Source of the DNA: Flavobacteriales bacterium
Lineage (GTDB): Bacteria > Bacteroidota > Bacteroidia > UBA4408
Assembly: GCA_040383885.1 (NCBI GenBank)
Contig: JBEICQ010000003.1
Location: 1-48,879, forward strand
DNA: 48,879 nucleotides
Direction: 5' to 3'
Both the position numbers and the translations under genes were made by a program. Under the pieces are notes generated by a model that did not search any database, had not been told where the DNA came from, and worked only from the letters and a program-made list of their open reading frames with translations. Positions 1 through 48,879 of this stretch are shown here, piece after piece. Within the stretch, counting starts at the first letter, position 1. Every line of letters begins with the position of its first letter.

Positions 1-2010
1 GATAAGCAGGATGAGCGGAAAAGAAACCAGGTCGCGCAATTCTTTTTTGTAAAAACTTTTGGGTTTTAATTCACTTCTTTCACGAATCAGTTTAATAAGT
101 TCTTCTTCCTGTCCCGGATAGAAAAGCTTCCCACCTGACTGCTTGCTGATTTGTTCAAGAAGAGAATGGTTGGCAAGCAAATCACTCAGTTCTGCAAATA
201 CGGGCTCCACAAGCAGGGTTCCTTTTTTCTCAAGCAGTCTTTCTCCAAGTTTGGTGCTTGCCGTAAATGCATAGCTGCCCGGCGGAAGCATGCCAGCATC
301 CAGATGATAAGTCTTGCCTGACCTGGAAAAGGTAAAATCATAATTCTTGTTGTTGCCTGTGAATTTGATGTTGAGCTCAGGTTCATTTACCGGTTCTTTT
401 GATTCGTTCAACAACCTTGCATCCATGAGAATGCTTTCATTTTCACTCACACGCGATTCAAACAACAATTCGAGAGGTTCTGCTGATCCGGTGGTTTGCA
501 GGTATTGCAATGATTTCTGAATCATTCCTTCTACCACCAGGTGTGAGCCGGTGTTTCTGAATTCGTGCATGCTCCATTTCCAGAGACCCTCTCCGCAGAT
601 GTAGGCCAATTTTTGTTCACCTGCATCCCGAAAAAAAATCATTGGCATGCGGGTTTCGAGCGCACCCTGTTTTTGATAGAGCAGCACCCTGGAAGAGGGA
701 ATTTCCATCTCGCGGTTGTACAAGCTCTGCAGGGGAGGAAGCTGGGCCATGATTTCGGAAAAATCATTTTCAAGGGTAAACAAACCAAAGGCTTCGTTAG
801 CAGACGGGAGCGATTCCAGCCAGCTTCCCTGAGGAAATCCTTTGCCTGCCGTGAACCTGGAAAAAACCTGCATCTGTGTTCGGATACCGGTAATAAAAAG
901 TACCGGAATTTTAATTTGTTCTATTTTTTGCAACCAGGATGTATGAGCAGCCGAGGAAGGAATATTGTGCAAAACCAAGGCACGGTATTTTGAAAAATCA
1001 CCATTGAAAGTAGCTGCAAGCTGCACATCCAGTGTAATGGATTCACCCGAGCCAAGCGCTCTTTTTATTACCTGTATGTCGGGATGAGGGGCATCGGCAA
1101 GAAGCAGAATGGGCTGCTTTTCCTCAATCACTTCTATGAAAAATTTTCGGGAATTATTAACCGTATTTTTTTCTCCACTGAGTAAACTTACTCTTGCTTC
1201 ATATGCATACATACCTTTTCCCGGAGGGGTAAAAGTAAACCCTGTCTGCACAGATTGTTCCTGAGAACCAAAAGTAATCCTTCGACTATCAATGAGCTTT
1301 TCATTGCACAGCAATTCGAGATTTACTGTTTCGCCTTTGCAAGCCCTTGCAAACACCTGTAATTGCACTCCGCTTGAATTCCCCTTAAACACTTTTGGAT
1401 TATGTCTTACATCGGCAATCATCACATCTCGGTGCAGGGTTGTATCGCCCAGGGCAATGGTAAATACCGGATGCGCAGAAGTGGCAGGAACAAACAAAGG
1501 ATTTTGTCCGGTATTGTATAAGCCATCACTGATGAGGATGCCGGCACTCAGGTTTTGTCCCTCAAATGCATTGTCGATGTAATCAAAGAGTGCAGACATG
1601 TTGGTGGCCTTGTCTTTTCCGTCGACAGGAGCATTCTCAACAACTTTATTACCAAAGGAAACCACCTTCACATTGGCGATGGAGGAGAGTTGTTCTTTCA
1701 GGTATGCGGCCTTTGCATTGAGGTCATCGGGCGAGCTTGGTTTTGAAGAGGAAGCGATGGAAGCGCTGTTATCCAGGGCAATGGCAAGCAAGGGTTTTTC
1801 CAGGATACGAGTGGAAAACCTGATATAAGGTGAAAGCAAAAGTGCAAGCAGCAATGCCACCGACAATCCTCTGAGGGAGGCGAGGACAGCGCGTTGCGAG
1901 GCACTAAAATCATTTTTCCGATAGAAGTAAAACCACCATGAGAGCACTGCCGGAATGAGGATACACAGCAAGAGCAAGAAGGGGGATTCACGAAAGGAAA
2001 TATCTGTCAT
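1..2010 (-). CDS. VWA-domain membrane protein (conserved Bacteroidota hypothetical), 3' end runs off the window
   Basis: Absent from the ORF track, consistent with no stop inside the window. Spot-translated by hand from ATG 2010: MTDISFRESPFLLLLCILIPAVLSWWFYFY (TM), MIDAS-like LDNSAS and ILISDG. The same frame reads a hydrophobic LVSFPLILLI segment at the window edge. Confidence 0.75.
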   Translation of the reverse strand, partial: MTDISFRESPFLLLLCILIPAVLSWWFYFYRKNDFSASQRAVLASLRGLSVALLLALLLSPYIRFSTRILEKPLLAIALDNSASIASSSKPSSPDDLNAKAAYLKEQLSSIANVKVVSFGNKVVENAPVDGKDKATNMSALFDYIDNAFEGQNLSAGILISDGLYNTGQNPLFVPATSAHPVFTIALGDTTLHRDVMIADVRHNPKVFKGNSSGVQLQVFARACKGETVNLELLCNEKLIDSRRITFGSQEQSVQTGFTFTPPGKGMYAYEARVSLLSGEKNTVNNSRKFFIEVIEEKQPILLLADAPHPDIQVIKRALGSGESITLDVQLAATFNGDFSKYRALVLHNIPSSAAHTSWLQKIEQIKIPVLFITGIRTQMQVFSRFTAGKGFPQGSWLESLPSANEAFGLFTLENDFSEIMAQLPPLQSLYNREMEIPSSRVLLYQKQGALETRMPMIFFRDAGEQKLAYICGEGLWKWSMHEFRNTGSHLVVEGMIQKSLQYLQTTGSAEPLELLFESRVSENESILMDARLLNESKEPVNEPELNIKFTGNNKNYDFTFSRSGKTYHLDAGMLPPGSYAFTASTKLGERLLEKKGTLLVEPVFAELSDLLANHSLLEQISKQSGGKLFYPGQEEELIKLIRERSELKPKSFYKKELRDLVSFPLILLI

Positions 2011-2019
2011 GCAGATGGA

Positions 2020-2766
2020 TCAGGTTAACATGCCACCACACACATGAATGGTCTGACCGGTGATATAGGCACTTAAATCGGATGCCAGAAAGAGTGCGAG
2101 GTTTGCCACATCCTCGGGAGTTCCCCCGCGTTTCAGAGGGATACTGTCGCGCCAGGATTGCACTGTTTTTTCATCCAATGCACCGGTCATTTCTGTTTCG
2201 ATAAAACCGGGAGCAATCGCGTTGCAGCGGATATTTCGCGAGCCGAGTTCGAGGGCTACTGACTTGGTAAAGCCGATGATGCCTGCTTTGGAGGCAGCGT
2301 AGTTGGATTGTCCTGCATTGCCTTTTACGCCAACCACCGAACTCAGGTTGATGATGCTTCCTTTGCGGGCCTTGAGCATGGGACGCTGAAGGGCTTTTGT
2401 GATATTGAAAACGGATTTGAGATTGGTTCGGATTACCTCGTCAAACTGTTCCTCGGTCATACGCATGAGCAAACCATCGCGGGTGATTCCGGCATTGTTT
2501 ACTGCCACATCTATTGTGCCAAAATCAGCAACTACTTTGTTGATGAGGTCCTCTGAAGAAGCAAAGTCGGCGGCATCACTTTGGTATCCCCTGGCTTTGA
2601 TGCCAAACCGGGAGAGTTCATTTTCCAGTTCCCTGGCCTTCTCAACACTTGAGTGAAAAGTAAATGCGATGTTTGAACCATGCTCGGCGAACTTCAGCAC
2701 GATGCCTTTGCCAATCCCTCTGGAGGCTCCGGTGATGAGTGATACTTTATTATCCAGTAGTTTCAT
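2020..2766 (-). CDS. fabG: 3-oxoacyl-ACP reductase FabG
   Basis: SDR motifs TGASRGIG, NNAGITRD, YAASKAG and PGFIET. Start chosen at ATG 2766 (MKLLDNK), 15 nt after TACATTTG. Confidence 0.93.
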   Translation of the reverse strand: MKLLDNKVSLITGASRGIGKGIVLKFAEHGSNIAFTFHSSVEKARELENELSRFGIKARGYQSDAADFASSEDLINKVVADFGTIDVAVNNAGITRDGLLMRMTEEQFDEVIRTNLKSVFNITKALQRPMLKARKGSIINLSSVVGVKGNAGQSNYAASKAGIIGFTKSVALELGSRNIRCNAIAPGFIETEMTGALDEKTVQSWRDSIPLKRGGTPEDVANLALFLASDLSAYITGQTIHVCGGMLT

Positions 2767-2906
2767 CTTGTTGTTTTGCCCCAAATGTAGCAAATCGATG
2801 ATTGACCAACAGAGGGGGGCATTCTTTGTGGCTTTTTAAAAATTGATAAAAGACCTTCGTTTGCCCAAATATCGCAGAGAAGCAGGTCATGTAAAGGCGG
2901 TTTTTA

Positions 2907-2914
2907 TATTTTTG
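2907..2914 (+). promoter_or_regulatory. Bacteroidota -7 promoter element for uppS-bamA
   Basis: TATTTTTG matches TAnnTTTG, 6 nt before ATG 2921. Confidence 0.55.
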
Positions 2915-2920
2915 CAGCTT

Positions 2921-3664
2921 ATGTCAATTGATCCGCGCATCATCCCTGATAAACTACCCCGCCATGTGGCCATCATCATGGACGGAAACGGGCGATGGGC
3001 AAAAAAACAGGGAGAGGAAAGGGTTTTCGGACACCAGCATGGGGTAAAATCAGTGCGGGACTGTACGGAAGCAGCCGCCGAACTGGGCATAGAATTCCTC
3101 ACGCTTTATGCATTTTCAACCGAAAACTGGAACCGCCCCAAAGAAGAGATTGATGCGCTGATGACCCTGCTGGTAAAAACCTTGCATGCCGAATTGCCCA
3201 CACTCAACAAAAACAGCATTCGCTTGCATGCCATCGGTCGTCTGCACCTGTTGCCTGAAGAATGCCAGCGCGAATTGGCCCAAACCATCAGTCAAACGGC
3301 AGGCAACAAGCGGCTCAACCTGGTGCTGGCTCTCAGCTATAGCTCCAAGGCTGAAATTGCAGATGCAATGAAAAAAATTGGTGACATGGTTTCTTCAGGA
3401 CAATGCAATCCTGAAGACATTTCGGAAGAGATGATTCAGGAACACCTTTACACGCGGGAGATTCCCGATCCGGAATTGATGATTCGTACAAGCGGTGAGC
3501 ACCGCATCAGTAACTTCCTGCTCTGGCAACTGGCCTATGCAGAACTTTACTTTACCGATAAGTTGTGGCCGGAGTTCCATCGCCAGGACTTTTTTGATGC
3601 CATAGTTGATTACCAAGGCAGAGAGCGTAGATTTGGAATGACCACTGAGCAACTGAAATACTGA
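2921..3664 (+). CDS. uppS: Undecaprenyl diphosphate synthase (isoprenyl transferase)
   Basis: HVAIIMDGNGRWA, YAFSTENWNRP and IRTSGEHRISNFLLWQ motifs. Confidence 0.95.
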   Translation: MSIDPRIIPDKLPRHVAIIMDGNGRWAKKQGEERVFGHQHGVKSVRDCTEAAAELGIEFLTLYAFSTENWNRPKEEIDALMTLLVKTLHAELPTLNKNSIRLHAIGRLHLLPEECQRELAQTISQTAGNKRLNLVLALSYSSKAEIADAMKKIGDMVSSGQCNPEDISEEMIQEHLYTREIPDPELMIRTSGEHRISNFLLWQLAYAELYFTDKLWPEFHRQDFFDAIVDYQGRERRFGMTTEQLKY

Positions 3665-3666
3665 AG

Positions 3667-6222
3667 ATGCGTAGCAAACTGTTCTTCCTTTTCCTGCTGT
3701 CCATCGTGTTGTCGTCAGGTTTTGTATGTGCGCAAAACATCATCAACACCGAAGGCATTTCCCTGGATTACAACAATCCCGCGGAATACGAGATTGGAGG
3801 AATCGTTGTTGAAGGCACTGATTTTCTTGACAAATCAGTATTGATCTCAACCTCCGACCTGGTGGTTGGCCAGGTGATTGATATTCCCGGAGATGCCATC
3901 AACCAGGCGATAGAAAATCTATGGGACCTCAATCTTTTTTCAGATGTGGCTATTGTGGCAACAGAAAAAAAAGGGAATACCATCTTCCTTAAAATTCTGG
4001 TGGAAGAAAGACCGAGGCTTTCAAAATTTCGGATCAGCGGTGTAAAAAAAGGCATGGCAGACGATATCCGTGAGAAAATTAAACTGATGAAAGGCAAGAT
4101 TGTTACAGACAATCTTATTGTAAGTACCCGTAATAAAATCACCGATTTTTTTGTAGACAAAGGATATCTCGATGCAGAAGTGGATATCAAGGAAGTAAAA
4201 GATACCACGGCACTCAACGATGTGATTCTTTACATCAATATCCGGAAAAACAAAAAAGTGCGCATACGCAAAATCAATTTCTCCGGAAACTCAAATATCA
4301 ACAAAGCGCGTTTGCGCAGGTATATGAAAGATACCAAGGAATATCGCTGGTGGAACATCTTTAAACAATCCAAGTACATTGAAGAAAACCTTGAAAAAGA
4401 CAAACAAAAAATCATTGAAAAATACAATGCAAGAGGATATCGCGATGCGGCTATCGTGAAAGACACGGTTTACAAAGCCGGAAAAGGATATGTAGACCTG
4501 GATATACAGATTAACGAAGGAAACAAATATTACTTCCGCAACCTCACCTGGATAGGCAATGCAAAATATACTTCACCCGAGTTGTCATCCATATTAGGAA
4601 TTAAAAAGGGGGATATCTTTAATCAATCATTGCTCGACCAGCGGCTATCGGGAAGTCAGGATGGACGCGATATTTCCAGTTTGTATATGGATGATGGTTA
4701 TCTTTTCTTCCAGGTAGTGCCTACCGAGGTGCTTGTGGAGAATGATTCCATAGACATTGAGTTGCATGTATATGAAGGCAAACAAGCCCGCATCAACAAG
4801 GTTACGGTGAGCGGCAATACCAAAACAAACGACCGGGTAATCATGCGTGAAATTCGTACCCGCCCGGGTCAGCTTTTTAACCGAAGCGACATCATGCGTA
4901 CCCAGCGTGAGCTGGCGCAGTTAAGGTATTTTGACGAACAAAAACTCGGGGTAAATCCAAAGCCTAATCCCGCAGACGGCACTGTTGATATCGAATATGT
5001 GGTAGAAGAAAAACCCAGCGACCAGGTAGAACTTTCTGCAGGTTGGGGACAAAGGGCGCTTATCGGAACCCTGGGCTTATCATTCAATAATTTCTCAGCC
5101 CGAAACCTGTTCAAGCGGGATTCGTGGAAACCTCTGCCGGCAGGCGATGGACAGAGTCTGACGCTAAGGGCGCAATCCACCGGAAGGGCCTTCCAGAATT
5201 ACACAGCCTCATTTATCGAGCCCTGGCTGGGCGGAAAAAAACCCAATTCCTTCAGTTTTTCTATCTACCATACACGCCAAAATCCGCTTGGGTTGGGACT
5301 TTCAGACCCCAGCCTTCAACTGCTTACTGTAACGGGTGTGAGCACAGGATTAGGAAGGAGATTACAAGTGCCTGATGATTACTTTCAACTCTACCAGGAA
5401 GTGGCTTTTCAGCGCTATTACCTCAAAAATTTTAATACCGGAATTAACTTTCCGGTAAGCAATGGGGTGTTTTTGAACTTCACTTACAAAATCAATCTGT
5501 CCCGCTCATCTGTGGATGCCCCGATCTTTCCGCGATCAGGGTCATCCGTTTCCACCACCCTGCAAATTACGCCACCTTACTCCTACTTCCGAAAAGACGA
5601 AGAGAACGGATCATCCGCTTCCTACTATAACTCCGAGAGCATCACTCCCAAGTTTGTAGAATACTACAAATGGAAAGTCTCCACTTCCTTTTTTACTGAG
5701 CTTGCCGACAAGCTGGTTCTCAACTTCAGGGCGGGATTGGGTATCCTGGGGTCTTACAATACCAAGTTGGGAAGCGTGCCTTTTGAACGATTCTGGCTGG
5801 GAGGCAGCGGCCTGGTGGGGTTTGCCCTGGATGGGCGTGAAATCATTGCCCTGAGAGGCTTTCAGAATGCAGGCGAAGCTACCGAACCAGACAATACAAA
5901 AAATCCACCCAGGGTAATTGGGGGTGCCTCGATCGTAAAATATGTGATGGAACTGAGGTACCCTATATCACTGAATCCCTCAGCAACCATTTTTGCGCTT
6001 GCCTTTGCAGAAGCCGGTAATTCGTGGATGAAGGTTGGCAAATTAAATCCCTTTCAGGTGGCCAGATGTGCGGGGGTCGGACTCAGGGTATTTCTGCCCA
6101 TGTTTGGTCTGCTTGGCCTGGATTATGGATGGGGTTTCGACAATCCCTGGGGAACTCCCAACAATGGGAATGGCAAAGGACACTTTCAGTTTACCATTGG
6201 TGCCAATGTGGGGGACTTGTAA
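3667..6222 (+). CDS. bamA: Outer membrane protein assembly factor BamA
   Basis: Signal peptide, POTRA-like repeats (GNTKTNDRVIMRE), loop-6 LRGF motif, and uppS-bamA-skp context. Confidence 0.93.
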   Translation: MRSKLFFLFLLSIVLSSGFVCAQNIINTEGISLDYNNPAEYEIGGIVVEGTDFLDKSVLISTSDLVVGQVIDIPGDAINQAIENLWDLNLFSDVAIVATEKKGNTIFLKILVEERPRLSKFRISGVKKGMADDIREKIKLMKGKIVTDNLIVSTRNKITDFFVDKGYLDAEVDIKEVKDTTALNDVILYINIRKNKKVRIRKINFSGNSNINKARLRRYMKDTKEYRWWNIFKQSKYIEENLEKDKQKIIEKYNARGYRDAAIVKDTVYKAGKGYVDLDIQINEGNKYYFRNLTWIGNAKYTSPELSSILGIKKGDIFNQSLLDQRLSGSQDGRDISSLYMDDGYLFFQVVPTEVLVENDSIDIELHVYEGKQARINKVTVSGNTKTNDRVIMREIRTRPGQLFNRSDIMRTQRELAQLRYFDEQKLGVNPKPNPADGTVDIEYVVEEKPSDQVELSAGWGQRALIGTLGLSFNNFSARNLFKRDSWKPLPAGDGQSLTLRAQSTGRAFQNYTASFIEPWLGGKKPNSFSFSIYHTRQNPLGLGLSDPSLQLLTVTGVSTGLGRRLQVPDDYFQLYQEVAFQRYYLKNFNTGINFPVSNGVFLNFTYKINLSRSSVDAPIFPRSGSSVSTTLQITPPYSYFRKDEENGSSASYYNSESITPKFVEYYKWKVSTSFFTELADKLVLNFRAGLGILGSYNTKLGSVPFERFWLGGSGLVGFALDGREIIALRGFQNAGEATEPDNTKNPPRVIGGASIVKYVMELRYPISLNPSATIFALAFAEAGNSWMKVGKLNPFQVARCAGVGLRVFLPMFGLLGLDYGWGFDNPWGTPNNGNGKGHFQFTIGANVGDL

Positions 6223-6268
6223 CTTTGGCACAATTTTTAGGTAACTTCATCGCTTCAATACACATGGT

Positions 6269-6874
6269 ATGAAAAAGCTCATCAGCATAGCAGCAACAGT
6301 TTTTCTGTTTACCCTTAGTGCATCTGCTCAAAAATATGCATATGTAGAAACTGAGTACATTCTGAGCAATGTGCCTGAATATAAATCAGCCCAGTCGCAG
6401 ATTGACAACATGTCGGTGCAGTGGCAAAAAGAAATCGAAGCCCGTTACTCAGAAATTGATAAGATGTACAGGGCCTTTCAGGCGGAATCGATCTTGCTCA
6501 CAGATGAGATGAAGAAAAAGCGTGAAAACGAAATTATTGCCAAGGAAAAAGAAGCCAAAGACCTCCAAAAGCAACGCTTTGGGGTGGATGGGGATCTTTT
6601 TAAAAAGCGCCAGGAATTGGTAAAACCCATTCAGGACAAAATTTACAATGCCATCAAAGCCCTTGCAGAAAAGGGAAATTATGCTGTGATATTCGATAAA
6701 TCAAGCGATTTAAGCATGCTTTATGCCAATCCCAAATACGACAAAAGCGACGATATTCTGGTAGGCATGGGTTACAAAAAAGGGAATCGCTCGGGAGCTG
6801 CAGGAGCCAAAGGCGGTTCAACCGAGGGTGGAAAACCTGCCGGTGCAGGAACATCAGCTCCGGAGAAAAAATAA
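6269..6874 (+). CDS. skp: OmpH/Skp periplasmic chaperone
   Basis: Signal peptide, QKYAYVETEYIL, coiled coil, LVKPIQDKIY and IFDKS; follows bamA. Confidence 0.9.
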   Translation: MKKLISIAATVFLFTLSASAQKYAYVETEYILSNVPEYKSAQSQIDNMSVQWQKEIEARYSEIDKMYRAFQAESILLTDEMKKKRENEIIAKEKEAKDLQKQRFGVDGDLFKKRQELVKPIQDKIYNAIKALAEKGNYAVIFDKSSDLSMLYANPKYDKSDDILVGMGYKKGNRSGAAGAKGGSTEGGKPAGAGTSAPEKK

Positions 6875-6925
6875 CAGGATAATGTCCTGCTGCTTATATT
6901 CGCACCTTCAAAATAACCATTCACA

Positions 6926-7480
6926 ATGATGAAAAAGATTTTTGCATCTGCCTTGTTGCTCTCAGGCATGCTTTTTAGTACGCCCATGATGGCGCAAAAA
7001 ACGGGGTATGTTAACCTGAATGACCTGCTCTTGCTGATGCCCGAAAGAAAAAAAGCAGAAACGGATATTCAGGACTATGCCAAGCAACTGGATGGCCAGA
7101 TGAAAACCATGTCGTCTGAATATGAAAACAAGGTTTCTGATTACCAATCGAAAGAGGCCCTGATGACAGAGCCGGTTAAATTGGATAAGCAAAAAGAACT
7201 GGCTGATCTGGAAGAACGCATCAAGAATTTTCAGCAAACCGCTCAGGAATCTCTTCAGAAAAAACAAAATGAACTGCTCGAGCCAATGATCAAAAAAGCG
7301 AAAAAATCCATCGAGGATGTGGCGAAAGAAAATGGATACAAGCAAGTGCTGGATACCAGTTCAGGTTATGTTCTTTACAACGACCCTGCAGACGACATCC
7401 TTCCATTGGTAAAGAAAAAGCTAGGCTTGTCAGCAGAAGCCTCACCGGCAAAAGAATCAGTTCCTGCTCCCAAGAAATAA
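6926..7480 (+). CDS. skp: OmpH/Skp periplasmic chaperone (second paralog)
   Basis: Signal peptide, QKTGYVN, coiled coil and VAKENGY..VLD. Confidence 0.9.
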   Translation: MMKKIFASALLLSGMLFSTPMMAQKTGYVNLNDLLLLMPERKKAETDIQDYAKQLDGQMKTMSSEYENKVSDYQSKEALMTEPVKLDKQKELADLEERIKNFQQTAQESLQKKQNELLEPMIKKAKKSIEDVAKENGYKQVLDTSSGYVLYNDPADDILPLVKKKLGLSAEASPAKESVPAPKK

Positions 7481-7549
7481 TCTCCACCTGCTCTGCTCCA
7501 CAAGTAAGTAAAAGCTTTTGTGAGAGGCAGGCAACACACTGTGAGATTC

Positions 7550-9313
7550 CTATTTTTCTGCGGCTTCAATAAGAAACTTTTCCTGCCTACACCTGCGCTC
7601 TCCGGAGGCACGCAAATATGCAGTGGGTTCATCGTCTGTATGCACAAACTTCCCTTGGTGTGATTCAAAAGCAATTGTATCCCCGCTAAAACTGTGTAGG
7701 GTAAATATTTCCCATGTACCAATCTTGTTTCGATTGGCAACAATTGTGTCTTTTCTATCCCCGTCTGCACTCAGGAATTTTCCGCGGGCATTTTTTACGA
7801 GCACGCGTCCATCATGATCTATCCTGATGATGCTAAAAATTTCTGCCTTTTCATAGGATACTTCTCCGGCCACAAGCGCATCGTTCCTCTTAGGATCTGT
7901 TTTCAGATAGCCACCCCGCAGACATTTAATCCTTACATTTTCATGTTCCATCAGGTCGATCATCAGATTGTTGCCAAAACATGTTTTCATGATTTTGCCT
8001 TCTCCAACATTTTTTTTGAACTCAAACCAATCCCAGTAAGGTCGTCCGTTAAAGCAATACTCAAAGGCAGAAAGGGTGTTTAGATTGATAAGCAGAAGAA
8101 GAGAGAGAATAGCGTAAACTGTTATTTTTTTTCCTGTGCCCGAAACCCCTGCTAAAAACGCAAAAAAAGGCAGACTTATCAGTGGAAGAATATCCACCAG
8201 GGCGCGGCATCCGTAGGCGCAACCCAAAAACCAGGAATACCAGGAAGCATAGAGGTAGCTGAACAGGAGAAAGCAAACCAGGATAAAAAATGCAGCGTAT
8301 TTTTGATGAAAAATTTGATGGAAAGAGGAAGCCACAACAACAAGCAGCAAGGGTGAGTAAAGAAACATTCCATTGAGTGGAGAGAACCACAATTCAGCCA
8401 GTTTGGGGGAATCCAGGTATTGAAAAGACTCCTTTGCATAGGTGTTCACAAAAAAGTTACCATACGCAAATTGGTTATATGCCAGTTGAGGCAAAACAAA
8501 GAGGATAAAAACAAATGCGAATAAGCCCGGACGACTGCTTTGAAAAATAGCAGACATCCTGAGGCGCTCCCCTGCTATTGGAAAAAGACAAACTGCAAAT
8601 ACAAAAGGTACAAAAAGGATATTGAGGTGTCTTACAACGAAAATGAGAGAAACAAGCACCGGAATCCCGATATAGAGAACAGGACGATTGCGTGATGCAG
8701 GATGATGCAGACAGGTATGAAGCAGAAAAAGCAGCAAGGAGAAAAGAAAAAAACTATAGATGTGTGACATCCCGGGTGCGTAAATGGCGTAATAAAAAAG
8801 ATTGGTGCCAAAAAGCAGAAAAAGGAGTCCAATTACAACTACCCTGACTGAGAAAAAAAACCTGAGGTACCGATAAAGAAAAAACAGTCCGGCGTAGAGG
8901 TAAAGCATCCCTGAGATAGCAATGGCTTGTTGGTACTTCTCTGAGAAACCATTGGCATCATCCCGTAAAATCAAGGCAAGGGTATGTGCAGTTAAAAATG
9001 CCGGGGCATTCAGCAAGGCCACGCCGTAAGGATATTTGGTTGTGACTTTCCCCTCCTTTACAACAAATCCATTGCCCAGAAACGGCAATACATGTTGCGG
9101 CATATTGTCATTTCCGAATCCGTAGATAAAGGTGCATGGAAGATAGACATAGTAACCGGCTGCATCAGCATAAATGGGTTTTTTAAAGTTTTCGAATACG
9201 GCAGCATGATAATTCCATGCACGGATAAGAAAAAACAAGCCCAAGGCAAGGAACAAAAGCCATTTGCCTTGTTGCCGGAGTATTTGTAGCATGCTCATCG
9301 GCTGGTTTTTCAT
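7550..9313 (-). CDS. Multi-pass GT-C-like glycosyltransferase fused to a C-terminal fascin-like beta-trefoil domain
   Basis: About 11-12 TM segments, ADAAGYYVYLP after TM1, KYPYG and WFLGCAYGCR. The C-terminal ~130 aa has three repeats including ANRNKIGTWEIF. Confidence 0.6.
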   Translation of the reverse strand: MKNQPMSMLQILRQQGKWLLFLALGLFFLIRAWNYHAAVFENFKKPIYADAAGYYVYLPCTFIYGFGNDNMPQHVLPFLGNGFVVKEGKVTTKYPYGVALLNAPAFLTAHTLALILRDDANGFSEKYQQAIAISGMLYLYAGLFFLYRYLRFFFSVRVVVIGLLFLLFGTNLFYYAIYAPGMSHIYSFFLFSLLLFLLHTCLHHPASRNRPVLYIGIPVLVSLIFVVRHLNILFVPFVFAVCLFPIAGERLRMSAIFQSSRPGLFAFVFILFVLPQLAYNQFAYGNFFVNTYAKESFQYLDSPKLAELWFSPLNGMFLYSPLLLVVVASSFHQIFHQKYAAFFILVCFLLFSYLYASWYSWFLGCAYGCRALVDILPLISLPFFAFLAGVSGTGKKITVYAILSLLLLINLNTLSAFEYCFNGRPYWDWFEFKKNVGEGKIMKTCFGNNLMIDLMEHENVRIKCLRGGYLKTDPKRNDALVAGEVSYEKAEIFSIIRIDHDGRVLVKNARGKFLSADGDRKDTIVANRNKIGTWEIFTLHSFSGDTIAFESHQGKFVHTDDEPTAYLRASGERRCRQEKFLIEAAEK

Positions 9314-9470
9314 GCATCAAAGCAAAACAATTTTTGCAAATTTCGGGCAGTGGAAACATCCTGAACAAAGTATTCGTGATCATCCGGACAAGCGAATCAG
9401 TTTTAACCTGCGGTAGGATGCATGCAGCATTTCATCCAAAGGCATCAGACACATTGGGTTTGAAGGGTGG

Positions 9471-9506
9471 AAAACAAAATCGCCCACCCTTGAGGGCAGG
9501 CGATTT
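9471..9506 (-). terminator. Probable intrinsic terminator of nrdA
   Basis: Inverted repeat AAATCGCC (9477-9484) / GGCGATTT (9499-9506) with inner CCCT/AGGG; T-rich tail on the minus strand just past the nrdA stop. Confidence 0.6.
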
Positions 9507-9532
9507 GCAACAATCAATTAAAAGAACCCGGT

Positions 9533-12016
9533 TTAACTGCCGCACATCTCACAACCTTCCGGATTGTCGAGAGAGCAGGCAATCTGAGCCAAGGCTAGGT
9601 TTTCTGTTTCTTCCGAAGCCTGCGGCAAAGCTGATTGGTTTACCGGTAGAGAGAAAAGGTCTTGCGAAGAGGCATCGCCCGTGGTGTGCATGGGATTTTC
9701 TGCAACAGGTTCATGCGTATCATTTTTCTCAGTTGATTTTGGCGCATCGGCCGCGTGTTGCTCTACGGTAAATTTAATGGCATCAGCAGCTGCTTTGGTT
9801 CGGAGGTAATACATACCGGTTTTGAGGCCCCTTTCCCAGGCATAAAAATGCATGCTGGTGAGTTTACCAAAACTTGGATCCTGAATAAAGAGGTTGAGTG
9901 ATTGCGACTGACAGATATATGCCCCGCGCTCGGCGGCCATGTCAATCACTGTTTTTTGTTTGATTTCCCAAACGGTTTTATACAAATCCTTAATGTTTTG
10001 TGGAATTTCATCAATCTGTTGAATGGAACCGTTGTTGAGGATGATTTTGTTCTTCATCTTTTCGTTCCACAAGCCAAGATTCACCAGATCCTTGAGCAGG
10101 TATTTATTCACGATGATGAATTCTCCGCTGAGGGTTCCTCTCTTGTAAACATTGCTTGTGAAGGGCTCAAAACATTCGTTATTTCCGAGTATCTGGCTTG
10201 TGGAGGCAGTGGGCATAGGGGCGAGCAAGAGCGAATTGCGCAAACCATGTTGCATCACTTCTTCGCGCAACACATCCCACTCCCAGCGATTGCCGGGTGT
10301 AACGCCCCACATATCAAACTGGAAAATGCCTTTTGATGCAGGAGAGCCTGCGAATGTTTCGTAAGCACCCAGTGACTTGGCAAGATCCTTAGAAGCGGTC
10401 ATTGCACCGTAATAGATGGTCTCAAAAATTTCTCTGTTCAGTTTTTTGGCTTCTTCGGATTCGAAAGGCATGCGCATCAGACAAAATGCATCTGCCAATC
10501 CCTGCACACCAATGCCGATAGGACGGTGTCTGAGGTTGCTGTAGCGTGCTTCAGGAACCGGATAAAAATTACGGTCGATAATTTTATTGAGGTTCTTGGT
10601 AACGGTATAACTGATTTCAAACAGCTTTTGAAAATCAAATTCTCCCTTGTTTACAAACCTTGGCAGTGCAATAGAGGCCAGGTTACAAACGGCCACTTCA
10701 TCGGCTGAGGTGTACTCTAATATTTCGGTACAAAGGTTTGAGGATTTGATGGTACCCAGGTTTTGCTGATTGCTTTTGGCATTGCAGGCGTCTTTATAGA
10801 GCATGTAAGGATTGCCTGTTTCAATCTGGGATTCAAGAATGGCAAACCAAAGTTCCTGTGCTTTGATTTTTTTTCTGGCACGGCCATCGGCCTCATACTT
10901 GAGGTATAAATCTTCAAAAGCCTTGCTATGGGTGTCGGAAAGACCGGGTGCCTCATTGGGGCAGAACAAACTCCATTCGCCGTTTTCTTTTACGCGCTGC
11001 ATAAACAAATCAGGAATCCAAAGGGCGGTAAACAGGTCGCGGGTGCGAAGTTCTTCCTTGCCATTGTTCTTTCTGAGATCGAGGAAATCGAAAATATCGG
11101 CATGCCAGGGTTCCAGGTAGATGGCGAAACTGCCTTTGCGTTTTCCTCCTCCCTGGTCGACATAGCGGGCAGTGTTGTTGAACACACGCAGCATGGGAAT
11201 GATGCCATTGGATGTACCGTTGGTTCCACGAATGTAAGAACCTGTGGCCCTGATGTTGTGGATAGACAATCCGATTCCGCCTGCACTTTGCGAAATTTTT
11301 GCGGTTTGCTTCAAAGTATCATAAATACCTTCGATACTATCGTCCTTCATGGTAAGAAGGAAGCAGGATGACATCTGAGGCTTGGGAGTGCCTGCATTAA
11401 ACAGCGTGGGGGTAGCATGTGTAAACCAGCGTTCGCTCATCAGATTGTATGATTCAATTACGCTGTCGATATCCTCTTTATGAATGCCCACAGCCACACG
11501 CATGAGCATGTGCTGCGGACGCTCCACTACCTTGCCGTTGATTTTTAGGAGATAAGATCTCTCAAGGGTTTTAAATCCGAAATAATCGTAACCAAAATCT
11601 CTATCGTAGATGATGGTTGAATCCAGCAACTGGGCATGGGTCATGATGATTTCATATACATCATCGGCAATCAGGGGTGCGTTTTGCCCGGTTTTGGGGT
11701 CTATGTAGCGATAAAGGGCCTCCACCGTTTTGGAGAAGGATTTGTTGGTGCTTTTGTGCAGGTTACTCACCGCGATTCTGCTGGCAAGCAGGGCATAATC
11801 AGGGTGAATGGTGGTAAGTGAAGCAGCTATCTCTGCAGCCAGGCTATCAAGTTCCTGGGTGTTTACGCCTTCGTAAATGCCTTCAATTACCTTCATGGCC
11901 ACCTGGTAAGGGTTTACATGGTTGGGGTCGAGCCCGTAGCACAACTTTTGAATGCGGGCGGTGATTTTGTCAAATTTGATTGATTCCTTGTTTCCGTCTC
12001 TTTTAACTACGTACAT
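9533..12016 (-). CDS. nrdA: Class I ribonucleoside-diphosphate reductase alpha subunit with N-terminal ATP cone
   Basis: [11 protein letters not shown] cone, [37 protein letters not shown] and C-terminal CEMC. Confidence 0.96.
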
Positions 12017-12655
12017 ATCGGTATTCCTTTATTGAGTTGTTCGTGATGATGTTTTTGGTGTTTGATTCATGGGATTTTAAGCGCCTCATGAACGGTAACA
12101 AAAATTTAACTTTTGTATTCACCAATCAAGTGGGATGAATCAACAATTGTCAATAGTTTTAAACATTGTTTCAATTGCCTAAAAACCAACATAATTACCG
12201 GTTTTAAACAGTTTTATGTTAATTAGTTTTCTAAAAAAATTAATACAGAATATTTGCAAAAACCCTCCCTCTTTAGTAAGCAGAAAAACGAAAAATGGGC
12301 ATTTCTCACTGTTTAGCCTTTTGACATAAAGATTAAACAGAAAGAATGAAGATAGGTTTTTCTCATAACGAAACCAGAAACAGACAAAGAAAATCTAAAC
12401 CGAACATGCAGCAAAACACTTTTGGCTTGAAGAAGAAAGTCAGGTAAAACCCGTCAATTTTATCAAATAGGTTAAAAAAGGAATGATGTCTTATGTATAA
12501 ACAGGATGCGGCATCCAACCACAAGATTTCTGCGAGGAAGAGACAAAAAACCTTTTAATAATATGAAACAGGGAGACAGGCGTTAAAAAGTTACCCACAT
12601 CAAACGCAAAAGAACTTATCCAAACAGGCCTCGGCGGAGGTGTTGAGATTCGATG

Positions 12656-12663
12656 TAATTTTG
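12656..12663 (+). promoter_or_regulatory. Bacteroidota -7 promoter element for lhgO
   Basis: TAATTTTG, 16 nt upstream of ATG 12680. Confidence 0.5.
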
Positions 12664-12679
12664 CCGCACAAAACCATAC

Positions 12680-13900
12680 ATGGATCAAACATACGACATC
12701 ATTGTTATCGGTGCGGGAGCGGTTGGGATGGCCACCGCACTCAAGCTCAATACAAGACATCCTCAACTTAAAATTCTGGTACTTGAAAAAGAAAAGGAAG
12801 TGTCTCTCCACCAGACGGGACATAATTCCGGGGTCATTCATTCAGGCATCTATTATAAACCGGGTTCATACAAAGCGAGACTCTGTGTAGAAGGGCGCAG
12901 GGAGCTCGTTCGTTTTGCCAAGGAGCATCACATTCCGCATGACATCTGCGGCAAGGTGATTGTGGCAACAGATCCTTCCGAATTGGATCATTTACAAAAA
13001 GTATTCTCCCACGGACAGGCCAATGGGGTGGAAGACATCAGCCTGATTGGCCCCAATGAAATCAAAGAGATTGAACCCTTTTGTGAGGGAATCAAAGCCA
13101 TCAGGGTAGGCTGCACAGGCATCATCGATTATGCAGATGTTACCCGCAAATATGCCGAAGTATTCAGGGAGTGCTTTCCGCAAAGTCATGTGCAAACCGG
13201 AGCCGGAGTTACCGCCTTTGAAAAACACGCAGACCATACCCTTGTGCATACTGCCCGTGGCAATTACAAAGGCAAATACATCATTGCCTGTGCGGGTTTG
13301 CAGAGCGATCGGATAGCGCGTAAGGAAGGTACACCCAGCGATGCCGCCATTGTGGGTTTCCGCGGAGATTATTATGATTTGTCTGAAACCGGCATGCACA
13401 AAGTAAAACACCTCATTTACCCAGTACCCAATCCCAAGTTCCCATTTCTGGGTGTGCACTTCACGCGGATGATTCATGGCGGGGTGGAATGCGGTCCCAA
13501 TGCCGTATTTGTTTTTAAAAGAGAAGGCTACGGAAAAACCGATTTCAGTCTGCGAGACACTTTTGAGGCGTTTACTTACGGAGGCACCTGGAAATTTTTT
13601 GCCAAACACTGGCGCTTCGGTCTTGATGAATACAGGGGTGCCTTCTCTAAGCGCCTGTTTCTGAAAAGGCTCAATAAATTGATTCCATCCCTGGAGATGA
13701 GTGACATCGTACCCGGGAGGGCCGGAGTGAGGGCCATGGCACTGGCTCCCGAAGGAGAGATGATTGATGACTTTAAAATTGAAAAAAAGGGAAATGCCCT
13801 TCATGTACTTAATGCTCCCAGTCCGGCAGCTACTGCCTCACTTGCCATTGGCGGGGAAGTGGAGCGCATGGCCACCGAATATTTCCGACTTTCGCTATAA
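12680..13900 (+). CDS. lhgO: L-2-hydroxyglutarate oxidase family FAD oxidoreductase
   Basis: GAGAVG FAD motif, HQTGHNSGVIHSGIYYKPGS, PFLGVHFT and NAPSPAATASLAIG. Confidence 0.9.
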   Translation: MDQTYDIIVIGAGAVGMATALKLNTRHPQLKILVLEKEKEVSLHQTGHNSGVIHSGIYYKPGSYKARLCVEGRRELVRFAKEHHIPHDICGKVIVATDPSELDHLQKVFSHGQANGVEDISLIGPNEIKEIEPFCEGIKAIRVGCTGIIDYADVTRKYAEVFRECFPQSHVQTGAGVTAFEKHADHTLVHTARGNYKGKYIIACAGLQSDRIARKEGTPSDAAIVGFRGDYYDLSETGMHKVKHLIYPVPNPKFPFLGVHFTRMIHGGVECGPNAVFVFKREGYGKTDFSLRDTFEAFTYGGTWKFFAKHWRFGLDEYRGAFSKRLFLKRLNKLIPSLEMSDIVPGRAGVRAMALAPEGEMIDDFKIEKKGNALHVLNAPSPAATASLAIGGEVERMATEYFRLSL

Positions 13901-13954
13901 ATGCTTTACCATTTCAGGTAAAATGATGATTTTTGACGGCACTAAAATATCTCT

Positions 13955-15427
13955 ATGTTCACAGGACTGCTAATTGCCCTGCCCCTCTTTGTTTCTCTAC
14001 TGATTTTTTTACTGCGTCCTCCATATGCCCGTCAAATGGCGGTGGTGGGTTCTGTGCTGCAATTTCTCCTGGGATTGTTTGTAATTACACAGCTTAAACA
14101 CACCCATGAGGCACAACATGTGATTAACCTTCCTTGGATCCCTTCTATGGGTATTCACTTTTATGCAGGGATAGATGGCATCAGTGCCATTCTGGTCCTG
14201 CTTACCAATCTCCTGGTGCCCTTTATCCTGCTGGTGAACGGCAGAGACAAAGCCTCAGAAACCGCCGGATTCTTCGGGCTGGTAATGTTGATGCAGGCTG
14301 CGCTTGTGGGCGTTTTTACTGCCCGCGATGGCTTTCTGTTCTACATTTTTTGGGAGATGGCGCTCATCCCCATCTACTTTATCTGTCTGATGTGGGGAGG
14401 TAAGGAACGGATGCGCATCACCCTGAAGTTTTTTATCTACACCATGAGCGGTTCACTGCTTATGTTACTGGCCTTTATCATCATTTACCTGCATACTCCT
14501 TTGCCTCATCAGTTTTCATTTGAAGCGATGCTTACGGCATCAAAAAACATGGATGCAGGCTTGCAGGGCATTTTGTTCTGGCTGATTTTTCTTGCCTTTG
14601 CCATCAAAATTCCTGTTTTCCCTTTTCATACCTGGCAACCCGATACCTATACCGATGCACCGGTTCAGGGAACCATGCTTCTCTCGGGCATCATGCTTAA
14701 AATGGGAACCTATGGTCTGATGCGCTGGTTGCTTCCCGTGCTTCCGCTAGGTGTAAGTACCTGGGGATACACAGCCATTGTACTATCAGTGATTGGCATT
14801 ATTTACGGTGCCGTTATCGCCATCATGCAGGAAGACTACAAACGACTGGCTGCCTATTCCTCCTTTTCACACGCAGGTTTGATTGCTGCGGGCATCCTCA
14901 GCCTTCAAACATCTGCCCTTCAGGGTGCCCTTGTGCAAATGCTGAGTCACGGTATGCTGGTGGTGGCATTGTTCTATTTAATTGAACTCATTGAACAACG
15001 GAGCCATACCCGTAATATTGGTGAACTGGGCGGTATCCGTACCCAATCGCCCATCTTCTCTGCCGTTTTCATGTTGGTGTTGCTGGGAAGTGTGGCCCTT
15101 CCTCTCACCAGCGGATTTGTTGGCGAATTTTTACTTATCGGAGGATTGTATGCCTACCATCCCTATCTGGCAGCCCTTGCAGGTGTAACCATCATCCTGG
15201 GAGCTGTTTATATGTTGAGGTCTTTCAGAAGGGCACTGCTGGGCGAGCCGCAAAAAGCTACCATCGGTTTTGCGGAGATCAGCTCCAACGAAAAATTGAT
15301 TTTGTATCCCCTGCTCCTCCTGGTGTTTTTGATTGGCATCTATCCCAAGCCGCTGCTTGATCTCTCGGAACCTTCCGTAAAACACCTCCTTCAAACCATT
15401 CAATCACCCCATTTAACGCTGCGCTGA
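13955..15427 (+). CDS. nuoM: NADH-quinone oxidoreductase subunit M
   Basis: FYIFWEMALIPIY, AFAIKIPVFPFHTWQPD, LKMGTYG, AYSSFSH and SGFVGEF. Confidence 0.9.
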   Translation: MFTGLLIALPLFVSLLIFLLRPPYARQMAVVGSVLQFLLGLFVITQLKHTHEAQHVINLPWIPSMGIHFYAGIDGISAILVLLTNLLVPFILLVNGRDKASETAGFFGLVMLMQAALVGVFTARDGFLFYIFWEMALIPIYFICLMWGGKERMRITLKFFIYTMSGSLLMLLAFIIIYLHTPLPHQFSFEAMLTASKNMDAGLQGILFWLIFLAFAIKIPVFPFHTWQPDTYTDAPVQGTMLLSGIMLKMGTYGLMRWLLPVLPLGVSTWGYTAIVLSVIGIIYGAVIAIMQEDYKRLAAYSSFSHAGLIAAGILSLQTSALQGALVQMLSHGMLVVALFYLIELIEQRSHTRNIGELGGIRTQSPIFSAVFMLVLLGSVALPLTSGFVGEFLLIGGLYAYHPYLAALAGVTIILGAVYMLRSFRRALLGEPQKATIGFAEISSNEKLILYPLLLLVFLIGIYPKPLLDLSEPSVKHLLQTIQSPHLTLR

Positions 15428-15431
15428 TTCC

Positions 15432-16823
15432 ATGAAATCTCTGATCCTCTTATCCGGACTGGGCGTATTTGCCCTCATCTCTGAAATCATCAGTCTGCGC
15501 AAACTTATTTTTCCTGTTATCCTTATCGGTCTTGCAGCGGTGATTGGCTTTGCTGTAAAAGACTGGAATGCAGAAGACTTTCATTTTTATAACCACATGA
15601 TGGTTTTTGACAAGCCGGGAATGGCTTTCACCATGCTGCTTTGCGCGGTCACGATCTTGTGGTTCTGGATGGCCAAGCCTTACATTGAATCTGAAACACA
15701 TATTTCGGATGCCGTTGCCTTGGTTCTTTTTGCGCTTACCGGTGCGGTGATGATGGCAACTTATGGAAACATGGTGATGCTCTTTCTGGGTATCGAAACC
15801 CTTTCTATACCCATGTATGTGCTTGCAGGAAGCCGCAAAAACAGTTTAAACTCAAATGAATCCGCACTGAAATATTTTCTGATGGGTGCTTTTGCTACCG
15901 GCTTTCTTTTGTTTGGTATTGCCCTTATTTACGGAGTAACCGGCGCTTTTCACCTGCATTCCATCGCTGATTATGTACAGGCAAACAATGGTAACTATCC
16001 TCCCATGTTTTACGCCGGCATCACTCTGGTTGGTATTGGCATGTTGTTTAAAGTATCCGGATTCCCATTTCATTTTTGGGCGCCCGATGTTTACACGGGT
16101 GCTCCTACTCCGGTAACCGCTTTCATGGCCACCGTGGTTAAAACAGCTGCCTTTGCAGCTTTCTTCCGTCTGTTCTCCTGGTGCTTTGGCGGGATATCCG
16201 GTAGCTTCATGCAATGGACCGGCATTTTGTGTGCCTGCACCATGCTTATCGGAAATCTGAGTGCCATTGTTCAGGATAACATCAAACGCATGCTTGCTTA
16301 TTCGAGTATTGCACATGCCGGATACATGTTGTTAAGTATCTTGTCTCTCAGCAAAAGCGGAAACGAGTCTGTGCACAATGCGCTGCTTTTTTACTCTGCT
16401 GCTTATTCTCTTGCCAGCATCATCTCTTTTACGCTCTTGCATCAAGTAGCACTTGCTACCGGTACCGAATCACTCTCCGGTTTTAATGGTTTATTCAAAA
16501 AGAACCGAACAGCTGCCATTGCTATGTCGGTTGCACTGATTTCGCTTGCAGGTATACCACCGCTGGCCGGATTTTTCGGGAAATATTTTCTGTTTTACAA
16601 AGCGCTGCAAGGTGGACATGTGTATGTAATCCTTTTTGCCATCCTTGCCTCACTTGCAGGTATTGCCTATTATCTGCGCATCGTGATTGCGATGTTCACC
16701 GGTGAACCTGATGCATCTTCTGAATTACATCTTACTTCGTCACACAAACTCTTGCTTGGGGTATGTACCCTTGGTTTGATTCTGCTGGGCGTGATGCCCG
16801 GATTGCTGGTGAATATTTTCTGA
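15432..16823 (+). CDS. nuoN: NADH-quinone oxidoreductase subunit N
   Basis: ESALKYFLMGA, FKVSGFPFHFWAPDVY, KRMLAYSSIAHAGY and SLAGIPPLAGFFGK. Confidence 0.92.
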   Translation: MKSLILLSGLGVFALISEIISLRKLIFPVILIGLAAVIGFAVKDWNAEDFHFYNHMMVFDKPGMAFTMLLCAVTILWFWMAKPYIESETHISDAVALVLFALTGAVMMATYGNMVMLFLGIETLSIPMYVLAGSRKNSLNSNESALKYFLMGAFATGFLLFGIALIYGVTGAFHLHSIADYVQANNGNYPPMFYAGITLVGIGMLFKVSGFPFHFWAPDVYTGAPTPVTAFMATVVKTAAFAAFFRLFSWCFGGISGSFMQWTGILCACTMLIGNLSAIVQDNIKRMLAYSSIAHAGYMLLSILSLSKSGNESVHNALLFYSAAYSLASIISFTLLHQVALATGTESLSGFNGLFKKNRTAAIAMSVALISLAGIPPLAGFFGKYFLFYKALQGGHVYVILFAILASLAGIAYYLRIVIAMFTGEPDASSELHLTSSHKLLLGVCTLGLILLGVMPGLLVNIF

Positions 16824-16865
16824 GAAAGAGAAAGATACAATACCGGCAACTTCCCTTTTTCCGAT

Positions 16866-17777
16866 TCAGATAAAATCTTTACAAAACAGGTAGAAGTTAA
16901 AATGATTGGACTGTAACTGTTCAAGAATTTTTGCGTGCAAAAACTCTTTGGATAAATTTTCAACGCGTTTGTTTCGGATCCATTCAAAAGCTTTTTCTGC
17001 AATCAGGTGGGCTCTTTTATCGGGTGAGGATGATTCAGACCGGAGTGTATCGAGCAGGACTGCAAGTTCTTCTATACCCTGGTGATGTGCAGCAGAGACC
17101 TGGGCTGTTTTTTTATTTATTCCTGCATGTGAAAGCCTGAGCATCTCCAGAAGATTTTTAAAAAAAATGCTCGCTCCCGGACGGTCGCATTTGTTAAGTA
17201 CATAAACATCGGCCACTTCCATCACCCCGGATTTCATTTGTTGCACATCATCGCCCGATTCAGGCACCAGCACCAGCATGGTATGATCCGCCAGTCCGGC
17301 TATTTCAACCTCACTCTGTCCAACACCTACGGTTTCAATCAGGATATGGGAAAAACCTGCATGCCTCATCACATCAGTTATCTCGATGATTCTTGCTGTG
17401 AGTCCGCCGAGCGCCCCTCTGGTAGCAAGGCTTCGGATATAAACCTTTGGATTCAGAAAGTAATCGCTCATGCGAATGCGGTCGCCCAGAAGAGCTCCCA
17501 TGTTAAAAGGAGAGCTGGGATCAACTGCGATGATGCCGATGCGATGTGCGGGATTTTTGAGCAGATGAGCAAGCAGTGCATTTACGAGTGTGCTTTTACC
17601 TGCACCGGGAGGTCCTGTGATACCCAGCACTTGCGCACCTCCGGAAGCGGGTAGCTCCTGAAGAAGGGCTTCGTAACCGGAAACCTGATTTTCTACCAGG
17701 GAGATGGCGCGTGCAAGCGGCAGCCATTTGCCTTGCTGTACGCATTCCTGAATATCCTGGAGGGTGATCACTGGCAT
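16866..17777 (-). CDS. meaB: Methylmalonyl-CoA mutase-associated GTPase MeaB (ArgK family)
   Basis: GPPGAGKST, AVDPSSP, GALLGDRIRM, ETVGVGQSE and NKCD. Confidence 0.92.
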   Translation of the reverse strand: MPVITLQDIQECVQQGKWLPLARAISLVENQVSGYEALLQELPASGGAQVLGITGPPGAGKSTLVNALLAHLLKNPAHRIGIIAVDPSSPFNMGALLGDRIRMSDYFLNPKVYIRSLATRGALGGLTARIIEITDVMRHAGFSHILIETVGVGQSEVEIAGLADHTMLVLVPESGDDVQQMKSGVMEVADVYVLNKCDRPGASIFFKNLLEMLRLSHAGINKKTAQVSAAHHQGIEELAVLLDTLRSESSSPDKRAHLIAEKAFEWIRNKRVENLSKEFLHAKILEQLQSNHFNFYLFCKDFI

Positions 17778-17815
17778 GAAAATCGCTATCTTAGCCCTGT
17801 AAATATAACAAGCTT

Positions 17816-18628
17816 ATGATACTGGTACCAACTGATTTTACCCCGGTTGCAGATTGCGCAATGAATCATGCACTTGTACTTGCAAAAAACCTGGGAGACA
17901 GCATCCTTGCCCTGCACATCATTGAAAAAGAAACCCAAAAAAAAGAGGCAGAAGCAAAGCTCCAGAAGATTTTGTCGGCAGCTACTGCTCAGGGAATTAA
18001 AGCAGAGGGGCTTGTAAAAACCGGAAATATTTTTGCTGATATCGGCGCAGAAGCCGCAGCCGGAAAAGCCAAATACATCATCATGGGAACCCATGGCGTA
18101 AAAGGCATGCAACACATTACCGGAAGTCATGCACTGAAAGTCATCACCAATTCATCTATTCCATTTATCGTAGTGCAGCAGAGAAACATTTCTGCAGAAG
18201 GTTACAAAAGAATTATCTGTCCTTTTGATCTTTCAAAAGAGACCAAACAAAAAATGGCGCTCACCATTCAGGTGGCAAAATATTTCTCATCAAAAATTTA
18301 TGTGGTATCTCCTTATGAGAGTGATGAGTTTTTAAAAAATACGGTAAAGCGCAACCTTGCCTTCGCCGAGCATGAATGCAAGATCAATCAGGTGGAATGC
18401 GAAACCATGGCGTTTCCGGAGAAAGGAAATTTTGTAAAACAAACCCTGCAGTTTGCAGCTTCAGTGAATGCCGACCTCATTACCATGATCAATACCCAGG
18501 AACCCGGTGTGCATGAATATATTGCAGGAACCGAGGAACGGCAGTTCATTACCAATGCAGCCCAGATTCCTGTGATGTGTATTCATCCAAAGGATATTGA
18601 AAAATACCAAAGCGTATTGTTTTCTTAA
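17816..18628 (+). CDS. Tandem-domain universal stress protein
   Basis: ILVPTDFT, IIMGTHG..G..GS, and a second domain starting KRIICPFD. Confidence 0.88.
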   Translation: MILVPTDFTPVADCAMNHALVLAKNLGDSILALHIIEKETQKKEAEAKLQKILSAATAQGIKAEGLVKTGNIFADIGAEAAAGKAKYIIMGTHGVKGMQHITGSHALKVITNSSIPFIVVQQRNISAEGYKRIICPFDLSKETKQKMALTIQVAKYFSSKIYVVSPYESDEFLKNTVKRNLAFAEHECKINQVECETMAFPEKGNFVKQTLQFAASVNADLITMINTQEPGVHEYIAGTEERQFITNAAQIPVMCIHPKDIEKYQSVLFS

Positions 18629-18638
18629 TCACATTCTA

Positions 18639-19952
18639 TTGAATCCAAAAGTTCTTCTGATTATCCGGCGGGAGTATCTTACCCGGGTGAGAAAAAAAAG
18701 TTTTCTCATCATGACACTCCTGGGGCCCCTGCTCATGGCAAGTTTGATTTTAAGCAGGTACTGGCTTGAGATGATTCCGCCGGAACCTCAGCAGATTGCG
18801 GTGGTAGATGAAACGGGCGTGTTTTTTAACAGCATTGAATCCAATGAAGTATGCCTTTACAAGCTTTACAACAACAATCTGGAATCGGCAAAGAAAAATA
18901 TTTTCAAAAGTGATAACGACCTGATTCTATATATTCCTTCTAACATTTTAAGTGGGCAAACCGCACAGATTTTTTTTAAGAAACAACCCGGTATTGAAAT
19001 CATTTCTTACACCCGCACGCAAGTGGGAAAACGGCTGCAGGAAGTAAAACTTATTGCTTCAGGAATTGAAAGAGAAAAGCTCTATCAAACAAAAACCAGC
19101 ATCAAAATACTGAGTACAAAAATGCACGACAACGGAACCGAAGAAGAAGGAAACACTGAGGTGAAGCTGGCGGTTGGTTTTTTGGGTGGCAGCATGATTT
19201 ATTTTTTTGTTTTTTTATTCGGATCTCAGGTGATGCGCGGAGTGATTGAAGAAAAAGCCAATCGTGTAATTGAATTGATTGTTACCTCAGTAAAGCCTGT
19301 TGAATTGCTGATGGGGAAAATCACCGGCATTGCGCTGGTGGGTCTCACACAATATCTGGCATGGATTTTACTCACCTTTGGCATCAGTACCTTTTCCATC
19401 AACTACCTGATGCAGGAATATCATTCATCCGATAAAGTGGAAGAGGTATACAAAAGAAATCTGCCAAAAAATGATGTTGAGATTTCTCAATGGGAAGACA
19501 GTGCCACATTATCTGCCATTGGCAGCATCAATTTTTATCTCTTGCTTCCCATGTTTGCCTTTTATTTTTTAGGAGGCTACCTTTTATACGGAGCTCTGTT
19601 TGCAGCCATTGGTGCAGCAGTAGACAATGAAGCAGACACCCAGCAATTTGTGCTACCCATCTCTCTTCCGCTGATTCTCTCATTTATTGCTGCACAGGCG
19701 GTAGTTTCAAATCCGGAAGGTGCACTTGCTCATTGGTTATCGCTGGTGCCTTTTACTTCCCCTATTATCATGATGGTGAGAATTCCGTTTGGTGTTCCGG
19801 TATGGGAAGTTGCGCTGTCTGCAGCTTTATTGATTTTCGGCTTTTGGATGACCAATTTTCTTGCTGCAAAGATTTATCGCACGGGCATACTGATGTACGG
19901 TAAAAAACCAAGTTTCGGGGAAATGCTCAAATGGATGAGATACAAAGCCTGA
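18639..19952 (+). CDS. ABC-2 type (NatB-like) transporter permease
   Basis: LIIRREYLTRVRKKSF and VIEEKANRVIEL..GKI motifs; large loop after TM1. Probable TTG start at 18639. Confidence 0.85.
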   Translation: MNPKVLLIIRREYLTRVRKKSFLIMTLLGPLLMASLILSRYWLEMIPPEPQQIAVVDETGVFFNSIESNEVCLYKLYNNNLESAKKNIFKSDNDLILYIPSNILSGQTAQIFFKKQPGIEIISYTRTQVGKRLQEVKLIASGIEREKLYQTKTSIKILSTKMHDNGTEEEGNTEVKLAVGFLGGSMIYFFVFLFGSQVMRGVIEEKANRVIELIVTSVKPVELLMGKITGIALVGLTQYLAWILLTFGISTFSINYLMQEYHSSDKVEEVYKRNLPKNDVEISQWEDSATLSAIGSINFYLLLPMFAFYFLGGYLLYGALFAAIGAAVDNEADTQQFVLPISLPLILSFIAAQAVVSNPEGALAHWLSLVPFTSPIIMMVRIPFGVPVWEVALSAALLIFGFWMTNFLAAKIYRTGILMYGKKPSFGEMLKWMRYKA

Positions 19953-19953
19953 T

Positions 19954-20883
19954 ATGAGGATTGGCATCATTGACTGTGGTACCAATACTTTCAATTACCT
20001 GTTGGCAGAAGCCAAGGAAGGTGGAATGCCTAAGGTTTTTAAATCCGGAAAATTTGTAGTGAAACTGGGTGAGCATGGATTCCCCGATGGCAAGATCCAT
20101 CCTGATGCTTTACAAAGAGCCTTCGATGCCCTCAACAACTTTCATCAAATCTGTTTATCGGAATCTGTTCAAGAATTACATGGCTGCGCCACATCTGCAT
20201 TTCGCACAGCAGGCAATGCCTCTTTGTTGGTTGAACATTGTAAAAATTCATTGCGGTTTCCACTGAATATCATCAGTGGAACAAGAGAAGCAGAACTTAT
20301 TCAACTCGGCGTTTTTGCTTCGGGTGTGCTACCCGAATATCCTACACTGATTTTAGATATTGGCGGAGGAAGCAATGAGTTGATTATCTCCAGCGGGGAG
20401 CAGGTACACTGGACAGGAAGCTATCCTGTGGGAATGGCACGGCTGATAAGTATGATCAGGCCCTCCGATCCAATCACAAAAGAGGAGATTGAGGTAGTTT
20501 ATAAATTGCTTGATAAAGAAATGGGAGAAGTTGTATCCATGTGCCGGTCATTGGGTGTAAACCATTTGATTGGTGCGTCCGGATCGTTTGATACTCTTGC
20601 CGAAATGATCATGCTCAAAAAGAATCAAATGCATGGAAATCAGCATTTACCCGGATACCATTTTGAAATGAATGATTACGATGATGTTGAAAAATCCATT
20701 GTAAAGGCTTCTTACCCCGAGCGTCTTGCCATGCCGGGCATGTTGCCTTTGCGTGCGGAGATGATGGTGCTGGCAGTGCTAACAATTCGGTGGGTGATAA
20801 AATCCTGCCATATAAACAGATTATCCATGTCGGCCTTTTCGCTCAAAGAGGGTTTTTTGTTTGAGCGATTCCATTCAGCATAA
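19954..20883 (+). CDS. ppx: Ppx/GppA family exopolyphosphatase
   Basis: IDCGTNTF, ATSAFR, ISGTREAE and DIGGGSNE. Confidence 0.88.
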   Translation: MRIGIIDCGTNTFNYLLAEAKEGGMPKVFKSGKFVVKLGEHGFPDGKIHPDALQRAFDALNNFHQICLSESVQELHGCATSAFRTAGNASLLVEHCKNSLRFPLNIISGTREAELIQLGVFASGVLPEYPTLILDIGGGSNELIISSGEQVHWTGSYPVGMARLISMIRPSDPITKEEIEVVYKLLDKEMGEVVSMCRSLGVNHLIGASGSFDTLAEMIMLKKNQMHGNQHLPGYHFEMNDYDDVEKSIVKASYPERLAMPGMLPLRAEMMVLAVLTIRWVIKSCHINRLSMSAFSLKEGFLFERFHSA

Positions 20884-20933
20884 CCAAGTTTTGAATCAAA
20901 TTTGTAATTTTGGTTATGCAATCAGCCAAGTAC

Positions 20934-23900
20934 ATGAATAGATTTCACATTGTCATGCTCTTGCTCCTTCCTTTCGTTGGAATCAAGGTCATGGCACAAC
21001 AAAAAAAACAAGGGCCTGTTTCGGTAGACAACATCAGTAATTATGATATGCTGAAGGCTTCCGGACAGTTAGAAAAATTATATCCGCAATTTGCACCCCG
21101 AACAAGCCCGGAAAAAAAATTGCCTAAGCAGCCCGCAGAACCTCGATTTGGTATATTTAAGAGCAACAAAAACATGGTTGAGACAAGTTTCTGGTCTACT
21201 TCCAATGTTTGTGCTTCCTGCTTTACCCCGGTAGATTCTTTGCTCGATACCATCGTTCAGTTTACCAACGGACAGCCGCCCGAATACCGCAACGACGACG
21301 GGAGCACCGTGCAGATGAACCTGCCCTTTAATTTTTGCTTTTATGGTGACACCTTCAGTTCTTTCTGGATCAATACAAACGGTAATATCTCTTTTAATAA
21401 TGCCGTAGGCACCTACAGTGCCTCCGGGTTTCCTGATCCGGTCGCAGTGATGATTGCTCCCTTTTGGGCAGATGTGGATTTAAGAAACGCCCAATCGGGA
21501 TTGGTTTACATGAGACGCACACCTCATTATGTAATTATCAAGTGGGACAAGGTGGGCTACTTCAACAGTCAGGCTGACAAGAAAAATGATTTTCAACTTA
21601 TCATCTCAGATGGTACAGATCCGATCATCCCGGAAGGAAATAATGTCCGGTTTTGTTATGCAGATATGCAGTGGACCACCGGTTCAGCCTCGCAGGGGCA
21701 GAACGGTTTTGGAGGTACACCTGCCACAGTGGGAGCCAACAGAGGAAATGGTACGGACTTTATTCAGTTTGGCAGGTTCGACCATCCGGGCAGCGATTAT
21801 GATGGGCCGGCATCCACTACCAATCCCGATGGTATTTCGTGGTTAGACAACCAGAGTTTTACATTCAGCACTTGCTTCTCCAACAATGTGGCTCCCATCG
21901 TTACGGGCCTTGGATTGTGCGACACACTCACCGTTTGTGCCGGCGATACCATCCTCATCAACATGGGTTTTCTTGCCCCTGAAGTGGGTCAAAACACAAG
22001 CATTACAACAGTCATTGATCCGCCAACAAGCAATGTGATTACGGTACTTTCCAATACCCCCGGAAACAATGCCTTGCTACAACTTCAAATTGCCGGCAAT
22101 CTTGCTAATCAGGGATATACAGTGATGGATGTTACGGGTACAGACAATGGCTCACCTGCAGCCAATACAATTGCCCGCTTGGTGGTTCATGTGATTGAAT
22201 TCAATACCGCTGCAGCCCACCTCGATGCTGATTGTGACACGGCAAACGGAAGCATCACCCTGCGTGGATTTCCCGATTCCGCAAATTTTGAATACAGTAT
22301 TGACGGGGGTACTACTTTCGTCACTGATACCCTTTTCAGCGGCCTGTCGGGTGGCCTATACAACTGCGTAATCCGCATTCCCGGAGGGTGTTCTTTTGAT
22401 ACTACCATTTTTGTTTTTCAACCTTCTTCCTTTGCACCTCCTCCAACCAACAGTGGCCCGGTTTGTATTGGCTCACCTGCCAACCTCAATGTACCCACCA
22501 TTCCCGGAGCCACTTACTCCTGGACGGGCCCCAACGGATTTACATCCACCTCGCAGAATCCCATTGTTCCCAATATCACTGCTGCTGATACAGGATTGTA
22601 TTGCGTCACGCTGGTAACCAATGGGTGTACAGGTACACCCAACTGCACCAGGCTCGGCATCAACATACCTCAGGTATCTGCAGGTATTGACCAAAACCTT
22701 TGCGGAAACGACACACTTAACCTGGTTGCTACCTTCAGCGGAACATCTGCTGGCGCCACATGGAGCGGAGGCCAGGGCACCTTTTCAAGCCCCGGAACCG
22801 CCACTACCAACTACATTCCGGGACCGAATGAAAATGAAGGTGATACTGTTTTTCTGATTGCCACCTCGGTTGAAAACGGAACCTGCCAGGCTGATAAGGA
22901 CACCATGCGTGTATTTATTCAGGGATTTCCGGATGTAAATATTTCTGTAGACCAGGTGAGCATCTGTGCCGGCGGAAATGTATCCTTCAATGTCACGCTC
23001 GCAGGGACGGCCACCGGCGGTACCTGGAGCAATGGAAATGGCGCCTTTTCTCCGGGCAATACCTCTCCAAACGGAACTTACACGCCCACAGAAACCGAAA
23101 TAAACACAGGACAGGTGCTTCTTATATTTACCTCAAACACCACCTCCTGCGGGATTGACAAAGACACTCTTAAGATCAACATCAATGCGCTACCAGGTGC
23201 TGTGCTGTCAAACAATCCCATTCTTGGAGTGGGACAAACAAAATGCAGTCCAAACGACAGTACATTGGTTCTCACCCTTACCGGTCAGACGCCCTGGAAT
23301 GTAAAGCTGAATACTCCCAATGGTCCTCAAACGATTCCGGTCAGCAGCTCTCCTTATGTGATGAATAGCTCTATGTTGGTGCAAGGAACCTATTCTTTGG
23401 ATACCATCACTGATGCAAACAACTGTAGAATAACCTACACCAACCAGACCTCGGTGGTGAAAAAAATCAATATCGGCAGTAAGAGTTTTATCAAACAGGC
23501 ATGGTGTAGTTTACAGAACGGCAGGGTATGGGTGAGCGATAGTTTGAATGGAAATCCGGGTGGTCCTTTTAAATATGTTTGGAAAAGAGCTTCACAAAAT
23601 GATACCATTGGCGACAGCAATGATACGCTGTTTAATGTGGGCAGTGGAACTTACACGGTGAGCATTACCGACAGCACCAACGGATGCAGGAGAACCGACA
23701 GTGATACCATTGATTTTCTTGTTCCATTTACTGCCGGCATAGCCACTGACAGCCTCGTTGGATTTGTTCCCTTCAATGTGCTGTTTAACAACACCACCAC
23801 ACTTATTGATCCTTCCCTACCCGGAATAACTTATACCTGGGATATTGACAATGGATTTAGCGGCAACACACAAACACCTGCGGAGGATTTTGCCTACACA

Positions 23901-24263
23901 TTCAATGCCGATTCTATTTATACGGTGGTGTTAACGGTAAAACTGAGTGAGGGTTGTGAAGACACCGCGAGCATTCGCATCAAGCCGGAGTATCCACCCA
24001 AAGTGAATCCACCGAATGTATTTACACCCGGCAATGGCGACAATGTAAACGATTTGTTTAAGATCAATCCCTCAGGAATCAAAAATTTTGAATGCATCAT
24101 ATTTGATCGCTGGGGCAGAGAAGTATTCCGCTGGAATGATCCCACCCAGGGATGGGATGGAAAAAAAGGAGATTCAGGAGTTTACTATTATGTGTTGAAT
24201 TATGAAGTAAAAGCCGATGGATCGAAAAAATCACTCAATGGCTTTGTCCAGTTACTGAGATAA
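20934..24263 (+). CDS. T9SS type-B CTD (gliding-motility-associated C-terminal domain) surface protein with NIDO domain and Ig/PKD/SprB-like repeats
   Basis: Signal peptide; NIDO motifs NDDGS..LPFNFCFYG..INTNGNISF..IAPFWADVD; YSWTGPNGFTS repeat; CTD PNVFTPGNGDNVND..IFDRWG..WDG..GVYYY..GFVQLLR. Alternative start at 20916. Confidence 0.85.
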   Translation: MNRFHIVMLLLLPFVGIKVMAQQKKQGPVSVDNISNYDMLKASGQLEKLYPQFAPRTSPEKKLPKQPAEPRFGIFKSNKNMVETSFWSTSNVCASCFTPVDSLLDTIVQFTNGQPPEYRNDDGSTVQMNLPFNFCFYGDTFSSFWINTNGNISFNNAVGTYSASGFPDPVAVMIAPFWADVDLRNAQSGLVYMRRTPHYVIIKWDKVGYFNSQADKKNDFQLIISDGTDPIIPEGNNVRFCYADMQWTTGSASQGQNGFGGTPATVGANRGNGTDFIQFGRFDHPGSDYDGPASTTNPDGISWLDNQSFTFSTCFSNNVAPIVTGLGLCDTLTVCAGDTILINMGFLAPEVGQNTSITTVIDPPTSNVITVLSNTPGNNALLQLQIAGNLANQGYTVMDVTGTDNGSPAANTIARLVVHVIEFNTAAAHLDADCDTANGSITLRGFPDSANFEYSIDGGTTFVTDTLFSGLSGGLYNCVIRIPGGCSFDTTIFVFQPSSFAPPPTNSGPVCIGSPANLNVPTIPGATYSWTGPNGFTSTSQNPIVPNITAADTGLYCVTLVTNGCTGTPNCTRLGINIPQVSAGIDQNLCGNDTLNLVATFSGTSAGATWSGGQGTFSSPGTATTNYIPGPNENEGDTVFLIATSVENGTCQADKDTMRVFIQGFPDVNISVDQVSICAGGNVSFNVTLAGTATGGTWSNGNGAFSPGNTSPNGTYTPTETEINTGQVLLIFTSNTTSCGIDKDTLKININALPGAVLSNNPILGVGQTKCSPNDSTLVLTLTGQTPWNVKLNTPNGPQTIPVSSSPYVMNSSMLVQGTYSLDTITDANNCRITYTNQTSVVKKINIGSKSFIKQAWCSLQNGRVWVSDSLNGNPGGPFKYVWKRASQNDTIGDSNDTLFNVGSGTYTVSITDSTNGCRRTDSDTIDFLVPFTAGIATDSLVGFVPFNVLFNNTTTLIDPSLPGITYTWDIDNGFSGNTQTPAEDFAYTFNADSIYTVVLTVKLSEGCEDTASIRIKPEYPPKVNPPNVFTPGNGDNVNDLFKINPSGIKNFECIIFDRWGREVFRWNDPTQGWDGKKGDSGVYYYVLNYEVKADGSKKSLNGFVQLLR

Positions 24264-24274
24264 AAAATCAACTG

Positions 24275-24305
24275 AAAAAGGGCAGGTCTTTAACCTGCCT
24301 TTTTT
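24275..24305 (+). terminator. Intrinsic terminator
   Basis: AAAAAGGGCAGGT-CTTTA-ACCTGCCTTTTTT directly after the adhesin stop. Confidence 0.85.
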
Positions 24306-24322
24306 CTTTCATCTTCCAGCAA

Positions 24323-25588
24323 TTGAAAATACCCAGGCCTCCTTCCTCGCTAGTTTGGAACATGTTGTCGTTTGCCCTCGTTGGCTTAACGGGTATTCTC
24401 ATCAACATCATGGTGGTGAGGGAGAAGGGTGATGAAGTTTTTGGCGTTTTTAACCAGGTGTATGCCATTTTTTTAATGTTGTCGCAGCTTGCGGCGGGCG
24501 GCGTACATCTCTCGGTTCAGAGATTTATCCCCCTGTATGCAAAGCGAGAAAAAATCAGAACACAGATTTTATTCTCCGCCCTTGGAATCGGCTCCATGGT
24601 TTCTGTCATCGTTATTTTTTTGGCCGGGTTGCTGCACGATGCGGTTGGATTCCTGCTCAAAAGCGATGCTGTAGAGCAAGGGTATCTATACGCCATCCCC
24701 GGACTACTCTTTTTCACACTGAATAAAATACTCATTTCGTATCACAACGGACTACAAAACTTCAGGATTTTTGCAATCCTACAGTTCCTGAGAATGGGAT
24801 TGCTTTTTTTATTTGTATTTATACTTATCAACTACAGCAGCGATTCTGCGGTATTATGCAGTTCCTTTTCACTTACCGAAGCCACTCTTTTTCTGCTGAG
24901 TGCTCTCTTCAGTATTCCTTTTCTAAGGCTTCCTTCAGGAGATGCATCGATGCGAAAATGGCTGGGCATTAATTTCAGTTATGGAAACAAAGCATTTGTG
25001 GGCAACTTTCTTCTCGATATCAATACTAAGGCAGATGTGTTTATTCTCGGCATTTTCTTTGATGATTCCAGTGTAGGTATCTACAGTTTTGCATCCACCT
25101 TTGCAGAAGGATTTATGCAGCTTGCTGCAGTGCTTCGCAATATTTTTAATCCTGTGTTAGCCAGGTTGCGATTCATCAAAAAAACAAAAAAGGTCTCCAT
25201 GATTATCCGGAAATTCAGACGCAGTACCTTTATGATTGTGAATGGCGCCGCATGTTTTGCCATCCTTGTTTTTCCTTTAATCCTGAAACTTTTTTCCATA
25301 CAGGAAAACAACAATACCTACTGGCTTATCTTTTCTCTGCTTACCGGCTGTTATGCGCTCACCGCAGGCTATCAGGCATTACTCATGATCTTCAATCAAT
25401 ACGGCAAGCCATCGCTGCAAACAAGGTTTGTTTTTTTCATCTTCCTGAGCAATGTATTGCTCAATCTGATTATTGTTCCCTATGCGGGCATCACAGGTGC
25501 CGCACTGGCCACTGCCATGTCATTTTTTATACAGGTAGGCATACAGCGTTATCTGATGCAGAAAGCCCTGCATCTTTCTTCATTTTAG
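24323..25588 (+). CDS. Wzx-like oligosaccharide flippase (MOP superfamily)
   Basis: About 12 TM segments, FGVFNQV, ADVFILG..VGIYSFA and LNLIIVPYAGITGAALAT. Confidence 0.78.
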   Translation: MKIPRPPSSLVWNMLSFALVGLTGILINIMVVREKGDEVFGVFNQVYAIFLMLSQLAAGGVHLSVQRFIPLYAKREKIRTQILFSALGIGSMVSVIVIFLAGLLHDAVGFLLKSDAVEQGYLYAIPGLLFFTLNKILISYHNGLQNFRIFAILQFLRMGLLFLFVFILINYSSDSAVLCSSFSLTEATLFLLSALFSIPFLRLPSGDASMRKWLGINFSYGNKAFVGNFLLDINTKADVFILGIFFDDSSVGIYSFASTFAEGFMQLAAVLRNIFNPVLARLRFIKKTKKVSMIIRKFRRSTFMIVNGAACFAILVFPLILKLFSIQENNNTYWLIFSLLTGCYALTAGYQALLMIFNQYGKPSLQTRFVFFIFLSNVLLNLIIVPYAGITGAALATAMSFFIQVGIQRYLMQKALHLSSF

Positions 25589-25618
25589 GTTCAATATCAT
25601 GCAAGAAGATTGGCTGAT

Positions 25619-26875
25619 TCAATCTTCTTCATCAAGTTTTAGGGGAAGCAGCGAAAACAAAAGGGATGAGAATATGCTGCCTGCCTGTACCTCCAGCATG
25701 GATTCAAAAAGATAGTTTCCTGCAACAGAAAAAACAAGTAAAACCAAAACCCATTGTCTTCTTAAGATGGCCCGATACACTCCGAAGAAAAACAATGCAA
25801 ACAACATCAGTGATCCCGGCAGACCGATGCTAAGCTGCGTCTCAAGAAACTGGTTGTGACAGTTCAGCTGCTTTTCCAGCGCACCACTCATACCGTGCTT
25901 CTGATAAGAAACAAGCAGGGCATCTCTGCAATCGCCATTGCCGGTGCCAAACCAGAAATGATGACTGATCAATTCCAACGAGCGTGACCAGATGAGGGTT
26001 CTTACATCTACCGAAGATACTGTTGAACTGGAGATAGAATGATGATCGGAAAAGCCGGGAATCTCCAGGAACTGATTCCTTATCTTAAGTCCGATAGGGC
26101 TAAGTTGCGTAATCCCCAGCAGCAACAAAAGCAGGCTTGTAAAAAACAGTATTTGCTTTTTGAAATCCCTGAAATAAATCACCAAAAAAAAGAATAAACT
26201 CCCTGCATAAAAAATGATTCCTGCCCTGGAGAGCAATTGAAGCTGAAACAAAGAGAGTGCGAAAAGAAGCAGGTAAATCCGGTAAGTGGGAAGGATGTGT
26301 TTTCTTCTGATGGCATCCAGTAAAAATAAAATACCCGCAAGGTTATACAGTGAAAGATAAGAATGATGAATAAAGGGGCAGAAGTAAGAAGTAAAAAACA
26401 AATTACATCCTATGGGAGAAGGGGCAGCAGTGCCTTGCGAAATTTGGTACAGCTCCAGCAGGTAATGATAGACTGACCTGGTTTCGCAAAAAGCCATCAT
26501 CAGCGTTAATCCTGAAAGCAAATAAATGAGTGCTTTGGAAAAATCAAATTGGTTTCTGTTGGTATAAAGGGCAAGCGGGATGCAAAGCAAAGAGAGTTTG
26601 GTTTCAAGATCCTGTATAGACCTGGTTTTGTTATCGGAATAGACAATGGAAACCAGATAGAGGCAGAAGAGTAAGACCAGGCAAACAGTACCTACATTGA
26701 TTTTTTTTGACCGGAGGGTGCCGGAAGAAAATTGTCTGAATCCCAGAATCAGCGAGAGAACTATCAGCAAAGGGATGGGTTTCTGCCACAAGGGTAAAAA
26801 GAAAAGTACTGCCAGCAACGGCTGGGCTACAATCGCTTCAAAATGGTGCTTTAAAGTATACTTGAACCTGTGCAA
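25619..26875 (-). CDS. O-antigen ligase (WaaL/Wzy_C) family protein
   Basis: Multi-TM; LLSRAG, VRTLIW, FGTGNGD and NCHNQFLE..GLPG motifs. Confidence 0.82.
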   Translation of the reverse strand: MHRFKYTLKHHFEAIVAQPLLAVLFFLPLWQKPIPLLIVLSLILGFRQFSSGTLRSKKINVGTVCLVLLFCLYLVSIVYSDNKTRSIQDLETKLSLLCIPLALYTNRNQFDFSKALIYLLSGLTLMMAFCETRSVYHYLLELYQISQGTAAPSPIGCNLFFTSYFCPFIHHSYLSLYNLAGILFLLDAIRRKHILPTYRIYLLLFALSLFQLQLLSRAGIIFYAGSLFFFLVIYFRDFKKQILFFTSLLLLLLGITQLSPIGLKIRNQFLEIPGFSDHHSISSSTVSSVDVRTLIWSRSLELISHHFWFGTGNGDCRDALLVSYQKHGMSGALEKQLNCHNQFLETQLSIGLPGSLMLFALFFFGVYRAILRRQWVLVLLVFSVAGNYLFESMLEVQAGSIFSSLLFSLLPLKLDEED

Positions 26876-26888
26876 CAGGGACAGTTAT

Positions 26889-27674
26889 TTACTGCTTTAG
26901 CTGGAAGAAAATACTGCCTTTTGCGGTTCGTATACCAGGCTCAACAATGACAGGTGCATTGCTTCCAATGATGGTTGAAGTTTTGTCGGAACTGAGACCG
27001 TCAATATTCATTTCCATTTTTATTTCCTTATTCCGGAGTTTAATAAGATGCCATACTTCCACGAATTCATTGAAAGCATAACCTCTGTCTGTTTCAAAAA
27101 TCTCAGTGTTGGTTGGAGAGGATCCGGTTGTGATGGATGTTTCTGTACTGGTTTTGGCACTCAAAACAGAGAGCACAAGATTTTCCTTGTTTTTGTATTC
27201 ACCCGATTTGCCGGCAAAATACCATTTGCCGTTTTTGAGCACAGTTTCCTTTATGGTAATTTTTTGGGTTTGGATGTTTCCTCCAACATTTACAGGATAT
27301 TGCTGTCCATAGCTGTATGTATAGTTGTAAGTGAAATTGCCTTCCTTATCAAAACTGAAGGCATGAGCGTCCACTGTTCCGTCAATATCGTGGCTGAAGG
27401 TGGTATCGATGGGAAACTTTTTATTAAAATTTTCTGATCCATTGATGCTAAATTCCGTACTTCCAAGGTTGAGTTCCCTGGTTTCGGTAGCGCCACTGGA
27501 GATTACATTGCCGTAAAGGACATTGATGTTTTTATTGATGACCTTCCATTCTCCACTCAAACGAACCTTTCTGGAACGAAATGAGAGGAATGGGTCTTCC
27601 GGGCCTTTTTTGCAAGCCGTCAAAATAGAGGCGGTGCAAACTGCAAGCATCAGAAAAATTGAGGAAATCTTCAT
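26889..27674 (-). CDS. Lipoprotein, beta-rich lipocalin-like hypothetical
   Basis: Lipobox LTAC followed by KKGPEDPFLSFRSRKVRLSGEWK. Confidence 0.65.
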   Translation of the reverse strand: MKISSIFLMLAVCTASILTACKKGPEDPFLSFRSRKVRLSGEWKVINKNINVLYGNVISSGATETRELNLGSTEFSINGSENFNKKFPIDTTFSHDIDGTVDAHAFSFDKEGNFTYNYTYSYGQQYPVNVGGNIQTQKITIKETVLKNGKWYFAGKSGEYKNKENLVLSVLSAKTSTETSITTGSSPTNTEIFETDRGYAFNEFVEVWHLIKLRNKEIKMEMNIDGLSSDKTSTIIGSNAPVIVEPGIRTAKGSIFFQLKQ

Positions 27675-27750
27675 ATAAAATTCATTTAAGAGCTGCTAAA
27701 ATAGGTAATTGGGATGAAAAAAGAGGCCTTTTCAAATAAATATCAAAAAC

Positions 27751-27778
27751 AAAAAAGCCGCCCGAAGGCGGCTTTTTT
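27751..27778. terminator. Strong bidirectional intrinsic terminator
   Basis: AAAAAAGCCGCC-CGAA-GGCGGCTTTTTT; reads as a cUUCGg tetraloop on the minus strand. Confidence 0.92.
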
Positions 27779-27800
27779 ATAAACCATAAGGTTGGTTTGA

Positions 27801-28595
27801 TTAGTCTTGTTTGTAGGTTATTTCTCCGGTAAGAGTTGTTGAAGCCGCATTAGTACCTGTTCTGGTAACTGAACCGGAAAGGTCAACAACCATTTCGCTT
27901 GAGCTCATGGATTTTACTGTCCAAACTTGTGACATATAACCTGCAGAAAATGTTTTTGTTTCGTTTTCTGTTTTTGTTGCTTCAGCAGCACTGCAACCAT
28001 TATTGAAGTCATCTTTATAAAGTTGTGTGGTTACATCAGCACCTGTGGATGATTTGTAGGTCCATTTAGTGGTTACAACATCTTCATGTTTTGTATGCTC
28101 AAGAACCATACGGGAGTTTTTCTCGATGTCTCCGGTTGAGCCCATGATGGTAAAATTGCCGGTTGCAGTCGAATTTGTGGTTTCAGTTTCAGTAACAGTA
28201 TAAAGAGCTCCGGAATTCCAATCACAAGTAGGTGTAGTATAGTAGGTATTCTGGTAGGTAGATACTGATGTTGATAAAACTTTTGCGGTAAAAGAATCTT
28301 CTCCTCTGTCAAAAGTATATTCCTCAGTATATGGATTGGTTTTTACTGCAGGATTACCAAAAGTTGGCGTGGGCACAATGGTAACGGTGACTTTCTCGTT
28401 GGCACCATCGTAAACCTTATTGGTGGTAGTAGTTGATGAAGAACCACCGGATGATGTTTCAACTTGGGTAAGGGATCCGCTAGTAAGCTTCCAGGTTCCA
28501 TCAAGTCTCTTGGAGGTGATGTCACCTTTCTTACAACTGGTAATGGCGAATGCAAGAACTGCGAATGCCATGGTACTGTTGAGTAAATTTTTCAT
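27801..28595 (-). CDS. Thr/Ser-rich lipoprotein, lipocalin-like hypothetical
   Basis: Lipobox ITSC followed by KKGDITSKRLDGTWKL; TACTTTTG -7 element upstream and its own terminator downstream. Confidence 0.65.
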   Translation of the reverse strand: MKNLLNSTMAFAVLAFAITSCKKGDITSKRLDGTWKLTSGSLTQVETSSGGSSSTTTTNKVYDGANEKVTVTIVPTPTFGNPAVKTNPYTEEYTFDRGEDSFTAKVLSTSVSTYQNTYYTTPTCDWNSGALYTVTETETTNSTATGNFTIMGSTGDIEKNSRMVLEHTKHEDVVTTKWTYKSSTGADVTTQLYKDDFNNGCSAAEATKTENETKTFSAGYMSQVWTVKSMSSSEMVVDLSGSVTRTGTNAASTTLTGEITYKQD

Positions 28596-28684
28596 GTGTT
28601 TGATTTTTTTGTTCGGGCGCAAAAGTAAATAAATTATAAGTTCTTACAAAAACGGCCAAAAGGTGAATAAAATGTGATTTCCTT

Positions 28685-29608
28685 CTAGAAATAGAAGTTC
28701 AGAAGCAGCTGCCCTCCGCTATTGTCGGTATCAATGCCGAGGTAGGTGCCGCCGGATTTGGTTATCTGTCGCTGCCGTGTACTTCCGCCCACATTGTCCC
28801 AGTATTCGTTACGAACAAATCCATCATTGCCAATTTTGTATGTAATTCCCCAGCCCAGCTCAATGCCGAGGGAAATCTTTGGAAGGATAAAATATTCGAT
28901 GCCACCGAAAGCCCTGGCACCCAAACCGATGACCGAACCATTTTTGGTGGCACCCGGTCTGTTGCTTTTTAATGAAGAGGCAAACCCGGTGGCAGAGGGC
29001 TGCTCAAAATCGGTGGTGTACACACTTGTCTGGGTATTTGTAAAGGCATTTCCATAAGTATAATCCACAGAGGATGAAGAAAAACTCAATACTGCCTCTG
29101 CTCCGTAATATCCTTGTAAGCGGGTTTTGCCACGGCGTTTTTCAAAACCTGCAGAGAGGGTAATGTTTGTGCCTCGTACCCTTTTGCTATCGGTGGTATA
29201 TAGTGTATCTGCAGCGGTTTGGGCATTGTCTATCACTGTATTCCGGTAGGTCTGAGAGAGGGTTCCCACCCTTGCCCTGAAGCGATATGCGTAATTAGGG
29301 TTTTTAAAATATTTGGCTGTAATGGTCATGGGAAAATTGGCAGGAAAGGCTGCTGTTGGCGCTGTAGAACCTGCTCCGGAGAGCAGCTTGCCGGTGTATT
29401 CTAAAAAAGGTGTTGCATCAATGGTCAGGGCGCAATCTTTTTCCTCAGGTAAATAAGGCTCACCTTTTTTAGAGACCAATGGCTGATTGGGTAGTGAGGC
29501 CTGCCCTTTTGGAGTAGGATTCAGTTTTTTTGATCCGGGAGGCTGGGCTTTGGAAATGCCGGCTATCAGAAGCAGAAAGAAAAGTGAGCGGAGAAATTTC
29601 ATAAGCAT
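28685..29608 (-). CDS. Outer membrane beta-barrel protein
   Basis: Signal peptide, amphipathic strands (GIEYFILPKISLGIELGWG) and C-terminal LLLNFYF. Confidence 0.72.
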   Translation of the reverse strand: MLMKFLRSLFFLLLIAGISKAQPPGSKKLNPTPKGQASLPNQPLVSKKGEPYLPEEKDCALTIDATPFLEYTGKLLSGAGSTAPTAAFPANFPMTITAKYFKNPNYAYRFRARVGTLSQTYRNTVIDNAQTAADTLYTTDSKRVRGTNITLSAGFEKRRGKTRLQGYYGAEAVLSFSSSSVDYTYGNAFTNTQTSVYTTDFEQPSATGFASSLKSNRPGATKNGSVIGLGARAFGGIEYFILPKISLGIELGWGITYKIGNDGFVRNEYWDNVGGSTRQRQITKSGGTYLGIDTDNSGGQLLLNFYF

Positions 29609-29644
29609 ATTTAACGAGAGAAAGTGTGGTGTTATTGTGTAGTA

Positions 29645-30289
29645 TCAGTTTTGTTTTTGCTGTAAAAGGGGAACAAACTTACAGTCGCCAAAGGTAGCGC
29701 TAAGGTATTCGCCTGAGGGGGTTCTGGTAATTCTTGTCATTTCCTGTTTCTCATTACCCACCGGTATCACGAGAATGCCTCCGGGCGCAAGTTGTTCCAG
29801 TAATTCCTGAGGAACATAGGGCGCACCTGCGGTGACAAGAATTTTTTGAAAGGGGGCAAAGCCGGGTAAACCCTTGTACCCATCGGCAAAAAATAATTTT
29901 GGATTGTATCCCATTGCAGGCAGGATCCGACGGGTTTTGTCGAAAAGAGATTTTTGTCTTTCGATGCTGAAAACACGGCAACCCATAGCACACAGGATAC
30001 TTGTTTGATAACCGCTACCGGTACCAACCTCCAGCACCTTTTCGCCTTTTTCCGGTCCCAGTAACTGGGTTTGCAGAGCCACGGTATAAGGCTGAGAAAT
30101 GGTTTGGCCTGCACCGATTGGAAAAGCCTGGTCGCGGTAGGCAAATTCGATAAATGCATTGTCTAAAAAAACATGCCTGGGCACTTTGGCCATGGCTTCC
30201 AACACTCCCTCATGCTGAATACCTTTGCTGCGCAATTCATCTATCATTTTGTTGCGCAGCCCTTTGGTTCTGAATGAATCTTCTGTCAT
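29645..30289 (-). CDS. pcm: Protein-L-isoaspartate O-methyltransferase
   Basis: VPRHVF, GQTISQP, VLEVGTGSGYQ and FVPL. Confidence 0.93.
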   Translation of the reverse strand: MTEDSFRTKGLRNKMIDELRSKGIQHEGVLEAMAKVPRHVFLDNAFIEFAYRDQAFPIGAGQTISQPYTVALQTQLLGPEKGEKVLEVGTGSGYQTSILCAMGCRVFSIERQKSLFDKTRRILPAMGYNPKLFFADGYKGLPGFAPFQKILVTAGAPYVPQELLEQLAPGGILVIPVGNEKQEMTRITRTPSGEYLSATFGDCKFVPLLQQKQN

Positions 30290-30292
30290 GTT

Positions 30293-31540
30293 TTATCCGA
30301 ACGAAACCAAAAAACCCATTTTTTTCAAATCATCCCAAAATCCGGGATAGGATTTACTCACATGTGAAGGATTGGAGATACTTACTTCTCCTTTCCTGAT
30401 GGCAGTCATGGCCAGTCCCATAATGATTCTGTGATCTGCCCATCCGTTGAACAATGGTGTAATTAATTCCGGGCCGGTATCCCCAAAAGACAAGGCATCC
30501 TTTTCCGGATGAATATTTTCGGTACCCAATCCTTGCAGAGATTTTACGAGCGCATCAATGCGGTCTGATTCCTTGATCCGGAGTGTGTAAAGACCATTGG
30601 CTCTTAGTTGAATCTGAGCGGCTGCACAACCGAAAACAAATGGAATAACGATGTCGGGCACATCAGAAAAATCAGCAATGCATTGTTTAATGGTGGTCTT
30701 GCCTTTGGTGATGGTGATACCATTGTCGTTGTACTCAGTTTTCACGCCAAGCAAGCCAAAATAGTCTGCAACTATGCGGTCTCCCTGAAAACTCTCTCTG
30801 TTGAGGCCCGGGAGATGAATCTCCGCTTCATCAGCCAGCAGGGCGGCCTGATACCAGAAGGCAGATGCGCTCCAGTCCGGCTCTACCACATACTTGTTGT
30901 CTGTGAGATTGGTATTGCTGTATGTTCCGCTAAAAACCTCAATCAATTCACCGTTCCAATCGGCCGCAACTCCAAACTTCCGCATCAGACCAAGGGTCAT
31001 GTCAATGTAAGGTTTGGATACGATGTTTCCTTTTATTTCGAGCGTGAAAACATCTTTTGCAAAAGCAGGAGACAACAACAAAAGCGCGGTTATAAACTGA
31101 CTAGACACATCACCTTGTATACTCAGGTTGTTACCTTGTAGTTTTTGACCTTTGATGCGCAAGGGCGGAAAACCGTTTCTGGAGGCATATTCGATGCTTG
31201 CACCCAGTTTGTTTAGTGCCTCTACCAGTGGTCCGATGGGCCGTTGCAACATGCGTGAACTTCCGTTCAAAATATGGGTGCCTTCCCGAGTAGCATAATA
31301 AGCAGTTAAAAAACGCATCACTGTTCCTGAGTCGCCGGCATCAATCATCGCATCACCTGATTGTAATAGCTGCTGCATTTTTTTTGTATCCTCAGCTGCA
31401 GACAAATTTTCAATATCAAATGAATCGCTGCACAAAGCCCGTATCATCAGGCAACGGTTGCTAATGCTTTTTGAACCGGGCAAATGGATGATTCCCCTGA
31501 GTGCCCGGCCTTTTGGATACTTAATGTGAACTTGATTCAA
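30293..31540 (-). CDS. aroA: 3-phosphoshikimate 1-carboxyvinyltransferase (EPSP synthase)
   Basis: PGSKSISNR, SSQF, LRIKESDR, DHR and KSYPGFW. Confidence 0.92.
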   Translation of the reverse strand: MNQVHIKYPKGRALRGIIHLPGSKSISNRCLMIRALCSDSFDIENLSAAEDTKKMQQLLQSGDAMIDAGDSGTVMRFLTAYYATREGTHILNGSSRMLQRPIGPLVEALNKLGASIEYASRNGFPPLRIKGQKLQGNNLSIQGDVSSQFITALLLLSPAFAKDVFTLEIKGNIVSKPYIDMTLGLMRKFGVAADWNGELIEVFSGTYSNTNLTDNKYVVEPDWSASAFWYQAALLADEAEIHLPGLNRESFQGDRIVADYFGLLGVKTEYNDNGITITKGKTTIKQCIADFSDVPDIVIPFVFGCAAAQIQLRANGLYTLRIKESDRIDALVKSLQGLGTENIHPEKDALSFGDTGPELITPLFNGWADHRIIMGLAMTAIRKGEVSISNPSHVSKSYPGFWDDLKKMGFLVSFG

Positions 31541-32574
31541 ATCTTTTGGTATTGTAGTGAATAATAGGAAAGTGCCTGTTGTGCCTCCGGTTCACTTACC
31601 CATACACCATATGCACATTCTTTGGTTGTCTCCATCAGGCTCATGCGTATTTGTCCCCCGGAATTCCTTTTATCGTGGTAAATGTAATGGCTGAGTTCAT
31701 TCCAGTTTGGAGCAGGCACCGGCAGATAATAAACATTGATTGTTGATAACAACTCATTGAGCCATTTTTCTGAAAGTTTGAACTTCCTCAGGCTGATATA
31801 TGCTTCCATTACCATTCCGGCAGCAATTGCCTCCCCATGTAAAAGAGGATGGGGAGAATTTTGCGAAAGAGCTTCGATGGCGTGGCCCATGGTGTGACCA
31901 AAATTCAGACACTGTCTGATGCCTTTGTCATACGGATCTGAAGTTGTTATTTGTAGTTTATGGAGGGCTGCCTCCCTGATCAAGAAAGACAGATTATCTG
32001 AAAAAAAAGAAGGAGTTCTTAGGGCATAAAAATTACCACCCGATAGGATTCTGGATTTGATGATTTCTGCATAACCATTGATTTTTTCGCGCGGAGGGAG
32101 GCTTTCCAAAAAACCCATCCATATGAGAATGTGATTAGGTTCATAAAAGCTGCCAAGGATGTTTTTTACCCCTTTGAAGTCCACTCCATTTTTGCCTCCA
32201 ATAGCGGCATCGCACATCGCCATGATGGTGGTGGGTATCAAGTGTAGAGAAATTCCTCTTTTGTATACGGAGGCGCAGAGGGCAGCAACATCTGTTACTA
32301 CTCCCCCACCCAGGGCTATCAACACATCTGATTTCTGAAAATGATTTTCATGAAGCAGATTCCAGATTGCCATGCATGTGTCGATATTTTTAGAGGATTC
32401 GCCGGGCTGCATCACATAAAGAAACCTGTTTTCCGGCAACAGGTGACCGATGAGCGGCAGGCAATGGGTTTGGGTATTTACATCACAAACAACAAGGCAT
32501 TGATTGCCTTTGTCTTGCAGAAATGGATGCATCTCCTCAAGAGAATCAAAAAAAACCGGGGGCTTGTTGAGCAC
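31537..32574 (-). CDS. aroB: 3-dehydroquinate synthase
   Basis: GGGVVTD, DAAIGGKNG, LNFGHTMGHAIE and HGEAI. Start uncertain (GTG 32574 or 32580). Confidence 0.9.
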   Translation of the reverse strand: MLNKPPVFFDSLEEMHPFLQDKGNQCLVVCDVNTQTHCLPLIGHLLPENRFLYVMQPGESSKNIDTCMAIWNLLHENHFQKSDVLIALGGGVVTDVAALCASVYKRGISLHLIPTTIMAMCDAAIGGKNGVDFKGVKNILGSFYEPNHILIWMGFLESLPPREKINGYAEIIKSRILSGGNFYALRTPSFFSDNLSFLIREAALHKLQITTSDPYDKGIRQCLNFGHTMGHAIEALSQNSPHPLLHGEAIAAGMVMEAYISLRKFKLSEKWLNELLSTINVYYLPVPAPNWNELSHYIYHDKRNSGGQIRMSLMETTKECAYGVWVSEPEAQQALSYYSLQYQKI

Positions 32575-32701
32575 AATCACAAAAAAAATACAAACACTTA
32601 GACCATTCTTACATGATTCAAAAAAAATACCCCTGCACATTGTTGATAAGTATCGTTGTCGGCAGTTCCTTTCAAACACTACGGAATTACTTTTGGGATC
32701 T

Positions 32702-34429
32702 ATGAACCTACACTGGACCGACTGGAGCATCATTGTTGCTTATCTGGCTCTCTCGCTGGGTATTGGCTTGTATTACCGCAAGCGTGCAGGCCGCAACATG
32801 AGTGAGTTTTTTTTGGGGGGAAGATCCCTTTCCTGGTTCCTTGCCGGCATTTCGATGGTGGCCACCACATTTGCAGCCGATACCCCTCTGGCGGTAAACG
32901 AACTGGTGGCTAAAAATGGCATTGCCGGCAACTGGTTATGGTGGAGTTTTTTGCTTGGCGGGATGCTCACTACTTTTTTCTTTTCGGGTTTGTGGAGGCG
33001 GGCAGAGATATTAACAGAGGCAGAGTTGGTGGAGTTTCGTTACGGAGGAAAACCGGCTGCCTGGCTCAGGGGATTTAAGGCCGTCTACCTGGGTTTGTTT
33101 ATCAATTGTTTAATCATTGGTTGGGTCAATCTGGCACTGGTTTCCATCCTGCAGGTTTTTTTTGGTATCAGCGAACAAACGGCTTTGTGGTATGTTGGGG
33201 GAGCCATGCTCATTACCTCAGTGTATTCAGCCATTTCGGGTTTAATGGGTGTGGCAGTAACAGATGCCGTCCAATTCCTGATTGCCATGGCAGGTTGTAT
33301 TGTTCTGGCAGTGTTGGTTGTTGAATCTCCCCGAATAGGCGGCCTGGAAGGACTCAAGGCAAAACTCCCCGAAGGCTCACTGGATTTTTTTCCGAAGATT
33401 GGATCGGAGAATGTCCTGGGCACGCTGAGTATTTCACTGGGTGCTTTTTTAGCTTATACCACCGTGATGTGGTGGAGCAGCTGGTATCCGGGAGCAGAAC
33501 CCGGCGGAGGCGGCTATGTGGCCCAGCGCATGATGAGCGCGAAAGATGAAAAAAACAGCATTCTCGCCACCCTGCTTTTTCAGGTTGCGCATTATTGTAT
33601 TCGTCCCTGGCCATGGATTTTGGTTGGACTGTGTTCCATCGTTCTTTATCCCGAACTGGCCGAGGATGAGAAGCGTCTTGGTTATGTGCTTGCGATGAAA
33701 GAGTTTTTGCCTGCAGGCTTAAAAGGCCTGTTGCTGGTTGCTTTTTTGGCTGCCTACATGAGTACCATCTCCACACAACTTAACTGGGGTGCCAGCTACC
33801 TTGTGAATGATTTATACCGGCGATTCATCAAACCTGATGTATCCGATGAAAAGCATTATGTACAAGTAGCAAGGTATATCACCATCGCTTGCATGGTGGT
33901 ATCGCTGTTTGTTACTTCCCGCATCGCATCCATTTCCGGGGTATGGGGTTTTATCATTGAATGCGGGGCAGGCCTGGGTGCAGTGCTGATCCTGCGCTGG
34001 TATTGGTGGCGGATCAATGCCTATGCAGAGATCGCAGCCACCCTGAGTCCGTTTGTTTTTTATGGCATTGCCCGGTATTCCGGATGGGTTTTTCCGGAGA
34101 GCTACTTTTTTACGGTTGGGCTCACCACTGTCACCTGGCTCTGCGTGATGTGGCTCACTCCTGCTGAGGATACAAAGCACCTGCAGAAATTTTATGACAG
34201 GGTAAGGCCCGGAGGATGGTGGAAGCCTTTTTCGGGGGGAACAAACAGGGGCCAATCGGGTTGGCTTATCGCAGCATGGCTCTCAGCAACCGTGGGAACC
34301 TACTCCATACTTTTTGCCACGGGCTATTTCCTCTTCGGTAATTGGGAATTGCTGGCTACCTGTGTATTAAGCGCATGTGCTTCCTTCGGTATCCTACTTA
34401 AGGCACTGAACAAGGTTTCGGTTTTGTGA
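32702..34429 (+). CDS. Sodium:solute symporter (SSS) family protein
   Basis: FFLGGRSL, SMVATTFAADTP, YVAQRMMSAK and AAYMST. ATG 32702 lies 6 nt after TACTTTTG. Confidence 0.9.
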   Translation: MNLHWTDWSIIVAYLALSLGIGLYYRKRAGRNMSEFFLGGRSLSWFLAGISMVATTFAADTPLAVNELVAKNGIAGNWLWWSFLLGGMLTTFFFSGLWRRAEILTEAELVEFRYGGKPAAWLRGFKAVYLGLFINCLIIGWVNLALVSILQVFFGISEQTALWYVGGAMLITSVYSAISGLMGVAVTDAVQFLIAMAGCIVLAVLVVESPRIGGLEGLKAKLPEGSLDFFPKIGSENVLGTLSISLGAFLAYTTVMWWSSWYPGAEPGGGGYVAQRMMSAKDEKNSILATLLFQVAHYCIRPWPWILVGLCSIVLYPELAEDEKRLGYVLAMKEFLPAGLKGLLLVAFLAAYMSTISTQLNWGASYLVNDLYRRFIKPDVSDEKHYVQVARYITIACMVVSLFVTSRIASISGVWGFIIECGAGLGAVLILRWYWWRINAYAEIAATLSPFVFYGIARYSGWVFPESYFFTVGLTTVTWLCVMWLTPAEDTKHLQKFYDRVRPGGWWKPFSGGTNRGQSGWLIAAWLSATVGTYSILFATGYFLFGNWELLATCVLSACASFGILLKALNKVSVL

Positions 34430-34452
34430 GCGTGGAAAAAATGCTAAGTTTG
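34423..34452 (+). promoter_or_regulatory. Bacteroidota sigma-A-like promoter for the four-gene operon
   Basis: TTTG (34423-34426), 18 nt spacer, TAAGTTTG (34445-34452). Confidence 0.5.
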
Positions 34453-34471
34453 CGTATCAATTCAATCAGGT

Positions 34472-35371
34472 ATGTATAAACCCCTCCGAATCTTTTACAC
34501 AGCTGTCTTTTTTGCGGCTTTCACACTTGCTTTTTGGTCCTGTAGCGGAAATACCAAAAGTGAACTCGAACAGGAAGCTGAAAAGCTGGACAGTAATAAG
34601 TCAAACCTCATCAACATCAATGGCACCTTGTTTTGCATCCCCTCTCCCCTGCAAACATCCATGCTCCTCAAACAAAGCGGTGCCAAATACGACAAGACCA
34701 TCCTGAATCCTGCTGCCAACATCAGCAAGTATTCCACCTCGGTAAAGAAGTCCCTCAACCTCGGTGTGTACGGAGCAGATTTAGGATATGTGATTTTATA
34801 CCAGCAAACGCAGGATGCACTCGCTTACATGTCCATTCTCAAAAAGCTGGGAGATGATGTGGGGATCTCAGGTGCCTTTGATGAAGCACTGCTCAAGCGG
34901 TTTGAAAAAAATCTTTCTGTGCAGGATTCACTTATGGCCATGAGTGGTGAGGCATTCCGCAACACGGATGCCTTTTTGAAAAACAATGACCGTATGGATG
35001 CAAGTGCACTGATTGTTGCAGGTGGCTGGATTGAGAGTGTGTATTTTATCTCTGCTTACACATCAAGAGTAAACGATAAAAATAAAATTATTCAGCGACT
35101 GGGGGAACAAAAATCCACGCTGGACAATCTCATCAAAATGCTTACTCCTTACTACCAGCAGGAAGGGTACACCGAATTTATTGATGCATTGACTGATCTG
35201 GCATCAGACTTCGACCAGGTAGAGATGAAGTATACTTATGTGAAACCGGAGCATGACGAGGTCAACAAAATTACCACCATTAAGAGCACCAGTTCAGCAG
35301 TAGTAGCACCGGAAGTGCTCAAAAGCATCATAGATAAAATTACCAAACTCCGTAACAGCGTCATTCAATAA
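34472..35371 (+). CDS. Uncharacterised alpha-helical lipoprotein
   Basis: Lipobox FWSC; IPSPLQ, LNLGVYGADLGY and GGWIESVY; helical periodicity. Confidence 0.7.
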   Translation: MYKPLRIFYTAVFFAAFTLAFWSCSGNTKSELEQEAEKLDSNKSNLININGTLFCIPSPLQTSMLLKQSGAKYDKTILNPAANISKYSTSVKKSLNLGVYGADLGYVILYQQTQDALAYMSILKKLGDDVGISGAFDEALLKRFEKNLSVQDSLMAMSGEAFRNTDAFLKNNDRMDASALIVAGGWIESVYFISAYTSRVNDKNKIIQRLGEQKSTLDNLIKMLTPYYQQEGYTEFIDALTDLASDFDQVEMKYTYVKPEHDEVNKITTIKSTSSAVVAPEVLKSIIDKITKLRNSVIQ

Positions 35372-35373
35372 GC

Positions 35374-35790
35374 ATGAAAAAATTCATTCTTCTCCTTGCC
35401 ATTTCCATCTGGTTTTTACCGGCTACTCTTCGTGCCCAGTGCGACACCATCGCATCGCTTTGCGTAAAAAACCTGACGGCCAAATACATCTCCGACGGCC
35501 AACAATACAGAGCCCTTTTGCTGAGCAAAGAAGTGGCAGAGTTCAATGCTACCTTTTACGGAGGCACCACTTATCGATTGGCTGCCTGCTCAGGACTGAA
35601 AGACGGTAGTTTGGAATTCCGCATTTTTGATAAACAGCGAAATTTGCTTTTTACAAACATTGAACATAAAAATGCACCCTACTGGGATTTTAAATTTGAA
35701 TCTACCATGGATTGTATTATCGAAGCTCAGCTGATTGACCCCAATGTTAAATCAGGATGTGCGGTATTACTCATCAGCTTCAAAAAATAA
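35374..35790 (+). CDS. Uncharacterised small secreted Cys-containing beta protein
   Basis: Signal peptide ending LRA-QC, several Cys and short beta strands; 2 nt after the previous stop. Confidence 0.7.
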   Translation: MKKFILLLAISIWFLPATLRAQCDTIASLCVKNLTAKYISDGQQYRALLLSKEVAEFNATFYGGTTYRLAACSGLKDGSLEFRIFDKQRNLLFTNIEHKNAPYWDFKFESTMDCIIEAQLIDPNVKSGCAVLLISFKK

Positions 35791-35809
35791 CCGAACGCTT
35801 CTGCGGTGC

Positions 35810-36220
35810 ATGATATTCATTCGTTTTTCTGCCATCTGCATCGTTTTAATCTCACGGGTCGTGTTAGTAAACGCCCAAACTGTTTTTCATCCTGAGGAGA
35901 TGACAACAGACACCTTACAGGATATCTGGGTAAAACCACTTGCCTCTGATAGTTTATCATCTTCTTTCCTGATTTCGGTAAAAAAACAAGTTCCGCTTCA
36001 CCTGCATGCCATGCATGCTGAACATGTATATGTATTGAGCGGAAAGGGATTGATGACCCTCGGCGAAAAGCAAATAATGATAGCGCCCGGCGATTTCTTT
36101 TTTATTCCACAGAACACGCCACACGCATTGCTTGTAACAGAATCACCCGTAAAAATTCTATCCATTCAATCACCCCGGTTCGATGGCAAAGACCGCGTGC
36201 TCTTGGAACAAAAAAAATAA
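35810..36220 (+). CDS. Cupin-domain protein with a probable signal peptide
   Basis: Cupin motifs LHLHAMHAEHVYVLSGKG and PGDFFFIPQNTPH; hydrophobic N-terminus ending VNA-Q. Confidence 0.8.
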   Translation: MIFIRFSAICIVLISRVVLVNAQTVFHPEEMTTDTLQDIWVKPLASDSLSSSFLISVKKQVPLHLHAMHAEHVYVLSGKGLMTLGEKQIMIAPGDFFFIPQNTPHALLVTESPVKILSIQSPRFDGKDRVLLEQKK

Positions 36221-36223
36221 ACC

Positions 36224-39200
36224 ATGTCAGAAAATATTCTTCGGGCGCTGATGCGTCTTTTTGCCCTGATTTCCAAAGTTGAAGATGAAGCGTCCATGCA
36301 AAAAGGCCTGGGTGTGGTAAAGGACTATCTGGCTCAACAGCTCAACACTGAACAAGTTGCGCTTTATCTTGAGTTATACAAAGAGTTTTTGGTTTCTCAC
36401 CACAAGCTGAATGATACCAGCAAGGCCAGCAAGCGTGTGTCGCTCAATTCTGTGAAAGTGCTGCGTATCTGTACCGAGATCAATGGTGAACTGCTGCAAA
36501 GGCAAAAAGTAATTGTGCTCATCAGACTTGTTGAATTTATCAACTCAGCAACCGCAGTATCAGATCAAGAGCTCGAGTTTTTGGAAAGTGTTGCGCAAAC
36601 ATTCAACATTCCCGACGAGGAATTCCGCAGACTAAAGCAGTTTATCAATATCCATTCTGCAACCACCGAACCCATCGGAGAATTGCTGGTAATCAGCGGA
36701 AGTAAAAGAGAACAGACTGGAGGAAAATTTCTTTATGCAGACGGAATGGATGGAGAAATCATGGTTATTCCCGTGCCAAGTGTGCAATTATATGTATGCA
36801 GATACATGGGCACTTCCGAGATATACCTGAACGGTCAGGTGATCAACGATAACAAGCTCCACATACTCACACAGGGATCCATCATCCGTGGTAGCAGAAT
36901 GAGTCCTGTTTTCTACAGCGAAATCATCTCGCAGTATATGCAGGAAAACCGGGAAAAAACAATTGTTTTTGAAGCCAAAGACCTCGAATATCATTTTAAG
37001 AGCGGAAAAAAAGGACTGCACACACTCCGCTTTACTGAGGAATCAGGAACGCTTGTGGGAATCATGGGCGGAAGCGGTGCGGGTAAATCAACAGTACTGA
37101 ATGTACTGAACGGAAATGAAAAGCCATCCTCCGGAAAAGTTACCATTAACGGCATTGATATCCATCATGAAAAACACCGCATAGAAGGTGTGATAGGATA
37201 TGTTTCTCAGGATGATTTGTTGATAGATGAACTCACTGTTTATCAAAATCTATTCTACAATGCAAAACTGTGTTTCGGCCAATATGACGATGAGAAAATC
37301 TCAAAACTTGTCATGGATTTGCTGCTCAGTTTGGGACTTCAGGATACTGCCCATCTCAAGGTAGGAAGCCCGCTCGACAAGACCATCTCCGGAGGCCAAC
37401 GCAAGCGCTTGAATATTGGCCTTGAATTGATCCGCGAGCCTGCTGTGCTTTTTGTAGATGAACCAACTTCCGGACTTTCATCCAGGGATTCTGAAAACAT
37501 CATGGACCTGCTGAAAGAACTTTCTCAAAAAGGGAAACTTGTTTTTGTGGTGATACATCAGCCCAGTTCGGATATTTTTAAAATGTTTGACAAGCTGCTA
37601 ATTCTCGATCTTGGCGGTTACCCTATTTATTACGGGAATCCCGTAGAGTCGCTTATCTATTTTAAGAAGCGGGTAAACCATGTAAATGCGGGTGAAAGTG
37701 AGTGTATTCATTGCGGTAATGTAAATCCGGAACAGGTATTCAATATCATTGAAACCCGGGTTGTTGATGAGTATGGAAACCAAACCGTAAACCGTAAGAT
37801 TTCACCTTCTGAGTGGAACCAGGAATATATCAAGTACCTGAAACCCCCGAGCGAGAAACAAAAAGCCTACACGGAAATTCCTGAAAGTACTTTTAAAATC
37901 CCAAATCCCTTCAGGCAGTTCGTCATCTTTGTAACCAGGGATGTGCTCTCCAAGCTTACCAATGTTCAATACCTTGCCATCAATACCCTTGAAACACCCT
38001 TGTTGGCAATTATTTTAGCCTGGCTTGTAAAATTCTTCATTACCGAGGGAGGCAGTAAAAGTGGCTATCATTTTTTTGAAAACGAAAATATTCCTGCCTA
38101 CATTCTGATGGGTGTGGTAATTGCATTGTTTGTGGGACTTACAGTGAGTGCAGAGGAAATTTTTAAAGACCGAAAAATTCTCAAAAGAGAATCCTTCCTC
38201 AATCTCTCCAGAACAAGTTACCTGTGGTCTAAAATCGCTATTTTGTTTTCGCTATCAGCCATACAGACCCTCATGTTTGTGTTGCTAGGGAATACCATCC
38301 TTGGCATCAATGGTATGTATTTCGATTACTGGCTCATGCTCTTCAGCGTTTCTTGTTTTGCAAACATGCTTGGACTAAATATCTCTGCCAGTTTTAATTC
38401 TGCAGTTACCATCTATATCCTGATTCCGTTCCTGATTATTCCGCAGCTCATCCTGAGCGGAGTAATTGTGAAGTTTGACAAGCTGCATCCAAAAATCACT
38501 TCACAGGCAAAAGTACCGGTAGTAGGTGACTTAATGGCTTCACGATGGGCGTATGAGGCACTTGCCGTGAATCAGTTCCGGAACAATGCATATGAAAAAC
38601 CCTTGTATGAATTCGACAGACTCAAAAGTGAAGCCGACTGGAGAAAAACCTACTGGGTTGTGGAGATGAAACAAATCCTGGATGCAATTGGTGATAATCT
38701 GGAAAGAACCGAACCCGAATTACATCAAAAAGTGCAGGATGATCTTGCACTTATCCGAACTGAACTGGAAGCACACAATAAAGTTTGTCCGCTCACATTC
38801 AATCAGAATGATAAACTAAGCGTAGAAAGTTTTAACAAACAAACCCTGGAAACAGTCAATGCCTATCTCGACAATGTTTCCGGTTTCTACAAAAGGAAAT
38901 ACAATTTTGTAAGCAAAAAGAAAGACGCCTATGTCTATTCACTTACCAGTAACTCTGCCTCCAGAGAAGCTTATGAAATCCTGAGGGATGAAAATGAAAA
39001 TGAAAACCTGAGCATGTTGGTTACACAAAAGAATGTGCTCGATAAAAAAATCATCCGAACAGAAGGCCGCCTGGTGCAAAAAGCGGATCCCATATTCAAT
39101 AATCCCTCCGCCAATACATTTCTCAGGGCACATTTTTTTGCCCCTACTAAATCAATATTCGGCAACCGCATGAATACCTATTGGGTGAACTTCTCCGTAA

Positions 39201-39316
39201 TCTGGTTCATGTCTTTGGCTTTGCTGGTTACATTGTATTTTGATGCCTTTAAAAAACTGCTCGACTTGTTTGGTAAAATCAAAATCAGTAGGCTGTTTGC
39301 CAAGGGAAAAAAGTAA
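36224..39316 (+). CDS. ABCG/White-type ABC transporter (NBD-TMD) with N-terminal TerB-like and FHA-like domains
   Basis: Walker A GGSGAGKST, YVSQDD, ISGGQRKR, LFVDEPTSGL and VIHQPS; six-TM ABC-2 domain. The N-terminal ~140 aa is helical and TerB-like. Confidence 0.8.
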   Translation: MSENILRALMRLFALISKVEDEASMQKGLGVVKDYLAQQLNTEQVALYLELYKEFLVSHHKLNDTSKASKRVSLNSVKVLRICTEINGELLQRQKVIVLIRLVEFINSATAVSDQELEFLESVAQTFNIPDEEFRRLKQFINIHSATTEPIGELLVISGSKREQTGGKFLYADGMDGEIMVIPVPSVQLYVCRYMGTSEIYLNGQVINDNKLHILTQGSIIRGSRMSPVFYSEIISQYMQENREKTIVFEAKDLEYHFKSGKKGLHTLRFTEESGTLVGIMGGSGAGKSTVLNVLNGNEKPSSGKVTINGIDIHHEKHRIEGVIGYVSQDDLLIDELTVYQNLFYNAKLCFGQYDDEKISKLVMDLLLSLGLQDTAHLKVGSPLDKTISGGQRKRLNIGLELIREPAVLFVDEPTSGLSSRDSENIMDLLKELSQKGKLVFVVIHQPSSDIFKMFDKLLILDLGGYPIYYGNPVESLIYFKKRVNHVNAGESECIHCGNVNPEQVFNIIETRVVDEYGNQTVNRKISPSEWNQEYIKYLKPPSEKQKAYTEIPESTFKIPNPFRQFVIFVTRDVLSKLTNVQYLAINTLETPLLAIILAWLVKFFITEGGSKSGYHFFENENIPAYILMGVVIALFVGLTVSAEEIFKDRKILKRESFLNLSRTSYLWSKIAILFSLSAIQTLMFVLLGNTILGINGMYFDYWLMLFSVSCFANMLGLNISASFNSAVTIYILIPFLIIPQLILSGVIVKFDKLHPKITSQAKVPVVGDLMASRWAYEALAVNQFRNNAYEKPLYEFDRLKSEADWRKTYWVVEMKQILDAIGDNLERTEPELHQKVQDDLALIRTELEAHNKVCPLTFNQNDKLSVESFNKQTLETVNAYLDNVSGFYKRKYNFVSKKKDAYVYSLTSNSASREAYEILRDENENENLSMLVTQKNVLDKKIIRTEGRLVQKADPIFNNPSANTFLRAHFFAPTKSIFGNRMNTYWVNFSVIWFMSLALLVTLYFDAFKKLLDLFGKIKISRLFAKGKK

Positions 39317-39391
39317 TTGCAAAATACTTAGTATCCATTTTTTTCTACTCTACCGGCTTTCCTGAGTAAGTAAATGTAGAAGTTTGCATCA

Positions 39392-39631
39392 AAAAGAAAA
39401 TCCCTGCGATACGATTTGGGAACATGCGCAAGGCATTTCTGATTTGGTGCAGTTTGTCATCATTGCATCCTTAAACAACAAGGAGTTTGACCTCTCCGAG
39501 GCTATCAAGGGAATCACTACATCGGAAAATTAATTTAGTCCCTCTGGTGCATTCTTTTTAGCAAGGGTGTCTTCAAACAGCGAAAGATTTTGATAGAATG
39601 AATTTTACAGCAATACCAGCAGGTACTTTTT
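39392..39631 (+). ncRNA. Candidate structured non-coding RNA (possibly 6S-like)
   Basis: Several hand-found helices with G-U pairs favouring the + strand, a near-consensus -7 element (GAAGTTTG, 39379-39386) upstream and a T tract downstream. Confidence 0.5.
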
Positions 39632-39636
39632 GCCCA

Positions 39637-40707
39637 TCAAACCATTCCTGTAGTGTTTCTTACATCGGTGAAATCGCGCAAACGATTTCCAATCATCATA
39701 AAGGAGAGCACAAGCAGCATGATGCAAATGCCGGGATAAATCGCCAGATAAGCACCATCCATCGTGATAAACCCATAGTGATCTTTGATAATACCTCCCC
39801 AGGAGGCCATAGGCGCTTGCGCACCAATACCTAAAAAACTCAATCCTGCTTCAAGTAAAATGGCATTGGCAAAATTACCTGCAGCCATTACAATCAAGGG
39901 ACCCCAGGCATTGGGCAGCATATGACGAAAAATCATTCTGGCGTGACCAAATCCCATGAGTTTGGCTGCCATCACATATTCCCGTTCCCGCAATGAAATA
40001 AATTGTCCTCTTACCATTCGGGCAACATCTACCCACATGGAACAACCAACGGCAACAAATACCTGCCAAAATCCTTTGCCAAACAGGAGCGTAATTGCCA
40101 TAACCAAAAGCAAGGTGGGGATAGCCCAAATGACATTAAAAAACCAGGAGATAAAAATGTCCGTTCTTCCTCCGAGATAGCCTGCAAGTGCGCCCAATGA
40201 GATACCAATGAGCAAAGAAATACCTACGGCTATAAAACCGACAGAGAAAGAGATCAGCGAGCCTGCCATTAGCCGGCTAAGGAAGTCCCTGCCAAACTTA
40301 TCGGTACCCAGCCAGAATGTTTTTTTTACGATGAGCTTATCCATCGGGAGATCTACAAGCTCAGATTTGGGTATTAAACGACTGGTGATTGCCTTTCGGC
40401 CTACAATTACCTGCGCTTCGATGCCGGTTGAAGTGATTTTATAATCTTTTACAGGAATCAGTTTGGACGCCTGAGCATGACCTCCGAAAAGGAGACCGGA
40501 AAAAAAATCCTTGTTTTCAGGAATGCCTTCCGGATAAATAAAATAACAAGTGAACCCGGGTGTCATGCGCGCCACCGGTAAGCACATTTGGTTTGCATGC
40601 ATGCATGCATCGGGCCGGATGTTGGCGCCAAGCAGACAGACCATGAAAACAAGACCTATAAAAATTTGCGGAAGCCAGGCCGCAAAACGCATCAAATGTG
40701 GTAGCAT
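39637..40707 (-). CDS. Peptide/nickel ABC transporter permease (DppC/OppC family)
   Basis: WLGTDKFGRDFLSR, EAA-like REYVMAAKLMG..RHMLPN and EAGLSFLGIG. Confidence 0.88.
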   Translation of the reverse strand: MLPHLMRFAAWLPQIFIGLVFMVCLLGANIRPDACMHANQMCLPVARMTPGFTCYFIYPEGIPENKDFFSGLLFGGHAQASKLIPVKDYKITSTGIEAQVIVGRKAITSRLIPKSELVDLPMDKLIVKKTFWLGTDKFGRDFLSRLMAGSLISFSVGFIAVGISLLIGISLGALAGYLGGRTDIFISWFFNVIWAIPTLLLVMAITLLFGKGFWQVFVAVGCSMWVDVARMVRGQFISLREREYVMAAKLMGFGHARMIFRHMLPNAWGPLIVMAAGNFANAILLEAGLSFLGIGAQAPMASWGGIIKDHYGFITMDGAYLAIYPGICIMLLVLSFMMIGNRLRDFTDVRNTTGMV

Positions 40708-40712
40708 TTTCC

Positions 40713-40749
40713 CAAAGATAGTTGAAACAAAGGCTTTGTATTACTTTTG
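40713..40749. promoter_or_regulatory. Back-to-back divergent -7 elements
   Basis: TATCTTTG on the minus strand (40713-40720) and TACTTTTG on the plus strand (40742-40749). Confidence 0.5.
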
Positions 40750-40758
40750 TTACCACTT

Positions 40759-41280
40759 ATGGGACTCAAACCAAAAAAAGCATCAGAAACCCTTGCTGTT
40801 TCGACTATAATTGTTTTACCAAACGACACCAATACCATCGGCAACATGATGGGTGGCAGGCTGCTGCATCACCTGGATGTGGTGGGTGCCATAGCTGCTC
40901 ACCGCTTGTGCCACAGGGTGGTGGTAACAGCGGCAGTAAACAATGTATCTTTCAATCAACCTATTAAACTGGCAGATATCGTAACGCTGGAAGCCAAAGT
41001 GTCTCGTTCATTTACCACCTCCATGGAGGTTTGTATTGATGTGTATGTAGAAAATCATGCCAACGGATCAAAAACAAAATGCAACGAAGCTATCTATACC
41101 TTTGTTGCAGTTGATCAGATTGGAAGTCCGATTGCCGTACCGGAGATAATTCCTGAAACGCCGCTTGAAACAGAAAGATACAATGCCGCACTTCGGAGAA
41201 GGCAATTGAGCCTGATTCTCGCAGGCAAGTTAAAACCTGATGATGCCACAGAGTTAAAATCTTTATTCAGTAAACCCTAA
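40759..41280 (+). CDS. Hotdog-fold acyl-CoA thioesterase
   Basis: LPNDTNTIGNMMGGRLL..D, VVTAAV, TSMEV and YTFVAVD. Confidence 0.9.
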   Translation: MGLKPKKASETLAVSTIIVLPNDTNTIGNMMGGRLLHHLDVVGAIAAHRLCHRVVVTAAVNNVSFNQPIKLADIVTLEAKVSRSFTTSMEVCIDVYVENHANGSKTKCNEAIYTFVAVDQIGSPIAVPEIIPETPLETERYNAALRRRQLSLILAGKLKPDDATELKSLFSKP

Positions 41281-41281
41281 G

Positions 41282-43489
41282 ATGCTAAAAAAAATCCTCT
41301 ACAGCCTTCTTGTCATTCCTGTAGCGGGATTTTTTATTTATCTGTATATCCACAACAAACAAAATCGGGAAGCGCCACCTCGTTTTTTACAACTGATGCC
41401 AAACGGTTGGCAGGAAGTGTATTGGTATGAAGAAGGCAGGAAAGACGCACACACCGGGCTTTTGCAAGAAGCAAGCGCCTTACCGGACAGCAACAATTTT
41501 ACCAAAAAGAACAGGGCCTTGTTGCGTCTGCTGGAACCTATGATCAGTGAGCCTTTTGCCCTTGCCCTATATCCGGCAACAAAAGGTTTTTTATGGATGA
41601 TTCGATTACCGGATAAAACACCACTGAGTATCCTTGAATCCCATTGCAAGAAAAACAGATTCACATTCACTTCTGCCAACAACAATGAGGGAACCATTGG
41701 CTATGGTTCAGATGTTTGGCATGTATGTATCAAAAGAGGGATTCTTTTTCTTTCCAATACAGAAATCATAATAAAAGCGGCAGCAGCCAGACTAAATGAA
41801 ACTGAAAACAATGTTTCCCTTAAAATCACCTCCCTGCTAAGCAGCATTCCGGGCTCATATGCTTTTTCAAAAATCAGTATACGGCAAGGTGGAGATACCC
41901 TACTGGAAAAGGTTAAGTTGCGCGGGAGTTTCAGCGAAATCATCGGATTACAGCTGAACAGCCTGAAGCAGAAAAAAGAAGATCCCACCACTGATTCTAA
42001 ACTCAAACTGTGGTCACTCTTGCCTGTAAACACCCTCTCTGCTGTAGGAATGGCAGTACCCGAAAACAAATTGAAATACATTGAAGCCTGTCGCCTGACC
42101 ATGGCGGGATTCAAACATCCTGCCTTCCTGATTTTTCACAACAATGATTCCATTAAAGCAACAGAAGCCGGGGAAATCATCAATAAAATGTTCGGCAAAT
42201 TACCCGAAGGACTCAAGGTGGGCACCTGCGATGAAAAACTTGCATGCCTTACTGCTGATACCAACCAGTTGGCTGCGATGATGTATATGCATCAATCAGG
42301 ACTCACAACAGGAAAAGATTCAACCTTTTCCGGTTTTAAACAACATGATGGAAGCTACTGGACATGGACTGGTGCAACTGCAGACGGCAACATGATGACA
42401 AGCACGCTGAAGATAAATGCCCGCATCAATACCATGCAAGGCTGTTATATTCAAAACTGCAGCAGCATGCCCTATAACCGATATTTTGTGCCTGTTGGTA
42501 TTAAGGAGCATGCTGATAGCATTGAAGATTGCATAGGCTTTGAATTAAAAAACATAAAACACTTTGTGTTTTGTTACAGAAGCCTCGTGATGATGGTTGA
42601 TGAAAACGGAAGTTTGGTATGGAAAAAGAAAATGTCTCTTCCACTCATGGGTGAAATTACACTGATGCGTTCAAAAAGTGATGGGTATCGAATCCTTTGT
42701 AACACGGCAGACAGCATTTATGCTTTTACTCCTCAAGGAAAAAGTGCCAAAGGATTTCCTGTTTTTATCGCCGGAAAAACACAATACCCACTGCATGTTT
42801 TATACAATCATCAGGAGCCGGACTATCGTATTTCACTGAGTACCCGAAAAGGAAAAATTCTGGTGATAAAATCCAACGGGAAAAAACCGGAAGATTTTAA
42901 ACCTTCAGATTTGCCTGCACCGGCAAGTCGGATTTATGGTGTATTTAAAGGAGATAAAAAGTGTTATTACTATATTGATAGTGTTCAAAACCTCATAGAA
43001 TTTAGCGGAAAAGGAAAACTGACATCAACTGACAGTATCGTCCTCCGAAAAGAAAATATCAGGTGTTATGATTTGTCATCCCGACCGGGTGGAGAACTGT
43101 TTTTAACCCTGGCCGACAACCAGGGAAATCTCACAGCCATTGACCTGGGAAAAGAAAAATCCATCAACTGCAAAAGCGGATTAAAAGGGCTTACCGCTTG
43201 CTCTTATGCGGGCGAAGGAAACTTTGCCGTAGGCATTGGAAATGCCTATTATCTCTTGAATGAGCATGGAAAAATTATACGAAAATCTTCTCAGGCAAAA
43301 GCGATGAAAGATGTTTTTACACCTTACAGCGATAGAGAATATGCATGGTTTGATGGAAGAAAAACAGAGTTTTTTAAATCGAAATCCTCAACTGCTGCCC
43401 TTGTTTGGGGTAAAAAGATAGCCTCATTGATATACACGGATTCCTCCACAAATATCTGGTTTGCCGATGGTCGCTTGTTGAGGCAATAA
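41282..43489 (+). CDS. Membrane-anchored hypothetical protein with a probable C-terminal beta-propeller (distantly DUF3352-like)
   Basis: Single N-terminal TM; C-terminal beta repeats (ENGSLVWK, KGFPV, GNLTAID). Family call is tentative. Confidence 0.5.
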   Translation: MLKKILYSLLVIPVAGFFIYLYIHNKQNREAPPRFLQLMPNGWQEVYWYEEGRKDAHTGLLQEASALPDSNNFTKKNRALLRLLEPMISEPFALALYPATKGFLWMIRLPDKTPLSILESHCKKNRFTFTSANNNEGTIGYGSDVWHVCIKRGILFLSNTEIIIKAAAARLNETENNVSLKITSLLSSIPGSYAFSKISIRQGGDTLLEKVKLRGSFSEIIGLQLNSLKQKKEDPTTDSKLKLWSLLPVNTLSAVGMAVPENKLKYIEACRLTMAGFKHPAFLIFHNNDSIKATEAGEIINKMFGKLPEGLKVGTCDEKLACLTADTNQLAAMMYMHQSGLTTGKDSTFSGFKQHDGSYWTWTGATADGNMMTSTLKINARINTMQGCYIQNCSSMPYNRYFVPVGIKEHADSIEDCIGFELKNIKHFVFCYRSLVMMVDENGSLVWKKKMSLPLMGEITLMRSKSDGYRILCNTADSIYAFTPQGKSAKGFPVFIAGKTQYPLHVLYNHQEPDYRISLSTRKGKILVIKSNGKKPEDFKPSDLPAPASRIYGVFKGDKKCYYYIDSVQNLIEFSGKGKLTSTDSIVLRKENIRCYDLSSRPGGELFLTLADNQGNLTAIDLGKEKSINCKSGLKGLTACSYAGEGNFAVGIGNAYYLLNEHGKIIRKSSQAKAMKDVFTPYSDREYAWFDGRKTEFFKSKSSTAALVWGKKIASLIYTDSSTNIWFADGRLLRQ

Positions 43490-43579
43490 GAGATTAGCAG
43501 AGGGGAATCCAAAACAAAAAAGGCTTAGAGGCCAGTCAAAAAATATCTTCATTAGAATGACTACTGAACCGTGGAGTGC

Positions 43580-44038
43580 TCAGTTGCGCAAAAGAATGTA
43601 TGCGTTTAGCGAGCAGGCAATACAGAGCCAAAGCACATAAGGCAAGAGCAGTACTACCTGTATGGGTTTGGATGTAAAAAACAAAAATGCACTCACAGAA
43701 AGCAGCAATAAGAAGATACAAATCATGGCCCATCCCGTAAGATGCCAAGCAAAAAACAAAGGATTCCATGATACATTCAGTGCCCATTGAATGGTATAGA
43801 GAAAAACAATCGGATAGAATTGTTCTTTTTCTTTTGTGAGCTGGGCCATCAAAAAAGAAAAGCAAACCATGATGCTTGTCCATGCAAAGCCGAAAACCCA
43901 ACCCGGTGGCGTCCATGGGGCTTTATTGAGTTGCCTGTACCAGTCAGAAACCACTCCTTTGCCTGTAAATAAACCACCCAGTGCAAGCGCTCCAAAATTG
44001 AGTACAAGAAAAAGTAGAAGGCGCAGTGAAAAAGCCAT
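43580..44038 (-). CDS. tspO: TspO/MBR tryptophan-rich sensory protein
   Basis: WYRQLNKAPWTPPGWVFG.AW, LNVSWNPLFF and LLLPYVLWL. Confidence 0.9.
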   Translation of the reverse strand: MAFSLRLLLFLVLNFGALALGGLFTGKGVVSDWYRQLNKAPWTPPGWVFGFAWTSIMVCFSFLMAQLTKEKEQFYPIVFLYTIQWALNVSWNPLFFAWHLTGWAMICIFLLLLSVSAFLFFTSKPIQVVLLLPYVLWLCIACSLNAYILLRN

Positions 44039-44042
44039 TGTA

Positions 44043-45482
44043 TTATTCCTTAACAAAGCTGAGCTTAAGCATGTTTGCCCTTCCCTTTTCTGTCATAGGC
44101 ATACTCGCAATATTAATCACCAGATCATCCACCTGAACGAGCTTTTCTCTCTTGAGAAATTCCTTGATATCCTTGATGGTATCATCTGTGCTTTCGTATG
44201 TGTTATAATAAAATCCGCGCACACCCCATACCAGACTCATGGTATTGATGAGTGCGGGATTATCAGTAAAAATGAACACATTGGCCCTGGGTCTGTGACT
44301 GCTGATTTTAAACCCTGTGTACCCGGAGTTTGTCATGGTAACAATGGCTGCGGCATTCACCTGTCTGGCCATTACACATGCATTAAAGCAAATTGAGTCA
44401 GAGATATAGGTATGGTTTTTTTCGGTTGGAATATGTTCTTTGAAAAAAATCTGATCACTGGTTTTTTCTACAGCATCAATAATTTTTTTCATGTTCTGAA
44501 TCACTACCACCGGATACTTTCCAACGGAAGTTTCGCCACTCAGCATGACGGCATCTGCACCATCGAGCACAGCATTGGCAACATCATTTACCTCTGCTCT
44601 CGTAGGAGCATAATTGGTAATCATGGTTTCCATCATCTGTGTGGCGATGATAACCGGCTTGGATGCAGCGATGGCTTTGGTAACAATCATCTTCTGCATG
44701 AGGGGTACCTCTTCCATGGGCATTTCCACCCCCAGGTCACCACGGGCAACCATGATGGCATCAGCCATCTCAACAATCTGAACAATATTTCTGATGGCCT
44801 CAGGTTTTTCAATTTTGGCAACCACCCTTGAAGTCTGGTGCGCTTGTTTGATGCGCTCCTTTAGATCCAATACATCTGTTACGCTGCGAACAAAAGAGAG
44901 ACCAATCCATTCAACTTTGTTTTTCAAAGCAAATTCAAGGTCGGCGAGATCTTTTTCGGTAAGTGAAGGAAGTGAGACCGCGGTGTTGGGTAAGTTAACT
45001 CCTTTTTTGGAAGTAAGCGTACCGCCATTTACAACTGTTGCCTTTACTTCCTTCATCCGATCTGTTGCGGTAACCACAAGTCTAAGTTTACCGTCGTCCA
45101 GAAGAATATGGTCACCCACTTCCACATCCTTGGGAAATTCAGTATAATTAATACTGATTCTTTGAGCAGTGCCTTCGCAATCCTCAGTTGTGATAATTAT
45201 CTCGTTTCCATGAACCAACTCAGCAGCATTTCCTGCGATTTTTCCACAACGGATTTTAGGCCCCTGCAAATCCACGAGGATCGCTACATGGGTATTGTGC
45301 TTGCGATTAATTTCTCTGATGTGATCAATTACTTTCTGATGATCTTCGTATGAACCATGAGAGGAATTGATGCGCGCCACATTCATACCGGCTTCAATCA
45401 TCTTTTCCAGGACTTCGGGTGATGCACTGGCAGGGCCAATGGTTGCTACTATTTTTGTTTTACTCCAGGTGGTATGTTGCAT
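44043..45482 (-). CDS. pyk: Pyruvate kinase
   Basis: TKIVATIGPAS, DLQGPKIR, AKIE, MVARGDLG and DAVMLSGETS. Confidence 0.96.
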   Translation of the reverse strand: MQHTTWSKTKIVATIGPASASPEVLEKMIEAGMNVARINSSHGSYEDHQKVIDHIREINRKHNTHVAILVDLQGPKIRCGKIAGNAAELVHGNEIIITTEDCEGTAQRISINYTEFPKDVEVGDHILLDDGKLRLVVTATDRMKEVKATVVNGGTLTSKKGVNLPNTAVSLPSLTEKDLADLEFALKNKVEWIGLSFVRSVTDVLDLKERIKQAHQTSRVVAKIEKPEAIRNIVQIVEMADAIMVARGDLGVEMPMEEVPLMQKMIVTKAIAASKPVIIATQMMETMITNYAPTRAEVNDVANAVLDGADAVMLSGETSVGKYPVVVIQNMKKIIDAVEKTSDQIFFKEHIPTEKNHTYISDSICFNACVMARQVNAAAIVTMTNSGYTGFKISSHRPRANVFIFTDNPALINTMSLVWGVRGFYYNTYESTDDTIKDIKEFLKREKLVQVDDLVINIASMPMTEKGRANMLKLSFVKE

Positions 45483-45495
45483 GTGCGCGTTTTGG

Positions 45496-45966
45496 TTAAA
45501 AGAGAAGGTTATATTTTGAAGGTACTTTTTCAGGGTCGAGCAAAAACATACTGCTCACCTCCGGAATACTACCAATTGCAGAAAGAATATCCTGCCATGC
45601 ATTCTCCGGCAGGTAGGCAGTCTGTAACATCAGAACATAATTTAAATTTTTCAATTCAGGAAGCAGCCAACCGGAAGAGCCCTGGTTGGATAGTAAGAAA
45701 TACCGGCGATAAAGGATTTTATCATTGTATTCAAAAATACTATGAGTACTTAGGCTTTCATCGGTCTCTTCTTCAAACAGATTTCCTTTGATTGATGTTG
45801 TTTTTTCGGAGGTAAAAATTTCAATGTCCTCCCGATTTCTACTGAGGGAAAGACCCATTGCAAGATTTATTTCATAGGCAAGTGTGTGCTCCTTGCAGGA
45901 GGCAACTATCCCTGCCATGCTGATTTCTTCCGGCCAATAGAGTGATATTTTCCCGCCTTGCTTCAT
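45496..45966 (-). CDS. IPExxxVDY family protein
   Basis: LAYEIN..L, LLPELKNLNY and C-terminal NLLF; typical position between rnc and pyk in Bacteroidota. Confidence 0.72.
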   Translation of the reverse strand: MKQGGKISLYWPEEISMAGIVASCKEHTLAYEINLAMGLSLSRNREDIEIFTSEKTTSIKGNLFEEETDESLSTHSIFEYNDKILYRRYFLLSNQGSSGWLLPELKNLNYVLMLQTAYLPENAWQDILSAIGSIPEVSSMFLLDPEKVPSKYNLLF

Positions 45967-46026
45967 GGTGTAAAATTAACACCAAATGTAGCCATTATGC
46001 CGGTAAGGACAAGTTGAATAAAAATT

Positions 46027-46737
46027 TTACAGATTTTTAATAAACAGTTCTGAAGCATGTTGTTCGGCCGCTTTTTTAGAACTGCCTTTGCCTTCAGAAA
46101 CAGCCGTGCCATTTACATACAAGCGCAAATGGTAGAAATCAGATCGTCCTCTTCCACCCTCCCTGATAATTTCGAACTGGTATGTTTTTTTTTCTTTTTG
46201 TACATGCGCAAGAAGTTGACTTTTGTAATCATTATCAATATTCTCGAGGGCATCCACATCAATATGAATGGCAATGATTCTGCGGATCATGCAGCGAGAA
46301 GCCACATGGTATCCTTTGTCCATAAACAGAGCGCCAATGATAGCTTCAAATACATCTCCCTCAATGGTTCTGGAGGTGCCGTTGAGGCTGTGCTCAATAA
46401 ATCTTCCGAAGCCCATTTTGCGTGAAAGGGCAGATAAATTTTCCCTACTTACAATGCGTGAACGCAGTTTGGTAAGAAACCCTTCGTCTCTGAAGGGATA
46501 TTTTTTGTAGAGATAGGACGCCACCGAGGCACCAATGATTGAATCACCTAAAAACTCGAGTCGCTCATTTGAATCTTTCATGCCATGAAGCGTGGGCAGT
46601 GAGGCAGATTTATGCCTGAGTGCCTGCTTATAAAGAGCTATATTATAAGGTTGTTCGCCAAGCACATTTCTTAAAAAAAGAAAAAGCTCGCGGTCGTTTC
46701 CGTAAAAATGAGGTGATAAAAATGCCGGCTTCAGCAA
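46027..46737 (-). CDS. rnc: Ribonuclease III
   Basis: NERLEFLGDS, DVFEAIIGA and dsRBD motif DYKSQL..SKKAAEQ. Confidence 0.95.
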   Translation of the reverse strand: MLKPAFLSPHFYGNDRELFLFLRNVLGEQPYNIALYKQALRHKSASLPTLHGMKDSNERLEFLGDSIIGASVASYLYKKYPFRDEGFLTKLRSRIVSRENLSALSRKMGFGRFIEHSLNGTSRTIEGDVFEAIIGALFMDKGYHVASRCMIRRIIAIHIDVDALENIDNDYKSQLLAHVQKEKKTYQFEIIREGGRGRSDFYHLRLYVNGTAVSEGKGSSKKAAEQHASELFIKNL

Positions 46738-46751
46738 ATGAGAACAGAAAT

Positions 46752-48008
46752 TTATTCAACCGGATATTTCCGGAAAATAACAGAGGCATTGTGTCCGCCA
46801 AATCCGAATGTATTACTAAGCGCAGCTCTAACTTCCCTTTCCTGAGGCTTATTGAATGTAAAATTCAAGCGGGGATCAAAAGAAGGATCATCGGTGAAGT
46901 GGTTGATGGTTGGAGGAACCATGTTGTTTTTCACTGCCAGGATGGAAGCGATCGATTCAATGGCTCTGGCAGCCCCCAACAAATGACCGGTCATTGACTT
47001 GGTAGAAGAAATGTTCAGGCTGTAGGCATGCTCACCAAAAACTGAGAGTATTGCTTTGGATTCACTCACATCGCCGAGGGGCGTGGATGTTCCATGCACA
47101 TTGATATAATCAATTTCGTTGGCGTGTATCCCTGCATCAGACAGTGCATTTTTCATCACATTGTTGGCTCCCAATCCTTCGGGATGAGGCGCAGTGATAT
47201 GGTAAGCATCGGCGCTCATGCCACCGCCTATGACTTCGGCATATATTTTTGCTCCTCTTTTAAGAGCATGTGTGAGTTCTTCGAGAACGATGGCGCCTGC
47301 TCCCTCTCCTAAAACAAAACCATCGCGATCCAGGTCAAAGGGCCGGGAGGCCGTTTCGGGGGAATCATTGCGGACAGATAATGCCTGCAGGGCATTGAAA
47401 CCTCCCATGCCTGCTTCATTTACGGCTGCTTCCGAACCTCCTGAAAGAATGATGTCAGCCTTTCCCAGACGGATGTAGTTAAATGCGTCTATGAGCGCAT
47501 TGGTAGAGGATGCACAAGCGGAAACTGTGGTGAAATTCGGGCCCCGAAAGCCATATTTGATGCTGATGTGCCCTGAAGCAATATCTGCAATCATTTTAGG
47601 AATGAAAAAGGGATTAAAACGGGGCGTGCCGTCTCCTTTCACAAACTCGGTACACTCATGTAAAAATGTGTCTAATCCTCCGATACCGGATCCCCAGATC
47701 ACACCTACCCTGTCCGGATCGGCATTTTGGGTTGTGATACCGGCATCTCTCACAGCTTCATCTGCCACAACCATGGCATATTGGGAAAACTTGTCGATTT
47801 TTCTGGCTTCCTTACGATCGAAATGCTGGGCAGGATCAAATCCCTTTACCTCGCAGGCAAACTTGGTTTTGAACTTAGAAGCATCGAAATGAGTAATGGG
47901 CGCAGCTCCGCTGCGCCCGCTTACAAGGCCTTTCCAGTAATCTTCAAGGTTGCTTCCGATGGGTGTTAATGCACCCATTCCTGTTACGACAACCCGCTTG
48001 AGCTCCAT
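46752..48008 (-). CDS. fabF: Beta-ketoacyl-ACP synthase II
   Basis: SACASS (catalytic Cys), HGTST, TGHLLG and NTFGFGGHN. Confidence 0.95.
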   Translation of the reverse strand: MELKRVVVTGMGALTPIGSNLEDYWKGLVSGRSGAAPITHFDASKFKTKFACEVKGFDPAQHFDRKEARKIDKFSQYAMVVADEAVRDAGITTQNADPDRVGVIWGSGIGGLDTFLHECTEFVKGDGTPRFNPFFIPKMIADIASGHISIKYGFRGPNFTTVSACASSTNALIDAFNYIRLGKADIILSGGSEAAVNEAGMGGFNALQALSVRNDSPETASRPFDLDRDGFVLGEGAGAIVLEELTHALKRGAKIYAEVIGGGMSADAYHITAPHPEGLGANNVMKNALSDAGIHANEIDYINVHGTSTPLGDVSESKAILSVFGEHAYSLNISSTKSMTGHLLGAARAIESIASILAVKNNMVPPTINHFTDDPSFDPRLNFTFNKPQEREVRAALSNTFGFGGHNASVIFRKYPVE

Positions 48009-48023
48009 GTGGGAACGGAAAAT

Positions 48024-48260
48024 TTATTTTACGTTGGCTTCGATGTAGGAGATAGCCTGTCCAACGGTGCTGATGTTTTCAGCCTGATCGTCAGGAATGG
48101 CAATATTGAATTCCTTTTCAAACTCCATGATCAACTCGACGGTGTCGAGTGAGTCAGCACCCAAATCATTGGTGAAACTGGCTTCGGTTGTTACTTCTTT
48201 TTCGTCTACGCCGAGTTTGTCAACAATGATGGCTTTAACTCTTGATGCAATGTCAGACAT
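48024..48260 (-). CDS. acpP: Acyl carrier protein
   Basis: [12 protein letters not shown] phosphopantetheine motif. Confidence 0.97.
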
Positions 48261-48332
48261 GTTGTTTTTTTTTGTGGTTATTTATGCTGCAAATAAAAGG
48301 ATTTCTTTAAAGCCAAACAAATCAAAATTTTC

Positions 48333-48879
48333 TCATTGGCATTCAGTGGTTACTTCTCCTATCAGGGTGGCCGAAGTGCAATCATTGATTTTCACCCTTA
48401 CATAAGATCCGGGAGCAATTCCGGGATTCTTGAAAACCACTACTTTATTTTGTGAATTTCGGCCATATACTTTCTCAGATGATCTTTTTGAGATACCCTC
48501 CACCAACACTTCGTATTCATTTCCTATGTCTCGCCTGTTGCTCTCTAAAGAAAGTCTGTTTTGTAAAGCGATGACTTCTGAGAGCCTCCTCTTTTTTACT
48601 TCTTCGGATACATCATCCTTATATTTTCTTTCAGCCAGGGTCTTGGGACGCTCAGAGTAATAAAACATATAGGAGAAGTCAAAAGCAGAAGCTTCCATCA
48701 GGGAAAGGGTCTCGTGATGATCTTCTTCTGTTTCGGTACAAAAACCTGAGATCGTATCGGTACTTATCGCACAATCAGGCATAAAATGTCTGATTGCGGC
48801 TATACGCTCAAGGTACCATTCCCTGGTATATCCCCTGTTCATCAGATCAAGCACTCGGGAAGAGCCGCTTTGCACCGGC
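48333..48879 (-). CDS. miaB: tRNA methylthiotransferase MiaB, C-terminal part (5' end outside the window)
   Basis: VQSGS..VL..MNRGY, STDTISGF, YSERP.T.A and a C-terminal TRAM domain. Confidence 0.9.
   Translation of the reverse strand, partial: PVQSGSSRVLDLMNRGYTREWYLERIAAIRHFMPDCAISTDTISGFCTETEEDHHETLSLMEASAFDFSYMFYYSERPKTLAERKYKDDVSEEVKKRRLSEVIALQNRLSLESNRRDIGNEYEVLVEGISKRSSEKVYGRNSQNKVVVFKNPGIAPGSYVRVKINDCTSATLIGEVTTECQ

Follow-up and report, generated by a model that had tools for sequence, protein, structure and literature searches.

Genes and features of the locus

The window, the whole 48,879-nucleotide stretch of DNA that was analyzed, contains four co-oriented open reading frames on the + strand separated by gaps of 2, 19, and 3 nt, as an earlier note on this DNA had described (Table 1). 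The first two genes, g1 and g2, encode a lipoprotein and a secreted beta-sandwich protein. They are followed by the genes for a cupin and for a 1030-aa TerB-ABCG half-transporter. The term three-gene module is used here for g1, g2, and the transporter.

Table 1. Features of the locus and their positions in the window.
Feature	Position	Strand	Description
Sodium:solute symporter (SSF) gene	32504..34429	+	longest ORF; likely true start ATG at 32702; Pfam SSF 4.2e-38
Promoter-like TTTG ... TAAGTTTG	34423..34452	+	Bacteroidetes-type; consensus match only
g1, 299-aa lipoprotein	34472..35371	+	lipidated Cys24, acidic disordered linker, then helical bundle with small sheet
g2, 138-aa secreted protein	35374..35790	+	signal peptide (LRA/QCD), five Cys, beta-sandwich
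Exported cupin, 136 aa	35810..36220	+	Cupin_2 (PF07883) 5.3e-14
ABCG-type half-transporter, 1030 aa	36224..39316	+	TerB, beta-rich domain, NBD, ABC-2 TMD with long periplasmic loop
TerB-like domain, residues 1-139, cytoplasmic	36224..36640	+	PF05099
Domain of residues 145-250, earlier labelled FHA-like	36656..36973	+	beta-rich; matched to no family
CxxC motif (C494, C497), NBD-TMD linker	37703..37714	+	both Cys invariant in 40/40
Periplasmic loop, residues 755-987, TM5-TM6	38486..39184	+	topology from hydrophobicity and positive-inside rule

The gene set had been proposed to have its own promoter. The motifs are present, with TTTG at 34423-34426 and TAAGTTTG at 34445-34452, 19 nt 5' of the g1 ATG. 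With only 42 nt between g1 and the upstream symporter gene, a separate promoter is at most putative. TANNTTTG is not found above its chance frequency in the window (33 observed vs 42 expected). Neighborhood counts, taken from the 80 best among at least 588 related loci, revealed a symporter homologue (47-60% identity) as the immediate 5' neighbor of g1, in the same orientation, in 29 of the 68 loci that offer at least 2200 nt of room. The arrangement is the same in the window, where the earlier note had omitted the symporter, and in the loci L021 and L034. The operon boundary that had been placed at g1 is therefore doubtful.

The cupin, taken from an ATG inside a longer ORF (35735-36220), belongs to the Pfam family Cupin_2 with a score of 52.1 bits (cut-off 27.2). 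Of 80 loci, a single one has it between g2 and the transporter; among close relatives this holds for 2 of 22 trio loci (L021 and L024 only). The same slot in L139, L143, and L155 holds unrelated secreted proteins of ~161-171 aa. In this variable slot the cupin is an insertion specific to its lineage, and it lies outside the conserved module; with these counts, its proposed place as a conserved partner was not upheld.

Architecture of the transporter and its exported partners

The transporter begins with a TerB-like domain. PF05099 is matched by 30 of 31 aligned relatives at E<=0.05 (best E 5.5e-10), and many of the 120 relatives listed have it in their precomputed annotation; the score of the window's own copy, 19.2 bits, falls short of the 24.4-bit cut-off. 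TerB was one half of an earlier TerB/FHA-like assignment and was retained, whereas the FHA half was negative by all sequence methods. Genome-wide scans with PF00498 and PF16697 gave no match in the transporter even at E<=10, FHA models matched none of the 31 aligned transporter N-termini, and PF00498 is carried by none of the 120 relatives listed. When the 31-sequence profile was aligned with a thin profile of five real FHA domains from relatives, hhalign gave a probability of 6.6%. Residues 145-250 matched nothing at E<=1 among solved chains. Above the Pfam cut-off, 4 of 31 relatives have FHA domains; the window's genome has none. On sequence, then, the FHA analogy with mycobacterial Rv1747 fails.

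The remainder of the protein has the NBD-first, single-chain ABC-2 architecture that had been described, with ABC_tran at residues 265-416 (5.9e-30) and ABC2_membrane (PF01061) at residues 564-785 (3.3e-16; 59.9 bits vs a cut-off of 26.9). Walker A, the signature, Walker B with its catalytic Glu (E413), and the H-loop (H445) are intact, and G285, G287, K288, S289, T290, S389-Q392, D412, E413, and H445 are invariant in 40/40 sequences. The best solved relatives are Cdr1, Pdr5, ABCG1, and ABCG2, the last aligned over residues 277-752. TIGR00955 (pigment precursor permease, White subfamily) was matched at 8.9e-72 with 242.6 bits, far under its cut-off of 736.35; the protein thus resembles ABCG proteins but falls outside that subfamily. 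In the linker between the NBD and the membrane domain, E493, G498, N499, V500, and E503 around the CxxC motif are likewise invariant in 40/40.

Hydrophobic segments were found as a group of five at residues 584-748 and, after a gap of 233 residues, a last one at 988-1006. Based on the positive-inside rule (7 K/R in 642-670 and 6 in the tail), the 233-residue stretch is predicted to be extracytoplasmic, in agreement with the large loop proposed earlier before the last TM segment. In 38 of 40 relatives the loop spans 228-239 residues, and residues 796-960 have the lowest sequence conservation of the transporter (0.48). The sole hint that the loop is helical is a content of 3 Pro and 3 Gly in a stretch of 165 residues.

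All three products encoded upstream of the transporter were confirmed to carry export signals. g1 has the lipobox-terminated signal peptide of a bacterial lipoprotein; Cys24 (context FWSC) is invariant in 56/56 and 41/41 aligned relatives, and the residue before it (position -1) is G, S, or A among the 41 listed orthologs. In g2 (LRA/QCD) and the cupin (VNA/QTV), a hydrophobic N-terminus is followed by A-Q. This agrees with the Bacteroidetes "Q-rule" for signal peptidase I substrates (PMC5837995).

g1 and g2 each matched no family in Pfam or NCBIfam at E<=0.1. The g1 family comprises 3360 clusters (50% identity, E<=0.001). Numerous polar residues of g1 (D103, Y106, D152, E188, Q213, R209, and K214) are invariant in aligned relatives. 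The AlphaFold model of g1 (pLDDT 87.2) has no clear match among solved folds (Foldseek best PDB E 0.2; VIA best Z 6.8). A study of Bacteroidetes surface lipoproteins gives K-(D/E)2 or Q-A-(D/E)2 after the lipidated Cys as a surface-export (LES) signal (PMC5080379). The window's g1 reads CSGNTKSELEQE, and D/E are absent from +2 to +6. In 12 of 41 g1 orthologs at least two acidic residues lie within five positions after the Cys, resembling the K-(D/E)2 signal; such a signal would place g1 on the cell surface, beyond the reach of the transporter loop.

The g2 alignment has a mean column identity of 57-63%, an invariant C30, and C23, C72, and C129 at >=90%. In the predicted model of g2 (pLDDT 81.9) the fold appears to be a GOLD/PliG-like sandwich. 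VIA matched the GOLD domain of TMED1 (p24) at Z 9.9 (98 residues, rmsd 2.8) and PliG at Z 9.2 (93 residues, rmsd 2.5), and PPC and collagen-binding domains at Z near 9; Foldseek matched PliG at E 3.3e-5 and TM 0.54. No fold stands out among these matches, where 17 chains reach Z>=8 and PliG is tied with many unrelated sandwiches. Since this sandwich fold is common, it is uninformative about a ligand.

Linkage and co-inheritance of g1, g2, and the transporter

Further neighborhood analysis revealed that g1 lies directly 5' of g2 in all 78 loci with room for the comparison, and that in 65 of 77 loci the transporter lies no more than 700 nt further downstream. The other 12 of the 77 contain g1-g2 without an adjoining transporter. 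Where the transporter is found elsewhere in the genome, g1 and g2 are still paired (5/5 ortholog pairs and 10/10 paralog pairs). Stand-alone paralog g1'-g2' pairs are present in most genomes, which suggests that the pair can work apart from the TerB-ABCG pump. Of 18 non-trio loci with paralogous transporters (43-55% identity), 11 have an adjoining g1-like gene but lack g2. In a quick g1 tree the neighbor types fall into separate, well-supported clades.

The phyletic distribution is linked, too. Among 251 sampled Bacteroidota genomes, the transporter N-terminal region was found in 9 and the g1 family in the identical 9, and the other 242 have neither. g2 is present in 5 of these 9; the transporter and g1 occur without g2 in one family of the phylum sample (4 genomes). 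Seven of the 41 relatives' genomes have no full-length transporter, and g2 is absent from all 7. Adjacency and co-occurrence thus support the earlier proposal that the lipoprotein and the Cys-containing secreted protein are conserved partners of the transporter, and, judged from gene order and inheritance, g1, g2, and the transporter appear to form one conserved envelope module in some Bacteroidia.

Candidate function and comparison with known systems

The literature searched contains no characterized system of this make-up and no relevant paper on the module; together with the missing Pfam and NCBIfam families for g1 and g2, this bears out the earlier statement that none was known. Two uncatalogued families that are co-inherited with an ABC exporter point to an unstudied envelope transport module.

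Eukaryotic ABCG/PDR proteins (ABCG1, ABCG2, ABCG5/8, Cdr1, Pdr5) share with the window's transporter an NBD placed before the TMD, a single chain, and an ABC-2 membrane domain. The window's transporter differs by its TerB domain, the domain of residues 145-250, and its dedicated lipoprotein and secreted partners. The TM5-TM6 loop of ABCG2 is short, compared with ~230 residues here. Rv1747 of Mycobacterium tuberculosis is an ABC exporter with an FHA domain and is under the control of the kinase PknF (PMC3138270). Like the window's transporter, it is a bacterial exporter that joins NBD and TMD in one chain and has additional cytoplasmic regulatory domains at its N-terminus. The window's transporter, however, has no detectable FHA domain, and no kinase was found among the recurrent neighbors of the module. 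We know of no g1- or g2-type partners of Rv1747.

Lipoprotein sorting by LolCDE-LolA-LolB, whose Bacteroidota versions are treated in PMC11885536, follows a comparable scheme, in which an inner-membrane ABC machine works with a soluble periplasmic protein and a lipoprotein. It has no homology to the module, whose membrane domain is ABC-2 and not FtsX. Identities of g1 or g2 as LolA, LolB, LptA, LptE, MlaC, or MlaA were rejected, with no NCBIfam or Pfam match at E<=0.1. In the ABC-2-fold systems NosDFY-NosL and ABCA1, large extracytoplasmic domains hand cargo to a lipoprotein (Nos) or an apolipoprotein (ABCA1). These offer a functional analogy only: nothing in the module was found to be related to NosD or NosL by sequence, nor did it show identifiable metal-site residues.

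We tentatively favor, as the most likely role, a pump that exports a lipophilic envelope component at the expense of ATP and works with the g1-g2 pair. The linkage and co-inheritance speak for a joint role. Export is proposed because of the NBD-first ABC-2 fold, whose closest solved relatives are ABCG/PDR lipid and drug exporters, together with the invariant catalytic motifs and a periplasm-facing loop of conserved length. The TerB-ABCG protein would dimerize in the inner membrane and hydrolyze ATP, and the pump would extrude its probably lipophilic substrate from the membrane towards the ~230-residue periplasmic domain. At this loop, the lipid-anchored g1 and the soluble beta-sandwich g2 may serve as acceptor or adaptor, while the cytoplasmic TerB domain and the domain of residues 145-250 may regulate the pump. 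Several observations count against this reading: the 12/77 loci whose g1-g2 have no adjoining transporter, the stand-alone g1'-g2' pairs of most genomes, the family with transporter and g1 but no g2, the g1 orthologs with acidic residues after the Cys, and the distal loop as the least conserved transporter part.

The same linkage and co-inheritance would also be expected if nothing were transported and an ATP-driven movement of the loop switched g1-g2, as a periplasmic enzyme, inhibitor, or chaperone, on or off. Such a mechanism would be akin to FtsEX-EnvC or NosDFY-NosL. A loop that is long and conserved in length but poor in conserved sequence is what a lever or scaffold would look like, and the invariant polar residues of g1 suit an active or binding site. 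We consider this unlikely, since the membrane domain is ABC-2/ABCG rather than FtsX/MacB, the known members of this fold are exporters, and g1 and g2 match no enzyme family. A MacB/FtsX type was rejected for the transporter, whose membrane domain is ABC2_membrane; FtsX and MacB_PCD were found only beside a paralog pair on another contig. Somewhat more doubtful is that g1-g2 form an independent periplasmic pair, such as a defensive inhibitor or binding pair, which shares regulation or positional ancestry with the pump and has no physical coupling to it. The loci without a nearby transporter (12/77, and 15/15 of a second set) and the periplasmic lysozyme inhibitor PliG among the top fold matches of g2 speak for such a pair. 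Against it stand the tie of PliG with unrelated sandwiches, the sharing of 9 genomes out of 251 by the g1 family and TerB-ABCG, with neither in the other 242, and the g1-like genes that adjoin paralogous transporters too.

The recurrent symporter raises the question of an uptake or recycling unit, in which g1-g2 would capture a periplasmic solute for the symporter and the ABCG pump would export a derivative. The symporter gene stays with g1-g2 at six transporter-less loci (L111, L131, L134, L149, L153, L154), which favors such a unit along with its position 5' of g1. It is missing from 39 of 68 loci, however, and most of the loci with it come from a single group of related MAGs and are therefore not independent; the idea seems improbable. 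Least probable is the earlier four-gene reading, with the cupin as dedicated partner or substrate and FHA-type (phospho-threonine) regulation as in Rv1747. The cupin bears a signal peptide and is tightly packed into the operon (19- and 3-nt gaps) in the window and its genus, but the neighborhood counts, with unrelated secreted proteins in its slot in other lineages, largely refute this reading, and the FHA signal is absent.

A further point against the favored role in export is that no genes for substrate or lipid synthesis were consistently found near module loci. A weak hint towards envelope lipids may come from lineage-limited neighbors. In 19 of 59 loci the gene immediately downstream encodes a patatin-like phospholipase membrane protein; in one genus lptB lies directly 5' of the transporter; and in the window's own genome a LolC/E-like permease adjoins the paralog g1'-g2' pair.

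Genes found together with the transporter

Gene neighbourhoods were compared at 40 loci with a transporter homologue; these come from 38 related genomes, among them the window's own. In 22/40 of these loci g1 (encoding the 299-aa lipoprotein), g2 (encoding the 138-aa secreted beta-sandwich protein) and the gene for the 1030-aa TerB-ABCG half-transporter are consecutive. A further 11/40 hold a g1-like gene (27-35% identity) adjoining the transporter without g2, and all of these belong to distant transporter paralogs (43-55% identity). The other 7/40 contain neither g1 nor g2 inside the fetched flanks; in 4 of these 7 genomes an ortholog g1-g2 pair was found elsewhere, still paired. When species-representative genomes were scanned more widely, at least 588 loci encoding a g2 relative were found. 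In the best 80 of these, g1 lies directly upstream of g2 wherever there is room (78/78), and the transporter follows ≤700 nt downstream in 65/77 and is missing in 12, which upholds the association of these three genes claimed in the earlier note. The analysis establishes g1, g2 and the TerB-ABCG pump as a functional module, of which g1 is the common element.

Two clades emerge from a quick maximum-likelihood tree built on 47 members of the g1 family. In the larger one (29 members) the genes are linked to g2 and, in most cases, also to the transporter, and in the clade of 18 the "transporter only" and "g2 only" neighbour types fall on separate branches. As a quick search, the tree covers loci that do not include the related-genome locus L021, and it leaves out the g1 paralog of the window's own genome at L057 (hit <200 residues at a contig end).

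Further profile searches examined co-inheritance. Of 251 evenly sampled Bacteroidota genomes, the transporter N-terminal profile matches 9, the g1 profile matches exactly the same 9, and the g2 profile matches 5 of them. Among 41 closer relatives a full-length transporter is present in 34 and a g2-family match in 33, and all 7 relatives without the transporter also lack g2. Because the genomes are related and not independent, these counts should be read as a pattern, not as a statistical test. Carriers are labelled as uncultured Flavobacteriales, Vicingaceae, Cryomorphaceae, Salibacteraceae and unclassified Bacteroidia; the module is absent from the two largest families of the phylum sample (0/51 and 0/41).

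The cupin gene, counted in the earlier note as a fourth member of the operon, does not belong to the conserved set: it occupies the slot between g2 and the transporter in 1 of the best 80 of at least 588 loci. The gene set should be corrected by dropping the cupin and considering the upstream symporter. In three other loci the slot is filled by unrelated proteins of ~161-171 aa (L139:7443-7943, L143:5320-5805 and L155, about 7423-7941), which carry signal peptides and several Cys and for which no Pfam family scored above threshold.

Gene layout and export signals

The genes are separated by gaps of 2 nt (g1/g2), 19 nt (g2/cupin) and 3 nt (cupin/transporter). The g1 product has a hydrophobic N-terminus ending in FWSC, whose Cys is invariant in 56/56 and 41/41 aligned relatives. 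Both g2 and the cupin begin with signal-peptide-like N-termini followed by A-Q, which matches the Bacteroidetes Q-rule for signal peptidase I substrates (PMC5837995, PMC10653852).

Features of the gene cluster, in window coordinates
Feature	Position	Strand	Description
g1	34472-35371	+	ORF, 299 aa
g2	35374-35790	+	ORF, 138 aa
cupin	35810-36220	+	136 aa counted from ATG within longer ORF 35735-36220
transporter	36224-39316	+	ORF, 1030 aa
promoter-like TTTG + TAAGTTTG	34423-34452	+	motif match upstream of g1

A promoter of its own had been proposed for the cluster. Since the stop codon of the upstream gene lies only 42 nt before g1, and since TANNTTTG is not enriched in the window (33 observed vs 42 expected), the separate promoter suggested by the consensus-like motif is no more than a possible candidate. 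The metatranscriptome run X1 yielded four short contigs, 95-99% alike, which map to g1, to the end of g1 plus 19 nt of g2, to the cupin and to the transporter; they gave no evidence of co-transcription, as the junction contig holds <31 letters of g2 and DNA carry-over is possible.

Architecture of the three proteins

The Pfam matches in the transporter are ABC_tran (residues 265-416) and ABC2_membrane (residues 564-785). The top NCBIfam model is TIGR00955 (White-type permease) at 8.9e-72, yet this is far below cut-off. The closest solved relatives by sequence are Cdr1, Pdr5, ABCG1 and ABCG2, with the ABCG2 alignment spanning residues 277-752. Hydropathy indicates five membrane segments within 584-748 and a sixth at 988-1006, with a stretch of 233 residues before it. 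The distribution of positive charge (642-670 and the C-terminal tail) predicts that this stretch is periplasmic. This loop is 228-239 residues long in 38/40 orthologs and is the region of lowest sequence conservation in the transporter across the 40. The ATPase motifs are invariant across the same orthologs, as is a CxxC (C494, C497; 37703-37714) in the cytoplasmic NBD-TMD linker, flanked by invariant residues (40/40). Two such motifs, one per subunit of a putative dimer, could form a four-Cys metal site.

Residues 1-140 are TerB at the family level: the domain is matched by 30/31 relatives, at E 5.5e-10 in the best case, the copy in the window falls below the Pfam cut-off, and a protein atlas search with the transporter N-terminus returned TerB-bearing clusters. 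The FHA-like domain that had been suggested for the transporter found no such backing. FHA models gave no match to residues 145-250 even at E≤10, PF00498 is absent from all 120 listed relatives, and hhalign of the N-terminal profile against five genuine FHA domains from relatives reached a probability of 6.6%. No solved chain matched this profile at E≤1. FHA domains were found in 4/31 relatives; in the window's own genome (93.8% complete) neither PF00498 nor PF16697 was found at the Pfam cut-off.

Pfam and NCBIfam searches with g1, g2 and their aligned relatives returned nothing beyond scattered chance matches. In the g1 model (pLDDT 87.2) the lipid anchor is followed by an acidic, disordered linker, which leads to a helical bundle with a small sheet. 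No fold was assigned to g1: the best Foldseek match against the PDB had an E of only 0.2; VIA-align over 48,161 chains found generic helical bundles only (best Z 6.8), with an imelysin-like protein at Z 5.4. The family comprises 3360 clusters at 50% identity (E≤0.001), almost all of ~300 aa, and a protein atlas search with g1 returned only unnamed Bacteroidota lipoprotein clusters. Some g1 orthologs have acidic residues following the lipidated Cys, which resemble a surface-export signal (PMC5080379). The site of g1 may be either the periplasmic face or the cell surface.

In the g2 model (pLDDT 81.9) a helix at the N-terminus precedes an eight-strand sandwich. Similar folds, all at Z 8-10, include GOLD domains, PliG and pre-peptidase or collagen-binding domains; so flat a list is typical of a widespread fold. 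Its mean column identity of 57-63% is unusually high for a small secreted protein. A three-chain prediction of the loop (750-990), g2 (22-138) and g1 (40-299) as partner scored 0.91, 0.91 and 0.91, against 0.00 and 0.00 with g1 replaced and 0.89 with an unrelated protein replacing the loop, and none of these values answers for or against binding. The last value means that the three-chain score is independent of the loop.

Possible roles and other neighbours

Several roles can be weighed for the module. The pump may act with g1-g2 in mechanotransmission. Alternatively, g1-g2 may have an independent function. Around g2 matches distant from the transporter, g1 is immediately 5' of g2 in 15/15 fetched loci, and most genomes of the related set have a second, diverged g1'-g2' pair. 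Across the genera compared, these paralog pairs showed no conserved third gene beside them; several genera have a ~930-990-aa ORF nearby. The unit may also be centred on the symporter. In a clustering of all ORFs of the best 80 of at least 588 loci, a sodium:solute symporter homologous to that at window 32504-34429 lies directly upstream of g1 in 29/68 loci with room, as it does in the window. Directly 3' of the transporter, 19/59 loci encode a membrane protein of ~734 aa that contains a patatin-like phospholipase domain (1e-7); both neighbours come largely from a single group of related MAGs. In one genus (L035, L038, L039) the transporter is apart from g1-g2, directly after lptB (TIGR04406, 1.3e-114), and is followed by a small SiaC-like (DUF1987-type) gene. 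The clustering revealed neither a kinase nor a phosphatase as a recurrent neighbour.

Judged from the fold class of the pump, the most likely mechanism is export of a lipophilic component of the envelope, for which g1-g2 would serve as acceptor or adaptor in the periplasm; the exported partners, the pump's loop in the periplasm and the lipid-related genes scattered among the neighbours agree with this. We suggest it tentatively, at slightly below even confidence. A fuller scheme, which we consider rather unlikely, is a previously unrecognised trans-envelope route for lipids or lipophiles. The ABCG-fold pump would raise cargo from the inner membrane via its long periplasmic domain and hand it to g2, a soluble GOLD-like carrier, and to g1, a lipoprotein receptor; the variable slot would encode lineage-specific secreted clients, the cupin being one example. 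If true, this route would be a bacterial counterpart of ABCA1/apolipoprotein or of Lol, and its two partner families are not described in any database.

ABC machines that work with lipoproteins and periplasmic proteins are familiar, but few bacterial transporters of ABCG fold are known, to our knowledge, to have envelope partners of their own. The new element here is a pump of ABCG fold that carries TerB and is linked to two families so far uncatalogued. Outside subscription journals, a literature search gave no paper that deals with a TerB-ABC transporter or with the g1-g2-transporter gene set. The result is a clean, strongly co-inherited three-part module with a large uncatalogued lipoprotein family and a highly conserved small secreted partner, a concrete target for envelope biologists in little-studied Flavobacteriales-like lineages. 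Should the pump export a membrane lipid or pigment, it would represent a new route to outer-membrane biogenesis in Bacteroidota and a bacterial model of lipid handover from ABCG/ABCA-type pumps to acceptors.

Other contigs of the window's genome hold paralogs. At L057 (39-3819) a TerB-ABCG paralog of 48% identity has a g1-like gene, truncated by the contig end, directly upstream, without g2. L065 (1164-3797, minus strand) carries a g1'-g2' pair with 34% and 26% identity to g1 and g2, then a same-strand LolC/E-like permease of the FtsX/MacB type (MacB_PCD 6.2e-10; TIGR02212 3.1e-33, below cut-off). This permease accompanies the pair only in the window's genus, and the neighbours differ in other genera. 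The patatin-like protein, exemplified by L096:9272-11476 and found at 18 more loci, has no homologue in the window. Downstream in the window are a 4HBT thioesterase gene (40747-41280) and a 735-aa ORF (41282-43489, plus strand) with an N-terminal hydrophobic segment and no Pfam family at E≤0.01. Upstream, aroA and aroB lie on the opposite strand (30293-32733, minus). In another genus (L022/L023) aroA and aroB abut g1 directly, and thus the window's symporter lies between conserved flanks.
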